DNA from: Escherichia coli | GTDB taxonomy: Bacteria; Pseudomonadota; Gammaproteobacteria; Enterobacterales; Enterobacteriaceae | Direction: 5' to 3' (one strand) | Assembly (NCBI RefSeq): GCF_044324875.1 | Contig: NZ_CP172185.1 | Length of the DNA: 64,000 bases | Made by a program: the position numbers and the translations under genes | Notes under the pieces: generated by a model | Seen by the model: only the letters and a program-made list of their open reading frames with translations | Database searches by the model: none | Told to the model about the DNA's origin: nothing | Shown: positions 1 through 64,000 of the stretch, piece by piece | How the letters are laid out: the number at the start of each line of letters is the position of its first letter | How positions within the stretch are numbered: position 1 is the first letter of the stretch

Positions 1-111
1 GCCCCTGTATATTCCGGCTCTCTGATAATGTGGTCGGATGTGTTGATTAAATAGTTTGTGCGAAAAATGCACCTGTAACCATCAGTTAACAACGGATATA
101 CAGGGGGGACC

Positions 112-282
112 ATGAATGATAAGGGGGTGCCGTTTGATGTGCTCCTGCAAAAGCTGAATGCTGCACGCGCCGCAAGGGAACGTGAGCGCATGAGTAATAA
201 CCCTGTCCCTCCTGAATTACCTCGCCCTGAACATTTTCCGCTTGAGGATTTCATCAGGGGACGAATCCGAACAAAACGATAA
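112..282 (+). CDS. hypothetical small protein (56 aa) in mobile island; C-terminal motif FPLEDFI shared with ORF 526..720
   Basis: ATG at 112, stop TAA at 280-282, translated by hand; below the 60-aa cutoff of the ORF track; no family recognised. Confidence 0.25.
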   Translation: MNDKGVPFDVLLQKLNAARAARERERMSNNPVPPELPRPEHFPLEDFIRGRIRTKR

Positions 283-525
283 CCGCCGCCGTGATATGAG
301 GCATCACGACGCAATGCATTACAGGTGAGCACCATGAACAAATCCATATTATCCCCCACAGTTCTGGACGTAAACACAAAGCAGCGACAGATATTATTAC
401 GCGCCGTCATTAAAGCCAGACACGAGAAATTAAACCAAATCTTAAGATAAGATACGCCGCTACCGCTGTAAGTCTTCATCAGAAACAGAAAACGCCAGAG
501 CAGATGAGCACGGAGGTAACTCTTT

Positions 526-720
526 ATGAAAATAAACGAATCAGGGGAAATTACCGAAGCCAGCGTGGTACGCCAGCGGAGGCGGGAACGACGGGTACGG
601 CCCCCCGCGCCATCCGATAATTTCCCGCTTGAGCGCTTCATCAGTGAACGGCCCCGCATACGCTGGAACGGCACAACCCCATACCCCGAGGAGAGACAGA
701 CAAAAAACAAACAGCGATGA
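526..720 (+). CDS. hypothetical small protein (64 aa), paralog-like to ORF 112..282 (motif FPLERFI)
   Basis: ORF track; shares a ~15-aa C-terminal motif and similar nucleotide sequence with the 112..282 ORF. Confidence 0.3.
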   Translation: MKINESGEITEASVVRQRRRERRVRPPAPSDNFPLERFISERPRIRWNGTTPYPEERQTKNKQR

Positions 721-999
721 TGAAATCTGGAGGCCAATACCATCACCCAGCCAGTCGGGGATTGCTGGCGGGCTTCCTGTTCGCTGGTGGCCCCGATGGT
801 AATAACGCGTGGTTGTGCTGTGCTCAGGGCGATAAAACGCCAGATGTATTTATTCAGGTTGTGCGGGTCCCGCCCTTGCGGGTGTGTGGTATGATTTAAC
901 ATAGCTACCTCGATACGCTTTCTATCGTTGGTGGTTAGAAGCCCCGTTACTGCTCCAACAGTGCGGGGTTTCGTCGTTTCTGCACCTTTCATCAACAAG

Positions 1000-1051
1000 G
1001 TGTTGAACACCAATTTAAGCCTAGGTGTTAAACACGCCAAGTGTTGAACAC
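1000..1051. promoter_or_regulatory. three closely spaced 11-bp palindromes GTGTT-N-AACAC (1000-1010, 1025-1035, 1041-1051), putative operator array
   Basis: Direct reading: gtgttgaacac / gtgttaaacac / gtgttgaacac, each a perfect inverted repeat around one central base, ~50 bp upstream of the small ORF starting at 1101. Confidence 0.5.
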
Positions 1052-1100
1052 TTATTTTTTTCCTGCATACTGCATTTGTTTTTTGTAAGGGGTACACAAC

Positions 1101-1280
1101 ATGGCGACAAAAGCAGTAAACGCAAAATCACAAACAGTTGCGGCAAGGGTTCCGCATGAAGTTATGAACAATGTTGAGGCGGTAAAAATGCCTGGTGAAA
1201 GTACAGGGCAGTTTGTAACAGCAGCATTAAAGCGAGAAGTTGAATACCGCCAGCGCCGCAAGGCCAAAGAATCAGAATAA
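1101..1280 (+). CDS. hypothetical small basic protein (59 aa) in mobile island
   Basis: ATG 1101, TAA 1278-1280, hand translation MATKAVNAKSQTVAARVPHEV...; immediately downstream of the palindrome array. Confidence 0.3.
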   Translation: MATKAVNAKSQTVAARVPHEVMNNVEAVKMPGESTGQFVTAALKREVEYRQRRKAKESE

Positions 1281-1328
1281 TCACTATCAGCGCCGTGGTG
1301 TGAGGTACTGCGGCGCATTGTTTTAAAG

Positions 1329-1529
1329 GTGATAATTATGAATAACCAGGAACTACAAAATAAAGCATTATCAATTATCATGCGCCAGCGTGAGAAAACC
1401 CGCAGGGAAATAAATAAGGCATTAACCCGCACTGAAAATCTTAAAGTTCCTGATAAGTTCGCCCTTGATCCTTTTGTCGAGAAATACCCTCGGCGCTTAA
1501 AAGCAAACAAAAACCGCCCACCTGGCTGA
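1329..1529 (+). CDS. hypothetical small protein (66 aa) in mobile island
   Basis: ORF track; followed by a hairpin plus T-tract at 1621-1648. Confidence 0.3.
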   Translation: MIIMNNQELQNKALSIIMRQREKTRREINKALTRTENLKVPDKFALDPFVEKYPRRLKANKNRPPG

Positions 1530-1620
1530 CAATCCACCAGCAAGCCACCACACTGGACACATTGCCCACCAGCCAGCAAATCGCTATGATGTTCGGGCTT
1601 ATGTTTAGTGTTTTCCCATT

Positions 1621-1650
1621 GGCGACCGCCCCCGGTCGCCTTTGTTTTAT
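1621..1650 (+). terminator. putative intrinsic terminator (stem ggcgaccg / cggtcgcc, then TTTGTTTT)
   Basis: 8-bp GC-rich inverted repeat with 4-nt loop followed by a T-rich tract. Confidence 0.55.
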
Positions 1651-1667
1651 GTGTCATATACTCCCCT

Positions 1668-1877
1668 TTACGCTGCCTTGCCTGAATTAATGCGATCCCG
1701 GCTTTTAACCCATTCCATAACCTCGGACAGCAGCCAACCTACAGAACGCCCACCAAGATTACGGCGAGACGGAAAGCTCCCTTTTTTCTCCAGTTCGTAG
1801 CGTGTAGTGCGACACACTCCAGTTAACTTACGACATTCATCCTCACGGATTACGCGATCTTCATTTATTTCACGCAT
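1668..1877 (-). CDS. alpA: AlpA-family phage/island transcriptional regulator or excisionase-like protein
   Basis: Translation ...IREDECRKLTGVCRTTRYELEKKGSFPSRRNLGGRSVGWLLSEVMEWV matches the AlpA/Xis-type HTH pattern; start chosen at the internal Met (MREINED), the ORF track extends to 1964. Confidence 0.7.
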   Translation of the reverse strand: MREINEDRVIREDECRKLTGVCRTTRYELEKKGSFPSRRNLGGRSVGWLLSEVMEWVKSRDRINSGKAA

Positions 1878-2296
1878 ACAAAAACCTACATAAAAATTAC
1901 GTATATAAACTTTTCTCTTAGCTGTAGATATATGAGATCGGATATTACTTAGATTCTTTTTCACCTCTTAAATTAAAAACACAACCATGCTAAAGGCTTT
2001 GTTCGCTAAGGTTCGTAGAAGCTCGTTAGTGTTTAAAATCGTGTCACGAGTTTTTAAGCGACGCAACAAAAAATGTCGTCATTTGGCATGTCACCTGAAT
2101 TACCTCATTAAAAACAAATAGATAAACCATCAGATGTTGGAACAATCAAGAAACAGAGAATAAGAACTCAGAAGAAGACATTTCAATTTTTTTCGATAGT
2201 TGACACATATAAAGAGAAGATATTTGCAGATATTCCCCGATATTCTAAGATCTATTCACGGCTGTAATCTCTTAAAGAAAAAACAGCCGTAATTTG

Positions 2297-3535
2297 TCAA
2301 GAATTTTGGGGGTAAATTCGCGGGGTCATAACAACGATTTTTTCATCATTGTTCTGGAGAAGCTCGAGACGGTCTACCCATAGATTAAGAGCGTCACGCT
2401 TTGCATCGAGATAACGGGAGTGGTTATAGACGCGTTGCATTCCTGGCATCTGGTGGGCAGTAAGCTGTTCGACAATATGCGGATCCACGCCTAAATCGTT
2501 CAGCATGGTTGTAAATGTGTGCCGGATGTCGTGCAACGACCAGGGGGCTTGATTAATGCGTCTGTGTGCCGTTCTTCCGTACTCTGCTACGGATGATTGC
2601 CCTTTCAGTTCTCCAAGCAATAAGCCCGTGTGCCTGTTCTGCTCCACCAGCTTCATGACGAACGGCAAGATCGCTTCCGGTATTGGCCTGAATATTGCTA
2701 CCTTCGTTTTGCTGTGTTCTTTCGGCACAGTCCAGAGCATTTCTTTAAAATCCCATTCCCGAACCTCGGAGCGTCTTAGCTCAGTGGTACGGCATCCGAA
2801 GACAATCAGAAGGCGAATTAAAGCGCTGTAGTACGGCGGGAAAATTTTTTCATCCAGTGCGCGGAGTAGCTCGCCAAGCTCCTTGTTTGTTAGCACTCGC
2901 TCGCTTATTTCTGCTTTTTTTCCCACATCACCTACGACCATATCATCAAGAACGTTACTGACGGCGTAGCGACGTTTACGGCAGTACTTAAGCGCCTGTT
3001 TGCATACCTGCAACAAAAAGCCGGCTGATACCGGATTACGCTTAGCAAGCTGGTCAAAACAGGCCAGCCAGTGGCGTAGCTCGCATTTATCCAGCGGCAT
3101 AGCACCAATCTGGCTGATTATGTGCTTATTGATACGGCTTTTCAGTGATTCGTGGTCAGTGCGCTTTTCCTTCGCATACGACTCAAGCCAGTAAGTGAGC
3201 GCGTCCTTAACCGTCACGGGGGCTAACGCTTCCTGCACTGTGTGATTAAGCTCATGGCGTGGATTTTTCCCCTCCGCCAGCCAGGCGCGACACTGTGCCG
3301 CTTTTTCCCTGGCTGCTTTCAGGCTCAGATCGGGATAGTTGCCCAGTCTCAGGCGTTCCGGTGATACCTGCCTGCCAGTTCCGGCCCTGTAAGTGAAATA
3401 CCAGGTTAACAGGCCGCTGGTGGAATGTCTTACGCTAAGATTGCCACCGTCATTAAAAAAGGCGTTTTTTGTGGTTGGTGATCCGCTTAATTTTCGTAAA
3501 AGAGTGTCGCTAAGTCTATGAATTGCGCTGCTCAT
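2297..3535 (-). CDS. int: tyrosine-type site-specific recombinase/integrase (P4-like, N-terminal arm-binding domain)
   Basis: 412-aa ORF; C-terminal catalytic region with HDIRHTF ... HQMPGMQRVYNHSRY (R-H-R-Y type signature); N-terminal DUF4102-like arm-binding region. Confidence 0.9.
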   Translation of the reverse strand: MSSAIHRLSDTLLRKLSGSPTTKNAFFNDGGNLSVRHSTSGLLTWYFTYRAGTGRQVSPERLRLGNYPDLSLKAAREKAAQCRAWLAEGKNPRHELNHTVQEALAPVTVKDALTYWLESYAKEKRTDHESLKSRINKHIISQIGAMPLDKCELRHWLACFDQLAKRNPVSAGFLLQVCKQALKYCRKRRYAVSNVLDDMVVGDVGKKAEISERVLTNKELGELLRALDEKIFPPYYSALIRLLIVFGCRTTELRRSEVREWDFKEMLWTVPKEHSKTKVAIFRPIPEAILPFVMKLVEQNRHTGLLLGELKGQSSVAEYGRTAHRRINQAPWSLHDIRHTFTTMLNDLGVDPHIVEQLTAHQMPGMQRVYNHSRYLDAKRDALNLWVDRLELLQNNDEKIVVMTPRIYPQNS

Positions 3536-3938
3536 GTTTCGCGTTTCCGGTCATCAAAATTAACTACACCATTGACTACACCGTGCATCGTACAAGGGCA
3601 AACCGTGACGAACAAGAGCGAACAAGTAAAACAAAATTTTCCTTTATAATCATAGCGATGAATGCACACAAAACACTACCACGAACACCCGCGAACACTA
3701 GATGATAAATAACTATCATCTATCGTTGGCATCAGGACATCTGTCACATTCCTGTCAATAGCGTTAACTGCTTCAAATTTTTGATTCATACCTGCCCCCT
3801 GGCCCCTGTCAAATGCTTGACGGCTCGCCCTAATTCTCTAAATTGTATTTCTAGAGTTGGCGAGGTTTTGAACAGCCCCCTCTCTGACCCCGGTTTATTC
3901 CATCTTACTTGTATAAGATTTGCGAAGGATGTCGAAGC

Positions 3939-4163
3939 ATGGAAAAGGGTACTGTTAAGTGGTTCAACAATGCCAAAGGGTTTGGTTTCATCTGCCCTGA
4001 AGGCGGCGGCGAAGATATTTTCGCTCATTATTCCACCATTCAGATGGATGGTTACAGAACGCTAAAAGCTGGACAATCCGTTCAGTTTGATGTCCACCAG
4101 GGGCCAAAAGGCAATCACGCCAGTGTTATTGTGCCCGTCGAAGTAGAAGCGGCAGTCGCATAG
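3939..4163 (+). CDS. cspD: cold-shock-like protein CspD
   Basis: MEKGTVKWFNNAKGFGFI... cold-shock domain; 74 aa from the internal Met; ORF track begins at 3909. Confidence 0.95.
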   Translation: MEKGTVKWFNNAKGFGFICPEGGGEDIFAHYSTIQMDGYRTLKAGQSVQFDVHQGPKGNHASVIVPVEVEAAVA

Positions 4164-4195
4164 CTCTTCTGTCTCATTGTGTACATCCTAAAGGC

Positions 4196-4228
4196 AAAAT
4201 GCCAGCCCGATCGGCTGGCATTTTTATC
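4196..4228. terminator. bidirectional intrinsic terminator between convergent cspD and macB
   Basis: Palindrome tgccagccgatcggctggca flanked by an A-run upstream and a T-run downstream. Confidence 0.6.
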
Positions 4229-4235
4229 TCAAAAA

Positions 4236-6182
4236 TTACTCTCGTGCCAGAGCATCTACTGGATCCAGTCGTGCCGCATTTCGTGCGGGTAACCAGCCAA
4301 ATAAAATCCCGGTGACCGTCGAGCAGAGAAACGCCAGCAGCAGCGCCAACGGTGAAAAACCAATCTCCCAGCCGGGTAAGAAAAGCTGTAAGGTGAAAGC
4401 AATTAACAATGACAGTGTTATTCCCAACGCGCCACCGACCAGGCAAACCAGTACGGCTTCGATCAGGAACTGTTGCAAAACATCGCTTGCTCGCGCACCT
4501 ACAGCCATGCGAATGCCAATTTCCCGCGTCCGCTCGGTCACTGACACCAGCATAATATTCATTACACCAATACCGCCCACCACCAGCGAAATCACCGCCA
4601 CCAGCGTCAGAAACAGTTGTAAAGTACGTGTGGTCTTTTCAACGGTTTTCAAGACGCCGTCCATGTTCCAGGTAAAGAAATCCTTTTTTCCGTGGCGCAG
4701 TGAAAGTAAACGCATGAGTTGCTGTTCCGCCTCAGCGCTGTCAAATCCTTCTTTCACCCTGACAGTAATGGAGTTCAGCCACGACTGGCCCATAACTCGC
4801 CCGGACATCGTGCTGTAAGGTAGCCAGACACGCAGCACTTTACTGCTACCAAACATCGACTGTTTTTCTTCCGCCACACCAATGACTCTGGCGGGCATAT
4901 TGCCGACCAGAATCACCTCGCCAACCACATCTGCTTTATGGGGGAAAAGCTGGCGGCGAGTATTACTGTCGAGAACTACGACCTGCGCACGACCGTTCAG
5001 CTGCTCCTGATTAAAGGTGTTCCCTTCACTGAAGGTCATGCCATAGACATTAAAATAATCGCCGCTCACGCCATTGGCACTGGCAGCCACATCAACATTG
5101 TTATAACGCAGGCGCAGGTTTTGCGAGACGGCAGGTGTGGCTGAGGCGACCCACGGTTGTTTTTGGATGGCGATTAAGTCATCGTACTTCAGCGCCTGCT
5201 GATATTGCGGATCGTCATCGCCAAAATCTTTCCCGGGATAGACATCAATAGTATTCGTACCAATAGAACGAATATCCGCCAGCACCATTTGTTTGGCGGC
5301 GTCACCCACCACGACAATGGAAACCACCGACGCAATACCGATAATAATCCCCAGCATGGTCAGTAAAGTACGCATTTTATTCGCTGCCAGCGCCCGCCAT
5401 GCCATCGTCAGCGCCTCGTTAAAACCGCTGACAAACTGCCGCCAGCCAGACGCCGTGTTGACAGCAGGTTCCGTCCCGCCAGCAACATTCACTTTTTCAA
5501 TGGCGGGAGGATTGCGCACAATTTCGCTGTCGCGAATTTCGATCACCCGCTCGGCCTGAGCAGCGACCTGCGGATCGTGGGTGACGATAATCACCGTATG
5601 CCCGCGATCGCGCAGCTGATGCAGGATCGCCATCACCTCTTCGCCAGAATGGCTGTCCAGTGCGCCGGTCGGTTCATCGGCAAGAATTACCTGACCGCCG
5701 TTCATCAATGCCCGCGCGATGCTGACGCGCTGTTGCTGACCACCCGAAAGCTGTGCCGGATAATACTCTGTACGGTCTTCCAGCCCCAGTCGTTGCAGCA
5801 ACTCCTGGGCGCGAAGCAGCCGCTGTTTCCGCTCAAGACCGGCATAGACGGCGGGTACTTCAACGTTCTGCTCGGCGGTTAAATGCGAAAGCAAATGGTA
5901 ACGCTGGAAAATAAAGCCGAAATGCTCGCGGCGCAGTTGCGCCAGCGCATCGGCGTCCAGTGTGGCAACATCCTGACCGGCGACGCGATAGGTGCCGCTG
6001 GTGGCCTTATCCAGGCAGCCGAGAATATTCATCAGGGTCGATTTGCCGGAACCCGAAGCGCCGACAATCGCCACCATCTCACCAGCATAAATATCGAGGG
6101 TGATGCCCTTCAGCACCTCAACCTGCTCATCACCGGCAGGATAGCTGCGACGAATATCCTTTAATTCGAGCAAGGGCGTCAT
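4236..6182 (-). CDS. macB: macrolide export ABC transporter ATP-binding/permease protein MacB
   Basis: 648 aa; Walker [13 protein letters not shown] signature [10 protein letters not shown]-terminal FtsX-like permease segments. Confidence 0.95.
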
Positions 6183-7294
6183 TGTGCAGCTCCTGGTTTG
6201 GCCTCACCAATCACCACTTCATCGCCCGCTTCCAGCCCTTTGACAATCTCAACATCGGTATCGTTACGTGCGCCAATCGTCACTTCACGCTCGCGTGTTT
6301 CACCATTACGCAACAATTTGACTTTATAACGATTATCGCCAACCGGATCGCCTAACGCCGACAGAGGGATCGTCAGCACATTTTTCACATCGGTGAGCTG
6401 AATATGCACTTGCGCGGTCATATCCAGCCGCAGCAAACCATTGGGGTTGGGGACTTCAAAACGGGCGTAATAGAAAATAGCGTCGTTAACCTTTTCCGGC
6501 GTCGGTAGCACATCCTTGATTTGCCCCTCGTAGCGCGTCAGCGGATCGCCAAGCACCGTAAACCAGGCTTTTTGCCCCGACTTCAGGTGGATTACATCCG
6601 CTTCAGAAACCTGCGCTTTTACCAGCATGGTGCTCATATCTGCCAGCGTCAGAATGTTCGGTGCTTGTTGTGCGGCAATCACCGTTTGGCCTTGCAGAGT
6701 GGTGATTTGCGTGACTTCCCCGGCCATCGGGGCAACGATGCGGGTGTAATCGAGATTGCTTTTAGCCGTATCGAGTGAGGCCTGATTGCGCTTGATTTGC
6801 GCGTCAATGGTGCCAATTTGCGCCTGTTTCACAGCCATCTCCGTCGCGGCGGTATCAAGATCCTGCTGTGAAACCGCTTGCGTTTGTGCAAGACGTTGCT
6901 GACGGGAATACGTCACCCGCGCCAGTTTCAGCTCCGCTTCCGCCTGCTGCCGCTGCGCGCGTAGCTCCATCAGCGTTGCTTCCACCTCCTTAATCTGGTT
7001 TTCAGCCTGTTCAGGATCAATAACCCCTAAAAGCTGGTCTTTTTTTACTTTATCGCCAATCGCCACCGACAGCGTTTTCAACTGACCGCTGACCTGCGCG
7101 CCCACATCAACCTTACGCAGCGCGTCCAGCTTTCCGGTCGCCAGCACGCTTTGCTGTAAATCACCGGGGCGCACAATCAGCGTCTGATAAGTCGGCACGG
7201 GTGCGTTAAGAATTCTCCATAACGTAATCAGCCCGGCAATGACTATCACCAGCGCAATAACGTAACGCTTCTTCACGGTTTTCCGCTTTTTCAT
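6179..7294 (-). CDS. macA: macrolide export membrane fusion protein MacA
   Basis: HlyD-family periplasmic adaptor; 4-bp overlap with macB; start taken at MKKRKTVKK (371 aa). Confidence 0.95.
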
Positions 7295-7408
7295 AAATAT
7301 TCTGAATACTCCATATGCCAATCCGGGTCATTAACTTCAACGAAATATCAACAAAACCCTAAAATTTACGTTAGTAATCACACTATTGATGTTTGGTTAA
7401 GATACGCA

Positions 7409-8401
7409 ATGGTGAAATCGACGTCATGTATAACCATTGATTTCATGAATATGTCGCAGCTAACTGAACGGACCTTTACGCCATCTGAATCTCTCAGCAG
7501 CCTGTCACTTTTTCTTAGTCTGGCACGTGGACAGTGTCGGCCGGGTAAATTCTGGCATCGCCGTAGTTTTCGCCAGAAATTTTTGCTGCGCTCGTTGATT
7601 ATGCCGCGTTTAAGCGTTGAGTGGATGAACGAACTTTCCCACTGGCCTAATCTCAATGTGTTGTTAACGCGCCAGCCGCGACTGCCTGTGCGTCTGCATC
7701 GCCCTTACCTTGCGGCGAATCTTAGCCGTAAGCAATTGCTGGAGGCGTTACGTTACCATTATGCGTTACTCCGCGGGTGTATGTCGGCGGAAGAATTCAG
7801 CTTATATTTGAATACCCCCGGGCTGCAACTGGCGAAGCTGGAAGGCAAAAACGGCGAGCAGTTCACACTTGAGCTGACCATGATGATCTCAATGGATAAA
7901 GAAGGTGACAGCACAATCCTGTTCCGCAACAGCGAAGGTATTCCTCTGGCAGAGATCACGTTTACCCTGTGTGAATATCAGGGGAAAAGAACAATGTTTA
8001 TTGGCGGACTGCAAGGCGCAAAATGGGAAATTCCACATCAGGAAATCCAGAATGCGACGAAAGCCTGCCACGGGCTATTTCCCAAACGCCTTGTGATGGA
8101 AGCAGCCTGTCTGTTTGCCCAACGTTTGCAGGTAGAGCAGATCATTGCCGTCAGCAATGAAACACATATTTACCGCAGCCTGCGTTATCGCGATAAAGAA
8201 GGCAAGATCCATGCTGATTACAACGCGTTCTGGGAGTCGGTCGGCGGCGTATGTGATGCTGAACGCCATTACCGCCTTCCGGCACAGATAGCACGAAAAG
8301 AGATTGCCGAAATCGCCAGTAAAAAACGGGCTGAATACCGTCGGCGCTATGAGATGCTCGACGCTATTCAGCCACAAATGGCCACGATGTTTAGCGGTTA
8401 A
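7409..8401 (+). CDS. ybjX: VirK/YbjX-family protein (DUF535)
   Basis: 330-aa ORF in the K-12 position between macA and ybjD; recognised by recollection. Confidence 0.85.
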   Translation: MVKSTSCITIDFMNMSQLTERTFTPSESLSSLSLFLSLARGQCRPGKFWHRRSFRQKFLLRSLIMPRLSVEWMNELSHWPNLNVLLTRQPRLPVRLHRPYLAANLSRKQLLEALRYHYALLRGCMSAEEFSLYLNTPGLQLAKLEGKNGEQFTLELTMMISMDKEGDSTILFRNSEGIPLAEITFTLCEYQGKRTMFIGGLQGAKWEIPHQEIQNATKACHGLFPKRLVMEAACLFAQRLQVEQIIAVSNETHIYRSLRYRDKEGKIHADYNAFWESVGGVCDAERHYRLPAQIARKEIAEIASKKRAEYRRRYEMLDAIQPQMATMFSG

Positions 8402-10056
8402 TCCGCGCGACCGCGCGCCAGCCACAGCACGCGTGAGAACATTTTTTTCAGCAGCGTCGGTACGGAATCCACACCACGACGTCCTGCCTCCATTGCCACT
8501 TCAATGGCAAGATCGGGTTTGGAAGAGCGATGGATCGCTTTCGAGATAATTTTGCGCAGATTCATCGGTACATTTTCCGGGATTTGAGCCACGCGGTGGA
8601 ACACATCGGAAAATCCCTGGCGATACATAAAATGTTCCATATCCAGCGCCGGTAACGCCGTTAAATGTTCTCGTTCGGCTTCCCGATCGTTATTCAACAG
8701 GCTGCGTACCGTAGCGGCATATTTCTTCCCTGCTTCATCGCCATCGACCAGTACATGCCATTCAATCCCCATTCGCCGGGCAAATTTAACCAGTGGCTTT
8801 AGCCCGGACTGGGCAAACTCAATGACCTTGATCCCTTCGGCATCAAAATGATGTCCGCACTGACGCGCCAGTTCATTGATAACCCAGGTTTCCGTTTCGC
8901 CTTCCACCAGCAGCCAGCAGCGTGCAAACAACGATGACGGACGATTAAAACGAATGTGGAAAGAGATGCGTCGGCTATCTTCGGTACTCAAACCACTCGG
9001 CCCCAGACGCCAGGCGGCAACGCGCGAGGACTCACGTACCAGTCGGCAAACATGCTCTACTGGCGTTAACGAAAGCAACTCACCCGAGTTGGTGGTGGCA
9101 ATGCGCTGCAATGGCAGAAGATTCAACAGATGCCAGGCAACTGAAAGCATAATGGGGTGTAAACGGGTTTCTGGATCTTCGATCAGCAACAATGGACGGG
9201 CGTCTTTATCCAGTCGCAATGTGCCTTTTGCCTGCAATAAAGTAGCAAACAGGCCGAGCAAAATAACCCGATACGAGCGCCCTCCAGGTCGGTCAATCAT
9301 CCTGTTGATGATATCCAGATAGCGCCAGCTTCGTTGCTCATTGCTGGCCCGCCGCCGCATTAAACGATATCGCGCCTGTCCGGCCCCCTGCTCAGAGAAA
9401 TAATGCTCAAGCAGCTGTACCATTGCGGAAAGTCCCTGACGAATCTGCCCATCAGAGAGATTTTGCGGATGTGAGGATAGCTCACGGGCGAGGAAATCGA
9501 GCTGGCGCGCGGTGACTTCCACATTAGGGACATTTGGCACCGTGCCGTTACGAATACGGCGCATAAAACGGGCATCACGCAAGCGCAGCACCGGCATTAA
9601 ACGCACCAGATGGCGTGCCTGGTCGTTAATATCCTCGACATCAATCGGATGTCCGTCTTTATCGAGAAAACTGCGCAGTGTCATCACGCTGCCGTCTTCC
9701 GCACTCTCCCCTTCCAGACGATAAAAAATACGGTGATAGCCATCGGTGCATGGCGTCCAGCACGCTTCCAGCGGCCGATAGCGGCGAACCCGATGTCGGC
9801 CTGGCAGCGATTCGCGGAAGGTCAAAATAATATGCAGATGATGTTCTCGCCCGTTGATATCTCCCGGCGGGAACCAGAAATCGTCGCGCTCAAAATGGTA
9901 GAGATCTGATTCTGGCGATAGCAGCAGGGTTAAGGCGTCCAGCAAGCTGGATTTACCCCACGCGTTCTCCCCAATCAGGACGTTGTTTTGTTCCAGCATC
10001 AACGACAAACGGTTGATACCGCGAAAACCCACAATTTCAACGCGCTCAAGAATCAT
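8398..10056 (-). CDS. ybjD: OLD-family ATP-dependent endonuclease (AAA ATPase plus TOPRIM), YbjD
   Basis: 552 aa; N-terminal P-loop GENAWGKSSLLDA, C-terminal TOPRIM-like region; conserved position. Confidence 0.9.
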   Translation of the reverse strand: MILERVEIVGFRGINRLSLMLEQNNVLIGENAWGKSSLLDALTLLLSPESDLYHFERDDFWFPPGDINGREHHLHIILTFRESLPGRHRVRRYRPLEACWTPCTDGYHRIFYRLEGESAEDGSVMTLRSFLDKDGHPIDVEDINDQARHLVRLMPVLRLRDARFMRRIRNGTVPNVPNVEVTARQLDFLARELSSHPQNLSDGQIRQGLSAMVQLLEHYFSEQGAGQARYRLMRRRASNEQRSWRYLDIINRMIDRPGGRSYRVILLGLFATLLQAKGTLRLDKDARPLLLIEDPETRLHPIMLSVAWHLLNLLPLQRIATTNSGELLSLTPVEHVCRLVRESSRVAAWRLGPSGLSTEDSRRISFHIRFNRPSSLFARCWLLVEGETETWVINELARQCGHHFDAEGIKVIEFAQSGLKPLVKFARRMGIEWHVLVDGDEAGKKYAATVRSLLNNDREAEREHLTALPALDMEHFMYRQGFSDVFHRVAQIPENVPMNLRKIISKAIHRSSKPDLAIEVAMEAGRRGVDSVPTLLKKMFSRVLWLARGRAD

Positions 10057-10481
10057 ATCCCCTCCAGAAATATGTGACTTATCCTTTACGCTGGCAGTAT
10101 AACGGGAAAGGCCATGCTAATACGTGATGACATCACATTTAAGCATGGCAAATGTCTGAAAAATGAGCGAATAATCGCGTTATACTCCCTCTTGCTGATA
10201 AGCCTGCAAAAACAACAAAATCAAATAATTAGCATGATAAATTATTTTTTATTACGCCTAAAGGATTAAATCTTTTGCTTGCACTACACTGTCAATCAGA
10301 CAAATGACTATATGGGGCAACCCGCTGTTGCCCTAAATCAAATTTACTGGATTTATTTATCTGGTGAATGACTCGCCTTCGTTTTTAAAATAGCCGCGCA
10401 TTATTTCCGTCGTCACTTTTTTACGACGACCCTATAAAACGACCATATTTTTCACAGGGTCAATTTTTAATTGAGGTGGAT

Positions 10482-11177
10482 ATGTTCAGAAAATTAGCAG
10501 CTGAATGTTTTGGTACTTTCTGGCTTGTTTTTGGTGGCTGTGGTAGTGCCGTACTGGCCGCAGGCTTCCCGGAATTAGGCATTGGTTTTGCCGGCGTGGC
10601 GCTGGCATTCGGTCTGACCGTTCTGACGATGGCCTTTGCTGTTGGTCATATTTCTGGTGGTCATTTTAACCCGGCGGTCACTATTGGTTTATGGGCTGGC
10701 GGACGTTTCCCGGCAAAAGAAGTCGTTGGCTACGTAATTGCCCAGGTTGTCGGCGGTATTGTTGCGGCGGCGCTGCTGTATTTAATTGCCAGTGGTAAAA
10801 CGGGTTTTGACGCGGCAGCCAGCGGTTTTGCTTCTAACGGTTATGGCGAGCATTCGCCAGGCGGTTATTCCATGCTTTCCGCGCTGGTAGTTGAACTGGT
10901 ATTGAGTGCAGGTTTCCTGCTGGTGATCCACGGCGCAACCGACAAATTCGCTCCTGCTGGTTTTGCGCCGATCGCTATTGGTCTGGCCTTAACCCTGATT
11001 CACTTAATCAGTATTCCGGTGACTAACACTTCTGTTAACCCGGCGCGCAGCACCGCGGTTGCTATCTTCCAGGGCGGCTGGGCATTAGAACAACTGTGGT
11101 TCTTCTGGGTGGTGCCAATTGTCGGCGGCATTATCGGTGGTCTGATTTACCGGACCCTGCTGGAAAAACGTAATTAA
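10482..11177 (+). CDS. aqpZ: aquaporin Z
   Basis: MIP family with two NPA motifs (HFNPAVT, NPARS); 231 aa. Confidence 0.95.
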
Positions 11178-11187
11178 TTAACGCAGA

Positions 11188-11216
11188 AGGCCTGGCGCAA
11201 TGTCAGGCCTTTTTTA
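11188..11216 (+). terminator. aqpZ intrinsic terminator
   Basis: aggcctggcgcaatgtcaggcct followed by TTTTTT. Confidence 0.7.
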
Positions 11217-11660
11217 AATATATTTATTCATCTTCCTGTTGCGCTCCTTGATGTGTTAAGCCACATATAGTCACTGGCGCAGGGAGCGCGCAGGGGGCGG
11301 CCAATCGCCGCCGCCCCCTGCACCCCCGGGCTCTGGCGAACAAAATCGCCGCTGCGCGGTGCCCTCGACTTATCCCTTGCGGCTACCGGGTCGGGCGCGA
11401 GGTAACATCCCTGTAAAACGCGCCCTCAGCCCACATCCATGTGGGCTGCCCCGGCCTTCAGGGAACGCCTCGGCGATTTTGACGCCACCAACACCGGTGC
11501 GGTTTGTAATTAAAGCGCAAGAATATCTTTAAATGAAAATGAATACCCTACCGATCCTTATGCATAACATTTCCTTTTAATTGCAACTTTACTCGTCCTT
11601 CCGCTTTCAGTAGTGTGTCATCGCGCATTTCGACTTCATCTTTGCAAGGACTGGGTTTTC

Positions 11661-12560
11661 ATGTTTTCTGGGCTGTTAATCATTCTGGTTCCCCTGATTG
11701 TGGGTTACCTCATTCCTCTTCGCCAAAAAGCTGCATTAAGAGTTATTAATCAGCTATTAAGCTGGATGGTTTACCTCATTCTCTTTTTTATGGGTATCAG
11801 TCTGGCGTTTCTCGATAACCTCGCCAGTAACCTGTTGGCGATTCTGCATTATTCCGCCGTCAGCATTACCATTATTTTACTCTGCAATATTATTGCGTTG
11901 TTGTGGCTGGAGCGCGGTCTGCCGTGGCGCAACCACCACCAGCAAGAAAAACTCCCGTCGCGTATTGCGATGGCGCTGGAGTCGCTAAAACTGTGCGGCG
12001 TAGTAGTGATTGGTTTTGCCATTGGTCTGAGTGGACTGGCTTTCTTACAACACGCGACCGAAGCCAGTGAATACACCTTAATTCTGCTACTTTTCCTCGT
12101 CGGTATTCAGTTGCGCAATAATGGCATGACCTTAAAGCAGATTGTCCTTAATCGCCGGGGAATGATTGTCGCCGTGGTGGTGGTTGCCAGTTCATTAATT
12201 GGTGGTTTAATTAACGCCTTTATTCTTGATCTTCCCATCAATACCGCGCTGGCAATGGCCTCTGGTTTCGGCTGGTATTCTCTTTCCGGTATTTTATTGA
12301 CCGAATCTTTTGGTCCGGTAATCGGGAGCGCGGCGTTTTTTAATGATCTGGCCCGTGAGCTGATTGCAATTATGTTGATCCCTGGGCTGATTCGCCGCAG
12401 CCGCTCTACCGCACTGGGCTTATGCGGTGCGACGTCGATGGATTTCACCCTGCCCGTTCTTCAACGTACTGGCGGGCTGGATATGGTCCCGGCGGCAATT
12501 GTTCACGGTTTTATTCTTAGCCTGTTAGTGCCGATCCTCATCGCCTTTTTCTCTGCGTAA
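11661..12560 (+). CDS. lysO: lysine exporter LysO (YbjE)
   Basis: Polytopic membrane protein, 299 aa from MFSGLLIILVPLIVGYLIP; conserved position next to aqpZ. Confidence 0.9.
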   Translation: MFSGLLIILVPLIVGYLIPLRQKAALRVINQLLSWMVYLILFFMGISLAFLDNLASNLLAILHYSAVSITIILLCNIIALLWLERGLPWRNHHQQEKLPSRIAMALESLKLCGVVVIGFAIGLSGLAFLQHATEASEYTLILLLFLVGIQLRNNGMTLKQIVLNRRGMIVAVVVVASSLIGGLINAFILDLPINTALAMASGFGWYSLSGILLTESFGPVIGSAAFFNDLARELIAIMLIPGLIRRSRSTALGLCGATSMDFTLPVLQRTGGLDMVPAAIVHGFILSLLVPILIAFFSA

Positions 12561-12703
12561 TACCTCTCTGGCGGTAGATCCCTGCCGCCAAAATTGCGCT
12601 AAATCAATCTCCCTTAAAGTTGCATGAAAAATCCCTTTTATCCCTGCGTTAAGCGTCTTAACCTTAAACATGTATATTAAATATAATTTTAAAAGGTGTG
12701 ATC

Positions 12704-14356
12704 ATGTTTTGTGTGCAATGTGAACAAACTATCCGTACTCCGGCAGGAAACGGCTGCTCATACGCGCAGGGGATGTGTGGTAAAACGGCGGAAACCTCTG
12801 ACCTTCAGGATTTACTCATCGCGGCGCTGCAAGGGCTTTCGGCCTGGGCGGTAAAAGCGCGTGAATACGGCATCATCAACCACGATGTAGACAGCTTTGC
12901 GCCACGCGCATTTTTCTCAACCCTGACCAACGTTAACTTCGATTCTCCGCGTATAGTCGGCTACGCTCGTGAAGCGATTGCCCTGCGCGAGGCGCTGAAA
13001 GCACAATGCCTGGCTGTAGATGCCAACGCCCGCGTCGATAACCCGATGGCTGACCTGCAACTGGTGAGCGATGATCTCGGCGAGCTGCAACGTCAGGCAG
13101 CAGAATTTACCCCTAACAAAGATAAAGCGGCGATTGGCGAAAACATTCTCGGCCTGCGCCTGCTGTGCCTGTATGGCCTGAAAGGTGCGGCGGCCTATAT
13201 GGAACACGCACACGTTCTCGGTCAATACGACAATGATATTTACGCCCAGTACCATAAAATCATGGCGTGGCTGGGGACCTGGCCTGCCGATATGAACGCG
13301 CTTCTTGAGTGTTCAATGGAAATCGGCCAGATGAACTTCAAAGTGATGAGCATTCTGGATGCAGGCGAAACCAGTAAATACGGTCACCCGACGCCAACCC
13401 AGGTCAACGTCAAAGCGACGGCGGGTAAATGCATTCTGATTTCCGGTCACGATCTCAAAGATCTCTACAACCTGCTGGAACAGACCGAAGGCACGGGCGT
13501 TAATGTCTACACCCACGGCGAAATGCTGCCTGCGCATGGCTACCCGGAGCTGCGTAAATTCAAGCATCTGGTCGGTAACTACGGCAGCGGCTGGCAGAAT
13601 CAGCAAGTGGAGTTCGCTCGTTTCCCTGGCCCCATCGTGATGACCTCGAACTGCATCATCGACCCAACCGTAGGCGCTTATGACGATCGTATCTGGACCC
13701 GCAGCATCGTTGGCTGGCCGGGTGTGCGTCATCTGGATGGCGAAGATTTCTCTGCGGTCATCGCCCAGGCGCAACAAATGGCGGGCTTCCCGTACAGCGA
13801 AATTCCGCACCTGATCACCGTGGGCTTTGGTCGCCAGACGCTGCTTGGCGCAGCCGATACGTTGATTGATCTGGTGAGACGTGAAAAACTGCGTCATATC
13901 TTCCTGCTTGGTGGCTGTGACGGCGCACGCGGCGAACGTCACTACTTCACCGATTTCGCCACCAGCGTGCCGGATGACTGCCTGATCCTGACTCTCGCCT
14001 GTGGTAAATATCGCTTTAACAAACTTGAGTTTGGCGATATCGAAGGTCTGCCGCGTCTGGTGGATGCCGGTCAGTGTAACGATGCTTACTCAGCAATTAT
14101 TCTGGCGGTAACGCTGGCAGAAAAACTGGGCTGCGGAGTCAACGATCTGCCGCTGTCGCTGGTGCTCTCCTGGTTTGAACAGAAAGCGATTGTCATTCTG
14201 CTGACGCTGCTTTCTCTGGGTGTGAAAAATATCGTCACCGGCCCGACTGCACCTGGTTTCCTGACACCAGACCTGCTGGCGGTGCTGAACGAGAAATTCG
14301 GCCTGCGTTCTATCACCACTGTTGAAGAAGACATGAAGCAACTGTTGAGCGCGTAA
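12704..14356 (+). CDS. hcp: hydroxylamine reductase / hybrid-cluster protein Hcp
   Basis: MFCVQCEQT... N-terminal Cys cluster; 550 aa; followed by hcr. Confidence 0.95.
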
Positions 14357-14367
14357 GGAGTTTGTCG

Positions 14368-15336
14368 ATGACGATGCCAACGAATCAATGCCCGTGGCGG
14401 ATGCAGGTTCATCACATTACGCAAGAAACGCCGGATGTGTGGACGATTTCCCTGATTTGCCACGATTACTACCCATATCGCGCCGGGCAATATGCACTGG
14501 TCAGCGTGCGTAACTCAGCGGAAACGCTGCGTGCTTACACCATTTCCTCCACGCCAGGCGTGAGTGAATACATCACCCTGACTGTGCGGCGGATTGATGA
14601 CGGTGTCGGCTCCCAGTGGCTGACGCGCGATGTAAAACGCGGTGATTATCTCTGGCTTTCGGACGCGATGGGGGAATTTACCTGCGACGATAAAGCAGAA
14701 GATAAATTCCTGTTGCTGGCGGCAGGCTGCGGCGTCACGCCGATTATGTCGATGCGTCGCTGGCTGGCGAAGAACCGTCCGCAGGCCGATGTGCAAGTGA
14801 TCTACAACGTGCGTACGCCGCAGGATGTGATTTTCGCCGATGAGTGGCGCAACTATCCGGTGACGCTGGTGGCAGAAAATAACGTTACCGAAGGCTTTAT
14901 CGCTGGTCGTCTCACTCGCGAACTGCTGGCAGGTGTCCCTGACTTAGCTTCACGTACCGTGATGACCTGCGGCCCGGCTCCGTATATGGATTGGGTAGAG
15001 CAGGAAGTGAAAGCGCTCGGCGTGACGCGTTTCTTTAAAGAGAAATTCTTCACCCCAGTAGCGGAAGCGGCGACCAGCGGTCTGAAATTCACCAAACTGC
15101 AACCGGCACGAGAATTTTACGCCCCGGTTGGCACCACGCTACTGGAGGCGCTGGAAAGCAATAACGTTCCGGTTGTCGCTGCCTGCCGTGCGGGTGTTTG
15201 CGGCTGCTGTAAGACGAAAGTGGTTTCCGGTGAATATACGGTGAGCAGCACAATGACGCTGACCGACGCCGAAATCGCTGAAGGTTACGTGCTGGCCTGC
15301 TCCTGCCATCCGCAGGGAGATTTGGTTCTCGCATAA
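14368..15336 (+). CDS. hcr: NADH oxidoreductase Hcr (FAD/NAD-binding plus 2Fe-2S ferredoxin domain)
   Basis: 322 aa; C-terminal CRAGVCGCC ferredoxin motif. Confidence 0.95.
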   Translation: MTMPTNQCPWRMQVHHITQETPDVWTISLICHDYYPYRAGQYALVSVRNSAETLRAYTISSTPGVSEYITLTVRRIDDGVGSQWLTRDVKRGDYLWLSDAMGEFTCDDKAEDKFLLLAAGCGVTPIMSMRRWLAKNRPQADVQVIYNVRTPQDVIFADEWRNYPVTLVAENNVTEGFIAGRLTRELLAGVPDLASRTVMTCGPAPYMDWVEQEVKALGVTRFFKEKFFTPVAEAATSGLKFTKLQPAREFYAPVGTTLLEALESNNVPVVAACRAGVCGCCKTKVVSGEYTVSSTMTLTDAEIAEGYVLACSCHPQGDLVLA

Positions 15337-15468
15337 TCGCCTTATGCCCGATGATATTCCTTTCATCGGGCTATTTAACCGTTAGTGCCCCCTTTTTCTC
15401 CCATCCCTTCCCCCTCCGTCAGATGAACTAAACTTGTAACCGTTATCACATTCAGGAGATGGAGAACC

Positions 15469-17187
15469 ATGAAACAAACGGTTGCAGCTTATATCGCCAA
15501 AACACTCGAATCGGCAGGCGTGAAACGCATCTGGGGAGTCACGGGCGACTCTCTGAACGGTCTTAGCGACAGTCTTAATCGCATGGGCACCATCGAGTGG
15601 ATGTCCACCCGCCATGAAGAAGTGGCGGCGTTTGCCGCTGGCGCTGAAGCACAACTTTCAGGAGAACTGGCGGTCTGTGCCGGATCGTGCGGCCCCGGAA
15701 ACCTGCACTTAATCAACGGCCTGTTCGATTGTCACCGCAATCACGTTCCGGTACTGGCGATTGCCGCTCATATTCCCTCCAGCGAAATTGGCAGCGGCTA
15801 TTTCCAGGAAACCCACCCACAAGAGCTATTCCGCGAATGTAGCCACTATTGCGAGCTGGTTTCCAGCCCGGAGCAAATCCCACAAGTGCTGGCGATTGCC
15901 ATGCGCAAAGCGGTGCTAAACCGTGGCGTTTCCGTTGTCGTGTTACCGGGCGACGTGGCGTTAAAACCTGCGCCAGAAGGGGCAACCTCGCACTGGTATC
16001 ATGCGCCACAGCCAGTCGTGACGCCGGAAGAAGAAGAGTTACGCAAACTGGCGCAACTGCTGCGTTATTCCAGCAATATCGCCCTGATGTGTGGCAGCGG
16101 CTGCGCGGGGGCGCATAAAGAGTTAGTTGAGTTTGCCGGGAAAATTAAAGCGCCTATTGTTCATGCCCTGCGCGGTAAAGAACATGTCGAATACGATAAT
16201 CCGTATGATGTCGGAATGACGGGATTAATTGGCTTCTCGTCAGGTTTCCATACCATGATGAACGCCGACACGTTAGTGCTACTCGGTACTCAGTTCCCCT
16301 ACCGCGCCTTCTACCCGACCGATGCCAAAATCATTCAGATTGATATCAACCCAGCCAGCATCGGCGCTCACAGCAAGGTGGATATGGCACTGGTCGGCGA
16401 TATCAAGTCGACTCTGCGTGCATTGCTGCCATTGGTGGAAGAAAAAGCCGATCGCAAGTTTCTGGATAAAGCGCTGGAAGATTACCGCGACGCCCGCAAA
16501 GGGCTGGACGATTTAGCTAAACCGAGCGAGAAAGCCATTCACCCGCAATATCTGGCGCAGCAAATTAGTCATTTTGCCGCCGATGACGCCATCTTTACCT
16601 GTGACGTTGGTACGCCAACGGTGTGGGCGGCACGTTATCTGAAAATGAACGGCAAGCGTCGTCTGTTAGGTTCGTTTAACCACGGTTCGATGGCTAACGC
16701 CATGCCGCAGGCGTTGGGTGCGCAGGCAACCGAGCCGGAACGTCAGGTGGTCGCCATGTGCGGCGATGGCGGTTTTAGCATGTTGATGGGCGATTTCCTC
16801 TCAGTAGTGCAGATGAAACTGCCGGTGAAAATTATCGTCTTTAATAACAGCGTGCTGGGCTTTGTGGCGATGGAGATGAAAGCCGGAGGCTACCTGACAG
16901 ACGGTACTGAGCTGCACGACACCAACTTTGCCCGCATTGCCGAAGCGTGCGGAATTACGGGTATTCGCGTGGAAAAAGCCTCTGAAGTCGATGAAGCCCT
17001 GCAACGCGCCTTTTCCATCGACGGTCCGGTGCTGGTGGATGTGGTGGTCGCCAAAGAAGAATTAGCCATTCCACCGCAGATCAAACTCGAACAGGCCAAA
17101 GGTTTCAGCCTGTATATGCTGCGCGCAATCATCAGCGGACGCGGCGATGAAGTGATCGAACTGGCGAAAACAAACTGGCTAAGGTAA
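15469..17187 (+). CDS. poxB: pyruvate dehydrogenase (ubiquinone), pyruvate oxidase PoxB
   Basis: 572 aa; thiamine-diphosphate enzyme with GDGGF motif. Confidence 0.95.
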
Positions 17188-17223
17188 AAAGGGTGGCATT
17201 TCCCGTCATAATAAGGACATGCC

Positions 17224-18225
17224 ATGATTGATTTACGCAGTGATACCGTTACCCGACCGAGCCGCGCCATGCTCGAAGCGATGATGGCCGCCCCGGTTGG
17301 GGACGACGTTTACGGAGACGACCCTACCGTTAATGCTCTGCAGGACTATGCAGCAGAGCTTTCCGGTAAAGAAGCCGCCATTTTTCTGCCTACCGGCACT
17401 CAGGCCAACCTGGTCGCTCTGCTCAGTCACTGTGAACGCGGCGAAGAGTATATTGTCGGTCAGGCCGCGCATAACTATCTGTTTGAAGCCGGTGGCGCGG
17501 CGGTGCTGGGCAGTATTCAACCGCAACCCATCGACGCGGCTGCCGACGGCACGCTACCGCTGGATAAAGTGGCGATGAAAATCAAACCCGACGATATCCA
17601 TTTCGCCCGCACCAAATTACTCAGTCTGGAAAACACCCACAACGGCAAAGTGCTGCCGCGGGAATACCTGAAAGAAGCATGGGAATTTACTCGCGAGCGC
17701 AATCTGGCGCTGCATGTTGACGGTGCGCGCATCTTTAATGCCGTGGTGGCTTACGGCTGCGAACTGAAAGAGATCACGCAATATTGTGATTCGTTCACCA
17801 TTTGCCTGTCGAAAGGACTTGGGACGCCAGTCGGCTCGTTACTCGCCGGTAATCGTGATTACATTAAACGCGCCATCCGCTGGCGGAAAATGACCGGTGG
17901 CGGGATGCGCCAGTCCGGCATTCTGGCTGCCGCCGGGATGTATGCCCTGAAAAATAACGTCGCGCGCTTACAGGAAGACCACGACAACGCCGACTGGATG
18001 GCGGAGCAGTTGCGTGAAGCAGGCGCGGATGTGATGCGTCAGGACACCAATATGCTGTTTGTTCGCGTCGGGGAAGAAAATGCTGCCGCGTTAGGCGAAT
18101 ACATGAAAGCGAGAAACGTGCTGATTAACGCCTCGCCGATTGTCCGCCTGGTGACTCATCTTGACGTCTCGCGTGCACAACTGGCGGAAGTCGCCGCCCA
18201 CTGGCGCGCATTCCTGGCGCGTTAA
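17224..18225 (+). CDS. ltaE: low-specificity L-threonine aldolase
   Basis: 333 aa; [13 protein letters not shown]... PLP-dependent aldolase. Confidence 0.95.
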
Positions 18226-18235
18226 GGAGGGAGAC

Positions 18236-19666
18236 GTGCCGCAACGCATTTTAGTTCTCGGTGCCAGTGGCTATATTGGTCAGCATCTGGTGCGAACACT
18301 CAGCCAGCAGGGGCATCAGATCCTGGCGGCGGCACGTCATGTCGACAGGCTTGCAAAGCTGCAACTGGCAAATGTCAGTTGCCATAAAGTCGATCTCAGC
18401 TGGCCGGATAACCTTCCGGCCCTGTTGCAGGATATCGATACGGTCTATTTTCTGGTGCACAGCATGGGCGAAGGCGGCGATTTTATCGCTCAGGAGCGCC
18501 AGGTGGCTCTCAACGTCCGCGATGCGCTACGTGAAGTCCCAGTTAAGCAATTAATCTTTCTCAGTTCGTTGCAGGCCCCGCCACATGAGCAATCGGACCA
18601 TCTGCGTGCCCGTCAGGCTACGGCGGATATTCTTCGTGAAGCGGGTGTCCCGGTGACCGAATTGCGTGCCGGAATAATCGTTGGTGCAGGTTCAGCGGCG
18701 TTCGAAGTCATGCGCGATATGGTCTACAACCTGCCAGTCTTAACGCCGCCACGCTGGGTACGTTCACGCACCACGCCCATCGCGCTGGAAAACTTGCTGC
18801 ACTATCTGGTGGCGCTGTTAGATCATCCGGCCAGCGAACATCGCATCTTCGAAGCCGCCGGACCAGAAGTGCTCAGTTATCAGCAACAGTTTGAACATTT
18901 TATGGCGGTGAGCGGTAAGCGCCGCTGGTTGATCCCCATCCCCTTTCCGACCCGCTGGATTTCGGTGTGGTTTCTCAATGTGATTACTTCCGTACCGCCC
19001 ACCACCGCCAGGGCGTTGATTCAGGGGCTGAAACACGATCTGCTGGCGGATGACACCGCGTTACGTGCACTCATCCCACAACGGCTGATTGCTTTCGATG
19101 ACGCGGTACGTCGCACCCTGAAAGAGGAAGAAAAGCTGGTCAACTCCAGCGACTGGGGATACGACGCTCAGGCCTTTGCCCGCTGGCGACCGGAGTACGG
19201 TTATTTCGCCAAACAGGCGGGGTTTACCGTTAAAACGTCCGCCAGCCTTGCGGCTTTATGGCAGGTGGTGAATCAAATCGGCGGTAAAGAGCGTTATTTC
19301 TTTGGCAATATTTTGTGGCAAACCCGGGCGTTGATGGACCGCGCGATCGGTCATAAGCTGGCGAAAGGCCGCCCGGAGCGTGAATATTTGCAGACCGGCG
19401 ATGCGGTGGATAGCTGGAAGGTGATTGTCGTTGAACCGGAAAAACAACTTACGCTGTTATTTGGCATGAAAGCGCCGGGGCTGGGACGACTGTGTTTTAC
19501 CCTGGAAGATAAAGGCGACTATCGTACTATCGATGTTCGCGCATTCTGGCATCCGCACGGTATGCCGGGGCTGTTTTACTGGTTATTGATGATCCCCGCG
19601 CATCTGTTTATTTTTCGCGGAATGGCAAAACAAATCGCCAGACTGGCAGAACAAAGCACAGATTAA
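18236..19666 (+). CDS. ybjT: NAD(P)-binding Rossmann-fold protein YbjT
   Basis: GTG start at 18236 preceded by AGGAGG; [14 protein letters not shown] dinucleotide-binding motif; the ORF track's 18161 start overlaps ltaE and is likely spurious. Confidence 0.85.
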
Positions 19667-19764
19667 TCGACAAAACCTACGTTATTCTTTCATGTTTCCC
19701 ATTGCATCATGGGGGAAATCACGGAAGAATGCGCACGTCATTTTCTCAACAACAGTGGATTGAT

Positions 19765-20778
19765 ATGAAGGTACTGGTTACCGGCGCCACCAGCGGCTTA
19801 GGTCGAAACGCGGTAGAGTTTTTATGCCAGAAAGGCATCAGCGTGCGAGCGACCGGTCGCAACGAGGCAATGGGTAAATTGCTGGAAAAAATGGGCGCAG
19901 AGTTTGTTCCGGCGGATCTGACCGAGCTGGTCTCATCACAAGCTAAAGTGATGCTCGCGGGCATTGATACGCTGTGGCACTGCTCCAGCTTTACCTCGCC
20001 CTGGGGGACACAACAGGCTTTCGATCTGGCTAACGTTCGCGCCACTCGCCGCCTGGGTGAATGGGCTGTCGCCTGGGGTGTGCGTAACTTTATTCATATC
20101 TCTTCCCCCTCCCTGTACTTCGATTATCACCACCATCGCGATATTAAAGAAGATTTTCGCCCTCACCGCTTCGCCAACGAGTTTGCCCGCAGCAAAGCAG
20201 CCAGCGAAGAGGTGATCAATATGCTTTCGCAGGCGAATCCACAAACGCGCTTTACTATTCTGCGCCCACAAAGTCTGTTCGGACCGCACGATAAAGTCTT
20301 TATTCCCCGTCTGGCGCATATGATGCACCACTATGGCAGCATTCTGTTACCGCACGGCGGCAGTGCGCTGGTGGATATGACCTACTATGAAAATGCCGTG
20401 CACGCCATGTGGCTGGCAAGCCAGGAAGCCTGCGATAAGCTACCTTCCGGGCGTGTGTACAACATCACCAATGGCGAGCATCGCACACTGCGCAGCATCG
20501 TGCAGAAGCTGATCGACGAGTTGAATATTGACTGTCGTATTCGTTCCGTCCCCTACCCGATGCTGGATATGATCGCCCGCAGCATGGAGCGTTTAGGCCG
20601 CAAGTCAGCAAAAGAGCCGCCGCTGACCCACTACGGCGTCTCCAAGTTGAATTTTGACTTTACGCTGGATATTACGCGTGCGCAGGAAGAGTTAGGTTAT
20701 CAACCAGTCCTCACCCTGGATGAAGGTATCGAGAAAACTGCCGTCTGGCTACGCGACCACGGAAAACTGCCGCGCTAA
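19765..20778 (+). CDS. ybjS: NAD-dependent epimerase/dehydratase-family protein YbjS
   Basis: [15 protein letters not shown]... Rossmann motif; 337 aa from the internal Met. Confidence 0.85.
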
Positions 20779-21605
20779 TCCTGCCCGTATTTCTCCAGCA
20801 ACGCTTCGGCAATCGCCTGAGTTTCTGCATCCGCTTCGCCGTTGTATAACGTCGGGCGGAAATGCATCTGGAACGCCATAATCACGCGCCGCTGCTCGCG
20901 CGGTGTCATATCAGGTTTAACGTCATAACCGTAGCGCGCCAAAAGCTCCAGCAATGACGCGGTATCTACCGGTGTGTGCGGCGCGCGCCCGGCAAGGTAA
21001 AAGTTCACCCGCTGCGCATCCGGCCAGGCACCAATCCCCTGCTGCGCCAGTTGTTGCCAGAGGAATAACGGCCCCGGATCGTCTTTGCGCTGCGGCGCAA
21101 TATCCGCATGTGCCACTACGTTTTCCGGCTTGATGTGATAACGGGCAATAATATCTTTCGCCAGCGGAATAAGCGCCTGAATCTGTGCCTGTTCAAACGG
21201 GGCAAAATATTTCACTCCGGCTGATTTCTGCCAGCCACGGTTTTCCAGCTCAATGCCAATAGAGGTGTCGTTAAGGCGCGTTGCCCCGCGCCAGGCGCTA
21301 ATCCCCGCATGCCAGGCCAGTTCTTCTTCCGGCACCAGTTGCCAGATGCGCGGTTTACCGTTGTATCGCGGTGGCACAGCAGGCACCAGATAATGCGAGC
21401 TGACCTGCTTATCGGTCAGTGTCGCCAGCGAGCTATCAAAATCATCTGCGGTGTAGTGGATCACCAGCACTTTAATGCGCGGATACGCCGCCTGCGCCTG
21501 GCGTCGGGTATCAAGCTGATATCCCTCTTTCTCGACAATGCCTTTTTCGCCTGCACACCCTGCCAATAACAGAGCGACAGCGACCAGCCAAAAGACTCTT
21601 CTCAT
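20775..21605 (-). CDS. amiD: N-acetylmuramoyl-L-alanine amidase AmiD (lipoprotein)
   Basis: 276 aa; signal peptide with lipobox LLAGC; amidase_2 domain; 4-bp overlaps with ybjS and ybjQ. Confidence 0.9.
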
Positions 21606-21925
21606 CGACGCGTTTTCACCGCCGTACCGCTGACGCTAACCATCAGCATACTGCCATTTTGCCCGACCGTTTCATAGTCGATATCAATACCAACCACGGC
21701 ATCGGCCCCCAGCGCCCGGGCCTGATCGCCGAGCTCCTCAAAGGCGATCTCCCGCGCTTTACGCAATTCTTTTTCATAAGCCCCGGAGCGTCCGCCAACG
21801 ATATCGCGGATACCGGCAAAGAAATCACGGAAAATATTGGCACCTAAAATCGCTTCGCCGGTCACCACACCGCAATATTCGACGATGGTCTGGCCTTCCA
21901 GAGTTGGGGTTGTAGAAAATTGCAT
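21602..21925 (-). CDS. ybjQ: UPF0145/YbjQ family protein
   Basis: 107 aa; conserved position upstream of amiD. Confidence 0.9.
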
Positions 21926-22135
21926 GATCGATCTCCTTGTTTGTTAAGCCTTCGATCTCTAAAGCATTATCGGACTGATATGCCATGTTGGGAAGAAGGT
22001 TTTGATCAGTTTAGGAAATCATCTCATTGTGTCAAAAACACCCACTTAAGTCTTTACGATTATCCGTTGCATAACCCGATATTGGTTTCATTATAGGGTA
22101 CCGCTTACCTGTCTTATTATGTTGCACCAACAACA

Positions 22136-43224: not shown

Positions 43225-44910
43225 GTGAATATAAACGTCGCCGAATTGTTAAATGGGAATTACATTCTGTTATTATTTGTGGTCCTCGCGCTTGGGCTAT
43301 GTCTCGGGAAATTACGACTTGGTTCGATCCAACTGGGTAATTCCATTGGCGTTTTAGTCGTATCGCTGTTATTAGGCCAACAACATTTCAGCATTAACAC
43401 CGACGCGCTTAATCTTGGCTTTATGCTGTTTATTTTCTGCGTCGGGGTCGAAGCCGGACCGAACTTTTTTTCCATTTTTTTTCGCGATGGGAAAAATTAC
43501 CTAATGTTAGCACTGGTGATGGTTGGCAGTGCGCTGGTGATCGCCTTAGGGTTAGGTAAGCTGTTTGGCTGGGATATTGGCCTGACGGCCGGTATGTTAG
43601 CAGGCTCTATGACGTCGACACCGGTTCTGGTCGGTGCTGGCGATACACTGCGTCATTCCGGCATGGAAAACAGGCAGCTCTCACTGGCACTGGATAATCT
43701 GAGCCTCGGGTATGCCTTAACCTATTTAATCGGTCTGGTGAGTTTGATTGTTGGTGCGCGTTACTTGCCGAAATTGCAGCATCAGGACTTACAGACCAGC
43801 GCCCAGCAAATCGCCCGCGAACGTGGCCTGGACACTGATGCCAACCGTAAGGTTTATTTACCGGTGATCCGCGCCTACCGCGTCGGCCCGGAGCTGGTAG
43901 CCTGGACCGACGGCAAAAATCTGCGTGAACTGGGTATTTATCGACAAACTGGCTGTTACATTGAACGTATTCGGCGTAACGGGATTCTGGCAAATCCAGA
44001 CGGTGATGCCGTACTACAAATGGGCGATGAAATAGCGTTGGTAGGCTATCCTGACGCCCACGCCCGACTCGATCCCAGTTTCCGTAATGGCAAAGAAGTT
44101 TTCGATCGTGACCTTCTCGACATGCGTATCGTCACTGAAGAAGTGGTCGTTAAAAACCATAACGCTGTTGGCAAACGCCTGGCACAACTGAAGTTGACCG
44201 ATCACGGTTGCTTCCTTAACCGCGTCATACGTAGCCAGATTGAGATGCCGATTGATGACAACGTCGTGCTTAACAAAGGTGACGTTTTACAAGTCAGCGG
44301 CGATGCCCGCCGGGTAAAAACCATCGCCGATCGCATCGGCTTTATCTCGATTCACAGCCAGGTCACTGACTTGCTGGCATTCTGCGCCTTCTTTGTTATT
44401 GGGCTGATGATCGGGATGATCACCTTCCAGTTCAGCACATTCAGTTTCGGCATGGGGAACGCTGCCGGGTTGTTATTCGCCGGAATTATGCTGGGCTTTA
44501 TGCGTGCTAACCACCCGACCTTCGGTTACATTCCGCAGGGTGCATTAAGCATGGTGAAAGAGTTCGGCTTGATGGTGTTTATGGCAGGCGTTGGTCTGAG
44601 CGCCGGTAGCGGTATTAATAACGGCCTGGGCGCGATTGGCGGTCAGATGTTGATTGCCGGATTGATTGTCAGTCTGGTGCCCGTGGTTATCTGTTTCTTG
44701 TTCGGTGCTTATGTATTGCGAATGAACCGCGCACTGTTGTTCGGCGCAATGATGGGCGCACGCACCTGCGCGCCGGCAATGGAGATCATCAGTGATACAG
44801 CTCGCAGTAACATCCCGGCGCTGGGCTATGCGGGCACTTACGCAATCGCCAACGTCCTGCTGACGCTGGCAGGGACAATCATCGTCATGGTATGGCCAGG
44901 ATTAGGATAA
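43225..44910 (+). CDS. ybjL: AAE-family putative transporter YbjL (with two RCK_C/TrkA-C domains)
   Basis: 561 aa; GTG start; duplicated membrane domains flanking cytoplasmic TrkA-C-like domains. Confidence 0.9.
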
Positions 44911-44951
44911 AACTGAAGTTGCCCTGAAAATGAAATTTTTTTGCACAACCG

Positions 44952-44986
44952 CAGAACTTTTCCGCAGGGCATCAGTCTTAATTAGT
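44952..44986 (+). promoter_or_regulatory. sigma-E type promoter of rybB (-35 GAACTT at 44954-44959, -10 GTCTTA at 44975-44980)
   Basis: Match to the sigma-E consensus (GGAACTT -N16- TCTNA) positioned 7 nt upstream of the RybB 5' end. Confidence 0.6.
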
Positions 44987-45065
44987 GCCACTGCTTTTCT
45001 TTGATGTCCCCATTTTGTGGAGCCCATCAACCCCGCCATTTCGGTTCAAGGTTGGTGGGTTTTTT
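44987..45065 (+). ncRNA. rybB: RybB small regulatory RNA (sigma-E dependent, Hfq-binding)
   Basis: gccactgcttttctttgatgtcccc...ggttcaaggttggtgggtttttt matches my recollection of RybB including the 5' seed and terminator hairpin plus U-tail; located between ybjL and rcdA as in K-12. Confidence 0.85.
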
Positions 45066-45084
45066 GTTGCCTATAATTTATCTA

Positions 45085-45621
45085 CTACCCTGCAACCCTC
45101 TCAACCATCCTCAAAATCTCCTCGCGCGATAGCGGCTTACGGTCGGTGACAAAATGCAGCGTCATCCCCTCAATAAACGCATCAAGCGCGCGGGCGGTTC
45201 CGGGTTCAAACCATTGTTCGAGCGTTTGCTGACTGCGCTGCATCCAGTTTTGCATTACCGTTTTTAATAGCGGTTTTCGGCTAGCCAGCGCGTAGAGCTG
45301 GTACATCAGCTCCATGTTATCCGGCGTTGCAACCTGTGAGCTGTAGATCATATCGGTGATAGCCTGGCATGCGCCTTGAGCATCACTAACATCGCTAAAA
45401 AATGCCTGATATTGCCGGGACATGATCTCAGTAAAACTGCTGAACGCCTCCAGCAACAACTCATCAATTCCTGAAAAATAGTAGGTCATCGACCCCAACG
45501 GTACCCCGGCAAGGGTAGCAATTTTGCGGTGCGTAACAGCATGTATTCCGTAAAGTTTCACCGCCTCCAGCGTGGCCTGGATAATTTTTTCTCGCCGTTG
45601 CGGATCGTTAGCGCGACGCAT
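45085..45621 (-). CDS. rcdA: TetR-family transcriptional regulator RcdA (YbjK)
   Basis: 178 aa from [21 protein letters not shown]; N-terminal TetR HTH. Confidence 0.85.
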
Positions 45622-45704
45622 GTCATTTCCTCTCTCTGCAATTGTGTACAAATGTACACAACCTTGCTAATGTTGTCTTCCCTCTTCTTATTTTGACGTG
45701 ATCT

Positions 45705-46913
45705 ATGACCGTAAATTCTTCACGTAATGCATTGAAACGCCGAACCTGGGCGCTGTTTATGTTCTTCTTTTTGCCGGGCCTGTTAATGGCGTCCTGGGCA
45801 ACCCGTACGCCTGCTATCCGCGATATTCTTTCTGTTTCGATCGCTGAAATGGGCGGAGTCCTCTTTGGTCTGTCGATCGGTTCAATGAGCGGTATTCTCT
45901 GCTCGGCGTGGTTAGTGAAACGCTTTGGGACGCGTAATGTCATCCTGGTCACGATGTCCTGCGCATTGATCGGGATGATGATACTAAGTCTGGCACTCTG
46001 GCTGACATCGCCCCTGCTCTTCGCGGTTGGCCTCGGCGTCTTTGGGGCAAGTTTTGGTTCTGCGGAAGTGGCGATAAACGTTGAAGGTGCTGCCGTTGAG
46101 CGAGAAATGAATAAGACGGTTTTGCCGATGATGCACGGTTTTTATAGCCTGGGCACGCTGGCAGGCGCTGGTGTCGGGATGGCACTGACGGCCTTTGGCG
46201 TTCCGGCAACGGTGCACATTTTATTGGCGGCGCTGGTAGGCATCGCGCCTATTTATATCGCCATTCAGGCAATCCCTGACGGTACGGGCAAAAATGCTGC
46301 CGATGGCACCCAGCATGGTGAAAAAGGCGTACCTTTTTATCGCGATATCCAGTTGCTGCTGATTGGTGTTGTGGTGCTGGCGATGGCCTTTGCCGAAGGT
46401 TCTGCCAACGACTGGTTACCCTTATTAATGGTTGACGGTCACGGTTTTAGCCCTACTTCCGGCTCGCTGATTTATGCCGGTTTTACCCTGGGGATGACTG
46501 TTGGACGCTTTACCGGCGGTTGGTTCATCGACCGTTACAGTCGCGTTGCCGTGGTTCGGGCCAGTGCACTAATGGGAGCGTTGGGTATTGGGCTGATTAT
46601 TTTTGTCGATAGCGCCTGGGTCGCTGGGGTGTCTGTTGTACTTTGGGGACTGGGTGCCTCGCTGGGCTTCCCGCTGACCATTTCTGCCGCCAGCGATACC
46701 GGCCCCGATGCACCAACCCGCGTCAGTGTGGTAGCAACGACCGGTTATCTGGCTTTCCTCGTCGGGCCGCCACTGCTGGGCTATCTCGGCGAACATTATG
46801 GATTACGTAGTGCAATGCTGGTTGTACTGGCGCTGGTTATTCTCGCGGCTATTGTCGCGAAAGCCGTCGCCAAACCCGATACCAAAACGCAGACGGCGAT
46901 GGAGAATAGTTGA
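45705..46913 (+). CDS. ybjJ: MFS transporter YbjJ
   Basis: 402-aa 12-TM-like protein. Confidence 0.9.
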
Positions 46914-47728
46914 TGAGCATTAAATTAATTGCGGTAGACATGGATGGTACTTTCTTAAGCGATCAAAAAACCTATAACCGTGAGCGGTTTATGGCTCAGT
47001 ATCAGCAAATGAAAGCACAAGGCATTCGCTTTGTGGTCGCCAGCGGGAATCAATATTATCAGTTGATCTCTTTCTTTCCGGAAATTGCTAATGAAATAGC
47101 CTTTGTGGCTGAAAACGGCGGCTGGGTAGTGAGCGAAGGCAAAGATGTTTTTAATGGCGAGCTGTCGAAGGATGCGTTTGCTACTGTCGTGGAACATTTG
47201 CTGACGCGCCCGGAAGTGGAAATTATTGCCTGCGGAAAAAATAGCGCCTATACCCTCAAAAAATATGACGATGCCATGAAAACGGTGGCGGAAATGTATT
47301 ATCACCGTCTGGAATACGTCGATAACTTTGACAACTTAGAAGATATCTTCTTTAAGTTTGGTCTGAATCTTTCCGATGAACTGATTCCACAAGTACAAAA
47401 AGCATTACATGAGGCCATCGGCGATATTATGGTGCCGGTCCACACCGGCAACGGCAGTATCGATCTGATTATCCCCGGCGTACATAAAGCCAATGGCCTT
47501 CGCCAACTGCAGAAATTATGGGGAATAGACGACAGCGAAGTGGTGGTCTTTGGCGATGGCGGTAACGATATTGAGATGCTGCGTCAGGCAGGCTTTAGTT
47601 TTGCAATGGAAAATGCCGGCAGCGCGGTCGTCGCAGCGGCAAAATACCGGGCAGGCTCCAATAACCGTGAAGGCGTACTGGATGTGATCGATAAAGTGCT
47701 TAAACACGAAGCGCCATTTAACCAATAA
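46910..47728 (+). CDS. ybjI: Cof-type HAD-superfamily phosphatase YbjI
   Basis: N-terminal [13 protein letters not shown] motif I; 272 aa. Confidence 0.9.
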
Positions 47729-47812
47729 AACGGCAGCACGCCCGGCAACACAATACCTGAATGAAGGCTGCATAATTCGCGCAAATTAACCCGCTGCATT
47801 ATTTCAGGCGAA

Positions 47813-48097
47813 ATGATTATGAAAAATTGTCTACTGTTGGGCGCGCTTTTAATGGGCTTTACTGGTGTGGCGATGGCGCAAAGTGTCACCGTCGATGTGC
47901 CGAGTGGATACAAAGTGGTTGTGGTTCCTGATTCAGTCAGCGTTCCACAAGCGGTCAGCGTCGCGACTGTGCCGCAAACCGTCTATGTGGCTCCCGCGCC
48001 AGCTCCGGCTTACCGCCCGCATCCTTATGTTCGCCATCTTGCCAGCGTAGGTGAAGGGATGGTTATCGAACACCAGATTGACGACCATCACCATTAA
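47813..48097 (+). CDS. ybjH: small secreted protein YbjH
   Basis: 94 aa with signal peptide. Confidence 0.8.
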   Translation: MIMKNCLLLGALLMGFTGVAMAQSVTVDVPSGYKVVVVPDSVSVPQAVSVATVPQTVYVAPAPAPAYRPHPYVRHLASVGEGMVIEHQIDDHHH

Positions 48098-48104
48098 TTT
48101 GAGA

Positions 48105-48140
48105 ATGCCTGATCGCACAAAGCAATCAGGCATTTTTTTA
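48105..48140 (+). terminator. intrinsic terminator downstream of ybjH
   Basis: gcctgat cgcacaaagca atcaggc followed by TTTTTTT. Confidence 0.6.
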
Positions 48141-49370
48141 TCCTTCGTGCGAATTTCCCATCTGTTTATCTTTTAAAAAGATAACCATCAGCAACAGCCA
48201 CAAAATTCCGTTGACAAGGTTGAAGAGATTAAACAGTCCGTTGCCCCCGTTCAGCCAGGCATGTTTGCTGATTTCAATACCGACGGTAAAGATCAGCATT
48301 TGCAGCATCCCCATCGCCGCAGAAACCGTACCTTTACTCATATCGCTGGCAAACAGAGTTAATCGCACCAGTCCCGCATTCGCCAGACCAATACCGAAAG
48401 CATAAAGACTTAACCCGGCGGCCATCCATAAATACGCATGCGATGAGATAACCGTTGCCGCAGCAGCGACCAACAGACCAATCATAATCGGCCAGCCGCC
48501 CATAATAATCAGCGAACGTACGGTGCGGCGCGAGGTCAGACGCGCTAACAGCAAGTTACCCGCAATTAACGCCCCGAAAATAGGCACTTGCAGCAAACCA
48601 TATTCATAGCTGCTTAACTGCTCGCCGGTAATGATGATAATCGGCGACTGGGCGATCCACGCCAGCAACGGCAAACTAACGAATCCCAGCGCCAGCGCCC
48701 CCGCAACAAAGCGACCGTTCTTCAGCACCAGCTTATAGTCACGACCGAGTTCTTTCAGCGACAGTTTCTCGCCTATACGCGTGGCGGTTTCAGGCATGGC
48801 TCGTTGCAGACCGAAAAAGGAGATCGCTGCCAATGCGGCAAACAAGACAAACATCCCTTCCCAGGGCAGCACATGGATCCACGCCGCGCCCACCAGCGGG
48901 CCAAGTAGTGGAGCAATCAGCGCCACGTTCGCCATCAGCGCGGTGATCTTGATACAAACCGCCTCTTCGAAGGATTCCTGAATTGCGGCGTATCCCACAG
49001 CGCCAATGAAACAGAGGCTTATGCCCTGCAAGAAGCGCAACAGAGTGAATTGTTCAATGTTTTGCGCCAGTAATATTGCCAGACAGGTGATGATAAACCA
49101 CACCACCCCCGCCAGCATCACCGGACGGCGACCAATACGATCCGACAGCGGCCCCAGGAGCCATTGTAAAAACATCCCGCCCGCCAGATATGCGGTCATC
49201 GAAGTAGGAACCCAATCAATGCCCGCCTGATATTGTTCCACCACGGCCAACATACCGGGTTGAATCATATCGTTGCCGATATAGGTTGAAAATTCGTACA
49301 GCACCAGACAGAGAGGGAAAAGTAACGCCTGACGTCCAAGCCTGGCACCGGAAGCTAATTTATTTTGCAT
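48138..49370 (-). CDS. mdfA: multidrug efflux MFS transporter MdfA (Cmr)
   Basis: 410 aa from [20 protein letters not shown]. Confidence 0.95.
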
Positions 49371-49654
49371 GCAATTTCTTCGCCAATAATAATCGCGCAA
49401 AGTTTAATAAAAGCGCAGCTAACGAGAAAGCGAATTTTGTAGCTGAAACCACGGTTAAGCACATTCTTACATTATTGCGAGTATAGCTACGCTTTCTTTA
49501 AGTTTTATTTAACCTATGCCCGTTACAATCACCCACCGTAAACAGGCCGCTTGAGGGAAATAAGACGATGCCGCTTTACCCAGTTTAACCTGCACTTTAT
49601 TCTCAACGACTTGCCTGTATTGGCTCCCTTTTAATCACTTTGCGTCGGGAAGTT

Positions 49655-50251
49655 ATGCTGGAAAATTTGAATCTCTCTCTATTCTCTCTTATTAACGCGA
49701 CGCCAGACTCGGCTCCGTGGATGATCTCGTTGGCGATTTTTATTGCTAAAGATTTGATTACCGTGGTGCCGTTGCTGGCCGCGATACTTTGGTTGTGGGG
49801 GCTTACAGCACAACGGCAACTGGTGATAAAAATCGCTATTGCGCTGGCGGTCAGCCTGTTTGTGTCCTGGACGATGGGACATCTTTTTCCGCACGACCGC
49901 CCCTTTGTCGAAAATATCGGCTATAACTTCCTGCATCATGCGGCGGATGACTCATTCCCGAGCGATCACGGTACGGTGATTTTCACCTTTGCACTGGCAT
50001 TTTTATGCTGGCATCGCCTGTGGTCCGGCTCACTTTTAATGGTGCTGGCCGTCGTCATTGCCTGGTCGCGCGTTTATCTTGGCGTCCACTGGCCGCTGGA
50101 TATGCTCGGTGGATTGCTGGCAGGTATGATTGGCTGCCTTAGCGCCCAGATTATCTGGCAAGCGATGGGGCATAAACTCTATCAACGTCTGCAATCGTGG
50201 TATCGCTTCTGTTTTGCATTACCGATCCGCAAAGGCTGGGTGCGTGACTGA
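49655..50251 (+). CDS. ybjG: undecaprenyl-diphosphate phosphatase YbjG (PAP2 family)
   Basis: 198 aa from MLENLNLSLF; PAP2 motifs (PSDH, SRVYLGVHWP). Confidence 0.9.
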   Translation: MLENLNLSLFSLINATPDSAPWMISLAIFIAKDLITVVPLLAAILWLWGLTAQRQLVIKIAIALAVSLFVSWTMGHLFPHDRPFVENIGYNFLHHAADDSFPSDHGTVIFTFALAFLCWHRLWSGSLLMVLAVVIAWSRVYLGVHWPLDMLGGLLAGMIGCLSAQIIWQAMGHKLYQRLQSWYRFCFALPIRKGWVRD

Positions 50252-50308
50252 TCTCTGCTAAAAAGTGTAGTATTGAGCGGCTCGCTTCAATAACTATTCA
50301 GAGGGATT

Positions 50309-51067
50309 ATGGAAACACGTCGCGAAGAGCGTATCGGGCAGCTGCTGCAAGAATTAAAACGCAGCGATAAGTTACATCTTAAAGACGCCGCCGCCCTGCT
50401 TGGGGTTTCGGAGATGACGATTCGTCGCGATCTGAACAACCACAGTGCGCCCGTCGTTTTGCTCGGCGGCTATATTGTTCTGGAACCGCGCAGTGCCAGC
50501 CATTATCTGTTAAGCGATCAAAAATCCCGCCTGGTGGAAGAAAAACGCCGGGCGGCAAAACTGGCTGCGACGCTGGTAGAACCCGATCAGACCCTCTTTT
50601 TTGACTGTGGCACCACCACACCGTGGATTATTGAAGCGATTGATAATGAAATCCCTTTCACCGCCGTTTGTTATTCGCTAAATACCTTTCTGGCACTGAA
50701 AGAGAAACCTCATTGCCGCGCGTTTCTTTGCGGTGGTGAATTTCACGCCAGCAACGCCATTTTCAAACCCATCGATTTTCAGCAAACGCTGAATAATTTT
50801 TGCCCGGATATCGCTTTTTATTCCGCGGCGGGGGTGCATGTCAGTAAGGGCGCTACCTGTTTTAATCTTGAAGAGTTGCCGGTAAAACACTGGGCCATGT
50901 CGATGGCGCAAAAGCATGTGCTGGTTGTCGACCACAGTAAATTTGGCAAGGTGCGTCCGGCGCGCATGGGTGACCTGAAACGCTTTGATATTATGGTGAG
51001 CGATTGTTGCCCGGAAGATGAATATGTGAAGTACGCGCAGACGCAGCGTATTAAGTTGATGTATTAA
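50309..51067 (+). CDS. deoR: deoxyribose operon repressor DeoR
   Basis: 252 aa; N-terminal HTH, DeoR-family C-terminal domain. Confidence 0.95.
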   Translation: METRREERIGQLLQELKRSDKLHLKDAAALLGVSEMTIRRDLNNHSAPVVLLGGYIVLEPRSASHYLLSDQKSRLVEEKRRAAKLAATLVEPDQTLFFDCGTTTPWIIEAIDNEIPFTAVCYSLNTFLALKEKPHCRAFLCGGEFHASNAIFKPIDFQQTLNNFCPDIAFYSAAGVHVSKGATCFNLEELPVKHWAMSMAQKHVLVVDHSKFGKVRPARMGDLKRFDIMVSDCCPEDEYVKYAQTQRIKLMY

Positions 51068-51113
51068 TGACGTATAACCGGATGACGTTTCGCGCCATCC
51101 GGTTATCAGAAGA

Positions 51114-52316
51114 TTAAGAGAACCAGCTGCCGAACCACTGATGGAATTTCATCATCACGAAATCCCACATCCGACCAAAGAATCCCCCCTCTTCCACATT
51201 TTCCATCACGATCAGCGGACGCTGCTCAATGGATTTACCGTTAAGCTGGAAATCAATGGTGCCGACAACCTGACCTTTTTTCAGCGGTGCGGTAAGCTGC
51301 GGTTCCGTTAACGTGTAGCTCGCTTTCAGGTTTTTCAGCTGCCCACGCGGTATGGTCACTGAGCCCGCTTCGCCTGCCCCGAGATTCACTTCGCTCTTAT
51401 CACCAAACCAGACGCGCTGAGTCACAAAGGTGGCATCAGGTTTAATTGGCGTCACGGTTTCAAAGAAGCGGAAACCCCAGGTCAATAATTTCTCAGACTC
51501 ATTAAAACGGATACGGTCAGTTTTCGCACCCAGTACTACGGAGATCAAACGCATATCGCCCTGGGTAGCCGAAGCAACCAGATTATATCCCGCGCCTGCC
51601 GTGGTTCCTGTCTTCATGCCATCAACATTCAGATTGCTGCTCCATAGCAGACGGTTACGGTTAGGCTGTCGAATTTTGTTGAAGGTGAACTCTTTCTCTT
51701 TATGAATGGCATACTCTTCCGGCACATCGTGGATCAATGCTTTACCCAGCAATGCCATATCGCGCGCGGTACTGAACTGCCCCGGCGCATCCAGACCGTG
51801 CACCGTCTGGAAGGTAGTGTTGGTCAGACCCAGTTTTTTGGCATAACCATTCATCAGACCAATAAATGACTCCTGGCTCCCGGCAACGTAATCGGCCAGC
51901 GCAATACAGGCGTCATTACCGGACTGGATAATTACACCTTTGTTCAGGTCTGCCACCGAAACCTGATCGCCCGGTTTAAGGAACATTACCGATGAACCAC
52001 GCAGTGCCGGATTTCCCGTCGCCCAGGCATCTTTACCGACCGTCACCATATCGGTGAGTTTAATCTTATCGGCCTTAAGCGCCTGCCCAACCACATAGCT
52101 GGTCATGATTTTAGTCAGGCTCGCGGGGTCCAGTTTTTCATCCGCATTGCCTTCTGCCAGCACTTTACCGCTGGCGTAATCCATTAAAATCCATGCACGC
52201 GCATCCACGCTCGGCGCTTCAACGGTTTGTTCCGCCGCGAATGCCGTTGGGGCAAAAAGGAATAAAAATGCAGAACCCGCTGCAAGACCACGAAGGAGAG
52301 AGGAGTATTGCGTCAT
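51114..52316 (-). CDS. dacC: D-alanyl-D-alanine carboxypeptidase DacC (PBP6)
   Basis: 400 aa from [10 protein letters not shown]; SxxK (SLTK), SGN and KTG motifs. Confidence 0.95.
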
Positions 52317-52562
52317 AAATGCCACCCGAGTATCCATTCAAAAAAAATACGTTATATCGCCGTATGATAAGTTCGGTGATTAATAACGCACACACAAACT
52401 TAAAGAAACCGTAAGTTGGTAAAGTTTTTAAAGTTTATGCAATATCCTGCCGCTTCGCTGCTTCTGGTGTCATTTTTTTGCCAGCTGTTGCTTAAAAGTT
52501 AACTTTACTTCACCATCGGAGTCCTGTTCAGCCTGTGGCTGCCTGTCGGAAAAGGGGTGAGT

Positions 52563-53189
52563 ATGATTACGCTGTGGGGTCGGAATAATTCAACCAACGT
52601 AAAAAAAGTATTGCTGACGCTCGAAGAACTGGAACTACCTTATGAGCAAATTCTCGCGGGCCGTGAGTTTGGGATAAATCACGATGCTGATTTTCTGGCG
52701 ATGAACCCTAACGGGCTGGTGCCGTTGTTGCGTGACGACGAAAGTGATCTCATTCTTTGGGAATCAAACGCCATTGTCCGCTATCTGGCGGCACAGTACG
52801 GGCAAAAACGCCTGTGGATCGACTCACCGGCACGTCGTGCGGAAGCAGAAAAATGGATGGACTGGGCAAACCAGACGCTCAGTAATGCTCATCGCGGGAT
52901 CCTGATGGGATTAGTCAGAACACCACCGGAAGAGCGCGATCAGGCCGCCATTGATGCCAGTTGTAAAGAGTGCGACGCCCTGTTTGCCCTGCTCGATGCG
53001 GAACTGGCAAAAGTAAAATGGTTCTCTGGCGACGAGTTTGGTGTGGGCGATATCGCTATCGCTCCGTTCATCTACAATTTGTTTAACGTTGGCCTGACCT
53101 GGACACCGCGTCCAAATCTGCAACGCTGGTATCAGCAACTCACTGAACGCCCCGCAGTGCGCAAAGTGGTGATGATTCCCGTTAGCTAA
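52563..53189 (+). CDS. gstB: glutathione S-transferase GstB (YliJ)
   Basis: 208 aa from [10 protein letters not shown]; GST fold. Confidence 0.9.
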
Positions 53190-54300
53190 TTGCGTGGGCT
53201 AACTTTAAGTAATTCCCCACTGGACTCGTCGGTGAGAACGTATAAATAACCGTCGGGTCCAGTGCGAACATCACGAATTCGCTGCCCTCTGTCCGTTAAA
53301 ATACGGCCATCTTCTGTCACTTTGTCGCCGTTGACGCTCATCACAATGACATCTTTATCTTTCAGCGCGCCAATAAATAATTTTTGCTGCCACTGGGGGA
53401 ATTTATCGCTGTTATAGAAGGCCATGCCGCTCACGGCGGGCGAATCTTTCCAGTAAAAAACAGGTTGCTCGGTCCCGGCGACGATCTCCCCTTTCGCTTC
53501 CGGTATCTTAAAGCCTGAATAGTTGATTCCCCAGGTTGCCAGCGGCCAGCCGTAGTTTTTGCCTTTTTGCGGGATATTAATTTCATCGCCACCGCGCGGG
53601 CCATGTTCATTCAGCCATAGTGCATTACTCCACGGATTCATCGCCATTCCTTGCGGATTACGAATGCCATAAGACCAGATCTCGGCGCGCGCACCGGATT
53701 CCTTTATAAAAGGATTATCATCCGGGATTTGCCCTGGTCGGTCAGACGCACCAGTTTGCCCTGTAATTTATCCAGATCCTGCGCCGTCGGGCGCTGATTG
53801 TTTTCGCCCAGAGCAATAAAAAGATAACCTTTACCGTCGAATACCAGCCGCCCGCCAAAATGGTTGCCGGTAGACAGTTTTGGCATCTGGCGAAAGACGG
53901 TGCGGAAGTCGGTCACCTTTGAGAGATCATCACTTAAGCGGCCATAACCCACAGCAGTTCCGGCTTTGCCATCATCGCCAACTTCGGAATAACTTAACCA
54001 GATGCGGCGAGACTGAGCAAAATCAGGCGCTAAAACCACATCCAGCAGGCCACCCTGCCCGTGCGCCCAAACTTCCGGCACTCCGGAAAGCGGCGCAGAT
54101 AATCCTTTTCCTGCTTGCCAGTGACGCAACTCGCCGCCGCGCAGAGTGATTAACATACCGTGATTGTCGGGTAAAAAGGCCAGCGCCCAGGGATGGTCGA
54201 GTTTGTCCTGCAGTACTTCGACATTTACCGTTGCAGGAGCCGCCCAGAGAGCGGAAGAAAGACAAATAAGGGGCACAAGGAAAAAGGATTGTCGATGCAT
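53186..54300 (-). pseudogene. yliI: yliI (soluble aldose sugar dehydrogenase, PQQ-type beta-propeller) split by a 1-bp frameshift near 53700
   Basis: Two consecutive minus-strand ORFs (53704..54300, 53186..53647) in different frames; hand translation across the junction shows frame A ...LTDQGKSRMIILL* while the adjacent frame continues ...QIPDDNPFIKESGARAEIWSYGIRNPQGMAMNPW...; consistent with loss of one G in ggc-gaa-atc. Confidence 0.7.
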
Positions 54301-54410
54301 AACGCCTCCGGATTGACTCTGGCTTAAAGCGTAGTCAGTGGAGGAGATAACAAATTCATTTTTACAAAAACTTAAACATGAAGGGGGAGACGCTTTCTCC
54401 CCCTTAGTTT

Positions 54411-54794
54411 TCAGGCCTTCTCAAGCATGGCGTGCTTCTGCAGGCTCTGGATACTCAGCGTTAAGCTCATCAGACAATTTTCAAGCTTATCGGCGTTGAC
54501 GGTAATAACAGTCGGGCAATCATGGTGCCCACTCATCAAACATACTGCGGCTGTCGCTAATGCTTCTTCAGCATGATGAAGAGCACTCCACTCTTCCTGA
54601 TCCAGATGAAGATTCAACCGCAGCGATTTATCGTGCAGTTCGCGATTCAGTTTAAAAAAGTTATCTCGTAGATGATTGCTTTCGCTGACGGACATGTATC
54701 CTTTTGCCTTCCTCAGTTGCACGTATGCGGCGAGGTCAACGCGTGCGTCGATCAACCGGTTCAGCAGATCGATTCGCTGTCTGTCAACGAACAT
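54411..54794 (-). CDS. bssR: biofilm regulator BssR (YliH)
   Basis: 127 aa; conserved position between yliI and rimO. Confidence 0.9.
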   Translation of the reverse strand: MFVDRQRIDLLNRLIDARVDLAAYVQLRKAKGYMSVSESNHLRDNFFKLNRELHDKSLRLNLHLDQEEWSALHHAEEALATAAVCLMSGHHDCPTVITVNADKLENCLMSLTLSIQSLQKHAMLEKA

Positions 54795-55006
54795 ACTTCG
54801 ATCCTCCTCTTTCCAGCCTTATTGCAATTAAATAGTATGGCTATTTTTTGAGCAAAATGCTGTCCAGGATCAATTCTTCACGCCGAATTAACAAAATTTA
54901 CATTTCCTTCGCCTCCGCCAGCGAATGAGATTGCGATACAAATTTTATCCAGAACTCTGTAGAATCCCTGCCCTGACCTTTCCTGTAACTGAATATTTTT
55001 TAAGCT

Positions 55007-64000: not shown

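What the first reader, a model, noticed from the sequence alone, without database searches (positions are those of the whole stretch)
1..3908. Edge of an integrase-bearing mobile island abutting cspD
A P4-like tyrosine integrase (2297..3535), an AlpA-like regulator (1668..1877) and several small ORFs occupy the position where, by my recollection of K-12 gene order, clpS-clpA lie next to cspD. The integrase 5' end faces a ~370-bp junction region upstream of cspD in which I could not recognise any tRNA-like attachment site. The island continues beyond the window start, so its cargo and true att site are unknown; an insertion this close to cspD could also alter cspD regulation.
Basis: partly seen in the sequence, partly recalled or inferred. 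Interest (0 to 1): 0.6.

Follow-up and report, generated by a model that had tools for sequence, protein, structure and literature searches.

The report
Known phage-satellite island beside cspD
The first 3.7 kb of the window is the integrase end of a roughly 10.6-kb phage satellite (a PICI) sitting in an already published attachment site between cspD and clpS, so it is a real but ordinary mobile element.

Summary
Window 2297-3535 (-) encodes an intact tyrosine integrase with a P4-type arm-binding domain, and 1668-1877 (-) encodes an AlpA regulator.

Alignment to the K-12 empty site puts the island/backbone junction at window 3702-3723. This is a 22-bp imperfect direct repeat whose invariant core is ATAACTATCAT. 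The core overlaps the stop codon of the small gene yljB and lies 216 bp upstream of the cspD start codon.

Genomes identical to the window over 1-4300 (apart from two 1-bp gaps) show a 10,580-bp island. It runs int, alpA, Icd-like, DUF4222, primase, SSB, PerC, ProQ/FinO, TerS, and ends 85 bp upstream of clpS. clpS-clpA are displaced, not lost.

The same core (ATGATAGTTAT) and location (cspD-clpS) are listed by Fillol-Salom et al. 2018 for the PICIs EcCIIHE3034 and EcCI18098. Here Int is 95% identical and AlpA 100% identical to EcCIIHE3034.

So this is a mosaic member of a described Gram-negative PICI family at its described site, present in at least 364 of 5,426 complete E. coli genomes. No tRNA is involved. 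Any effect on cspD regulation remains untested.

Minor extras: candidate arm sites, three operator-like palindromes, a counter-strand cassette of paralogous small ORFs, and two window-specific 1-bp deletions.

The parts
1..3701 (.). Int-proximal 3.7 kb of a roughly 10.6-kb PICI-type island; the rest lies beyond the window start.
   Evidence: The K-12 empty-site alignment and the population-wide homology break at 3702. The full island is seen in L001 and L009.
2297..3535 (-). Tyrosine integrase, 412 aa, with an arm-binding N-terminal domain and a catalytic domain.
   Evidence: Pfam and PHROG matches. 393 of 412 residues are identical to EcCIIHE3034 Int. The closest phage integrase is only 47.7% identical.
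1668..1877 (-). AlpA-family regulator, 69 aa.
   Evidence: Pfam PF05930 at 4.5e-16. 100% identical to EcCIIHE3034 AlpA.
1338..1529 (+). Small ORF of 63 aa on the opposite strand, a member of a paralogous small-protein family with an F[AP]L[ED]xF motif. A terminator-like hairpin follows at 1621-1640.
   Evidence: PGAP CDS in L001 and L009. 57% identical to a homologue in L010. Family alignment; hairpin.
1101..1280 (+). YlcI/YnfO family small protein, 59 aa.
   Evidence: NCBIfam NF041551 at 2e-16 and PHROG 949.
1000..1051 (.). Three 11-bp palindromes GTGTTNAACAC in the divergent interval between the Icd-like gene (-) and ylcI (+). These are candidate operators.
   Evidence: 3 matches against 0.02 expected in 64 kb. 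Conserved in EcCIIHE3034 and L009.
718..991 (-). Icd-like / PHROG 6196 domain gene, with ATG at 991. The frame stays open through the window start. PGAP calls it as a 477-aa ORF in TUM1886 from an upstream start at about window 1102, which a 1-bp deletion at 1054 closes in the window.
   Evidence: NCBIfam NF033153 at 1.8e-13 and PHROG 6196 at 2e-44 over residues 44-128. Mostly third-position synonymous substitutions in L004.
526..720 (+). Small ORF of 64 aa preceded by GGAGG, a paralogue of the F[AP]L[ED]xF family.
334..450 (+). Small ORF of 38 aa. It is a truncated relative of a 67-aa ORF annotated in L010, and a 58-bp conserved leader precedes it.
   Evidence: 44% identity over 34 aa with a conserved Met start. 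Leader at 268-325 is 84.5% identical.
112..282 (+). Small ORF of 56 aa, a paralogue of the F[AP]L[ED]xF family.
   Evidence: The identical protein P0137 is annotated in some NCBI records. Family alignment.
3559..3582 (+). Tandem pair of 12-mers ATTAACTACACC / ATTGACTACACC, candidate arm-type Int binding sites 119 bp from the core.
   Evidence: The only other copies in 44 kb are a second tandem pair 67 bp inside the clpS-side junction: 4 found against 0.22 expected. Conserved in EcCIIHE3034.
3702..3723 (.). Int-proximal att repeat ATGATAAATAACTATCATCTAT. The crossover must lie within ATAACTATCAT.
   Evidence: The K-12 attB and the clpS-side copy differ from it at one flanking position each. The core is the reverse complement of the published ATGATAGTTAT.
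3676..3789 (-). yljB small-protein gene. Its stop codon overlaps the att core. In this window a 1-bp deletion at 3735 shifts the frame after codon 18, giving 37 aa instead of 24.
   Evidence: None of 5,423 genomes carries the deletion.
3817..3844 (+). Promoter-like site (TTGACG, 16 nt, TAAATT) upstream of cspD, entirely in backbone DNA.
   Evidence: Consensus scan only.
3939..4163 (+). cspD, a backbone gene 216 bp from the att repeat.

Best explanation
Window 1-3723 is the integrase-proximal end of a phage-inducible chromosomal island (a Gram-negative PICI of the E. coli 'EcCI' type). It is integrated at the PICI-specific chromosomal site between cspD/yljB and clpS.

Shown here:
- An intact Int and an AlpA regulator.
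- A 22-bp imperfect direct repeat flanking a 10,580-bp insert in genomes that carry the identical end.
- Crossover confined to the 11-bp core ATAACTATCAT, which overlaps the yljB stop codon and leaves yljB intact in relatives.
- Paired 12-bp repeats in both arms.
- A cargo of Icd-like, DUF4222, primase, SSB, PerC, ProQ/FinO-like and TerS genes, with no virion or lysis genes.

Inferred by analogy with EcCICFT073 and EcCIIHE3034 (PMC6092414):
- A helper phage induces alpA.
- AlpA switches on the rightward island operon.
- Int excises the island by recombination between the two att copies, using the arm sites.
- The primase replicates the circle.
- The island's own TerS diverts the helper's headful packaging machinery to island DNA.
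- Int then reintegrates the island at the same 22-bp site in a new host.
For: - Int and AlpA domains are confirmed.
- K-12 sequence on both sides meets in a 22-bp overlap, and the att sequences are explicit.
- About 5,000 genomes match the junction probe only from window 3702 onward, whereas 364 carry the occupied junction.
- The whole island is seen in TUM1886 and Br_112_kylling with the same architecture, and PHROG assignments cover primase, SSB, PerC-like and TerS.
- Table S1 of PMC6092414 lists EcCIIHE3034 (NC_017628 920272-930825, 10.5 kb) and EcCI18098 with att ATGATAGTTAT at cspD-clpS.
- The IHE3034 locus has identical att variants, arm repeats and palindromes. Int is 95.4% identical and AlpA 100% identical.
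- No phage in 50,697 records has an integrase more than 48% identical.
- The island end is at least 99.9% identical in five genomes whose flanking backbones differ from the window by 0.6-1.3%. This indicates horizontal spread.
Against: - Only 3.7 kb of the island is in the window. The rest is inferred from genomes identical over 1-4300, and the window's own genome is not among the 5,426 complete genomes (best match 99.4% over 12 kb).
- No helper phage, induction or packaging was tested.
- In the 2018 study EcCIIHE3034 itself transferred only at very low frequency from its native strain (Table 1; text). Mobility of this lineage is therefore weakly documented.
- Several small genes lie on the opposite strand, at odds with the 'unidirectional' description of Gram-negative PICIs.
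Confidence: 0.9

Rival explanations
1. It is a P4-like satellite: P4-type integrase, AlpA/Vis-like protein and alpha-type primase, using P2-like helpers and Sid/Psu/Delta functions.
For: The integrase has the P4-type Arm-DNA-bind_3 domain. An AlpA homologue is present. Relatives carry a large primase.
Against: No sid, psu, delta or epsilon homologues appear in the annotation or PHROG results for the full island in L001 and L009. A TerS is present, which is not part of the P4 gene set as I know it. The att site and AlpA allele are those listed for PICIs. PMC6092414 states that P4 and PICIs share only distant Int, AlpA and Pri homology.
Confidence: 0.04
2. It is an immobile remnant, a decayed cryptic prophage or island fixed at this locus, whose int and alpA no longer function.
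For: EcCIIHE3034 showed almost no transfer in the 2018 test. The Icd-like ORF lacks its usual stop and runs on, and there are mosaic junctions. The window has two private 1-bp deletions.
Against: Int is full-length and retains stretches that look like the conserved catalytic boxes. Both att copies and all four arm repeats are intact in relatives. The island is at least 99.9% identical across five different backbones, and the site is occupied in only about 7% of genomes, by several mosaic variants. That pattern fits ongoing gain and loss.
Confidence: 0.05
3. It is a conjugative or mobilisable island (ICE/IME), or a full temperate prophage using this site.
For: A tyrosine integrase next to an AlpA-like excision regulator also occurs in ICEs and prophages.
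Against: The insert is 10.6 kb with no relaxase, type IV secretion, capsid, tail or lysis genes in relatives.
Confidence: 0.01

Closest known systems
EcCIIHE3034 (and EcCI18098), E. coli PICIs at cspD-clpS (Fillol-Salom et al. 2018, PMC6092414, Table S1)
   Same: Same chromosomal site and the same att core (ATGATAGTTAT = reverse complement of ATAACTATCAT). Identical 22-bp att variants, arm repeats and GTGTTNAACAC palindromes. Int 95.4% identical and AlpA 100% identical. The DUF4222-primase-SSB block is 88% identical at DNA level. Size is about 10.5 kb.
   Different: The IHE3034 island carries genes annotated as major capsid and head-decoration proteins before terS. Here that module is replaced by PerC-family and ProQ/FinO-like genes, and only the first 314 bp of terS aligns (84% identity). 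Window 1-731 (the rare segment with the small + strand ORFs and a PHROG 2512 domain further left) is absent from IHE3034.
EcCICFT073, the experimentally characterised Gram-negative PICI
   Same: Same int-alpA-replication layout. AlpA is the activator needed for induction and transfer, Int and att are functional, and Pri-Rep and ori are functional.
   Different: EcCICFT073 has no TerS and is packaged through cos sites by lambda and phi80-type helpers. The island here encodes a TerS, so headful (pac) helpers are expected. Its att site is not this one.
Satellite phage P4
   Same: Arm-binding tyrosine integrase, an AlpA/Vis-type small HTH protein, a large primase, and dependence on a helper phage.
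   Different: No Sid, Psu, Delta or Epsilon functions. The paper describes the two as independent lineages.
SaPIs (Gram-positive PICIs)
   Same: Satellite logic: int, a replication module, TerS-mediated hijacking of helper packaging, and dedicated att sites.
   Different: SaPIs are held by an Stl repressor that helper proteins inactivate, and they are transcribed divergently. Gram-negative PICIs use AlpA activation, and no repressor is known.

Membership tests
Gram-negative PICI (EcCI type) | Tyrosine integrase at one end, with the element bounded by direct att repeats. | tested here: met
   Int is confirmed. 22-bp repeats flank a 10,580-bp insert in L001 and L009, and the int-proximal copy is at window 3702-3723.
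Gram-negative PICI (EcCI type) | A chromosomal att site specific to PICIs and not used by prophages. | tested here: met
   The core and location are identical to the published PICI site cspD-clpS. No phage integrase is more than 48% identical. I did not survey what every occupant of this site is in all 364 genomes.
Gram-negative PICI (EcCI type) | An AlpA-family master regulator adjacent to int. | tested here: met
   PF05930 at 4.5e-16. Identical to the EcCIIHE3034 AlpA allele.
Gram-negative PICI (EcCI type) | A replication module (primase / Pri-Rep with ori). | tested here: met
   A 582-aa primase matching PHROG 864 at 1e-168, plus SSB, in L001. This lies outside the window and is inferred for the window's own genome. 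The ori was not mapped.
Gram-negative PICI (EcCI type) | No phage structural or lysis genes; size about 8-15 kb. | tested here: met
   10,580 bp, with TerS the only packaging gene.
Gram-negative PICI (EcCI type) | Unidirectional transcription from int/alpA onward. | tested here: inconclusive
   int, alpA, Icd-like, primase and the genes through terS are co-oriented. ylcI, the 63-aa ORF and three further small ORFs lie on the other strand. There are no expression data.
Gram-negative PICI (EcCI type) | Helper-phage-dependent induction, packaging and high-frequency transfer. | not testable with these tools
   This needs experiments. The only indirect evidence is that the island is identical across different backbones.
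P4-like satellite | Capsid-size and helper-control genes sid, psu, delta and epsilon. | tested here: not met
   None appears in the annotation or PHROG hits of the full island in relatives.
Capsid-forming PICI (cf-PICI) | The element's own capsid, portal, protease and head-completion genes. | tested here: not met
   This variant has no capsid genes. The sibling EcCIIHE3034 has genes annotated as capsid and decoration proteins only.
tRNA-targeting genomic island | Integration into the 3' end of a tRNA or tmRNA gene. | tested here: not met
   No tRNA in the window. The att overlaps the yljB stop codon, and serW lies beyond clpA.

The most novel reading that the evidence does not exclude
The counter-strand part of the alpA-to-primase interval may be an undescribed control or interference module of Gram-negative PICIs, for which no repressor is known. 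It would consist of a cassette of tandem paralogous small proteins (56-82 aa, motif F[AP]L[ED]xF followed by a basic tail), with three or four copies here at 112-282, 334-450 (truncated), 526-720 and 1338-1529. Alongside these sit ylcI and three GTGTTNAACAC operator-like palindromes. On this reading, the long 'Icd-like' ORFs annotated across the interval are largely antisense artefacts.
Probability: 0.25. Interest if true: 0.4.

Novelty: new member of a known kind. Interest (0 to 1): 0.12.

Why it matters
It matters little beyond correct annotation. The region should be labelled as a PICI (phage satellite) at the cspD-clpS att site, not as a prophage remnant or an unknown island. Relatives of this element carry PerC-family and ProQ/FinO-like genes and a DUF4222 protein. 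The PICI literature links PerC homologues to activation of the LEE virulence locus, so the cargo is of some interest for strain typing. The insertion sits 85 bp upstream of clpS and 216 bp upstream of cspD, so it could be used to ask whether satellite insertion changes expression of either gene. Nothing here shows that it does.

Tried and rejected
- **tRNA or ncRNA att site.** ARAGORN and Rfam found none in 1-4300. The only hit there is a sub-threshold cspA-like match over cspD, so this idea was rejected.
- **Phage origin of the rare segment 1-735.** blastn and tblastn against 50,697 phage records gave no match.
- **Which strand of 1-735 is coding, by substitution pattern.** The only longer homologues (L004, L005) are 99% identical. 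They carry a single substitution in the disputed stretch, so the test has no power.
- **Homologues of the - strand translation.** A search of 1.84 billion representatives with the middle of the - strand ORF found only itself and two weak hits. Pfam found nothing in the 477-aa ORF.
- **Homologues of the + strand ORF.** The 64-aa + strand ORF alone found nothing in the word-indexed database. The paralogue family was recognised only after comparison with L010.
- **Insertion versus deletion around the Icd-like ORF.** I considered that an approximately 800-bp mobile element had inserted into an Icd-PHROG 2512 fusion gene, by comparison with L007. I found no terminal repeats, and L007 looks like a deletion derivative instead.
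- **Defence-system content.** PADLOC found nothing meaningful.
- **CRP sites of cspD.** The primary paper (PMC3993361) is not held, so positions of the cspD CRP sites rest on my memory only.
Full report
**What is in the sequence**

Window 2297-3535 (-) is a 412-aa ORF with an N-terminal Arm-DNA-bind_3 domain and a C-terminal Phage_integrase domain (PHROG 1 at 1e-67). It retains stretches that look like the conserved catalytic boxes of tyrosine recombinases (positions; the assignment rests on my knowledge of the family). Window 1668-1877 (-) is a 69-aa AlpA-family protein (PF05930 at 4.5e-16).

cspD lies at 3939-4163 (+), followed by macB, macA and ybjX. In K-12 the order is ybjX, macA, macB, cspD, yljB, clpS, clpA, serW. 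No tRNA or tmRNA gene is found anywhere in the window.

**Where the island ends**

I aligned the K-12 cspD-clpS interval to a complete genome, TUM1886 (locus L001). L001 is identical to window 1-4300 apart from two single-base gaps. K-12 DNA matches on both sides of a large insert, and the two matches overlap by 22 bp.

The three att sequences are:
- K-12 attB: ATGATAGATAACTATCATCTAT (NC_000913 922807-922828)
- clpS-side junction: ATGATAGATAACTATCATTTAT
- int-side junction: ATGATAAATAACTATCATCTAT, at window 3702-3723

Each junction copy differs from attB at one flanking position, on opposite sides. Strand exchange must therefore fall inside the shared 11-mer ATAACTATCAT. attB is also an inverted repeat (ATGATAG, then ATAA, then CTATCAT), as expected for core-type recombinase sites.

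A population check gives the same boundary. With window 3400-3900 as probe, 364 of 5,426 complete E. coli genomes carry the occupied junction. The others match only from probe position 303, which is window 3702. This count is a lower bound, because diverged integrases would be missed.

The att core overlaps the stop codon of the 24-codon gene yljB, and the repeat restores the gene. PGAP annotates an identical YljB in island-bearing genomes.

**What the island is**

In TUM1886 and in Br_112_kylling the insert is 10,580 bp. Starting from the int end it carries:
- int and alpA
- two small genes on the opposite strand (a 63-aa ORF and ylcI/ynfO)
- an Icd-like gene
- a DUF4222 gene and a 582-aa primase
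- a small ORF and SSB
- a PerC-family gene and a ProQ/FinO-like gene
- a terminase small subunit and a 94-aa ORF

About 0.9 kb of non-coding DNA then runs to the second att copy, 85 bp upstream of the clpS start codon. clpS-clpA are intact on the far side. There are no capsid, tail, lysis, relaxase or secretion genes.

This is the gene set, size and layout of a Gram-negative phage-inducible chromosomal island. The criteria are given in PMC6092414.

**It is already described**

Table S1 of that paper lists EcCIIHE3034 (NC_017628.1 920272-930825, 10.5 kb) and EcCI18098. Both have att 'ATGATAGTTAT' and location 'cspD-clpS'. That att is the reverse complement of the core I derived independently.

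I fetched the IHE3034 locus (L003). It has the same two 22-bp att variants, the same arm repeats and the same palindromes. The window's Int is 393/412 identical to the IHE3034 Int, and the AlpA proteins are identical.

The islands are mosaic relatives:

| Block | DNA identity to IHE3034 |
|---|---|
| int-alpA | 94.9% |
| ylcI-Icd | 90.7% |
| DUF4222-primase-SSB | 88% |
| terS (first 314 bp only) | 84% |
| clpS-side flank and island end (794-bp alignment, clpS to L001 13494) | 98% |

IHE3034 has genes annotated as capsid and decoration proteins where this island has PerC and ProQ/FinO-like genes. Window 1-731 has no counterpart in IHE3034.

No phage record encodes an integrase more than 48% identical. 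This fits the reported exclusivity of PICI att sites.

**Mobility**

The island part of the window is identical to TUM1886 apart from one single-base deletion, and a second deletion lies in the flanking yljB. The chromosome from 4409 onward differs at 324 positions over the aligned 24.3 kb. The same island end, at least 99.9% identical, sits in five genomes whose backbones are 98.7-99.4% identical to the window.

The site also holds several other mosaic variants (L007 and L010). This pattern indicates horizontal spread and modular exchange. Actual induction and transfer were not and cannot be tested here. The 2018 study found only very low transfer of EcCIIHE3034 from its native strain (Table 1; text).

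**Likely mechanism (inferred from EcCICFT073 work)**

1. A helper phage induces alpA.
2. AlpA activates the co-oriented operon.
3. Int recombines the two att copies.
4. The primase replicates the excised circle.
5. The island TerS redirects a headful-packaging helper to island DNA.
6. Int reintegrates the island at the yljB-clpS site in a new host.

As candidate arm-type Int sites I found a tandem pair ATTAACTACACC / ATTGACTACACC at window 3559-3582. A second tandem pair lies 67 bp inside the clpS-side junction. These are the only four copies in 44 kb, against 0.22 expected.

**Effect on neighbours**

The insertion point is 216 bp upstream of the cspD ATG and 93 bp upstream of a promoter-like TTGACG-16-TAAATT site at 3817-3844. 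CRP regulation of cspD is reported (reference 54 cited in PMC9765468). The primary paper is not held, so I cannot place its sites.

The insertion is also 85 bp upstream of clpS, which is at least as likely to be affected. Whether expression of either gene changes is untested.

**Side observations in 1-1700**

- **Operator-like palindromes.** Three GTGTTNAACAC palindromes (1000-1051; 0.02 expected) lie between the Icd-like gene and ylcI. They look like operators.
- **A long - strand ORF of doubtful reality.** PGAP annotates a 477-aa 'Icd-like' ORF across window 1-1102 in TUM1886. Only residues 44-128 (Icd-like, PHROG 6196) and 355-476 (PHROG 2512) have homologues.
- **Small + strand ORFs in the intervening stretch.** These are at 112-282, 334-450 and 526-720, with purine-rich, Shine-Dalgarno-like stretches just upstream (my reading). 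Together with the 63-aa ORF at 1338-1529 and four ORFs annotated in another variant at this site (L010), they form a paralogous family. The family shares an F[AP]L[ED]xF motif followed by a basic tail. It is restricted to E. coli hypothetical proteins and has no Pfam domain.
- **My reading of the two.** The + strand ORFs are probably real genes and much of the long - strand ORF is probably an annotation artefact. Both frames are conserved against L008, and the substitution test had no power, so this remains open.
- **Rarity.** The segment 1-735 occurs in only 9 of 5,426 complete genomes.

**Verdict**

The element is a member of a published satellite family at its published attachment site. Interest is low.

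Noticed in passing
window 3735 (within yljB, 3676-3789 -): A single-base deletion (CAGCGAC to CAGGAC) relative to K-12 and every close relative. None of 5,423 E. coli genomes has it. It shifts the YljB frame after codon 18, giving 37 aa instead of 24. It could be a private mutation or a sequencing error. From memory only, it may lie near the distal CRP site of cspD.
   Followed up: partly
window 1054: A T8-to-T7 homopolymer difference from the otherwise identical TUM1886 sequence. It closes the upstream extension of the long - strand 'Icd-like' ORF, and lies in the divergent regulatory interval.
   Followed up: partly
window 112-282, 334-450, 526-720, 1338-1529 (+); L010 5067-6056: A family of tandem paralogous small ORFs (56-82 aa) with an F[AP]L[ED]xF motif and a basic tail, encoded opposite to int/alpA/primase in PICIs at this site. 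Members are E. coli-only hypothetical proteins with no Pfam domain.
   Followed up: partly
window 1-1102 (-); L001 19670-21103: A - strand reading frame stays open for 477 codons across the antisense of those small ORFs. PGAP names it 'Icd-like protein'. Many E. coli 'Icd-like' entries are 300-660 aa but share only the roughly 85-aa Icd-like domain. Annotation run-on looks likely.
   Followed up: partly
window 1000-1010, 1025-1035, 1041-1051: Three GTGTTNAACAC palindromes (0.02 expected in the window) between the divergent Icd-like and ylcI genes. They are conserved in EcCIIHE3034.
   Followed up: partly
window 1-735: A rare segment, present in only 9 of 5,426 complete E. coli genomes, several of them poultry isolates. 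In strain LH50-c it occurs at two chromosomal places.
   Followed up: partly
L001 1-9716 (TUM1886, beyond clpA; outside the window): A second integrase-bearing island lies on the far side of clpA, where K-12 has serW. Its genes are annotated YfjI, inovirus-type Gp2, a TOTE-system primase fragment and a large AAA protein. It is absent from Br_112_kylling.
   Followed up: no
window 4409 onward: The window is identical to TUM1886 up to 4408, apart from the two 1-bp deletions. From 4409 the two differ at about 1.3% of positions. The identical tract therefore runs about 700 bp past the att site into cspD and the macB 3' end. This could reflect homologous recombination of flanking DNA rather than pure site-specific integration.
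   Followed up: no
window 22001-24000: A 2-kb stretch at 33% G+C. It corresponds to a truncated 'pentapeptide repeat-containing protein' pseudogene in relatives.
   Followed up: no
window 44990-45068 (+): A RybB sRNA gene at 104 bits, the only Rfam match in the window above its gathering score.
   Followed up: no

What the first reader, a model, noticed from the sequence alone, without database searches (positions are those of the whole stretch)
112..720. Duplicated small-ORF module in the island (shared FPLE-D/R-FI motif)
The 56-aa ORF at 112..282 and the 64-aa ORF at 526..720 end with near-identical peptide and nucleotide stretches (PEHFPLEDFIRGRIRTKR versus DNFPLERFISERPRIRWNG). This suggests a local tandem duplication of a small gene; the function is unknown and both could be non-coding.
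Basis: seen in the sequence. Interest (0 to 1): 0.3.

Follow-up and report, generated by a model that had tools for sequence, protein, structure and literature searches.

The report
Antisense small-gene family in satellite island
The two look-alike mini-genes are real but distant members of an uncharacterised small-protein family that E. coli phage-satellite islands carry in one to four copies, always on the strand opposite a long stop-free "leader" reading frame; their function is still unknown.

Summary
ORFs 112..282 and 526..720 exist and share a 31-nt / FPLExFI stretch beyond chance. It is not a recent tandem duplication. Both are divergent members of a narrow small-protein family (motif F-[AP]-L-[ED]-x-F-[LIV]; about 73 clusters at 90% identity, nearly all E. 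coli; PHROG 21027, no known function).

The window holds four copies: 112..282, a decayed copy at 334..507, 526..720, and the copy in the family's usual position at 1338..1529. The region is the regulatory zone of a PICI phage satellite (int 2297..3535, alpA 1668..1877).

In 48 of 50 family genes from 53 islands, the gene lies antisense inside a long stop-free frame that starts behind alpA and usually ends with an Icd/Kil-like domain. This matches the phage P4 eta/kil nested-gene layout. The phase is always the one where wobble positions of both strands coincide.

ORF1-ORF3 sit in a 753-bp cassette fused to the 3' end of the Icd-like gene. The cassette removes that gene's stop codon, giving a 662-codon frame in otherwise identical genomes.

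Coding evidence favours the small-ORF strand. The proteins' function is unknown. My guess is switch or exclusion factors co-transcribed with a YlcI-type repressor. The antisense layout seems undescribed.

The parts
112..282 (+). ORF1, 56 aa, a divergent member of the F-[AP]-L-[ED]-x-F-[LIV] small-protein family (identical to database protein P0016)
   Evidence: The leave-out profile gives 21.1 bits against 5.0 bits or less for shuffles. Only the wobble-sharing antisense phase is stop-free.
287..341 (+). Conserved leader block: a 9-bp hairpin (287..311), a Shine-Dalgarno sequence and the ATG of the next family gene. It is paralogous to 1291..1345, and 84% identical over 58 nt (window 268..325) to the block before the first family gene of island L002.
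   Evidence: The local alignment is 39/55 identical, and 1 of 300 shuffles reached its score.
334..507 (+). ORF2, a pseudogene of a P0015-type family member. The 38-aa ORF at 334..450 is followed, in the same frame, by a remnant of the motif (PLPL*VFIRNRKRQSR) with two premature TAA codons.
   Evidence: alignment to L002 6001..6275; in-frame translation; third motif copy at 463..482.
526..720 (+). ORF3, 64 aa, a divergent family member (arginine-rich N-terminus RQRRRERRVR; motif NFPLERFI)
   Evidence: The leave-out profile gives 15.5 bits. Antisense phase as for the whole family.
723..902 (-). Icd/Kil-like cell-division-inhibitor domain, with its own Shine-Dalgarno sequence (GAGG) and ATG at 902..900. 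Its normal C-terminus and stop codon are replaced at about 729..753 by the cassette.
   Evidence: NF033153 E = 8.8e-14 at residues 271-312 of the long frame. Sequence. The homology breakpoint is at 729-753. P4 Kil belongs to the same family, E = 1.6e-21.
1..1127 (-). Stop-free minus-strand frame (at least 375 codons) that runs off the left edge of the window. It reads through the Icd-like domain and the antisense of ORF3, ORF2 and ORF1 into the next gene.
   Evidence: In otherwise identical genomes it is part of a 662-codon frame, with 0 internal stops against 34 and 44 in the other two frames. The same holds in a second backbone, 595 codons.
998..1051 (.). Three operator-like palindromes GTGTT(G/A)AACAC between ylcI and the Icd-like gene
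   Evidence: These are the only 3 matches in the 64-kb window; 0.02 are expected. They sit at fixed positions -102, -77 and -61 from ylcI in 13 loci. Other YlcI alleles carry other palindromes in the same layout.
1055..1061 (.). T7 tract; it is T8 in the five otherwise identical genomes. In the window it creates a TAA (1054..1052, minus strand) that splits the leader frame.
   Evidence: T8 in 11 loci; T7 also in the unrelated locus L046.
1101..1280 (+). YlcI/YnfO-family protein, 59 aa; candidate ribbon-helix-helix repressor and first gene of the rightward operon
   Evidence: NF041551 E = 2.1e-16. Relatives occur across Enterobacterales, and one source calls a relative CopG-like RHH. The AlphaFold model shows an extended segment followed by two helices; the fold search was not significant.
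1290..1316 (+). Terminator-like or attenuator hairpin between ylcI and the family gene
1338..1529 (+). 63-aa family member in the family's usual position, between ylcI and the 3' end of alpA (RefSeq WP_001064590, annotated 'hypothetical')
   Evidence: The leave-out profile gives 74.7 bits. The AlphaFold model has a helix at 3-33, a short helix at 44-49 on the motif, and a disordered tail.
1621..1640 (+). Strong intrinsic terminator (8-bp, G+C-rich stem followed by TTTGTTTT) that ends the rightward ylcI-family operon just before alpA
1052..1657 (-). Upstream part of the eta-like leader ORF (201 codons in the window). Its ATG lies 10 nt after the alpA stop, behind the Shine-Dalgarno sequence AGGGGAG. 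It is antisense to the 63-aa gene and ylcI.
   Evidence: In relatives the frame continues to the end of the Icd-like gene.
1668..1877 (-). alpA-type helix-turn-helix activator/excisionase of the satellite
   Evidence: Its role is taken from PMC6092414.
2297..3535 (-). Tyrosine integrase of the satellite (island end next to yljB/cspD)

Best explanation
ORF1 and ORF3 are two divergent paralogues of a small-protein gene family found almost only in the regulatory zone of E. coli phage-inducible chromosomal islands (PICIs). The proteins are 56-82 aa. They have a variable, basic N-terminal helix, a conserved short helix F-[AP]-L-[ED]-x-F-[LIV], and a basic tail.

The family's usual gene sits downstream of a YlcI-type (probably ribbon-helix-helix) repressor gene, in a short operon transcribed against alpA and ended by an intrinsic terminator. 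Here that copy is 1338..1529.

The opposite strand of this whole zone is one long stop-free frame. It starts with a strong Shine-Dalgarno sequence and an ATG right behind alpA, and normally ends at the stop codon of the Icd/Kil-like gene. This is the phage P4 vis-eta/kil layout. In P4, translating the long frame on the induced read-through transcript protects that transcript from premature termination.

The small genes are overprinted on that frame in the one antisense phase where third codon positions coincide. In this island, a 753-bp cassette is recombined into the 3' end of the Icd-like gene. It carries ORF1, a decayed copy (ORF2) and ORF3, and it looks like a degenerate second copy of the rightward operon. 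It removes the Icd-like stop codon and extends the open frame to the next gene.

Shown: family membership, copy number, strand, phase, the open frame and its recurrence, and the sharing of the cassette between two backbones. Inferred: that the long frame is translated to prevent termination (by analogy with P4), and that the small proteins are made in the quiescent state.

My guess for function (about 0.3): the conserved short helix docks onto a conserved partner, and the proteins modulate the quiescence/induction switch or exclude phages, like accessory genes co-transcribed with prophage repressors.
For: Family: the profile search finds 73 clusters, nearly all E. coli or Shigella 'hypothetical' proteins with no Pfam domain. 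Only 25 clusters at 50% identity exist among 1.84 billion representatives. 22 of 50 members hit PHROG 21027, which has no assigned function. The leave-out profile recovers ORF1, ORF3 and the ORF2 remnant.

Context: the same DNA lies in a PICI at the cspD site (int, alpA, primase, SSB, PerC, ProQ/FinO, TerS).

Strand and phase: 50 of 50 family hits in 53 islands are on the strand opposite alpA, and 48 of 50 lie inside the alpA-strand open frame. In all 31 unique full-length genes, only the same antisense phase is open; the same is true of all 46 YlcI genes.

Open frame: it spans 190-690 codons in about 47 of 52 islands, and most end in ...AARIRQGVCHA*. In L001 it has 0 internal stops against 34 and 44 in the other two frames. 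AGGGGAG-N3-ATG follows the alpA stop.

P4 parallel: the last 65 aa of the P4 eta ORF (Kil) hit the Icd-like model at 1.6e-21. The P4 logic is summarised in PMC10111431.

Coding of the small-ORF strand: pN/pS is 0.41 in the small-ORF frame against 0.77 in the leader frame. Each small ORF has a Shine-Dalgarno sequence and an ATG. The + strand carries terminators. The AlphaFold helix is confident, pLDDT above 90. Divergent members keep the motif where no long antisense frame exists. The leader-frame translation has 3.5% Cys and 0.8-1.6% Glu and no domain hit.

Cassette: it is present in only 9 of 5426 E. coli genomes. It is 99.7% identical in a tRNA-Pro-site PICI with a different regulator and replicase, where the frame is again open for 595 codons.
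Against: There are no expression data of any kind.

The wobble-sharing phase means that codon periodicity cannot separate the two strands. The pN/pS contrast is moderate and comes from non-independent pairs.

Given the amino-acid sequences, a stop-free antisense phase is not very improbable per gene: P = 0.2-0.7.

No sigma-70-like promoter was found upstream of ORF1. ORF2 is dead. Frameshifted ORF1 variants exist (L005, P0028). So the cassette copies may be relics.

In the window itself the leader frame is interrupted by the T7 tract, and in roughly 5-10 islands it stops before the Icd-like gene. Continuity is therefore not absolute.

The anti-termination role is borrowed from P4, and this island type lacks the P4 CI/seqA RNAs.
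Confidence: 0.7

Rival explanations
1. The family is real, but ORF1 and ORF3 are decaying, unexpressed relics. On this view, a degenerate second copy of the rightward operon was carried into the Icd-like 3' end by recombination. It persists only because the minus-strand frame must stay open. This rival accepts the identity given in the best explanation and denies that these two copies still function.
For: No promoter-like site lies upstream of ORF1. ORF2 between them has two premature stops, yet the minus frame stays open. Some assemblies carry frameshifted ORF1 variants. ORF1 carries an out-of-frame 27-nt remnant of the ylcI 3' end. ORF1 and ORF3 are the weakest-scoring family members.
Against: ORF1 and ORF3 are intact, with good Shine-Dalgarno sequences, in both backbones that carry the cassette. 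The motif residues F, L and F are kept. However, all cassette copies are at least 99.6% identical, so intactness says little.
Confidence: 0.3
2. A recent local tandem duplication of one small gene.
For: Two ORFs with a shared motif lie on the same strand and in the same frame, 244 nt apart.
Against: Similarity is limited to 31 nt. Each ORF scores higher against members from other islands than against the other. A third, decayed member of a different subtype (P0015-like) lies between them. Arrays of one to four dissimilar members occur in other islands.
Confidence: 0.07
3. The shared stretch is a nucleotide-level element. It could be repeated RNA target sites like P4 seqA/seqC, or protein-binding sites. 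The + strand ORFs would then be shadows.
For: The region is homologous in layout to the P4 immunity leader, where repeated RNA sites act. The Leu codon of the motif is CTT in 30 of 30 genes, and neither reading frame explains this.
Against: Rfam finds no C4 or isrK match in this island even at E <= 1, and no complementary partner sequence turned up. Nucleotide conservation across the family is lower than amino-acid conservation: motif entropy is 1.06 at position 3 against 0.30-0.51 at positions 1 and 2. The motif survives in loci without the leader frame.
Confidence: 0.08
4. The long minus-strand ORF is a genuine multi-domain 'Bro-network/Icd-like' protein, as annotated by PGAP and as treated in the PICI literature. 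The small + strand ORFs would then be its shadow ORFs.
For: PGAP-aa and 595-aa 'Icd-like' proteins here. PMC10111431 describes domain-swapping Bro segments in this zone. The frame is conserved as open.
Against: Only the roughly 45-aa Icd-like part hits any model. Length (190-690 codons) and sequence are not conserved. Composition is atypical for a protein: Cys 3.5%, Glu about 1%. pN/pS is higher than on the other strand. YlcI, encoded opposite, belongs to a family that also occurs in other Enterobacterales.
Confidence: 0.1

Closest known systems
Phage P4 left-operon leader: vis - eta/kil nested genes (Forti et al. 1999, J Bacteriol 181:5225, as summarised in PMC10111431)
   Same: An AlpA/Vis-type regulator is followed directly by a long ORF. 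That ORF is in frame with, and in relatives ends at the stop of, a roughly 65-aa Kil/Icd-like killer gene that has its own internal start. Primase and replication genes lie downstream.
   Different: This island has no CI (C4) or seqA (isrK) RNAs and no Phage_ASH segment. It has instead a divergent YlcI-type repressor gene with operator palindromes. The upstream part of the frame is overprinted antisense by protein genes, and P4 showed no family member there. Here the Kil-like stop codon is lost and the frame runs on through a cassette.
'Bro zone' of Gram-negative PICIs (Mageeney et al. 2023, PMC10111431)
   Same: The position is the same, between the integration genes (int, alpA) and the replication genes. 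The zone is described as highly mosaic, with P4-eta-like regulation.
   Different: That work treats the long ORFs as domain-swapping proteins built from 'Bro segments'. The data here indicate that, in this island type, much of that ORF is the antisense of small genes (YlcI and the family). No Bro-N or ASH domain is present here.
PHROG 21027 and RefSeq 'hypothetical protein' WP_001064590-like small proteins
   Same: 22 of 50 family members match this PHROG (best E = 1.3e-31). The 63-aa copy is annotated in RefSeq.
   Different: No function is assigned anywhere. ORF1 is only sporadically annotated, and ORF3 is not in the protein collection at all. The 63-aa window copy itself did not reach E <= 0.01 against the PHROG.
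Phage P1 immI operon (c4 RNA - icd - ant)
   Same: It contains an Icd-family cell-division inhibitor at the head of an operon controlled by premature termination (my own knowledge; the family link is the NF033153 name).
   Different: No c4 RNA and no ant gene are present here. The satellite context is different.
Accessory genes co-transcribed with prophage repressors (e.g. lambda cI-rexAB); arginine-rich N/Nun peptides
   Same: The family gene lies downstream of the candidate repressor in the maintenance-side operon. The N-terminal helices are arginine-rich (RQRRRERRVR, RKRRRRK).
   Different: This is a resemblance from memory only. No sequence or structural relationship was found, and no boxB-like target was tested.

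Membership tests
F-[AP]-L-[ED]-x-F-[LIV] small-protein family (PICI 'hypothetical' proteins; PHROG 21027) | Significant match to a family profile built without the query | tested here: met
   ORF1 scores 21.1 bits, ORF3 15.5 bits, the ORF2 remnant 13.7 bits and the 63-aa copy 74.7 bits. The best of 400 shuffles scores 5.0 bits.
F-[AP]-L-[ED]-x-F-[LIV] small-protein family (PICI 'hypothetical' proteins; PHROG 21027) | 50-85 aa, with a helical basic N-terminus, a C-terminal F-[AP]-L-[ED]-x-F-[LIV] helix and a basic tail | tested here: met
   ORF1 has FPLEDFI followed by RGRIRTKR. ORF3 has FPLERFI followed by SERPRIR. The AlphaFold model of the 63-aa member shows this layout.
F-[AP]-L-[ED]-x-F-[LIV] small-protein family (PICI 'hypothetical' proteins; PHROG 21027) | Encoded opposite to alpA, antisense inside the leader frame, in the wobble-sharing phase | tested here: met
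   ORF1 and ORF3: of the three antisense phases, only phase 1 is open. The wobble positions coincide (window positions congruent to 0 mod 3 on both strands), derived.
F-[AP]-L-[ED]-x-F-[LIV] small-protein family (PICI 'hypothetical' proteins; PHROG 21027) | Usual position between the repressor gene (or alpA-proximal end) and the alpA 3' end | tested here: not met
   Met by 1338..1529. ORF1 and ORF3 lie on the other side of the Icd-like domain, in a cassette.
F-[AP]-L-[ED]-x-F-[LIV] small-protein family (PICI 'hypothetical' proteins; PHROG 21027) | Direct match of ORF1 or ORF3 to PHROG 21027 | tested here: inconclusive
   22 of 50 alignment members match. The per-member table was shown only for the 63-aa copy, which had no hit at E <= 0.01.
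P4-type eta/kil nested-gene leader | Long ORF that starts at or next to the stop of the vis/alpA gene, with its own ribosome-binding site | tested here: met
   The sequence reads TAA-AGGGGAG-TAT-ATG at 1670..1655. The same start, MTHKTKAT..., is found in L002 and L003.
P4-type eta/kil nested-gene leader | The long ORF is in frame with, and shares its stop codon with, a Kil/Icd-like gene that has an internal start | tested here: not met
   Met in most relatives. In the window, the T7 tract stops the frame at 1052 and the Icd-like stop codon is missing. In the T8 genomes the frame is continuous but runs 370 codons past the Icd-like domain.
P4-type eta/kil nested-gene leader | The killer product belongs to the Kil/Icd-like family | tested here: met
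   NF033153: window frame E = 8.8e-14; P4 Kil E = 1.6e-21.
P4-type eta/kil nested-gene leader | CI (C4) immunity RNA and seqA (isrK) target inside the leader | tested here: not met
   No Rfam match at E <= 1 in L001 9000..16000. As positive controls, P4 and L002 both give C4 hits.
P4-type eta/kil nested-gene leader | Translation of the long ORF prevents premature (Rho-dependent) termination of the induced transcript | not testable with these tools
   This needs reporter and bicyclomycin experiments. Here it is only inferred, from the conserved open frame.
Recent tandem duplication | The copies are each other's closest relatives, with nucleotide identity extending beyond a motif | tested here: not met
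YlcI/YnfO family (candidate ribbon-helix-helix repressor), for the neighbouring gene 1101..1280 | Match above the curated cut-off; beta-alpha-alpha fold; cognate operators | tested here: inconclusive
   The NF041551 score is 59.7 bits against a cut-off of 30, so that part is met. The AlphaFold monomer shows an extended segment plus two helices, but the PDB Foldseek search gave no significant hit. Operator palindromes co-vary with YlcI alleles. DNA binding was not tested.

The most novel reading that the evidence does not exclude
In this class of E. coli phage satellites, the 1-2 kb zone between alpA and the replication genes may be read on both strands. The second, on the other strand and always in the wobble-sharing phase, would be a maintenance-side operon. 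That operon would encode a YlcI-type repressor (the missing PICI repressor, with allele-specific operators) plus a fast-evolving array of docking-motif mini-proteins born by overprinting. If so, the 'domain-swapping Bro segments' reported for PICIs would partly be shadows of shuffled small genes, and ORF1-ORF3 would be a second, degenerate copy of this operon captured downstream of the killer gene.
Probability: 0.4. Interest if true: 0.65.

Novelty: new variant of a known kind. Interest (0 to 1): 0.45.

Why it matters
How Gram-negative PICIs are kept silent is an open question. [quoted passage not shown]

The finding led to a counter-transcribed operon hidden inside what genome annotation calls a 477-662-aa 'Icd-like protein'. 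That operon contains a YlcI-type DNA-binding candidate with allele-specific operator triplets, followed by the small-protein family. This yields concrete candidates to delete, tag and pull down.

The fixed wobble-sharing antisense phase, seen in 31 unique family genes and 46 YlcI genes, is also a clean natural case for studying overlapping genes and overprinting. It also warns that 'domain-swapping' ORFs in satellite regulatory zones may be annotation shadows.

The two ORFs of the finding are, by themselves, minor and possibly decaying members.

Tried and rejected
- Rfam on the island at E <= 1 found nothing. This rules out a P4/P1-type C4 RNA system here; the controls were positive.
- blastn of window 1..1700 against 50,697 phage records gave no match. 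tblastn with the Icd-like peptide found only one cf-PICI-like record.
- Pfam and NCBIfam on ORF1, ORF2, ORF3 and the 63-aa copy gave only sub-threshold noise (CRF, Med10 and similar).
- PDB sequence searches with the family profile and with YlcI gave nothing significant. Foldseek of the YlcI model against the PDB gave nothing significant. I did not run a fold search on the family model, because it is one long helix plus a short helix.
- The promoter scan found no + strand promoter for ORF1-ORF3. Reading candidate hexamers by eye was inconclusive and I dropped it.
- I first took codon-position entropy as proof that the + strand codes. I withdrew this on realising that the two frames share wobble positions.
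- I rejected the idea that the minus-strand RNA is C-rich and G-poor (a Rho loading site) because the opposite genes are purine-rich. Composition is balanced: on the + strand G is 0.232 and C is 0.247.
- Synonymous-codon resampling showed only weak per-gene evidence for selected avoidance of antisense stops (P = 0.2-0.7).
- I considered two functional ideas: mimicry of the FtsZ C-terminal peptide, and a lambda N/Nun-like arginine-rich RNA-binding motif. Both are recalled resemblances that I could not test, so they are listed only as leads.
- I considered AlphaFold on fused chains for partner screening and did not run it, because the tool returns no interface metrics.
- Literature searches for YlcI/YnfO, Icd-like and PICI repressors found no description of these small genes. 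Forti et al. 1999 (PMC94026) is not held, so I cite it through PMC10111431.
Full report
**1. The observation**

ORF1 is 112..282 (56 aa) and ORF3 is 526..720 (64 aa). Both are on the + strand and both are preceded by Shine-Dalgarno-like sequences. Their best local nucleotide alignment is 31 nt with 25 identities; 0 of 500 shuffles reached its score. The protein local score of 51 was reached by 1 of 2000 shuffles. The similarity is real, but it is confined to the motif FPLE-FI and a few basic residues.

**2. More copies in the window**

A repeat search and ORF reading showed more copies.
- A 63-aa ORF at 1338..1529 carries ...PDKFALDPFVEKYPRR.
- The 38-aa ORF at 334..450 continues in the same frame, across two TAA codons, into ...PLPL*VFIRNRKRQSR. 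It aligns with an intact 67-aa gene of another island, so it is a pseudogene copy.
- A 55-nt block after ORF1's stop (287..341: hairpin, Shine-Dalgarno sequence, ATG) resembles the block after the stop of the YlcI gene (1291..1345). It is 39/55 identical, and 1 of 300 shuffles reached that score.
- A 27-nt piece of the ylcI 3' end recurs, out of frame, inside ORF1.

So window 112..507 looks like a degenerate second copy of the module at 1101..1529. That evidence is modest.

**3. Where this is**

Window 1..2300 matches five complete E. coli genomes with no substitutions and a single 1-nt indel, the T7/T8 tract of section 8. There it lies in a roughly 9.5-kb island next to cspD. The island carries an integrase, an AlpA-type regulator, a primase, SSB, PerC, ProQ/FinO and TerS. 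This is a Gram-negative PICI satellite.

RefSeq annotates a 477-aa 'host cell division inhibitor Icd-like protein' on the minus strand across the whole finding. In fact the minus strand of L001 has a 662-codon frame with no internal stop, from 10 nt behind alpA to the stop of the gene beyond the window's left edge. The other two minus frames have 34 and 44 stops. Only residues 271-312 hit any model: NF033153, Icd-like, E = 8.8e-14. Pfam finds nothing.

**4. The family**

A profile of eight motif-bearing ORFs from three islands found 73 clusters at 90% identity. Nearly all are E. coli or Shigella 'hypothetical' proteins of 56-82 aa without Pfam domains. An exhaustive HMM search of 1.84 billion representatives found only 25 clusters at 50% identity. 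22 of 50 members match PHROG 21027, which has no assigned function. A profile built without ORF1 and ORF3 still recovers both, and the ORF2 remnant too.

AlphaFold with the family alignment gives a confident long N-terminal helix (residues 3-33), a short helix on the motif (44-49) and a disordered basic tail. ORF1 and ORF3 are each closer to members from other islands than to each other. Other islands carry one to four dissimilar members in a row. This is a gene family shuffled among islands, not a fresh tandem duplication.

**5. The opposite strand**

I fetched 49 more islands through close AlpA relatives. In about 47 of 52 islands, one frame co-directional with alpA is stop-free for 190-690 codons, starting right behind alpA. 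In most it ends exactly at the C-terminus of the Icd-like domain (...AARIRQGVCHA*).

- All 50 family hits are on the other strand, and 48 lie wholly inside that frame.
- In all 31 unique full-length genes, only the same antisense phase is open.
- The 46 YlcI genes behave identically.

That phase is the one in which the third codon positions of the two strands coincide; I checked this on the window coordinates. More distant islands show the same arrangement: L059 has a 493-codon frame and L060 a 552-codon frame.

**6. The known precedent**

In phage P4, the ORF that follows and slightly overlaps vis (the AlpA homologue) is 214 codons long. Its last 65 residues are Kil, and they hit the Icd-like model at E = 1.6e-21. 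PMC10111431 summarises Forti et al. 1999 as follows. Kil is translated from an internal start on the constitutive transcript. Full-length Eta is translated only from the upstream late promoter and is coupled to the alpA homologue. Its translation prevents termination, so the late transcript reads through.

The window has the same grammar: alpA stop TAA, then AGGGGAG, then ATG at 1657, and an Icd-like gene with its own GAGG and ATG at 902. It differs in two ways. It has no C4/CI RNA, no isrK/seqA RNA and no Phage_ASH segment, whereas P4 and island L002 have them. In their place is a divergent YlcI-family gene with three GTGTT(G/A)AACAC palindromes. These are the only three matches in the 64-kb window, where 0.02 are expected.

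**7. Which strand codes?**

Evidence for the small-ORF strand:
- Each small ORF has a Shine-Dalgarno sequence and an ATG.
- The + strand has intrinsic terminators after ylcI (1290..1316) and after the 63-aa gene (1621..1640).
- pN/pS is 0.41 in the small-ORF frame against 0.77 in the leader frame.
- AlphaFold predicts a confident helix.
- YlcI is a curated family with relatives across Enterobacterales.
- The most divergent family members form a tandem pair between IS fragments, with no long antisense frame, yet keep RFALEDY/RFALDDF.
- The leader-frame translation is Cys-rich, very Glu-poor and has no domain hits.

Caveats:
- The 3-periodic entropy (0.51 / 0.30 / 1.06) does not discriminate, because wobble positions are shared.
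- Per-gene avoidance of antisense stops is only weakly improbable.
- The pN/pS pairs are not independent.

I conclude that both strands are maintained. One is maintained for its proteins. The other is maintained for being open.

**8. The cassette**

Window 1..753 occurs in only 9 of 5426 complete E. coli genomes. In four of them, as seen in the one examined (L055), it sits in a different PICI with a tRNA-Pro site, a different HTH regulator and a RepA helicase. There the same junction (...VMVLASRFHHRC...) again gives one open frame, of 595 codons.

Homology with the common islands ends at about 729-753, inside the 3' end of the Icd-like gene. So the cassette replaced the last 8 or so codons and the stop codon. 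Only short pieces match other islands.

In the window itself, a T7 tract (1055..1061) replaces the T8 of the otherwise identical genomes. This puts a TAA into the leader frame at 1052. The frame is therefore split into 1657->1052 and 1127->beyond the left edge. An unrelated assembly shows the same T7.

**9. How it most likely works**

*Shown:* family membership, copy number, strand, phase, the open frame and its recurrence, and the sharing of the cassette.

*Inferred by analogy with P4:* after AlpA activation, the read-through transcript is translated from the ATG behind alpA. That translation shields it from premature termination until the killer and replication genes are reached. An insertion into this path, such as the cassette, is then tolerated only if it keeps the frame open.

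*Inferred from layout:* the rightward operon (ylcI, then one or more family genes, then a terminator) is the maintenance-side unit. YlcI alleles co-vary with different triple palindromes in the same architecture, as expected for a repressor and its operators.

*Guess (about 0.3):* the family proteins use the conserved short helix to dock on a conserved partner. They tune the quiescence/induction switch or exclude phages.

ORF1 and ORF3 themselves may be relics (about 0.3). No promoter was found, the neighbouring copy is dead, and frameshifted variants exist.

**10. Novelty**

The eta/kil logic and the mosaic 'Bro zone' of PICIs are published. The small proteins exist as unnamed database entries. 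I found no description of three things:
- the counter-transcribed small-gene array inside the leader frame;
- its fixed wobble-sharing phase;
- the YlcI/operator pairing as a candidate PICI repressor system.

I rate this a new variant of a known kind. Interest is moderate. The two ORFs of the finding are peripheral members; the surrounding architecture is the more interesting part.

Noticed in passing
window 1055..1061 (also locus L046): The T tract is T7 in the window and in one unrelated assembly, and T8 in 11 other loci. T7 puts a TAA into the alpA-coupled leader frame. It also shortens the apparent spacer between TTGAAC and CATACT of the ylcI promoter from 17 to 16 nt. This could be phase variation or a homopolymer sequencing error.
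   Followed up: partly
window 998..1280; loci L001-L053 upstream of ylcI: YlcI/YnfO-family alleles co-vary with different triple palindromes in the same layout (GTGTTGAACAC, TGTGCGCACA, TGGAATCCA, GTGTTTCA/TGAAACAC, GTAAGAC/GTCTTAC), followed by a T-run and TATACT. This is what a repressor with allele-specific operators would look like. It is a candidate for the 'missing' repressor of Gram-negative PICIs.
   Followed up: partly
L001 11670..13103; L055 3170..4957; L003 5551..5881: RefSeq/PGAP annotates 477-aa and 595-aa 'Icd-like proteins', and also a partial 'Icd-like' pseudogene antisense to a family gene. Only about 45 residues match the Icd-like model. The rest is the stop-free leader frame, so these are probably annotation artefacts that also hide ORF3 from protein databases.
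   Followed up: yes
motif codon in all family genes, e.g. window 241..243, 628..630, 1464..1466: The Leu codon of the motif is CTT in 30 of 30 unique genes, although neighbouring wobble positions are highly variable. Neither reading frame explains this: the overlapping antisense codon is Ser TCN whichever base is used.
   Followed up: no
L054 (phage P4) 8330..8704, minus strand: The Pfam Phage_ASH match in the P4 eta ORF (residues 37-161) covers the C4/CI RNA gene (8420..8507) and the isrK/seqA element (8615..8692). This protein family may largely be a translation of conserved RNA genes.
   Followed up: partly
L002 5138..5225 and 5619..5706: A sister island at the same cspD site has two C4-type immunity RNAs, each ahead of an Icd-like gene (a tandem eta/kil-type module). 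It also has four family genes but no ylcI. So the small-protein family is independent of the type of immunity system.
   Followed up: partly
L056 3501..4038 (also L057, L058): The most divergent family members form a tandem pair in an AT-rich stretch between IS fragments, near a SIR2_2 gene. They are outside any PICI-like leader frame.
   Followed up: partly
window 717..899, + strand: A 60-aa ORF antisense to the Icd-like gene overlaps ORF3's stop (ATGA). It is also open in L003 (64 aa) and L055 (65 aa). It is not in the wobble-sharing phase and is probably a shadow ORF.
   Followed up: no
window 30..68; L002 5909..5954: A conserved block (GTGGTCGGATGTGTTG...AGTTTGTGCGAAAAAT) is shared with L002, upstream of the first family gene there. 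On the minus strand it reads IFRTN..NTSDH. Its function is unknown; it could be a promoter on either strand.
   Followed up: no

What the first reader, a model, noticed from the sequence alone, without database searches (positions are those of the whole stretch)
1000..1051. Three tandem GTGTT-N-AACAC palindromes forming a putative operator array in the island
Three perfect 11-bp palindromes (gtgttgaacac, gtgttaaacac, gtgttgaacac) occur within 52 bp, spaced 25 and 16 bp centre to centre, just upstream of a small basic ORF (1101..1280). An arrangement like this is typical of cooperative repressor binding at a phage or island regulatory switch, but I cannot assign it to a known repressor family.
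Basis: seen in the sequence. Interest (0 to 1): 0.5.

Follow-up and report, generated by a model that had tools for sequence, protein, structure and literature searches.

The report
Operator array of a satellite-island repressor
The three 11-bp palindromes are real and are most likely the binding sites of the small ribbon-helix-helix protein encoded next to them. Together they would form a swappable repressor-operator cassette that shuts off the replication operon of a phage-satellite island, a kind of element for which no repressor is known in Gram-negative bacteria.

Summary
Confirmed. GTGTTNAACAC occurs three times in the 64 kb, all at 1000-1051, against 0.02 expected.

The sites lie between a 59-aa YlcI/YnfO-family gene (1101-1280, +) and a leftward Icd/Kil-like, primase operon. 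The island is PICI-like and sits between cspD and clpS.

In about 40 related loci the same positions (-102, -77, -32 or -61 from the ATG) carry locus-specific 11-mers (xTG-N5-CAx).
- They embrace a positionally conserved leftward promoter (TTGACG-17-TAnnnT).
- They overlap the gene's own promoter.
- They are 93-98% conserved, against 62% for the flanks.
- They track the protein's predicted beta-strand residues. Four blind predictions of operator sequence from protein sequence were all correct.
- They do not track AlpA, integrase, Icd or the replication protein.

E. coli islands swap operators plus the N-terminal two-thirds of the gene as one cassette. An AlphaFold model of a linked dimer gives a ribbon-helix-helix fold.

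Best reading: an autoregulated repressor-operator ("immunity") module at the P4 PLE-equivalent promoter. It is embedded antisense in an eta-like open frame.

No binding data exist, and palindromy itself is not conserved. New variant of a known kind; interest moderate to high.

The parts
1000..1010 (.). O1: GTGTTGAACAC (13-bp palindrome 999-1011). It starts 1-2 nt downstream of the leftward -10 and covers the predicted leftward transcription start (about 1005).
   Evidence: The equivalent site lies at -102 from the ATG in about 35 related loci. It is invariant in the class-A alignment.
1025..1035 (.). O2: GTGTTAAACAC. It lies in the spacer of the leftward promoter, abutting its -35.
   Evidence: The equivalent site lies at -77 in related loci. 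Promoter geometry.
1041..1051 (.). O3: GTGTTGAACAC. It contains the -35 (TTGAAC) of the rightward ylcI promoter and lies just upstream of the leftward -35. It is specific to this specificity class. Other classes instead have the third copy right after the rightward -10 (-32), and that copy has decayed here (CATACTGCATTTG).
   Evidence: L006, L044, L031 and L032 also have the -61 copy.
1012..1040 (-). Predicted leftward sigma-70 promoter (the PLE analogue): -35 TTGGCG at 1040..1035, 17-bp spacer, -10 TAAATT at 1017..1012. It would drive the icd/kil-like, DUF4222, primase operon.
   Evidence: The same geometry (TTGACG-17/18-TAnnnT at -62..-67 and -85..-91) is the best hit in 26 of the 27 related loci scored and in the window. 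This is a consensus match only; no transcript data.
1044..1071 (+). Predicted rightward promoter of ylcI: -35 TTGAAC at 1044-1049, 16-bp spacer, -10 CATACT at 1066-1071.
   Evidence: A -10 of the form (T/C)ATA(C/T)T is positionally conserved at -36..-30 in most of the scored loci. Consensus match only.
1101..1280 (+). ylcI-like gene, 59 aa: the predicted ribbon-helix-helix DNA-binding protein and proposed binder of O1-O3.
   Evidence: NCBIfam NF041551, E = 2e-16. The linked-dimer AF2 model has strand 10-18 and helices 19-28 and 35-59 in each half, with pLDDT 86-91 over the folded part. Top Foldseek hits are 104-120-aa F-relaxosome chains (prob 0.80-0.98, E 0.2-0.9). Purifying selection acts in this frame.
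1290..1316 (+). Terminator-like hairpin directly after ylcI, which would make ylcI a monocistronic unit.
   Evidence: The sequence is conserved in other E. coli islands.
938..981 (+). Conserved hairpin (938-972) with a T-rich tract (969-981). It is an intrinsic-terminator-like structure on the + strand, about 30 bp left of O1, and possibly marks the end of an RNA antisense to the icd leader.
   Evidence: On the + strand there are 14 pairs at -23.05 kcal/mol, 12 of them with compensatory changes and many G-U pairs. On the - strand there are 9 pairs at -11.0 kcal/mol, with C-A mismatches.
717..902 (-). Icd/Kil-like coding region (ATG at 902..900), the first gene of the leftward operon. In this window the frame continues leftwards without a stop.
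   Evidence: NCBIfam NF033153, E = 1e-14. phrog_6196. Homologous small genes occupy the same place in relatives. P4 Kil has the same motifs.
1052..1657 (-). Upstream part of an eta-like long open frame that starts 10 nt after the alpA stop and runs antisense through orf66 and ylcI. A T7 run (1055-1061) breaks it here. With T8, as in L001, it is continuous with the icd frame.
1668..1877 (-). alpA-like HTH/excisionase-family gene.
   Evidence: annotation; phrog_2790.
2297..3535 (-). Tyrosine integrase of the island, next to yljB and cspD.

Best explanation
The three palindromes are operators (O1, O2, O3) of the adjacent 59-aa YlcI/YnfO-family protein, which is predicted to be a ribbon-helix-helix dimer. 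O2 lies in the spacer of a leftward sigma-70 promoter and O1 lies over its start site. That promoter drives the Icd/Kil-like gene and the DUF4222, primase, SSB genes of a PICI-like phage satellite, so bound protein should block RNA polymerase and keep the replication operon silent. O3 overlaps the -35 of the protein's own rightward promoter and would give autoregulation. In other specificity classes a copy just after the -10 would do this instead. The operators plus the DNA-binding part of the gene form an exchangeable specificity ('immunity') cassette. It sits where P4 has its PLE promoter, inside an eta-like open frame that begins just after the alpA stop. AlpA-dependent read-through from upstream could therefore run antisense across ylcI and override the repression. 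What is shown: the sites, their conservation, their geometry relative to promoter-like hexamers, their co-variation with the protein, and the predicted fold. What is inferred: binding, repression, autoregulation and the override.
For: Non-random array: 3 matches against 0.02 expected.

Context: the island carries int, alpA, ylcI, icd-like, DUF4222, primase, SSB, PerC, ProQ/FinO and terS between cspD and clpS.

Fixed positions: locus-specific 11-mers sit at -102, -77 and -32 (or -61) from the ATG. At up to 1 mismatch, none of the 26 loci checked has another copy within the 3-6 kb fetched; the one extra 1-mismatch hit is 12 kb away in the 36-kb L001.

Promoter geometry: the leftward promoter TTGACG-17/18-TAnnnT is in the same place in 26 of the 27 related loci scored and in the window. 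One site lies in its spacer and one lies just after its -10. The rightward -10 is followed by, or its -35 overlapped by, a third site.

Conservation: site columns are 93% and 98% identical, against 62-63% for the other intergenic columns.

Co-variation with predicted beta-strand residues 11-16:
- QT[VLI]AAR goes with GTGTTGAACAC.
- [KR]KLEAR goes with GTGTCAGCCAC.
- QKLQ[AT]R goes with GTGGA[CT]TCCAC.
- KRFDVR goes with GTGTCGGACAC.
- QSLKSR goes with GTGTGGYCCAC.
- QKMSAR goes with CTGGCACCCAG.
- QS[LV]TAR goes with GTGTAAGACAC.
For the classes seen more than once the rule holds across different genera.

Blind test: four operator sequences predicted from protein sequence alone were all found at the predicted positions.

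The sites follow ylcI and not its neighbours. Edwardsiella L002 has 100% identical YlcI and identical operators, but AlpA is 26%, Int 20% and Icd 52% identical. The left neighbour can be Icd-like, KilA-N or Ash, and the replication protein can be a primase or DUF927.

Cassette swap: E. coli islands are near-identical up to the first bases of O1 and again from ylcI codon ~49 onwards, and differ in between.

Fold: the AF2 linked dimer gives beta-alpha-alpha twice. The best PDB matches are F-relaxosome accessory chains; from my own knowledge these are TraY, a tandem RHH protein. The hhalign register against Arc puts the invariant R16 on Arc R13 (weak).

ylcI is the frame under protein-level selection.
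Against: There is no experimental binding or expression data of any kind.

The RHH assignment rests on a structure prediction made with an artificial linker. There is no Pfam hit, no PDB sequence hit, and the monomer model found nothing. Foldseek E-values for the dimer are only 0.2-0.9, and hhalign probability against Arc is 3.6%.

The operators lie within 100 bp of the codons they co-vary with, so linkage and shared ancestry inflate the co-variation.

The rule has one partial exception. L024 and L026 share the strand KSQKIQAR but their sites differ at 3 inner positions. L008 and L020 share residues 12 and 14 but have different sites.

The promoters are consensus matches of 8-10 out of 12. The window's own two score 8 and 7.5 and were not reported by the stricter scan.

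The 25 and 16 bp centre spacings are not integral helical turns.
Confidence: 0.68

Rival explanations
1. The sites are operators, but for a different protein: the island's AlpA, a helper-phage regulator that induces the island, or a host factor. On this view YlcI is only a linked passenger.
For: [quoted passage not shown] Tight linkage alone could produce co-variation between the sites and ylcI.
Against: AlpA identity does not follow site class: 26-35% identity with the same sites, and 51-57% identity with different sites. E. coli alone carries at least three site classes, which excludes a single host factor. The swapped cassette contains ylcI's DNA-binding part and nothing else that codes. 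This subfamily has no homologue in 50,697 phage records. A helper-encoded binder of a different family cannot be excluded.
Confidence: 0.13
2. The repeats act at the RNA level. Either they work like the short complementary sequences seqA/seqB/seqC of P4 or a/b of P1 c4, which pair within the leader and cause termination, or they are small hairpins.
For: The region is the positional equivalent of the P4 immunity leader. The palindromes can form 5-bp hairpins, and one was flagged as terminator-like on the - strand. Locus L041 carries C4 and isrK RNAs just downstream.
Against: In most relatives the 11-mers are asymmetric and all in one orientation, with no complementary copy in the locus, so neither pairing nor hairpins are possible. 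Two of the three sites lie upstream of the predicted leftward start. No C4 or isrK hit was found in the window or in 25 of 26 YlcI loci.
Confidence: 0.05
3. The repeats are iterons of the island's replication origin, bound by its primase/helicase, as the type I repeats of P4 ori and crr are bound by the alpha protein.
For: P4 type I repeats (TGTTCACC / GGTGAACA) look superficially like GGTGTTGAACACC. P4 ori also lies upstream of its left operon.
Against: The same operators occur with unrelated replication proteins: a primase-family protein in L001 and L032, and DUF927 in L031. There are only three copies, and they are placed precisely on promoter elements. The PICI ori is reported next to the 3' end of pri-rep, not here (PMC6092414).
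Confidence: 0.03
4. ylcI and its operators form the autoregulated antitoxin half of a toxin-antitoxin-like addiction pair. Either the Icd/Kil-like division inhibitor or the downstream orf66 would be the toxic partner, and the module would not be a life-cycle switch.
For: Many RHH proteins are autoregulating antitoxins. Icd/Kil-type proteins are toxic when expressed (P4 kil, as summarised in PMC10111431).
Against: There is no conserved co-directional partner gene. orf66 occurs only in this lineage, and in Xenorhabdus there is no room for a partner. The left neighbour varies between Icd-like, KilA-N and Ash, while the promoter it belongs to also drives the replication genes.
Confidence: 0.08

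Closest known systems
Phage P22 immI region (the Mnt and Arc ribbon-helix-helix repressors at the divergent Pant/Pmnt promoters, with the sar antisense RNA). This comparison is from my own knowledge.
   Same: A small RHH repressor gene is transcribed divergently from an operon it represses. The operators overlap back-to-back promoters and the repressor autoregulates. A short antisense RNA against the first gene's ribosome-binding site may also exist here (terminator at 938-981).
   Different: There is no detectable sequence relationship beyond the fold register. Here there are three separate 11-bp sites rather than one 17- or 21-bp operator. The repressed operon is a satellite's Icd/Kil plus replication genes, not an antirepressor. 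The repressor gene lies antisense inside a long open frame.
Satellite phage P4 left-operon immunity region (vis/alpA homologue, nested eta/kil genes, internal promoter PLE, CI RNA with seqA)
   Same: The gene order is the same: an alpA homologue, then a long open frame starting at its stop and ending in a Kil/Icd-like peptide, with an internal promoter, followed by the primase operon (PMC10111431).
   Different: P4 immunity is an RNA (C4/CI and isrK/seqA hits). The window and 25 of 26 YlcI loci have neither, and instead carry a protein gene with operators on the opposite strand. One locus, L041, has both.
Stl/Rpr master repressors of SaPIs and other Gram-positive PICIs
   Same: A satellite-encoded repressor sits at a divergent promoter pair between the integration module and the replication module and keeps the island quiescent (PMC6092414).
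   Different: Stl proteins are larger helix-turn-helix proteins that are relieved by helper-phage proteins. [quoted passage not shown] Nothing here shows how YlcI would be relieved.
Plasmid RHH regulators that read short repeats in either orientation (omega of pSM19035, CopG, ParG). This comparison is from my own knowledge.
   Same: Short repeat units (7-13 bp) can occur in direct or inverted orientation. Here site 1 is inverted in L035 relative to sites 2 and 3.
   Different: Those units are contiguous, whereas these are separated by 5-14 bp and placed on individual promoter elements.
Immunity-region mosaicism of lambdoid phages (imm cassettes). This comparison is from my own knowledge.
   Same: Repressor specificity and its operators are exchanged together between otherwise near-identical elements, giving several heteroimmune classes in one host species.
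   Different: This cassette is only about 250 bp, contains a single 59-aa RHH protein, and its breakpoints fall inside the repressor gene.

Membership tests
Ribbon-helix-helix (Arc/MetJ/CopG-type) repressor-operator systems | A beta-alpha-alpha fold that forms an intertwined dimer with an antiparallel two-stranded ribbon | tested here: met
   This is an in silico test only. The GS-linked dimer AF2 model has strand 10-18 and helices 19-28 and 35-59 in both halves, with pLDDT 86-91 over the folded part. Its top Foldseek hits are 104-120-aa chains of the F relaxosome, with prob 0.80-0.98, TM 0.5-0.68 and E 0.2-0.9. The monomer model leaves the N-terminus unpaired.
Ribbon-helix-helix (Arc/MetJ/CopG-type) repressor-operator systems | Sequence match to a curated RHH family | tested here: not met
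   No Pfam family reached E <= 0.001. A PDB sequence profile search found nothing meaningful. hhalign against Arc gave probability 3.6%, although the register was the expected one. One source names a homologue 'CopG-like RHH' (P0070).
Ribbon-helix-helix (Arc/MetJ/CopG-type) repressor-operator systems | Specific binding of the protein to repeated short sites that overlap the regulated promoter | not testable with these tools
   Only indirect evidence is available: site position, conservation, and co-variation with the strand residues, including 4 of 4 blind predictions.
P4-type left-operon immunity region | An alpA/vis homologue followed by a long ORF that ends in a Kil/Icd-like peptide (nested eta/kil) | tested here: met
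   The open frame runs from the alpA stop to the icd end in L001. It is open across the module in 25 of 29 related loci, with a chance probability of 0.00035 per locus. The P4 control behaves the same way. In the window itself a T7 run splits the frame.
P4-type left-operon immunity region | CI (C4) immunity RNA and its seqA (isrK) target in the leader | tested here: not met
   No Rfam hit in window 1-4000 even at E <= 1. None in 25 of 26 YlcI loci at gathering score. P4 itself gives both hits, and L041 is the single locus that has both hits as well as ylcI.
Gram-negative phage-inducible chromosomal island (PICI) | Gene order int, alpA, variable zone, primase/replication, a few phage late genes; no lysis or tail genes; about 10-20 kb | tested here: met
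   L001 annotation shows int, HTH (alpA), ylcI, Icd-like, DUF4222, primase, SSB, PerC, ProQ/FinO and terS within about 10 kb between clpS and cspD. This matches the four zones described in PMC10111431.
Gram-negative phage-inducible chromosomal island (PICI) | Induction, excision and packaging by a helper phage | not testable with these tools
   No experimental data exist for this element, and no helper is identified.
Replication-origin iterons | Repeats co-vary with, and are bound by, the element's initiator | tested here: not met
   Identical sites occur with a primase-family replication protein and with a DUF927 protein.

The most novel reading that the evidence does not exclude
The YlcI-like ribbon-helix-helix protein is the missing master repressor (immunity determinant) of a large group of Gram-negative PICI-like satellites. 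It would exist in at least nine heteroimmune specificity classes, each set by a few beta-strand residues and matching 11-bp operators. Because its gene is embedded antisense inside the eta-like open frame, AlpA-driven, translated read-through from upstream would silence it and flip the island from quiescence to replication. A + strand antisense RNA that ends at 969-981 would add a second lock on the Icd/Kil-like gene.
Probability: 0.33. Interest if true: 0.8.

Novelty: new variant of a known kind. Interest (0 to 1): 0.6.

Why it matters
[quoted passage not shown] Only the activator AlpA is known (PMC6092414; PMC11773190).

This locus offers a concrete, testable candidate: a 59-aa protein of a family with no assigned function (PHROG 949 'unknown'; no functional paper found). 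Its sites are precisely mapped on the promoter of the replication operon.

The module is common. About 550 of 5,426 complete E. coli genomes carry this specificity class with at least 80% of the query covered. Other classes occur in Salmonella, Klebsiella, Pectobacterium, Xenorhabdus and Proteus.

The natural series of protein-operator pairs amounts to a ready-made recognition code for a minimal RHH domain, which could serve as a source of orthogonal repressors. It also shows that the P4-type eta/kil scaffold can host a protein-based lock instead of, or together with, the CI RNA.

Tried and rejected
Searches and comparisons that returned nothing useful:
- Rfam scan of window 1-4000 at E <= 1 found nothing, so a C4/CI-type RNA is not the explanation here.
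- Megablast of 1-3600, and tblastn of the protein, against 50,697 phage records found no match. The module is not from a sequenced phage.
- Pfam on the protein and on all 26 homologues gave no significant family.
- A PDB sequence profile search gave only chance hits.
- A Foldseek search with the monomer model gave nothing.
- The tRNA scan found none in the window, so the island is not inserted at a tRNA gene.
- The generic promoter scan did not list either promoter because both score below 9 of 12. I scored them myself across loci.
- E. coli K-12 ylcI in DLP12 is a distant paralogue next to nohD. I read its upstream region once and saw no comparable divergent-promoter arrangement, but ran no repeat search, so it gives no help.
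- I tried to locate the model PICI EcCICFT073 in CFT073 by position, but fetched the helper prophage at icd instead. Whether EcCICFT073 carries a ylcI module remains unchecked.

Explanations considered and rejected:
- Binding by AlpA, Int, Icd or orf66: none tracks the site class.
- Iterons: see the rival explanations.
- Chance.
- The - strand ORF opposite ylcI as the real gene: the substitution pattern favours the ylcI frame.

Full report
**1. The observation**

The pattern GTGTTNAACAC occurs nowhere else in the 64 kb on either strand. Shuffles give 0.02 matches on average and never three. Relaxed to two mismatches, the pattern is at background. The array is real and is not a chance event.

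**2. Where it sits**

The left end of the window is the right end of a roughly 10-kb island inserted between cspD/yljB and clpS of E. coli.

Reading leftwards from cspD the island carries:
- a tyrosine integrase (2297-3535, -);
- an AlpA-type HTH gene (1668-1877, -);
- two small + strand genes, orf66 at 1338-1529 and a 59-aa ORF at 1101-1280;
- the palindromes;
- an operon on the - strand that starts with an Icd/Kil-like gene (ATG at 902).

In the near-identical record L001 this operon continues with DUF4222, a primase, SSB, PerC, a ProQ/FinO-family protein and a small terminase subunit. This is the gene order described for Gram-negative PICIs (PMC6092414; PMC10111431).

The array therefore lies between two divergently transcribed units.

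**3. The neighbouring ORF**

The 59-aa protein matches NCBIfam YlcI_YnfO_N with E = 2e-16 and PHROG 949, which has 'unknown function'. It has no Pfam hit and no PDB sequence match.

Its sequence has the ribbon-helix-helix pattern. AlphaFold2 on a monomer gives two helices and an unpaired N-terminus. A model of two copies joined by a Gly-Ser linker gives strand 10-18, helix 19-28 and helix 35-59 in each half, with pLDDT 86-91 over the folded part. The best PDB matches to that model are 104-120-residue chains of the F-plasmid relaxosome, with probability 0.80-0.98, TM 0.5-0.68 and E 0.2-0.9. From my own knowledge these chains are TraY, a natural tandem RHH protein.

hhalign against Arc is weak (3.6% probability), but it aligns the invariant Arg16 with Arc Arg13, which is a DNA-contacting residue. 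I treat the RHH fold as probable, not proven.

**4. Comparative anatomy**

Homologues range from 37 to 100% identity. I fetched 29 genomic loci from Enterobacterales, six more from complete E. coli genomes and seven from other assemblies.

Almost all of them share one layout. Positions are given relative to the ylcI ATG:
- the start of a small Icd-like gene on the - strand;
- a hairpin;
- site 1 at about -102;
- a -10-like hexamer for leftward transcription at -85..-90;
- site 2 at -77;
- TTGACG, the leftward -35, at -62..-67;
- (T/C)ATA(C/T)T, the rightward -10, at -36..-31;
- a third site at -32, directly after that hexamer.

In the window's class the third copy sits at -61 instead, where its TTGAAC serves as the rightward -35. 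The -32 copy has decayed here.

In window coordinates:
- The leftward promoter is TTGGCG (1040..1035), 17 bp, TAAATT (1017..1012).
- O2 lies in its spacer.
- O1 covers the expected start near 1005.
- O3 overlaps the -35 of the rightward promoter, TTGAAC (1044-1049), 16 bp, CATACT (1066-1071).

These are consensus matches. Their constancy of position across the scored loci is the evidence; their scores are not.

**5. The sites are recognition elements, and they go with YlcI**

The repeated 11-mer differs between loci but is kept the same within a locus. Only xTG...CAx is common to all classes.

At up to 1 mismatch, none of the 26 loci checked has another copy within the 3-6 kb fetched. The one extra 1-mismatch hit lies 12 kb away in the 36-kb L001, and no locus has a complementary copy.

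Within a class, site columns are 93-98% identical across genera, while the rest of the intergenic region is 62-63% identical.

The 11-mer follows the predicted beta-strand residues 11-16:

| Strand residues | Site | Found in |
|---|---|---|
| QT[VLI]AAR | GTGTTGAACAC | E. coli, Edwardsiella, Pectobacterium, Kosakonia, Klebsiella |
| [KR]KLEAR | GTGTCAGCCAC | E. coli, Pectobacterium, Xenorhabdus, Salmonella |
| QKLQ[AT]R | GTGGA[CT]TCCAC | L011, L022 |
| KRFDVR | GTGTCGGACAC | L016, L039 |
| QSLKSR | GTGTGGYCCAC | L007, L043 |
| QKMSAR | CTGGCACCCAG | L020, L023, L025 |
| QS[LV]TAR | GTGTAAGACAC | L034, L035 |

Before looking, I wrote down four predictions of the operator from protein sequence alone. 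All four were found at the expected positions.

The sites do not follow the other candidate binders:
- Edwardsiella L002 has an identical YlcI and identical operators, but its AlpA is 26%, its integrase 20% and its Icd 52% identical to the window's.
- orf66 exists only in this lineage.
- The left neighbour can be Icd-like, KilA-N or Ash.
- The replication protein can be a primase or DUF927.

Three E. coli islands aligned together show the cassette directly. The window and L035 are nearly identical up to the first bases of O1, diverge through the operators and ylcI codons 1 to ~48, and converge again in the C-terminal tail and terminator (also H40).

Caveats. The sites and the codons are tightly linked, so co-variation is inflated by ancestry. 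Two pairs break a simple two-residue code: L024 with L026, and L008 with L020.

**6. Palindromy**

In most classes the 11-mer is asymmetric and all copies point the same way. In L035 site 1 is inverted. A dimer that reads a pseudo-symmetric site fits this. RNA hairpins or RNA-RNA pairing do not fit.

**7. Relation to P4**

P4 has, in order: vis (an alpA homologue), the long eta frame that ends in kil, the internal promoter PLE, seqA (Rfam isrK), CI (Rfam C4), and then the primase operon (PMC10111431). P4 Kil is recognisably Icd-like.

The islands studied here keep this scaffold. In 25 of 29 related loci one - strand frame stays open from well downstream of the ylcI ATG, in several loci from near the alpA stop. 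It runs antisense through all of ylcI, the operators and the hairpin, and into the icd-like gene. The chance of the minimum 127 open codons is about 0.00035 per locus.

Substitution patterns show that ylcI is the frame under protein selection. Between the window and L002 there are 14 changes, all at codon position 3, and position 2 is the most conserved throughout.

The window and 25 of 26 YlcI loci lack C4 and isrK. L041 has ylcI, the operators and, just downstream of the leftward promoter, isrK and C4. That supports equating the leftward promoter with PLE.

**8. Mechanism proposed**

*Shown:* the array, its geometry, its conservation, its co-variation and the predicted fold.

*Inferred:*
- YlcI dimers occupy O1 and O2 and block the PLE-like promoter. 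This would silence the toxic Icd/Kil-like gene and the replication genes.
- Occupancy of O3 (or of the -32 copy in other classes) limits the protein's own synthesis.
- On helper induction, AlpA-dependent transcription from upstream reads, with translation, through the eta-like frame and across ylcI in antisense. This would both bypass and extinguish the repression.

I put 0.68 on the first inferred step and about 0.33 on the whole scheme.

**9. Literature**

I found no paper assigning a function to the YlcI/YnfO family. I found none linking an RHH protein to PICIs or P4-like satellites. The 2018 PICI paper says that a global repressor in Gram-negative elements is 'unclear'.

**10. Verdict**

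The likely binder is identified, and AlpA is disfavoured as the binder. This is a new variant of a known kind of system: an RHH repressor-operator switch, placed as an exchangeable immunity cassette in the P4-type eta/kil scaffold of PICI-like satellites. Interest 0.6.

Noticed in passing
window 1052-1657 (-) and 1-1127 (-); L001 15670-17658: A long 'eta-like' frame on the - strand is kept free of stop codons. It runs from the alpA stop, antisense through orf66 and ylcI, through the operators and hairpin, into the icd-like gene. It is 662 codons in L001, and it is open across the module in 25 of 29 related loci. P4 eta/kil behaves the same way. The encoded peptide looks unstructured, so keeping the frame translatable, rather than the product itself, may be what is selected.
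   Followed up: partly
window 1055-1061: A homopolymer run is T7 in the window and in L032, and T8 in L001 (99.9% identical overall), L031 and L002. T7 breaks the eta-like frame with a TAA at 1054..1052. On the mRNA this reads as an A7/A8 run directly before the stop. It could be a sequencing error, phase variation or a slippage site.
   Followed up: partly
window 938-981: A conserved hairpin with a T-rich tail is selected on the + strand: 14 pairs, many of them G-U, at -23 kcal/mol, against 9 pairs with C-A mismatches at -11 kcal/mol on the - strand. This suggests an intrinsic terminator for a rightward RNA antisense to the icd leader and ribosome-binding site. A possible extended -10, TGgTATGAT, lies at 887-895. 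A TAnnnT hexamer sits 4-12 nt before the icd start in relatives, but it overlaps conserved codons.
   Followed up: partly
L001 11476-12060 (outside the window, same island): The island encodes a ProQ/FinO-family RNA-binding protein. It could partner the putative antisense RNA in the way FinO partners FinP. This is pure conjecture.
   Followed up: no
window 112-282 and 526-720 (+): Two small + strand ORFs share a motif, FPLE(D/R)FI, preceded by a Pro- and Arg-rich stretch. They have no family hit in NCBIfam or PHROGs. Window 1-729 is absent from most other E. coli islands at this site, where similarity starts at about 729-736.
   Followed up: no
window 1338-1529 (+), terminator-like sites at 1290-1316 and 1621-1640: orf66 (63-66 aa, basic) is found only in this lineage among all loci compared. 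It is bracketed by two terminator-like hairpins and looks like a recent insertion between ylcI and alpA.
   Followed up: partly
L001 15670-17103: RefSeq annotates a 477-aa 'host cell division inhibitor Icd-like protein' here. Only about 45 residues match the Icd-like model. The rest is the open eta-like frame, so the call is probably an annotation artefact.
   Followed up: partly
window 1035-1040: The leftward -35 in the window and L001 is TTGGCG, where most relatives have TTGACG. This is a one-base weakening of the promoter that the operators control.
   Followed up: no
L003 5853-5921, L008 5966-6038, L020 5519-5587: Rfam 'int-alpA RNA' (RF02996) hits lie between int and alpA in three related loci. 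The same region of the window (1880-2296) gave no hit even at E <= 1.
   Followed up: no
L001 2455-5716 (outside the window): A second integrase-bearing island (HTH, YfjI family, integrase) lies on the far side of clpA in the same strain, so both flanks of clpS-clpA are occupied.
   Followed up: no

What the first reader, a model, noticed from the sequence alone, without database searches (positions are those of the whole stretch)
11270..11480. GC-rich structured element in the aqpZ-lysO intergenic region
A ~200-bp stretch far above local GC content contains a strong hairpin (cagggggcggc / gccgccccctg at 11291..11320) and further G/C-rich inverted repeats. It does not look like a standard REP unit to me. 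It may be a known intergenic repeat family, a structured 5' leader for lysO, or a small RNA; I cannot tell from sequence alone.
Basis: seen in the sequence. Interest (0 to 1): 0.3.

Follow-up and report, generated by a model that had tools for sequence, protein, structure and literature searches.

The report
TRIP1a intergenic repeat of E. coli
The GC-rich, hairpin-filled stretch between aqpZ and lysO is a copy of TRIP1, an already catalogued dispersed repeat of E. coli rather than a lysO leader; its conserved core looks like a known RNA motif class with two loops shaped like CsrA-binding sites, but nothing shows that it is transcribed or bound.

Summary
Window 11270-11480 is 62-73% G+C in a 33-48% background, holds a perfect 12-bp hairpin (11290-11321) and folds far better than shuffles on both strands.

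It is the core of TRIP1a (about 11238-11519), a repeat described by Rudd (1999) and surveyed by Li et al. (2024). Nearly every E. coli genome has it, with 1-8 matching places (median 3), always in a few fixed intergenic sites. The same element sits at unrelated loci, and at this locus other strains carry it inverted or truncated. It also lies upstream of the conserved lysO promoter region, so it is not a lysO leader.

Not stated in the one held paper on TRIP1: a 159-nt module (11331-11489, minus strand) has the architecture of Rfam's TwoAYGGAY motif, which shares a clan with CsrB. Rfam scores it below threshold (30-33 bits; gathering score 43). A model built from TRIP1 modules finds a bona fide TwoAYGGAY element full-length (E about 1e-7). 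Its loops, ACAUGGAUGU and ACAGGGAUGU, resemble the CsrA SELEX consensus.

No conserved promoter was found, there is no CsrA CLIP-seq peak, and the strand is undecided.

Verdict: a known repeat, with a modest new annotation lead.

The parts
11187..11215 (+). aqpZ intrinsic terminator (stem AAGGCCTG/CAGGCCTT, 9-nt loop, T-run). It lies outside the repeat and marks the end of the aqpZ transcript before TRIP1a.
   Evidence: Inverted repeat I16; sequence. Li et al. place TRIP1a just downstream of the apparent aqpZ terminator. The simple terminator scan missed it because the loop exceeds 8 nt.
11238..11519 (+). Whole TRIP1a repeat copy, from GTTGCGCTCC to AAAGCGCA. The 266-bp TRIP1a of the literature corresponds to about 11238-11503.
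   Evidence: Alignments to copies at other loci. BLAST to K-12 915016-915281. Paper coordinates.
11238..11289 (+). Variable left arm (mean pairwise identity 0.79 among 17 copies). It includes the first unit of an 11-nt tandem direct repeat, GCGCAGGGAGC / GCGCAGGGGGC, at 11277-11298.
11290..11321 (.). It is the most conserved segment (0.956), with compensatory G-C to A-T changes in other copies.
11324..11329 (+). First CCCCGG direct repeat. With 11449-11454 it brackets the 125 nt that are missing from the short forms (TRIP1b; E. coli 536 allele).
   Evidence: 125-bp internal deletion reported.
11449..11454 (+). Second CCCCGG direct repeat (deletion end point).
11331..11489 (-). 159-nt TwoAYGGAY-like module: a closing stem P1, inner stems, and two hairpins with GGA in their loops. 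It was modelled as covariance model R1.
   Evidence: Rfam RF01731 29.8 bits, E = 0.022. Consensus fold with 51 pairs, 5 of them compensatory. R1 search results.
11341..11356 (-). 3' arm of closing stem P1 (CGGCGAUUUUG on the minus strand).
   Evidence: (I1).
11466..11481 (-). 5' arm of closing stem P1 (CAAAAUCGCCG on the minus strand).
   Evidence: (I1).
11427..11448 (-). Hairpin A: CAGCCCACA-UGGA-UGUGGGCUG, with ACAUGGAUGU at 11433-11442. The loop is invariant, and three stem pairs are changed compensatorily in TRIP1d.
11393..11425 (-). Hairpin B: GGGCGCG...ACA-GGGA-UGU...CGCGCCC, with ACAGGGAUGU at 11405-11414. UUACAGGGAUGU matches 11 of 12 positions of the CsrA SELEX consensus.
11479..11510 (+). 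Promoter-like TTGACG-N20-TGTAAT in the right arm, facing lysO. It matches the 'constitutive RpoD promoter' listed for ybjE by genomic SELEX.
11557..11660 (+). lysO upstream region, conserved in all alleles regardless of which TRIP1 form is present. It is outside the repeat.

Best explanation
The stretch is the structured core of TRIP1a, one copy of the TRIP1 dispersed intergenic repeat of Escherichia. The copy is about 282 bp and non-coding. It lies just after the aqpZ terminator and upstream of the conserved lysO promoter region. It has four parts: a variable left arm, a very stable 12-bp G+C hairpin, a 159-nt module, and a variable right arm. On the minus strand the module folds into a closed multi-stem structure with two hairpins whose loops carry GGA. 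That module has the architecture of the TwoAYGGAY RNA motif class. Shown: it is a repeat family member; its hairpin and module are better conserved than its arms and keep their stems through compensatory changes; short forms are 125-nt deletions between CCCCGG direct repeats; and the locus carries several allelic forms, including inverted ones. Taken from the literature: TRIP1 copies act as substrates for homologous recombination, giving large inversions, mostly between TRIP1a and TRIP1c. Inferred: TRIP1 is a relic of a non-autonomous, structure-bearing repeat that settled in 'safe' sites just 3' of genes. In this window the GGA strand is antisense to both neighbours and has no recognisable promoter, so this copy is most likely silent, passive DNA and not a regulator of lysO. 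The one possible exception is that its right arm may supply a weak outward promoter towards lysO.
For: Identity: 95% identical to K-12 TRIP1a over 309 nt at the same locus, and the paper's coordinates and description match. Distribution: 5425 of 5426 complete E. coli genomes have a match, with 1-8 places (median 3). Copies lie at dusC-yohP, putP-efeU and alx-sstT. An exact-pattern scan of 100,044 species genomes found true copies only in Escherichia species and two Pseudocitrobacter species. Structure: z = -5.3 to -5.8 for the whole element. Segment identities are 0.956 (hairpin) and 0.925 (module) against 0.79 and 0.72 for the arms. Five module pairs and two big-hairpin pairs show compensatory changes. 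Not a lysO leader: inverted and deleted alleles with unrelated flanks; five insert-length classes (213 to 388 bp) in 60 sampled genomes. Non-coding: copies differ by 1-nt indels, the only ORF has no Pfam match, and PGAP annotates nothing there. Silence: no promoter-like or terminator-like site in the element. No sigma-70-like site shared by 5 or more of 18 copies. No CsrA CLIP-seq peak at TRIP1a or TRIP1c. No 3' end listed near aqpZ, lysO, dusC or yohP in Term-seq tables. Recombination role: 156 rearrangements, 88% between TRIP1a and TRIP1c. Two sampled genomes here have aqpZ and lysO flanks in separate places.
Against: The core is distinctly better conserved than the arms, including between Escherichia and Pseudocitrobacter (0.91 in the module, 1.00 in the hairpin). 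The loop sequences are invariant while the stems covary. This is more than a decaying relic should show and suggests some function of the folded strand. Gene conversion among copies and template-switch 'correction' within palindromes could mimic this. No terminal inverted repeats or target-site duplications could be defined cleanly, and no partner transposase is known, so 'mobile relic' is an inference. Absence of CLIP-seq or Term-seq signal comes from one or two laboratory conditions, and reads from a repeat may map ambiguously. A genomic SELEX study places an RNA polymerase binding site in this spacer and picks a motif inside the right arm, so the copy may not be fully passive.
Confidence: 0.7

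Rival explanations
1. TRIP1 long forms encode, on the GGA strand, a TwoAYGGAY-type RNA that binds CsrA. One CsrA dimer would bridge the two hairpin loops, 28 nt apart. The RNA would act as a small decoy, or would bring the co-transcribed neighbour under CsrA control. The orientation allele decides whether read-through from the upstream gene produces the active strand.
For: ACANGGAYGT occurs only twice in the 64-kb window, both times here, on one strand and in hairpin loops (0.69 expected in the whole window). UUACAGGGAUGU matches 11 of 12 positions of the SELEX consensus RUACARGGAUGU, and ACAUGGAUGU keeps the invariant ACA, GGA and GU. All long copies hit Rfam TwoAYGGAY full-length at 30-33 bits. 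TwoAYGGAY is in clan CL00106 together with CsrB and has been proposed as a CsrA binder. Model R1, built only from TRIP1 modules, finds a bona fide TwoAYGGAY element (49.2 bits, above the gathering score of 43) full-length at E = 1.7e-7. Loops are invariant while stems covary. The minus strand is more stable in all 17 copies.
Against: There is no CsrA CLIP-seq peak and no matching peak sequence in E. coli K-12, and dusC and ybjE are flagged 'No' in all four binding and prediction columns of the integrated table. No promoter or terminator is conserved in the element. In this window and in K-12 TRIP1a, the GGA strand is antisense to both neighbours. Orientation is not consistent among loci or strains. 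Short forms and a 25-nt deletion of hairpin A exist, so the module is dispensable. The G-U versus A-C strand test is inconclusive. Stems of 9-10 bp are longer than those favoured in SELEX. Rfam score is below the gathering threshold.
Confidence: 0.15
2. The right arm of TRIP1a has been co-opted as the lysO promoter (TTGACG-N20-TGTAAT, 11479-11510, + strand). In that case the repeat matters for lysO transcription initiation, though not as a leader.
For: Genomic SELEX with RpoD holoenzyme lists exactly this motif as the constitutive promoter of ybjE in the ybjE-aqpZ spacer. It is the only match in the window and in the K-12 locus. The -35 TTGACG lies in the best-conserved part of the right arm.
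Against: The spacer is 20 nt by my count (the paper writes 19), which is poor for sigma-70. The motif was picked by eye under a low-resolution binding peak. Strains with the inverted or short allele lack it in this orientation, yet keep the 105 bp upstream of lysO unchanged, so a promoter closer to lysO is likely. The final T of the -10 hexamer is present only in TRIP1a copies. No 5'-end data could be consulted.
Confidence: 0.12
3. TRIP1 works at the DNA or mRNA-3'-end level as REP/BIME elements do. Its stable hairpins would protect the upstream mRNA from 3' exonucleases, block read-through into lysO, or bind nucleoid proteins or gyrase.
For: All known TRIP1 sites lie 38-96 bp downstream of a stop codon, and the Pseudocitrobacter copy lies about 50 bp after mdlB. 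The hairpins are very stable on both strands, so this function would be independent of orientation, which fits the orientation polymorphism.
Against: Here the element follows a complete intrinsic terminator. There is no sequence or model similarity to REP/naRNA4. Location 3' of genes is also what is expected for any tolerated insertion. No experimental data exist.
Confidence: 0.08
4. It is a structured 5' leader or riboswitch-like element of lysO.
For: It lies upstream of lysO on the same strand, and lysO is known to be regulated by lysine through ArgP (background knowledge; references listed).
Against: The same element occurs at unrelated loci. It is inverted or deleted at this locus in many strains. 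No riboswitch family matches it. The only promoter candidate lies at its downstream end.
Confidence: 0.02

Closest known systems
TRIP1 repeats of E. coli (TRIP1a-e; Rudd 1999, Li et al. 2024, PMC10888264)
   Same: Same locus (aqpZ-lysO/ybjE), same sequence (95% to K-12 TRIP1a), same size, same G+C content and same predicted branched fold. This copy is TRIP1a.
   Different: Nothing essential. In this strain the aqpZ-lysO insert is 376 bp, against 387-388 bp in K-12-like strains. My boundaries extend about 16 bp further at the lysO side.
TwoAYGGAY RNA motif (Rfam RF01731; Weinberg et al. 2010)
   Same: A closing stem P1 enclosing two adjacent hairpins whose loops read A-N-GGA-Y, flanked by ACA...UGU. 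Multi-copy in a genome (five or more copies in Psychromonas ingrahamii). The loops ACAUGGAUGU and ACAGGGAYGU are identical to those of seed members. There is reciprocal model similarity to a member that passes the Rfam threshold.
   Different: It scores 30-33 bits, below the gathering score of 43. The second loop is AGGGAU (R, not Y, at position 2). Extra inner stems make it a multi-branch structure. It is embedded in a larger repeat with a 12-bp G+C hairpin. The function of TwoAYGGAY itself has never been tested.
CsrB/CsrC-type CsrA-sequestering sRNAs (Rfam clan CL00106)
   Same: GGA motifs presented in hairpin loops, with CA..GGAUG context like the CAGGA(U/A/C)G repeats of CsrB.
   Different: Only two sites, against about 18 in CsrB. 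No promoter, no terminator, no CLIP-seq signal, not a single-copy gene, and orientation varies.
REP/BIME and other enterobacterial intergenic repeats (ERIC/IRU, Box C) and MITEs
   Same: Short, non-coding, palindromic, multi-copy. Found between genes, mostly 3' of coding regions. Variable presence and orientation among strains.
   Different: No sequence or model similarity to REP. Far fewer copies (1-8, against hundreds). Each TRIP1 type is tied to one locus. No clear terminal inverted repeats or target duplications were found.

Membership tests
TRIP1 repeat family (TRIP1a) | High sequence identity to the reference K-12 TRIP1a (NC_000913.3 915016-915281) | tested here: met
   95.1% over 309 nt to L004:2994-3302, which contains that interval; alignments.
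TRIP1 repeat family (TRIP1a) | Location between aqpZ and ybjE/lysO, just downstream of the aqpZ terminator | tested here: met
   aqpZ ends at 11177, the terminator spans 11187-11215, the repeat starts about 11238, and lysO starts at 11661.
TRIP1 repeat family (TRIP1a) | Multi-copy in E. coli, with copies at putP-efeU, dusC-yohP and alx-sstT; 62-65% G+C; stable branched fold | tested here: met
   copies; G+C; fold.
TwoAYGGAY RNA (Rfam RF01731) | Score at or above Rfam's gathering threshold (43 bits) | tested here: not met
   29.8 bits in the window and 30.9-33.1 bits in other long copies. In the whole-window scan the match was not listed.
TwoAYGGAY RNA (Rfam RF01731) | Two terminal loops each carrying AYGGAY | tested here: inconclusive
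   Loop A is AUGGAU, which fits. Loop B is AGGGAU, AGGGAC or AAGGAC, with R at position 2. However, members of Weinberg's own alignment also have ACAGGGACGU and UCAGGGAUGA.
TwoAYGGAY RNA (Rfam RF01731) | A P1 stem closing the two hairpins | tested here: met
   11-bp P1, CAAAAUCGCCG/CGGCGAUUUUG, extended by GGCG/CGCC. P1 is described as variable in length.
TwoAYGGAY RNA (Rfam RF01731) | Structural homology to an accepted member | tested here: met
   Model R1 (TRIP1 modules only) aligns full-length to L011:2179-2337 and L024:5631-5789 at 39.8 and 38.4 bits, E about 1e-7; background is 15.5 bits or less. The cores of these two elements score 49.2 bits against RF01731.
CsrA-sequestering sRNA (CsrB/CsrC type) | Bound by CsrA in vivo | tested here: not met
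   No CLIP-seq peak with coordinates 9150xx-9152xx or 22291xx-22293xx, and no peak containing the loop sequences, in Supplementary Data 1 of PMC5694010. Caveat: one growth condition, and the sequence is a repeat.
CsrA-sequestering sRNA (CsrB/CsrC type) | Own promoter and terminator giving a discrete, abundant transcript | tested here: not met
   No promoter-like or terminator-like sites. No 3' ends listed. Transcription itself could not be measured with these tools.
CsrA-sequestering sRNA (CsrB/CsrC type) | GGA motifs in hairpin loops matching the CsrA binding consensus | tested here: met
   Two sites, matching 11/12 and 9/12 positions of RUACARGGAUGU, both in loops of the minimum-free-energy fold.
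REP/BIME | REP consensus palindrome (detected by Rfam's naRNA4 model) | tested here: not met
   No naRNA4 match in 10900-11900 at E up to 10, whereas REP arrays in L017 and L026 score 69-84 bits.
lysO 5' leader / riboswitch | Part of the lysO transcript and conserved in position and orientation with lysO | tested here: not met
   Inverted, truncated and different-length alleles upstream of an unchanged lysO region. No riboswitch family match.
MITE (non-autonomous transposon) | Terminal inverted repeats, target-site duplication, and a related autonomous element | tested here: inconclusive
   Only a weak end similarity (TTGCGCT...TTT at both ends). No duplication could be defined and no empty site was found in 60 sampled genomes. 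Plasmid matches are captured chromosomal putP-efeU DNA, not an insertion sequence.

The most novel reading that the evidence does not exclude
TRIP1 long forms are the enterobacterial branch of the TwoAYGGAY class. On this reading they are a repeat-borne RNA module that presents two high-affinity CsrA sites. Whether a given gene's transcript carries it depends on the orientation or deletion allele at that locus. The TRIP1 polymorphism would then be a natural on/off switch that couples neighbouring transporter genes (or the free CsrA pool) to the Csr system. It would also give the orphan TwoAYGGAY motif its first tractable model organism.
Probability: 0.12. Interest if true: 0.55.

Novelty: already known. 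Interest (0 to 1): 0.25.

Why it matters
For annotation, the stretch can be labelled TRIP1a and removed from lists of candidate lysO leaders or riboswitches. Strain-to-strain differences in this spacer are repeat alleles, not regulatory innovations. TRIP1a is also a documented break point for megabase inversions with TRIP1c, which matters for assembly and synteny work. The one forward-looking point is the link between TRIP1 and the orphan TwoAYGGAY motif. If the two loops do bind CsrA, E. coli K-12 offers a ready system for testing a motif that has been uncharacterised since 2010: TRIP1c lies co-directionally behind dusC.

Tried and rejected
1. lysO leader or riboswitch: rejected on comparative grounds and by the lack of any riboswitch match.

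2. REP/BIME: no naRNA4 or REP match.

3. Protein coding: the 57-aa ORF at 11359-11532 has no Pfam match, and the frame is broken by 1-nt indels in other copies.

4. Own promoter or terminator: the simple scan found none in the element. My lenient scan (8 or more of 12 positions, spacer 16-18) found no site shared by 5 or more of 18 copies.

5. Strand assignment from G-U versus A-C pairs: inconclusive. Each strand's predicted structure contains its own G-U pairs, and the 53 pairs common to both predictions give 5 G-U against 2 A-C cells. About 7.5 of the 11.5 kcal/mol advantage of the minus strand is compositional.

6. In-place inversion through flanking inverted repeats: rejected. Forward and reverse alleles have unrelated 40-55-nt flanks.

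7. Search for an empty site: none among 60 genomes sampled across the ranking.

8. Insertion sequence or plasmid origin: plasmid matches are captured putP-efeU segments carrying TRIP1b.

9. CsrA CLIP-seq and Term-seq supplements: no signal. The single '9152' text match in the Term-seq file could not be tied to a genome position.

10. The Thomason 2015 transcription-start-site paper is not held, and the LysO topology paper has no promoter data.

11. The Pseudocitrobacter sister element has only one partial match in E. coli, inside an acquired island of strain CT29, and no module there.

Full report
**Observation.** The window is E. coli. aqpZ (10482-11177, +) is followed by an intrinsic terminator (11187-11215), and lysO starts at 11661 (+). 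Between them, G+C rises to 0.62-0.73 over 11250-11499, against 0.33-0.48 in the flanks. It folds at -30.4 kcal/mol on the + strand and -36.3 on the - strand, with z about -5. The whole element folds much better than dinucleotide shuffles on both strands, with z = -5.3 (+) and -5.8 (-). The feature is wider than reported, about 11238-11519.

**Identity.** Megablast against 5,426 complete E. coli genomes finds the segment in 5,425 of them, at 1-8 places per genome (median 3), and nothing is annotated under the listed matches. A second locus, dusC-yohP, turned up in strain 536. A literature search on the flanking genes led to Li et al. 2024 (PMC10888264). That paper describes the TRIP1 repeats first reported by Rudd in 1999.
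- TRIP1a lies between aqpZ and ybjE/lysO (K-12 915016-915281).
- TRIP1b lies at putP-efeU and is short, lacking an internal 125 bp.
- TRIP1c lies at dusC(yohI)-yohG.
- TRIP1d lies at alx-sstT, and TRIP1e at copA-ybaP.

I fetched these loci. The window copy is 95% identical to K-12 TRIP1a at the same position, 94% to K-12 TRIP1c and 90% to TRIP1d. It is the only copy in the 64-kb window. The finding is therefore the core of TRIP1a, a known element whose function is unknown.

**Anatomy.** Alignment of 17 distinct long copies shows four parts:
- a variable left arm starting at GTTGCGCTCC (mean identity 0.79);
- the 12-bp hairpin (0.956);
- a 159-nt module (0.925);
- a variable right end (0.72).

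Short forms (K-12 TRIP1b; the aqpZ-lysO allele of strain 536) lack exactly the 125 nt between two CCCCGG direct repeats (11324-11329 and 11449-11454). Strain E69 has a long form with the same flanks as the short form of 536. This suggests the short form arose by deletion between the direct repeats, and probably more than once. Other copies carry an 11-nt or a 25-nt deletion.

Stems are kept through compensatory changes. There are three pairs in hairpin A of TRIP1d, one in hairpin B, one in an inner stem, and two in the big hairpin of the 536-type TRIP1c. Palindrome-templated mutation or gene conversion could contribute to this, so it is suggestive of constraint rather than proof.

**Not a lysO leader.** Three points argue against a leader.
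- The same element sits at unrelated loci.
- At this locus, 536 and E69 carry it in the opposite orientation with unrelated 40-55-nt flanks. Li et al. count 3448 forward and 1255 reverse TRIP1a copies.
- A probe made of the conserved aqpZ end joined to the conserved lysO upstream region shows insert lengths of 213, 307, 349-350, 376 (this window) and 387-388 bp (K-12) among 60 genomes sampled across the ranking. None is empty, and two have the flanks in separate places.

The lysO-proximal 105 bp (11557-11660) are conserved in all of them.

**Relation to a known RNA motif.** A permissive Rfam scan of 1 kb gave one notable match. The minus strand 11343-11482 aligns full-length to TwoAYGGAY (RF01731) at 29.8 bits, E = 0.022, below the gathering score of 43. 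All other long copies give 30.9-33.1 bits. In a scan of the whole window the match was not listed, so by itself it is weak.

Two further results strengthen it. First, in both Pseudocitrobacter species that carry TRIP1 (downstream of mdlB), a different GC-rich element lies about 58 nt away in the opposite orientation. Its core passes the Rfam threshold (49.2 bits). It has the same layout: a closing stem GGAAAUCGG/CCGAUUUCC, two GGA-loop hairpins and a 3' G+C hairpin. Second, a covariance model built only from 15 TRIP1 modules (alignment A4, model R1) finds that element full-length at 39.8 and 38.4 bits, E about 1e-7. The best background in 83 kb is 15.5 bits.

Weinberg's original alignment shows TwoAYGGAY as a multi-copy element in Psychromonas ingrahamii, with loops ACAUGGAUGU and ACAGGGACGU, the same decamers as in TRIP1. 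In the window, ACANGGAYGT occurs only twice in 64 kb, both here, 28 nt apart on one strand.

TwoAYGGAY shares Rfam clan CL00106 with CsrB and has been proposed, without experiments, to bind CsrA. The SELEX consensus for CsrA is RUACARGGAUGU, with ACA and GGA invariant. Site B (UUACAGGGAUGU) matches 11 of 12 positions and site A matches 9 of 12.

**Evidence against an active CsrA-binding RNA here.**
- No promoter-like or terminator-like site lies in the element, and none is shared among copies.
- In this window and in K-12 TRIP1a, the GGA strand is antisense to both neighbours. Orientation relative to the upstream gene differs among loci and strains.
- The published CsrA CLIP-seq peak list for K-12 has no peak at TRIP1a or TRIP1c and no peak containing the loop sequences. 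dusC and ybjE are unaffected by csrA.
- Term-seq tables list no 3' ends near these genes.
- The strand test based on G-U versus A-C pairs is inconclusive.
- The module is dispensable in many strains.

**A possible promoter in the right arm.** A genomic SELEX study lists 'TTGACG-19-TGTAAT' as the constitutive RpoD promoter of ybjE in this spacer. That sequence is 11479-11510 (+), inside the right arm of TRIP1a, with a 20-nt spacer by my count. If it is real, transcription would start after all the GC-rich structure. The repeat would then be a promoter donor and still not a leader. Alleles lacking it in this orientation keep the proximal lysO region, so a closer promoter is at least as likely.

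**Distribution.** An exact-pattern scan of one genome per species (100,044 species), using a conserved 22-mer of the right arm, found true copies only in Escherichia (coli, albertii, whittamii and unnamed species) and in Pseudocitrobacter faecalis and vendiensis. It also found a few contaminant contigs and chance hits. Diverged copies would be missed by exact matching.

**Verdict.** This is a known repeat, TRIP1a. The most likely reading is a largely passive, structure-bearing repeat whose documented effect is as a recombination substrate (confidence 0.7). The link to the TwoAYGGAY class and the CsrA-like loops is a modest lead that the one held paper on TRIP1 does not mention. It is testable in K-12 and currently unsupported by in-vivo data. 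I put about 0.15 on the narrower CsrA-binding rival and 0.12 on the broader on/off-switch reading given as the novel case.

Noticed in passing
L011:2179-2337 (+) and L024:5631-5789 (+): In Pseudocitrobacter faecalis and P. vendiensis, a second GC-rich element with the same architecture as the TRIP1 module but a different sequence lies head-to-head about 58 nt from the TRIP1 copy, between mdlB and glnK-amtB. Its core passes Rfam's TwoAYGGAY threshold (49.2 bits).
   Followed up: partly
L003:28800-29090 (E. coli 536, aqpZ-lysO) and L021:3840-4208 (E. coli E69): At the aqpZ-lysO locus some strains carry TRIP1 inverted (E69, long form; 536, short form) with flanks unrelated to those of the forward allele. 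The spacer has at least five length classes, and none of 60 sampled genomes is empty. How the alternative alleles arose is unexplained.
   Followed up: partly
window 44990-45068 (+): RybB sRNA, 104 bits against Rfam RF00110. It is the only match above the gathering score in the window.
   Followed up: no
window 3834-4227 (+): Sub-threshold match to the cspA thermoregulator model (41.6 bits, gathering score 78, E = 2.7e-7). By gene order this is probably the cspD region.
   Followed up: no
L009 (Pseudobutyrivibrio xylanivorans, 432-bp contig), L025 (Bacillus sp., 583-bp contig), L010 ('Proteobacteria' MAG): Tiny low-coverage contigs in non-enterobacterial assemblies carry near-identical E. coli TRIP1 sequence, most likely contamination. 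L025 is a mosaic of a TRIP1b left flank, a TRIP1d core and a TRIP1a right flank.
   Followed up: no
L026:4755-5297 and L017:3399-3622: Tandem arrays of REP/BIME units (Rfam naRNA4, 69-84 bits) lie a few kb from TRIP1 copies in Escherichia sp. MOD1-EC7003 and E. whittamii.
   Followed up: no
window 11303-11310 and 11471-11478: The loop and 3' side of the big hairpin (AATCGCCG) is perfectly complementary to the 5' arm of P1 (CGGCGATT). It also repeats the P1 partner as a direct repeat (11303-11321 against 11344-11362, 79%). An alternative pairing or pseudoknot is possible.
   Followed up: no
L032:1501-1582 (E. coli CT29): An 82-nt match (85%) to the G+C hairpin part of the Pseudocitrobacter sister element lies downstream of a YhcH-family gene, inside an apparently acquired island next to an IS66 fragment. 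No module is detected there.
   Followed up: partly

What the first reader, a model, noticed from the sequence alone, without database searches (positions are those of the whole stretch)
44952..45065. RybB sRNA with sigma-E promoter present and intact
The sequence between ybjL and rcdA matches my recollection of the 79-nt RybB RNA, including the 5' seed GCCACUGCUUUUCUUUG and the terminator, with a sigma-E style -35 GAACTT and -10 GTCTTA upstream. It is the only RNA gene I can support in the window and confirms that envelope-stress small-RNA control is preserved.
Basis: partly seen in the sequence, partly recalled or inferred. Interest (0 to 1): 0.3.

Follow-up and report, generated by a model that had tools for sequence, protein, structure and literature searches.

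The report
Ordinary intact E. coli rybB gene

Summary
Rfam's RybB model (RF00110) matches window 44990-45068 (+) over its full length at 104.1 bits (gathering score 40, E = 2.5e-20). The K-12 annotated 79-nt rybB aligns to 44987-45065, between ybjL (43225-44910, +) and rcdA (45085-45621, -).

Promoter and RNA are identical to K-12 except 45055 G (K-12 has A). This turns a U-A pair of the terminator stem into U-G, costs 0.6 kcal/mol and leaves the predicted fold unchanged. 738 of 5,420 E. coli records carry the same 79-nt allele.

The sigma-E boxes GAACTT (44954-44959) and GTCTTA (44975-44980) are correctly spaced. The combination occurs once in the window (0.02 expected by chance), and its core bases are 98-100% conserved in 113 distinct upstream regions from other Enterobacterales. 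The 12-bp terminator stem is 97% paired across 63 distinct sequences, with compensatory changes at 7 pairs.

No tRNA and no other Rfam family reaches threshold in the window. Expression, Hfq binding and target repression are inferred from the literature, not shown here.

Verdict: already known, low interest.

Side notes:
- The last bases of rybB overlap an unoccupied 27-bp attachment site for Fels-2/P2-like prophages.
- An IS1 copy truncates nfsA 3.8 kb upstream.

The parts
43225..44910 (+). ybjL (aspartate:alanine antiporter family), the upstream flanking gene; stop codon TAA at 44908-44910
   Evidence: ORF of 561 aa. RefSeq annotation of strain 118UI maps ybjL to these window coordinates.
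44936..44942 (+). T7 tract at -51..-45, upstream of the -35 box. It is a conserved T-rich element, possibly UP-element-like; that role is inferred.
   Evidence: T is the commonest base at -48..-45, in 79-89% of 113 distinct upstream regions from other Enterobacterales.
44953..44961 (+). Sigma-E -35 element AGAACTTTT (consensus GGAACTTTT; one mismatch, at the first base)
   Evidence: Sequence. Consensus as quoted in PMC1804206. Positions -33..-27 are 98-100% conserved in 113 upstream regions.
44975..44980 (+). Sigma-E -10 element GTCTTA (consensus GTCAAA); 15 nt separate GAACTT from GTC
   Evidence: Sequence. G-12, T-11, C-10 and A-7 are 100% conserved across 113 upstream regions. The motif combination is unique in the window, 0.02 expected.
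44987..45065 (+). RybB small RNA, 79 nt, with +1 at G44987. The transcription start is taken from the K-12 annotation and was not measured here.
   Evidence: Rfam RF00110, 104.1 bits, E = 2.5e-20. Aligns to annotated K-12 rybB b4417 with one substitution.
44987..45002 (+). 5' seed / target-recognition end GCCACUGCUUUUCUUU. It contains CACUGCUUUU (44989-44998), which fits the 10-nt motif CRCUGCUUUU shared with the Vibrio MicV and VrrA sRNAs.
   Evidence: Identical to K-12. Motif as described in PMC6694218. Its invariance among the fetched homologues is by construction, because the first 20 nt were the search pattern.
45021..45061 (+). Rho-independent terminator hairpin: 12-bp stem (45021-45032 with 45050-45061) and a 17-nt loop region containing a small 3-bp inner helix
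   Evidence: MFE fold -24.6 kcal/mol. The stem is 97.2% paired over 63 distinct sequences, with 7 of 12 pairs showing compensatory changes; 0 of 500 shuffles reach the observed percentage paired or covariation score.
45055..45055 (+). The single difference from K-12 RybB: G instead of A, so pair U41-A69 becomes U41-G69
   Evidence: Alignment. Folds are -24.6 versus -25.2 kcal/mol with an identical structure. 738 of 5,420 E. coli records are identical over the 79 nt. U-G at this pair is seen in 3 of 63 distinct sequences.
45060..45068 (+). U-tail UUUUUUGUU. It forms the 3' end of the terminator and is the expected Hfq-binding 3' tail (inferred).
   Evidence: Sequence. The T-run and the TT at +7/+8 after its start are 98-100% conserved.
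45055..45081 (+). Unoccupied 27-bp attachment-site core for Fels-2/P2-like prophages. It overlaps the last 11 nt of rybB and runs 16 nt beyond it.
   Evidence: In lysogen NZ_CP099754.1 the block GTGGGTTTTTTGTTGCCTGAAATTTAT is duplicated at both prophage ends. The window matches it at 25 of 27 positions and is contiguous from rybB to rcdA. Klebsiella phage 4LV2017 annotates attR over the equivalent of window 45036-45081. Integration at rybB is published in PMC10121019 and PMC4048246.
45085..45621 (-). rcdA (ybjK), the convergent downstream gene; stop codon TAG at 45087-45085
   Evidence: ORF. RefSeq annotation of 118UI maps rcdA to these coordinates.

Best explanation
This is the chromosomal rybB gene of an Escherichia coli strain, and it appears functional. 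The known mechanism follows; none of it was measured here. Misfolded outer-membrane proteins trigger degradation of RseA, which frees sigma-E. Sigma-E RNA polymerase recognises the -35 AGAACTTTT and -10 GTCTTA boxes and starts transcription at G44987. Transcription stops at the hairpin plus U-tail at about 45065. The ~79-nt RNA is bound and stabilised by Hfq. Its single-stranded 5' end, GCCACUGCUUUUCUUU, base-pairs with many omp mRNAs (ompC, ompA, ompW, ompF, tsx, lamB and others), blocks their translation and speeds their decay. This lowers the load of unassembled porins and feeds back on sigma-E activity. Shown here: gene identity, an intact promoter, seed and terminator sequence, synteny, and evolutionary conservation and covariation. 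Inferred: transcription, the exact 5' and 3' ends, Hfq binding and target repression in this strain.
For: - Full-length Rfam RF00110 hit: 104.1 bits against a gathering score of 40, E = 2.5e-20.
- A 221-bp segment around the gene is 100% identical to many E. coli chromosomes, where it lies between ybjL and rcdA, and is found in 5,422 of 5,426 complete genomes.
- The K-12 record annotates ncRNA rybB b4417 at the aligned position.
- Promoter and RNA are identical to K-12 apart from 45055.
- The sigma-E box combination is unique in the window, with 0.02 expected. The positions GAACTTT and GTC..A are 98-100% conserved in 113 distinct upstream regions from many enterobacterial genera, while the 15-nt spacer varies.
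- The terminator stem is 97.2% paired, with 7 compensatory pairs and 100 doubly changed cells; 0 of 500 shuffles reach the observed pairing, and slid registers fall to 50% paired or less.
- The G45055 allele folds identically to K-12, with a difference of 0.6 kcal/mol.
- Literature: strict sigma-E dependence of the rybB promoter, Hfq binding and repression of multiple omp mRNAs (PMC1804206); seed function (PMC6694218).
Against: Nothing in the sequence argues against it. Three caveats apply. The U-G wobble in the terminator is a minority allele (about 14% of records) and its effect on termination or stability has not been measured. The ViennaRNA z-score of the whole RNA is only -2.19, as expected for an sRNA with a long unstructured 5' half. 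The simple terminator scan did not flag the hairpin because its loop exceeds the scan's 8-nt limit.
Confidence: 0.97

Rival explanations
1. The gene is rybB, but the G45055 allele is functionally impaired. The U-G wobble would weaken the terminator or Hfq-binding module, so the RNA terminates poorly or is unstable.
For: One substitution in the 3' arm of the terminator stem relative to K-12. The predicted stability is slightly lower, -24.6 versus -25.2 kcal/mol. It is the minority allele.
Against: The MFE and centroid structures are unchanged and the loss is only 0.6 kcal/mol. The allele is carried unchanged by 738 E. coli records. The same pair is U-G in other distinct homologues and is A-U or U-A elsewhere, so the position tolerates change as long as it pairs. 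The U-tail is untouched.
Confidence: 0.03
2. The 3' end of this rybB allele, from 45055 onward, is a footprint of Fels-2/P2-like phage integration and excision. On this reading the terminator polymorphism and the four substitutions just downstream were imported from a phage att core rather than arising by ordinary drift. This concerns the history of the allele, not the identity of the gene.
For: All five differences between the window and K-12 in 221 bp (45055, 45069, 45070, 45074, 45077) fall inside the 27-bp att core 45055-45081. My own combinatorial estimate puts the chance of such clustering at about 2e-5 if the changes were placed at random. The window core matches the lysogen's duplicated core at 25 of 27 positions, K-12 at only 22 of 27. 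The roughly 12 nt after the U-run (TTGCCTGAAAT) are conserved across genera at 58-100% although they lie outside the RNA, and conservation decays right after the core. About 1,000 E. coli genomes have the locus split at about 45081.
Against: Four of the five differences lie in the 19-nt spacer between the RNA end and the rcdA stop. This is the only part of the 221 bp without an obvious function, so neutral drift could cluster them there. The phage core may simply have evolved to match a host sequence that is conserved for its own reasons. No free-phage attP was recovered: the best 'phage' record was a prophage with host flanks. No test against the strain phylogeny was done.
Confidence: 0.35
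3. Chance resemblance, or a degraded pseudogene copy of RybB.
For: None found.
Against: E = 2.5e-20 over the full model. There is a single copy, in the canonical syntenic position. 78 of 79 bases are identical to the experimentally characterised K-12 gene.
Confidence: 0

Closest known systems
RybB of Escherichia coli K-12 (b4417; Rfam RF00110)
   Same: Same locus (ybjL-rybB-rcdA), same 79-nt length, and identical promoter, seed and loop. 78 of 79 RNA bases are identical.
   Different: 45055 G instead of A (U-G wobble in the terminator stem). There are four substitutions in the 19-nt spacer downstream of the RNA.
RybB of Salmonella enterica (Papenfort et al. 2006, PMC1804206)
   Same: The fetched S. 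enterica subsp. diarizonae RNA (L078) has the same 79-nt sequence as K-12. It has the same sigma-E promoter architecture and the same function in global omp mRNA decay.
   Different: The promoter spacer and upstream region differ, and the -10 is GTCATA in L078. Salmonella has the extra target ompD.
MicA and MicL, the other sigma-E-dependent Hfq sRNAs of E. coli
   Same: Same regulator and the same logic: they repress abundant envelope proteins under envelope stress (PMC6694218; PMC4102768 abstract).
   Different: Unrelated sequences, different loci and different seeds. Neither is in this window.
MicV and VrrA of Vibrio cholerae
   Same: They share the 10-nt seed motif CRCUGCUUUU and sigma-E control. 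E. coli RybB can substitute for them (PMC6694218).
   Different: They are not homologous outside the seed and are absent from enterobacteria.

Membership tests
RybB sRNA (Rfam RF00110) | Covariance-model score at or above the family gathering score | tested here: met
   104.1 bits against 40, E = 2.5e-20, model positions 1-79 of 79, not truncated.
RybB sRNA (Rfam RF00110) | Conserved genomic position between ybjL and rcdA (ybjK), on the same strand as ybjL | tested here: met
   ybjL 43225-44910 (+), RybB 44987-45065 (+), rcdA 45085-45621 (-). This is the same arrangement as in K-12.
RybB sRNA (Rfam RF00110) | 5'-terminal seed GCCACUGCUUUUCUUU at the very start of the transcript | tested here: met
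   Identical to K-12 at 44987-45002. It contains the CRCUGCUUUU motif. That the transcript starts at 44987 is inferred from the K-12 annotation and from conservation of the promoter spacing.
RybB sRNA (Rfam RF00110) | Rho-independent terminator hairpin followed by a U-tail | tested here: met
   12-bp stem plus U6. 97.2% paired, with 7 compensatory pairs over 63 distinct sequences.
Sigma-E regulon promoter | -35 GGAACTTTT and -10 GTCAAA-like boxes at sigma-E spacing upstream of +1 | tested here: met
   AGAACTTTT at 44953-44961 and GTCTTA at 44975-44980. Identical to the K-12 rybB promoter. Unique in the window. Core bases are 98-100% conserved. Consensus from PMC1804206.
Sigma-E regulon promoter | Transcription depends on rpoE and is induced by envelope stress | not testable with these tools
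   Shown for Salmonella rybB, and cited for E. coli, in PMC1804206 and PMC6694218. No expression data exist for this strain.
Hfq-dependent trans-acting sRNA | Binds Hfq and needs it for stability and target pairing | not testable with these tools
   Literature only (PMC1804206). The sequence features expected for Hfq binding, a terminator with a U-tail and an internal AUUUUG, are present.

The most novel reading that the evidence does not exclude
The sequence of the RybB terminator's 3' arm and the ~16 nt beyond it may be shaped by Fels-2/P2-like phages that use 45055-45081 as their attachment core. On this reading the one base that distinguishes this RybB allele from K-12, together with the cross-genus conservation of TTGCCTGAAAT downstream of the RNA, reflects repeated replacement of the host sequence by the phage-borne core rather than selection on RybB itself.
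Probability: 0.3. Interest if true: 0.3.

Novelty: already known. Interest (0 to 1): 0.07.

Why it matters
It matters little beyond annotation. It confirms that this E. coli strain keeps an intact copy of one of the three sigma-E-dependent small RNAs that limit porin synthesis during envelope stress, at an attachment site that a P2-like prophage occupies in roughly a fifth of complete E. coli genomes. RefSeq/PGAP annotation does not label rybB: 'none' is listed under the match. A covariance-model pass is therefore needed to annotate it.

Tried and rejected
1. The simple promoter/terminator scan found neither the sigma-E promoter, because it models only sigma-70, nor the RybB terminator, because its loop region of 17 nt exceeds the scan's 8-nt limit. 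This is not evidence against either feature.
2. My first structure string for the pair count was one column out of register (50.6% paired, with the -1 slide at 97.2%). I corrected it.
3. RNAalifold on the MAFFT alignment introduced a one-column bulge and an implausible long-range 5' helix. I used the Rfam/MFE stem instead.
4. I looked for a free-phage attP to test the att-footprint idea. The best 'phage' record (ON470620.1) is a prophage prediction that includes host rcdA and ybjJ. The Klebsiella phage records begin and end at att. No independent attP was obtained.
5. A whole-window BLAST against what I took to be the K-12 locus file returned hits to many loci, because that file holds many records. 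It was not used, except to note that cross-species synteny alignments tend to end at 45072-45081.
6. The mechanical ORFs overlapping the RNA (44985-45149 +, 54 aa; 44902-45039 -, 45 aa) have no support and were dismissed.
7. A sigma-70-like site on the minus strand at 45104-45075 (9 of 12 matches) is within chance expectation (0.5 per region) and was dismissed.

Full report
**What is in the sequence**

Window 44987-45065 (+) reads GCCACTGCTTTTCTTTGATGTCCCCATTTTGTGGAGCCCATCAACCCCGCCATTTCGGTTCAAGGTTGGTGGGTTTTTT. A scan of all 64 kb against Rfam 15 at gathering thresholds gives exactly one hit. It is RF00110 (RybB) at 44990-45068 on the + strand, covering model positions 1-79 of 79, at 104.1 bits against a gathering score of 40, E = 2.5e-20. 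The Rfam model starts three bases inside the RNA, so its coordinates are shifted relative to the gene. The K-12 MG1655 record annotates ncRNA rybB (b4417, 79 nt) between rcdA and ybjL, and that feature aligns to window 44987-45065.

**Organism and context**

- A 221-bp segment around the gene is found in 5,422 of 5,426 complete E. coli genomes and is 100% identical to many of them. In each it lies between ybjL and rcdA.
- Mapping the RefSeq annotation of strain 118UI onto the window gives ybjL at 43225-44910 (+) and rcdA at 45085-45621 (-).
- The arrangement is ybjL, then rybB on the same strand, then convergent rcdA. This is the K-12 arrangement read on the opposite strand.

**Promoter**

- GAACTT is at 44954-44959 and GTCTTA at 44975-44980. 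These are -33..-28 and -12..-7 from a +1 at 44987, with 15 nt between GAACTT and GTC.
- Papenfort et al. give the sigma-E motifs as GGAACTTTT and GTCAAA. They showed that rybB promoter activity falls to background in a rpoE mutant (PMC1804206).
- The window has AGAACTTTT and GTCTTA and is base-for-base identical to K-12 across the whole ybjL-rybB intergenic region.
- The pattern GAACTT-N15-GTCWWA occurs once in the window, against 0.02 expected from shuffles.
- I fetched 120 loci from other species with the 20-nt 5' end of RybB as the search pattern, then anchored the 113 distinct upstream sequences at +1. G-33, A-32, A-31, C-30, T-29, T-28, T-27 and G-12, T-11, C-10, A-7, T-4, T-1 are 98-100% conserved. 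The spacer between the boxes is variable, with the commonest base at 40-72%. A T-tract at -48..-45 is also conserved (79-89%).
- This pattern, with conserved boxes at fixed spacing and a drifting spacer, is what a functional sigma-E promoter should show. The upstream sequences were not used to select the loci, so this test is independent of the search pattern.

**RNA structure**

- The window RNA folds into a 12-bp terminator stem (45021-45032 with 45050-45061) with a small inner helix, followed by U6. The 5' 34 nt are left essentially open. The MFE is -24.6 kcal/mol.
- On an alignment of the window with 62 distinct homologues, this stem is 97.2% paired. Seven of its 12 pairs show changes on both sides, in 100 cells. 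None of 500 column shuffles reaches the observed pairing or covariation score. Sliding the 3' arm by one to three columns drops pairing to 50% or less.
- My first attempt at this count was one column out of register and should be ignored.
- The invariance of the first 20 nt in this alignment is by construction, because they were the search pattern. Positions 21-25 (UCCCC) were not selected for and are also invariant.

**The one difference from K-12**

- 45055 is G where K-12 has A. This changes pair U41-A69 of the stem to U41-G69.
- The predicted structure is unchanged and the energy changes from -25.2 to -24.6 kcal/mol.
- 738 of 5,420 E. coli records are identical to the window over all 79 nt; nearly all the rest differ by 1-3 bases.
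- At the same pair, other distinct homologues carry U-A (38), A-U (16) or U-G (3).
- I see no reason to think the allele is impaired and give that rival 3%.

**Mechanism**

What follows rests on established work, not on anything measured here. RybB is transcribed by sigma-E RNA polymerase when envelope stress releases sigma-E from RseA. It binds Hfq with high affinity and depends on it for stability. Through its 5' end it pairs with many omp mRNAs and accelerates their decay, which lowers the flux of unfolded porins and feeds back on sigma-E (PMC1804206; PMC6694218). The 10-nt motif CRCUGCUUUU that Peschek et al. identify as the conserved seed of sigma-E-dependent sRNAs is present at 44989-44998. 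All sequence modules needed for this mechanism are intact in the window: promoter, seed, terminator and U-tail. Transcription, the RNA ends, Hfq binding and target repression in this strain are inferred.

**'The only RNA gene in the window'**

- ARAGORN finds no tRNA or tmRNA.
- A permissive Rfam scan (E up to 1) adds only two hits. One is a sub-threshold cspA-thermoregulator match at 3834-4227 (41.6 bits against a gathering score of 78), which lies over cspD and most likely reflects paralogy of the cold-shock genes. The other is a meaningless UCA1 match at E = 0.82.
- In K-12 the nearest tRNA, serW, lies just beyond clpA, evidently just outside the window.

**'Envelope-stress small-RNA control is preserved'**

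This overreaches slightly. Only rybB is in the window. rpoE, rseA, hfq, micA, micL and the targets were not examined.

**Things found along the way**

1. Attachment site for P2-like prophages.
   - About a thousand E. coli genomes match the 221-bp query only up to about 45081 and have a second partial match elsewhere.
   - In one of them (NZ_CP099754.1) a P2-like prophage of about 34 kb lies between rybB and rcdA, with ogr, gpD, tail, capsid, repressor and integrase genes.
   - Its two ends share the 27-bp block GTGGGTTTTTTGTTGCCTGAAATTTAT. This corresponds to window 45055-45081: the last 11 nt of rybB plus 16 nt beyond.
   - Integration of Felsduovirus/Fels-2-like phages into rybB is already published for E. 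coli (PMC10121019) and Klebsiella (PMC4048246). A Klebsiella phage record annotates attR over the same bases.
   - In the window the site is unoccupied.
   - All five differences between the window and K-12 in the 221 bp (45055, 45069, 45070, 45074, 45077) fall inside this core. The window is closer to the lysogen's core (25 of 27) than K-12 is (22 of 27).
   - The ~12 nt after the U-run are conserved across genera, and conservation decays where the core ends.
   - This is compatible with phage-driven replacement of the 3' end of the locus. It is also compatible with drift in the only unconstrained spacer, plus a phage core that mimics a host sequence. I could not separate these two explanations.
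2. Two IS1 copies.
   - Two identical 768-bp IS1 copies lie in inverted orientation at 40437-41204 and 57860-58627. InsA and IS1 transposase domains were confirmed by Pfam.
   - The first is flanked by a 9-bp duplication (GTTCGGCGG). It truncates nfsA after about residue 220 of 240.
   - From my own knowledge, IS insertions in nfsA are a classical route to nitrofuran resistance. This was not checked here.
   - The second copy replaces about 1.97 kb spanning parts of dgcI and pdeI relative to strain 118UI.
   - The two copies bracket the 16.7-kb segment that contains rybB.

**Verdict**

The observation and the interpretation are both correct. The feature is the already known rybB gene, in its canonical place and in working order as far as sequence can tell. 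Interest is low.

Noticed in passing
window 45055-45081: Unoccupied 27-bp attachment core for Fels-2/P2-like prophages, overlapping the last 11 nt of rybB. About 1,000 of 5,426 E. coli genomes have the locus split at about 45081, and one of them, examined here, carries a ~34-kb P2-like prophage at that point. All five differences between the window and K-12 in the surrounding 221 bp fall inside this core.
   Followed up: partly
window 45066-45078, compared with loci L003-L122: The ~12 nt downstream of the RybB U-tail (consensus NTTGCCTGAAAT) are conserved at 58-100% across many enterobacterial genera, although they lie outside the annotated RNA. Conservation falls to background about 19 nt after the start of the T-run. 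The cause is not resolved; it could be a phage att footprint, a 3'-extended terminator context, or something else.
   Followed up: partly
window 40437-41204: A 768-bp IS1 (InsA and IS1 transposase domains) is inserted in the 3' end of nfsA with a 9-bp target duplication, GTTCGGCGG. The nfsA ORF (41183-41860, minus strand) is cut after about residue 220 of 240. Disruption of nfsA by IS elements is a known route to nitrofuran resistance; that statement comes from my own knowledge and was not tested.
   Followed up: partly
window 57860-58627: A second IS1 copy, 100% identical to the first and in inverted orientation. Relative to strain 118UI it replaces about 1.97 kb covering the 5' part of dgcI and the 3' part of pdeI, which looks like an IS1-adjacent deletion. 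The two IS1 copies bracket the 16.7-kb segment containing rybB.
   Followed up: partly
window 29119-32628: About 3.5 kb that is absent from a locus matching the window at 97.6-97.9% identity, probably the lysogen L002 (the BLAST database held many records). In strain 118UI the equivalent position, between artJ and rlmC, holds a sulfatase and PTS IIB/IIC genes.
   Followed up: no
window 3834-4227: Sub-threshold Rfam match to the cspA thermoregulator (41.6 bits against a gathering score of 78, E = 2.7e-7), lying over cspD. It probably reflects paralogy of the cold-shock genes rather than a thermosensor.
   Followed up: no
RefSeq records matched by window 44987-45065: PGAP-annotated E. coli genomes list no feature under rybB ('none'). 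Only the curated K-12 record annotates it.
   Followed up: no

Follow-up and report, generated by a model that had tools for sequence, protein, structure and literature searches.

Background

Only two PQQ-dependent dehydrogenases are known in Escherichia coli (PMC13088180). YliI, also called Asd, is a soluble aldose sugar dehydrogenase, a periplasmic, PQQ-dependent enzyme of broad specificity and low abundance (10.1101/2022.06.07.495086; PMC13088180). It belongs to the same family of six-bladed β-propeller quinoproteins as the soluble glucose dehydrogenase sGDH (GdhB) of Acinetobacter calcoaceticus, whose structure (PDB 1C9U) matches YliI residues 25-264 with E = 1.3e-22.

We describe here an allele of yliI interrupted by the loss of a single base in a 64,000-nucleotide stretch of E. 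coli DNA (the whole stretch analysed, called the window below). We consider the frameshift to be real and evolutionarily very recent, a loss-of-function mutation private to this strain, with a probability of roughly 0.86.

The yliI locus and its neighbourhood

The yliI (asd) pseudogene occupies window positions 53186..54300 on the minus strand and measures 1115 nt, compared with 1116 nt for the intact gene. In the ORF listing of the window it is split into two minus-strand ORFs, both of which carry Pfam GSDH matches. The features concerned are:

53704..54300, minus strand: N-terminal ORF of 198 codons, ending in ...LTDQGKSRMIILL followed by the stop
53704-53706, minus strand: premature TAA stop of yliI
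53730..53731, minus strand: deletion junction, with the G of GAA (Glu191) absent; yliI nucleotide 571
53186..53728, minus strand: out-of-frame C-terminal remainder of yliI, Ile192-Asn371 and the stop; contains the RNPQG motif
53186..53647, minus strand: second yliI ORF, in a frame open from 53767; reads ...GQIPDDNPFIKESGARAEIWSYGIRNPQGMAMNPW...

An earlier note on this DNA had called the gene yliI, and this is upheld by synteny, by approximately 99% identity with the crystallised protein (PDB 2G8S) and by a full-length Pfam GSDH domain. The two strings that it gave for the ends of the frames agree with LTDQGKSRMIILL and GQIPDDNPFIKESGARAEIWSYGIRNPQGMAMNPW as read from the ORFs, and its claim that the ORFs together have the length of YliI is borne out by the 1115-nt span, one nucleotide short of the intact gene. 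The gene lies between bssR and gstB in the order bssR-yliI-gstB-dacC, as in annotated genomes, with rimO also nearby; gstB is convergent with yliI and overlaps its stop codon by 4 nt. The neighbourhood is K-12-type.

The lesion

The region surrounding the gene (window 53100-54400, 1301 bp) was compared by megablast with 5,426 complete E. coli genomes. All but two gave a match (5,424 of 5,426), and the best matches span 1302 bases against 1301 in the query. A base-by-base comparison with E. coli 7/2 (NZ_CP023820) over the 1301 bp shows 670 identical positions, one missing G and 631 further identical positions. The missing base is exactly the G whose loss from ggc-gaa-atc had been proposed from the letters alone: the codons GGC GAA ATC become GGC AAA TCC, and CAGGGCGAAATCC in the intact gene becomes CAGGGCAAATCC in the window. 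This G sits between a C and an A, outside any homopolymer, and its deletion is the sole difference, over the 1301 bp, from intact alleles found in many strains. Restoring it in silico yields a 1116-nt yliI ORF of 371 codons whose product is identical to WP_000555050.1. The earlier note was therefore right about the frameshift, while the range in which it advised inspecting the reads (53690..53710) is that of the TAA stop (53704-53706); the base was lost between 53731 and 53730.

Consequences for the YliI protein

The repaired protein aligns with PDB 2G8S over residues 21-370 with two substitutions (approximately 99% identity, E = 9e-244) and contains one complete GSDH domain (PF07995, residues 34-366, 1.5e-134, model positions 1-332 of 332). 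In the window the frameshift falls at codon 191 of 371, mid-way through this single β-propeller domain, and a stop follows eight codons later, so that no uninterrupted frame for a complete six-bladed propeller is present. The 198-codon ORF comprises a putative signal peptide and native residues 1-190, then eight out-of-frame residues (KSRMIILL) and the stop. Its N-terminus, MHRQSFFLVPLICLSSALWA/APA, is hydrophobic, and alignment with the crystallised chain begins at residue 21; the fragment also retains the NHFGGR segment (146-151) and roughly the first half of the propeller. The reading frame is lost for RNPQG (residues 214-218, part of IRNPQG at 213-218) and for all that follows this motif.

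Since IRNPQG comes after the frameshift, PQQ- and Ca2+-dependent aldose oxidation is expected, from the sequence, to be absent. The catalytic histidine and the PQQ/Ca2+ ligands presumably fall on different fragments, by analogy with the Acinetobacter enzyme. The C-terminal remainder has its first ATG codons at 53647 and 53641. Initiation there could at most produce a C-terminal piece, which would have no signal peptide and would remain cytoplasmic. From the position of the break in the middle of the GSDH domain, we infer that the allele is null. The locus is a pseudogene of the known GSDH family and not a functional member: homology and synteny are both present, and the intact frame is missing.

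YliI could still be made if the frameshift were bypassed by programmed ribosomal frameshifting or represented one state of a phase-variable switch. Ribosomes slipping by -1 after the deletion and before the stop would indeed recover the frame, and we found no positive evidence of this. Moreover, the 24-nt out-of-frame stretch preceding the TAA (codons 191-198) contains no slippery heptamer of the type X XXY YYZ, there is no simple-sequence tract at the deletion site, and the gene is uninterrupted at this point in approximately 5,400 other genomes, which argues against a conserved recoding signal. With neither a slippery heptamer nor a repeat tract at the site, we rejected recoding and phase variation as extremely improbable.

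A real mutation or an error

The earlier note left the choice between gene decay and sequencing error. A single-base indel is a classic assembly artefact, and if the missing G were an error of sequencing, assembly or polishing, the yliI gene of the strain would actually be intact. A Dcm site, CCAGG (window 53732-53736, minus strand), also ends 3 nt before the deleted G. This is a context that gives rise to systematic nanopore basecalling errors, and it would matter only for a source assembly made purely from nanopore reads. An error would, in addition, look like a deletion present in no complete genome, as is the case here.

Several observations weigh in the other direction. The exact 198-amino-acid truncated product is encoded in the Logan assembly of SRR31072984, on a contig of 16,710 bp that is reported in two samples. 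This contig is 100% identical to the window across the 14,183 bp read, deletion included. Its first base corresponds to window position 57886, 27 nt inside an IS1 copy at 57860-58627, and its last base, judging from its length, is expected at approximately 41177, about 28 nt inside a second IS1 copy at 40437-41204. Contig ends lying k-1 bases within flanking repeats are the signature of short-read de Bruijn-graph assembly (k≈31), and it is from these ends that the sequencing platform of SRR31072984 was deduced. As the contig ends inside both IS1 copies, the genome from which it derives has the same two insertions, and as it carries the deletion, independently assembled reads of the same lineage support the loss of the G. 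The genome containing the window may itself have been assembled or polished with SRR31072984, in which case this is read support rather than a second isolate. A nanopore error due to Dcm context would not recur in a short-read assembly, and the missing G is, as noted, outside any homopolymer.

We also searched for other indels by comparing the window with NZ_AP022003, the best collinear complete genome (approximately 99% identity, approximately 55 kb aligned). No frame-breaking indel other than the yliI deletion can be ascribed to the window, setting aside two 1-bp gaps where alignment blocks end, which were treated as edge effects; one of these, at window 3736, lies within the annotated 75-nt yljB CDS of the reference. 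Another gap is a frameshift belonging to the reference and is annotated as such by RefSeq. JNEC-KY178, the closest genome for the 16.6-kb segment bounded by the IS1 copies (99.76%), differs from the window there by 39 substitutions and by the yliI deletion, the one gap in the alignment. Poor assembly quality in general was thus rejected as a cause, indels being otherwise absent from coding sequence and the assembly not generally error-prone over the approximately 55 kb. Taken with the Logan assembly and the sequence context, this favours a real mutation, and we consider an error improbable.

Rarity and age of the allele

The deleted form occurs in none of 5,403 complete E. coli genomes searched with an 80-base query centred on the deletion (no match of at least 99% identity to the deleted form), which answers the suggestion in the earlier note that related isolates be checked for the same frameshift. 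A junction-spanning 36-mer (CTGACCGACCAGGGCAAATCCCGGATGATAATCCTT) has no exact match in 100,044 species-representative genomes and none in JGI metagenome contigs, and the truncated product is found on one contig among approximately 15 billion proteins. A literature search for yliI as a known pseudogene returned nothing relevant. The pseudogene carries no secondary mutations, from which it follows that the event is very recent.

The same observations would suit a real deletion that arose during laboratory culture of the sequenced stock instead of in a natural population: secondary mutations are lacking, the allele is missing from all other genomes and metagenomes searched, and it was found only in the one contig reported in two samples. 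Nothing distinguishes such an origin from a recent natural mutation, and we know of no selective advantage in culture of losing yliI. We consider a culture origin rather unlikely, although clearly less so than an error, and retain a natural, strain-private mutation as the preferred reading.

A possible mutational origin

The sequence flanking the deletion contains two copies of a 9-nt string:

53755..53763, minus strand: upstream copy of CAGGGCAAA (Gln180-Gly181-Lys182), a possible template
53728..53736, minus strand: downstream copy of CAGGGCAAA, created by the deletion; wild type CAGGGC-G-AAA (Gln189-Gly190-Glu191)

Loss of the G makes the downstream site an exact 9-nt copy of the string located 27 nt upstream. 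We scored each of the 1116 possible single-base deletions of intact yliI by the longest junction-spanning string that recurs within 50 nt. With 9 nt, the deletion seen in the window scores higher than any other (rank 1 of 1116; six others reach 8 nt), in a statistic that was computed after the repeat had been noticed.

Repeat completion of this type is a hint, not proof, that the deletion had a templated misalignment origin. In such a scheme, the nascent strand would transiently misalign on the upstream quasi-repeat (CAGGGCAAA against CAGGGC-G-AAA) and then realign, with the loss of one G (nucleotide 571, codon Glu191). However the base was lost, translation leaves the frame after Gly190, adds eight wrong residues and stops, and the truncated product, without the half of the propeller that carries RNPQG, would provide no active enzyme. 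If the templated origin holds, it speaks for a biological event rather than a random read error. A wider interpretation, that this is a natural frameshift templated by the quasi-repeat, or that adaptation or relaxed selection in a clinical lineage accounts for the loss of YliI along with that of nfsA and dgcI/pdeI through IS1, is tentative: we see it as possible and on the doubtful side.

Organism and other features of the window

Every exact protein look-up from the window named Escherichia coli, and no complete RefSeq genome is closer than approximately 99.2% over 24 kb. A Shigella origin, suspected because the window has two IS1 copies in 64 kb and matches even the best complete E. coli genome at only approximately 99% identity, was rejected: the exact proteins named E. 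coli, and the stretches without a match consist of an integrase element and a sulfatase/PTS islet and not of ISs. Strain ECCNB12-2 (NZ_CP033635) was considered as a close relative, as it shares the integrase junction, but it is rearranged at aqpZ and is uninformative for the yliI region.

The IS1 copy at 40437-41204 (768 bp) is flanked by a 9-bp target duplication, GTTCGGCGG, and interrupts nfsA approximately 70 nt short of its 3' end. The nitroreductase NfsA is thereby truncated, the ORF at 41183..41860 running into the IS. Disruption of nfsA is a classic route to nitrofuran resistance. The other copy (57860-58627) is identical to the first, in inverted orientation, with no target duplication seen. 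It replaces approximately 1.97 kb of NZ_AP022003, so that dgcI (yliF) loses its 5' part and pdeI (yliE) its 3' part; both of these c-di-GMP genes are inactivated by the IS1-associated deletion.

Window positions 1-3701 correspond to an integrase-bearing mobile element or the end of a prophage, with a 412-amino-acid tyrosine recombinase at 2297..3535 (minus strand). It adjoins yljB/cspD at the point where clpS-clpA would normally come next, and this junction is found in only 5 of the 5,426 complete E. coli genomes. The window yielded no tRNA gene. Between artJ and rlmC there is a 3.5-kb insert (29118-32633) encoding a sulfatase (493 amino acids) and a PTS IIC transporter (447 amino acids), which is absent from the nearest collinear genome and common elsewhere in E. 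coli. Finally, potH differs in length at its 5' end by 9 bp, in frame (36089-36098; 317 against 314 codons), which appears as a gap in the comparison with NZ_AP022003; the window allele is a common one, present in more than 1000 contigs.

Significance

The yliI lesion is an ordinary strain-private pseudogene of a known gene, with nothing new except the allele itself. The locus should be annotated as a yliI pseudogene in this strain, and has little importance beyond that. Of the two PQQ-dependent dehydrogenases known in E. coli, the strain is expected to be missing one. To our knowledge, E. coli makes no PQQ; together with the low abundance of YliI, this suggests that the loss is plausibly near-neutral. 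The lesion could serve as a lineage marker, and the deletion, in completing a repeat, as a small illustration of templated frameshift mutation.

Comparison with known systems

The closest described system is E. coli YliI/Asd itself (2G8S; PF07995). The window gene is at the same locus, in the same synteny, and its DNA is identical to that of intact alleles but for one base. Whereas the described gene has a whole frame, that of the window copy breaks off at codon 191, and in-frame translation can give no more than half of the domain, the N-terminal one. The A. calcoaceticus sGDH, with a chain of 454 amino acids, is a distant homologue and was used only as a guide, by analogy, for placing the active-site residues. 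The nearest parallel for the lesion is provided by ordinary E. coli frameshift pseudogenes, in which a non-essential accessory enzyme is likewise disrupted by a single-base indel; the yliI allele of the window differs from these only in that its deletion completes a local direct repeat of 9 nt.
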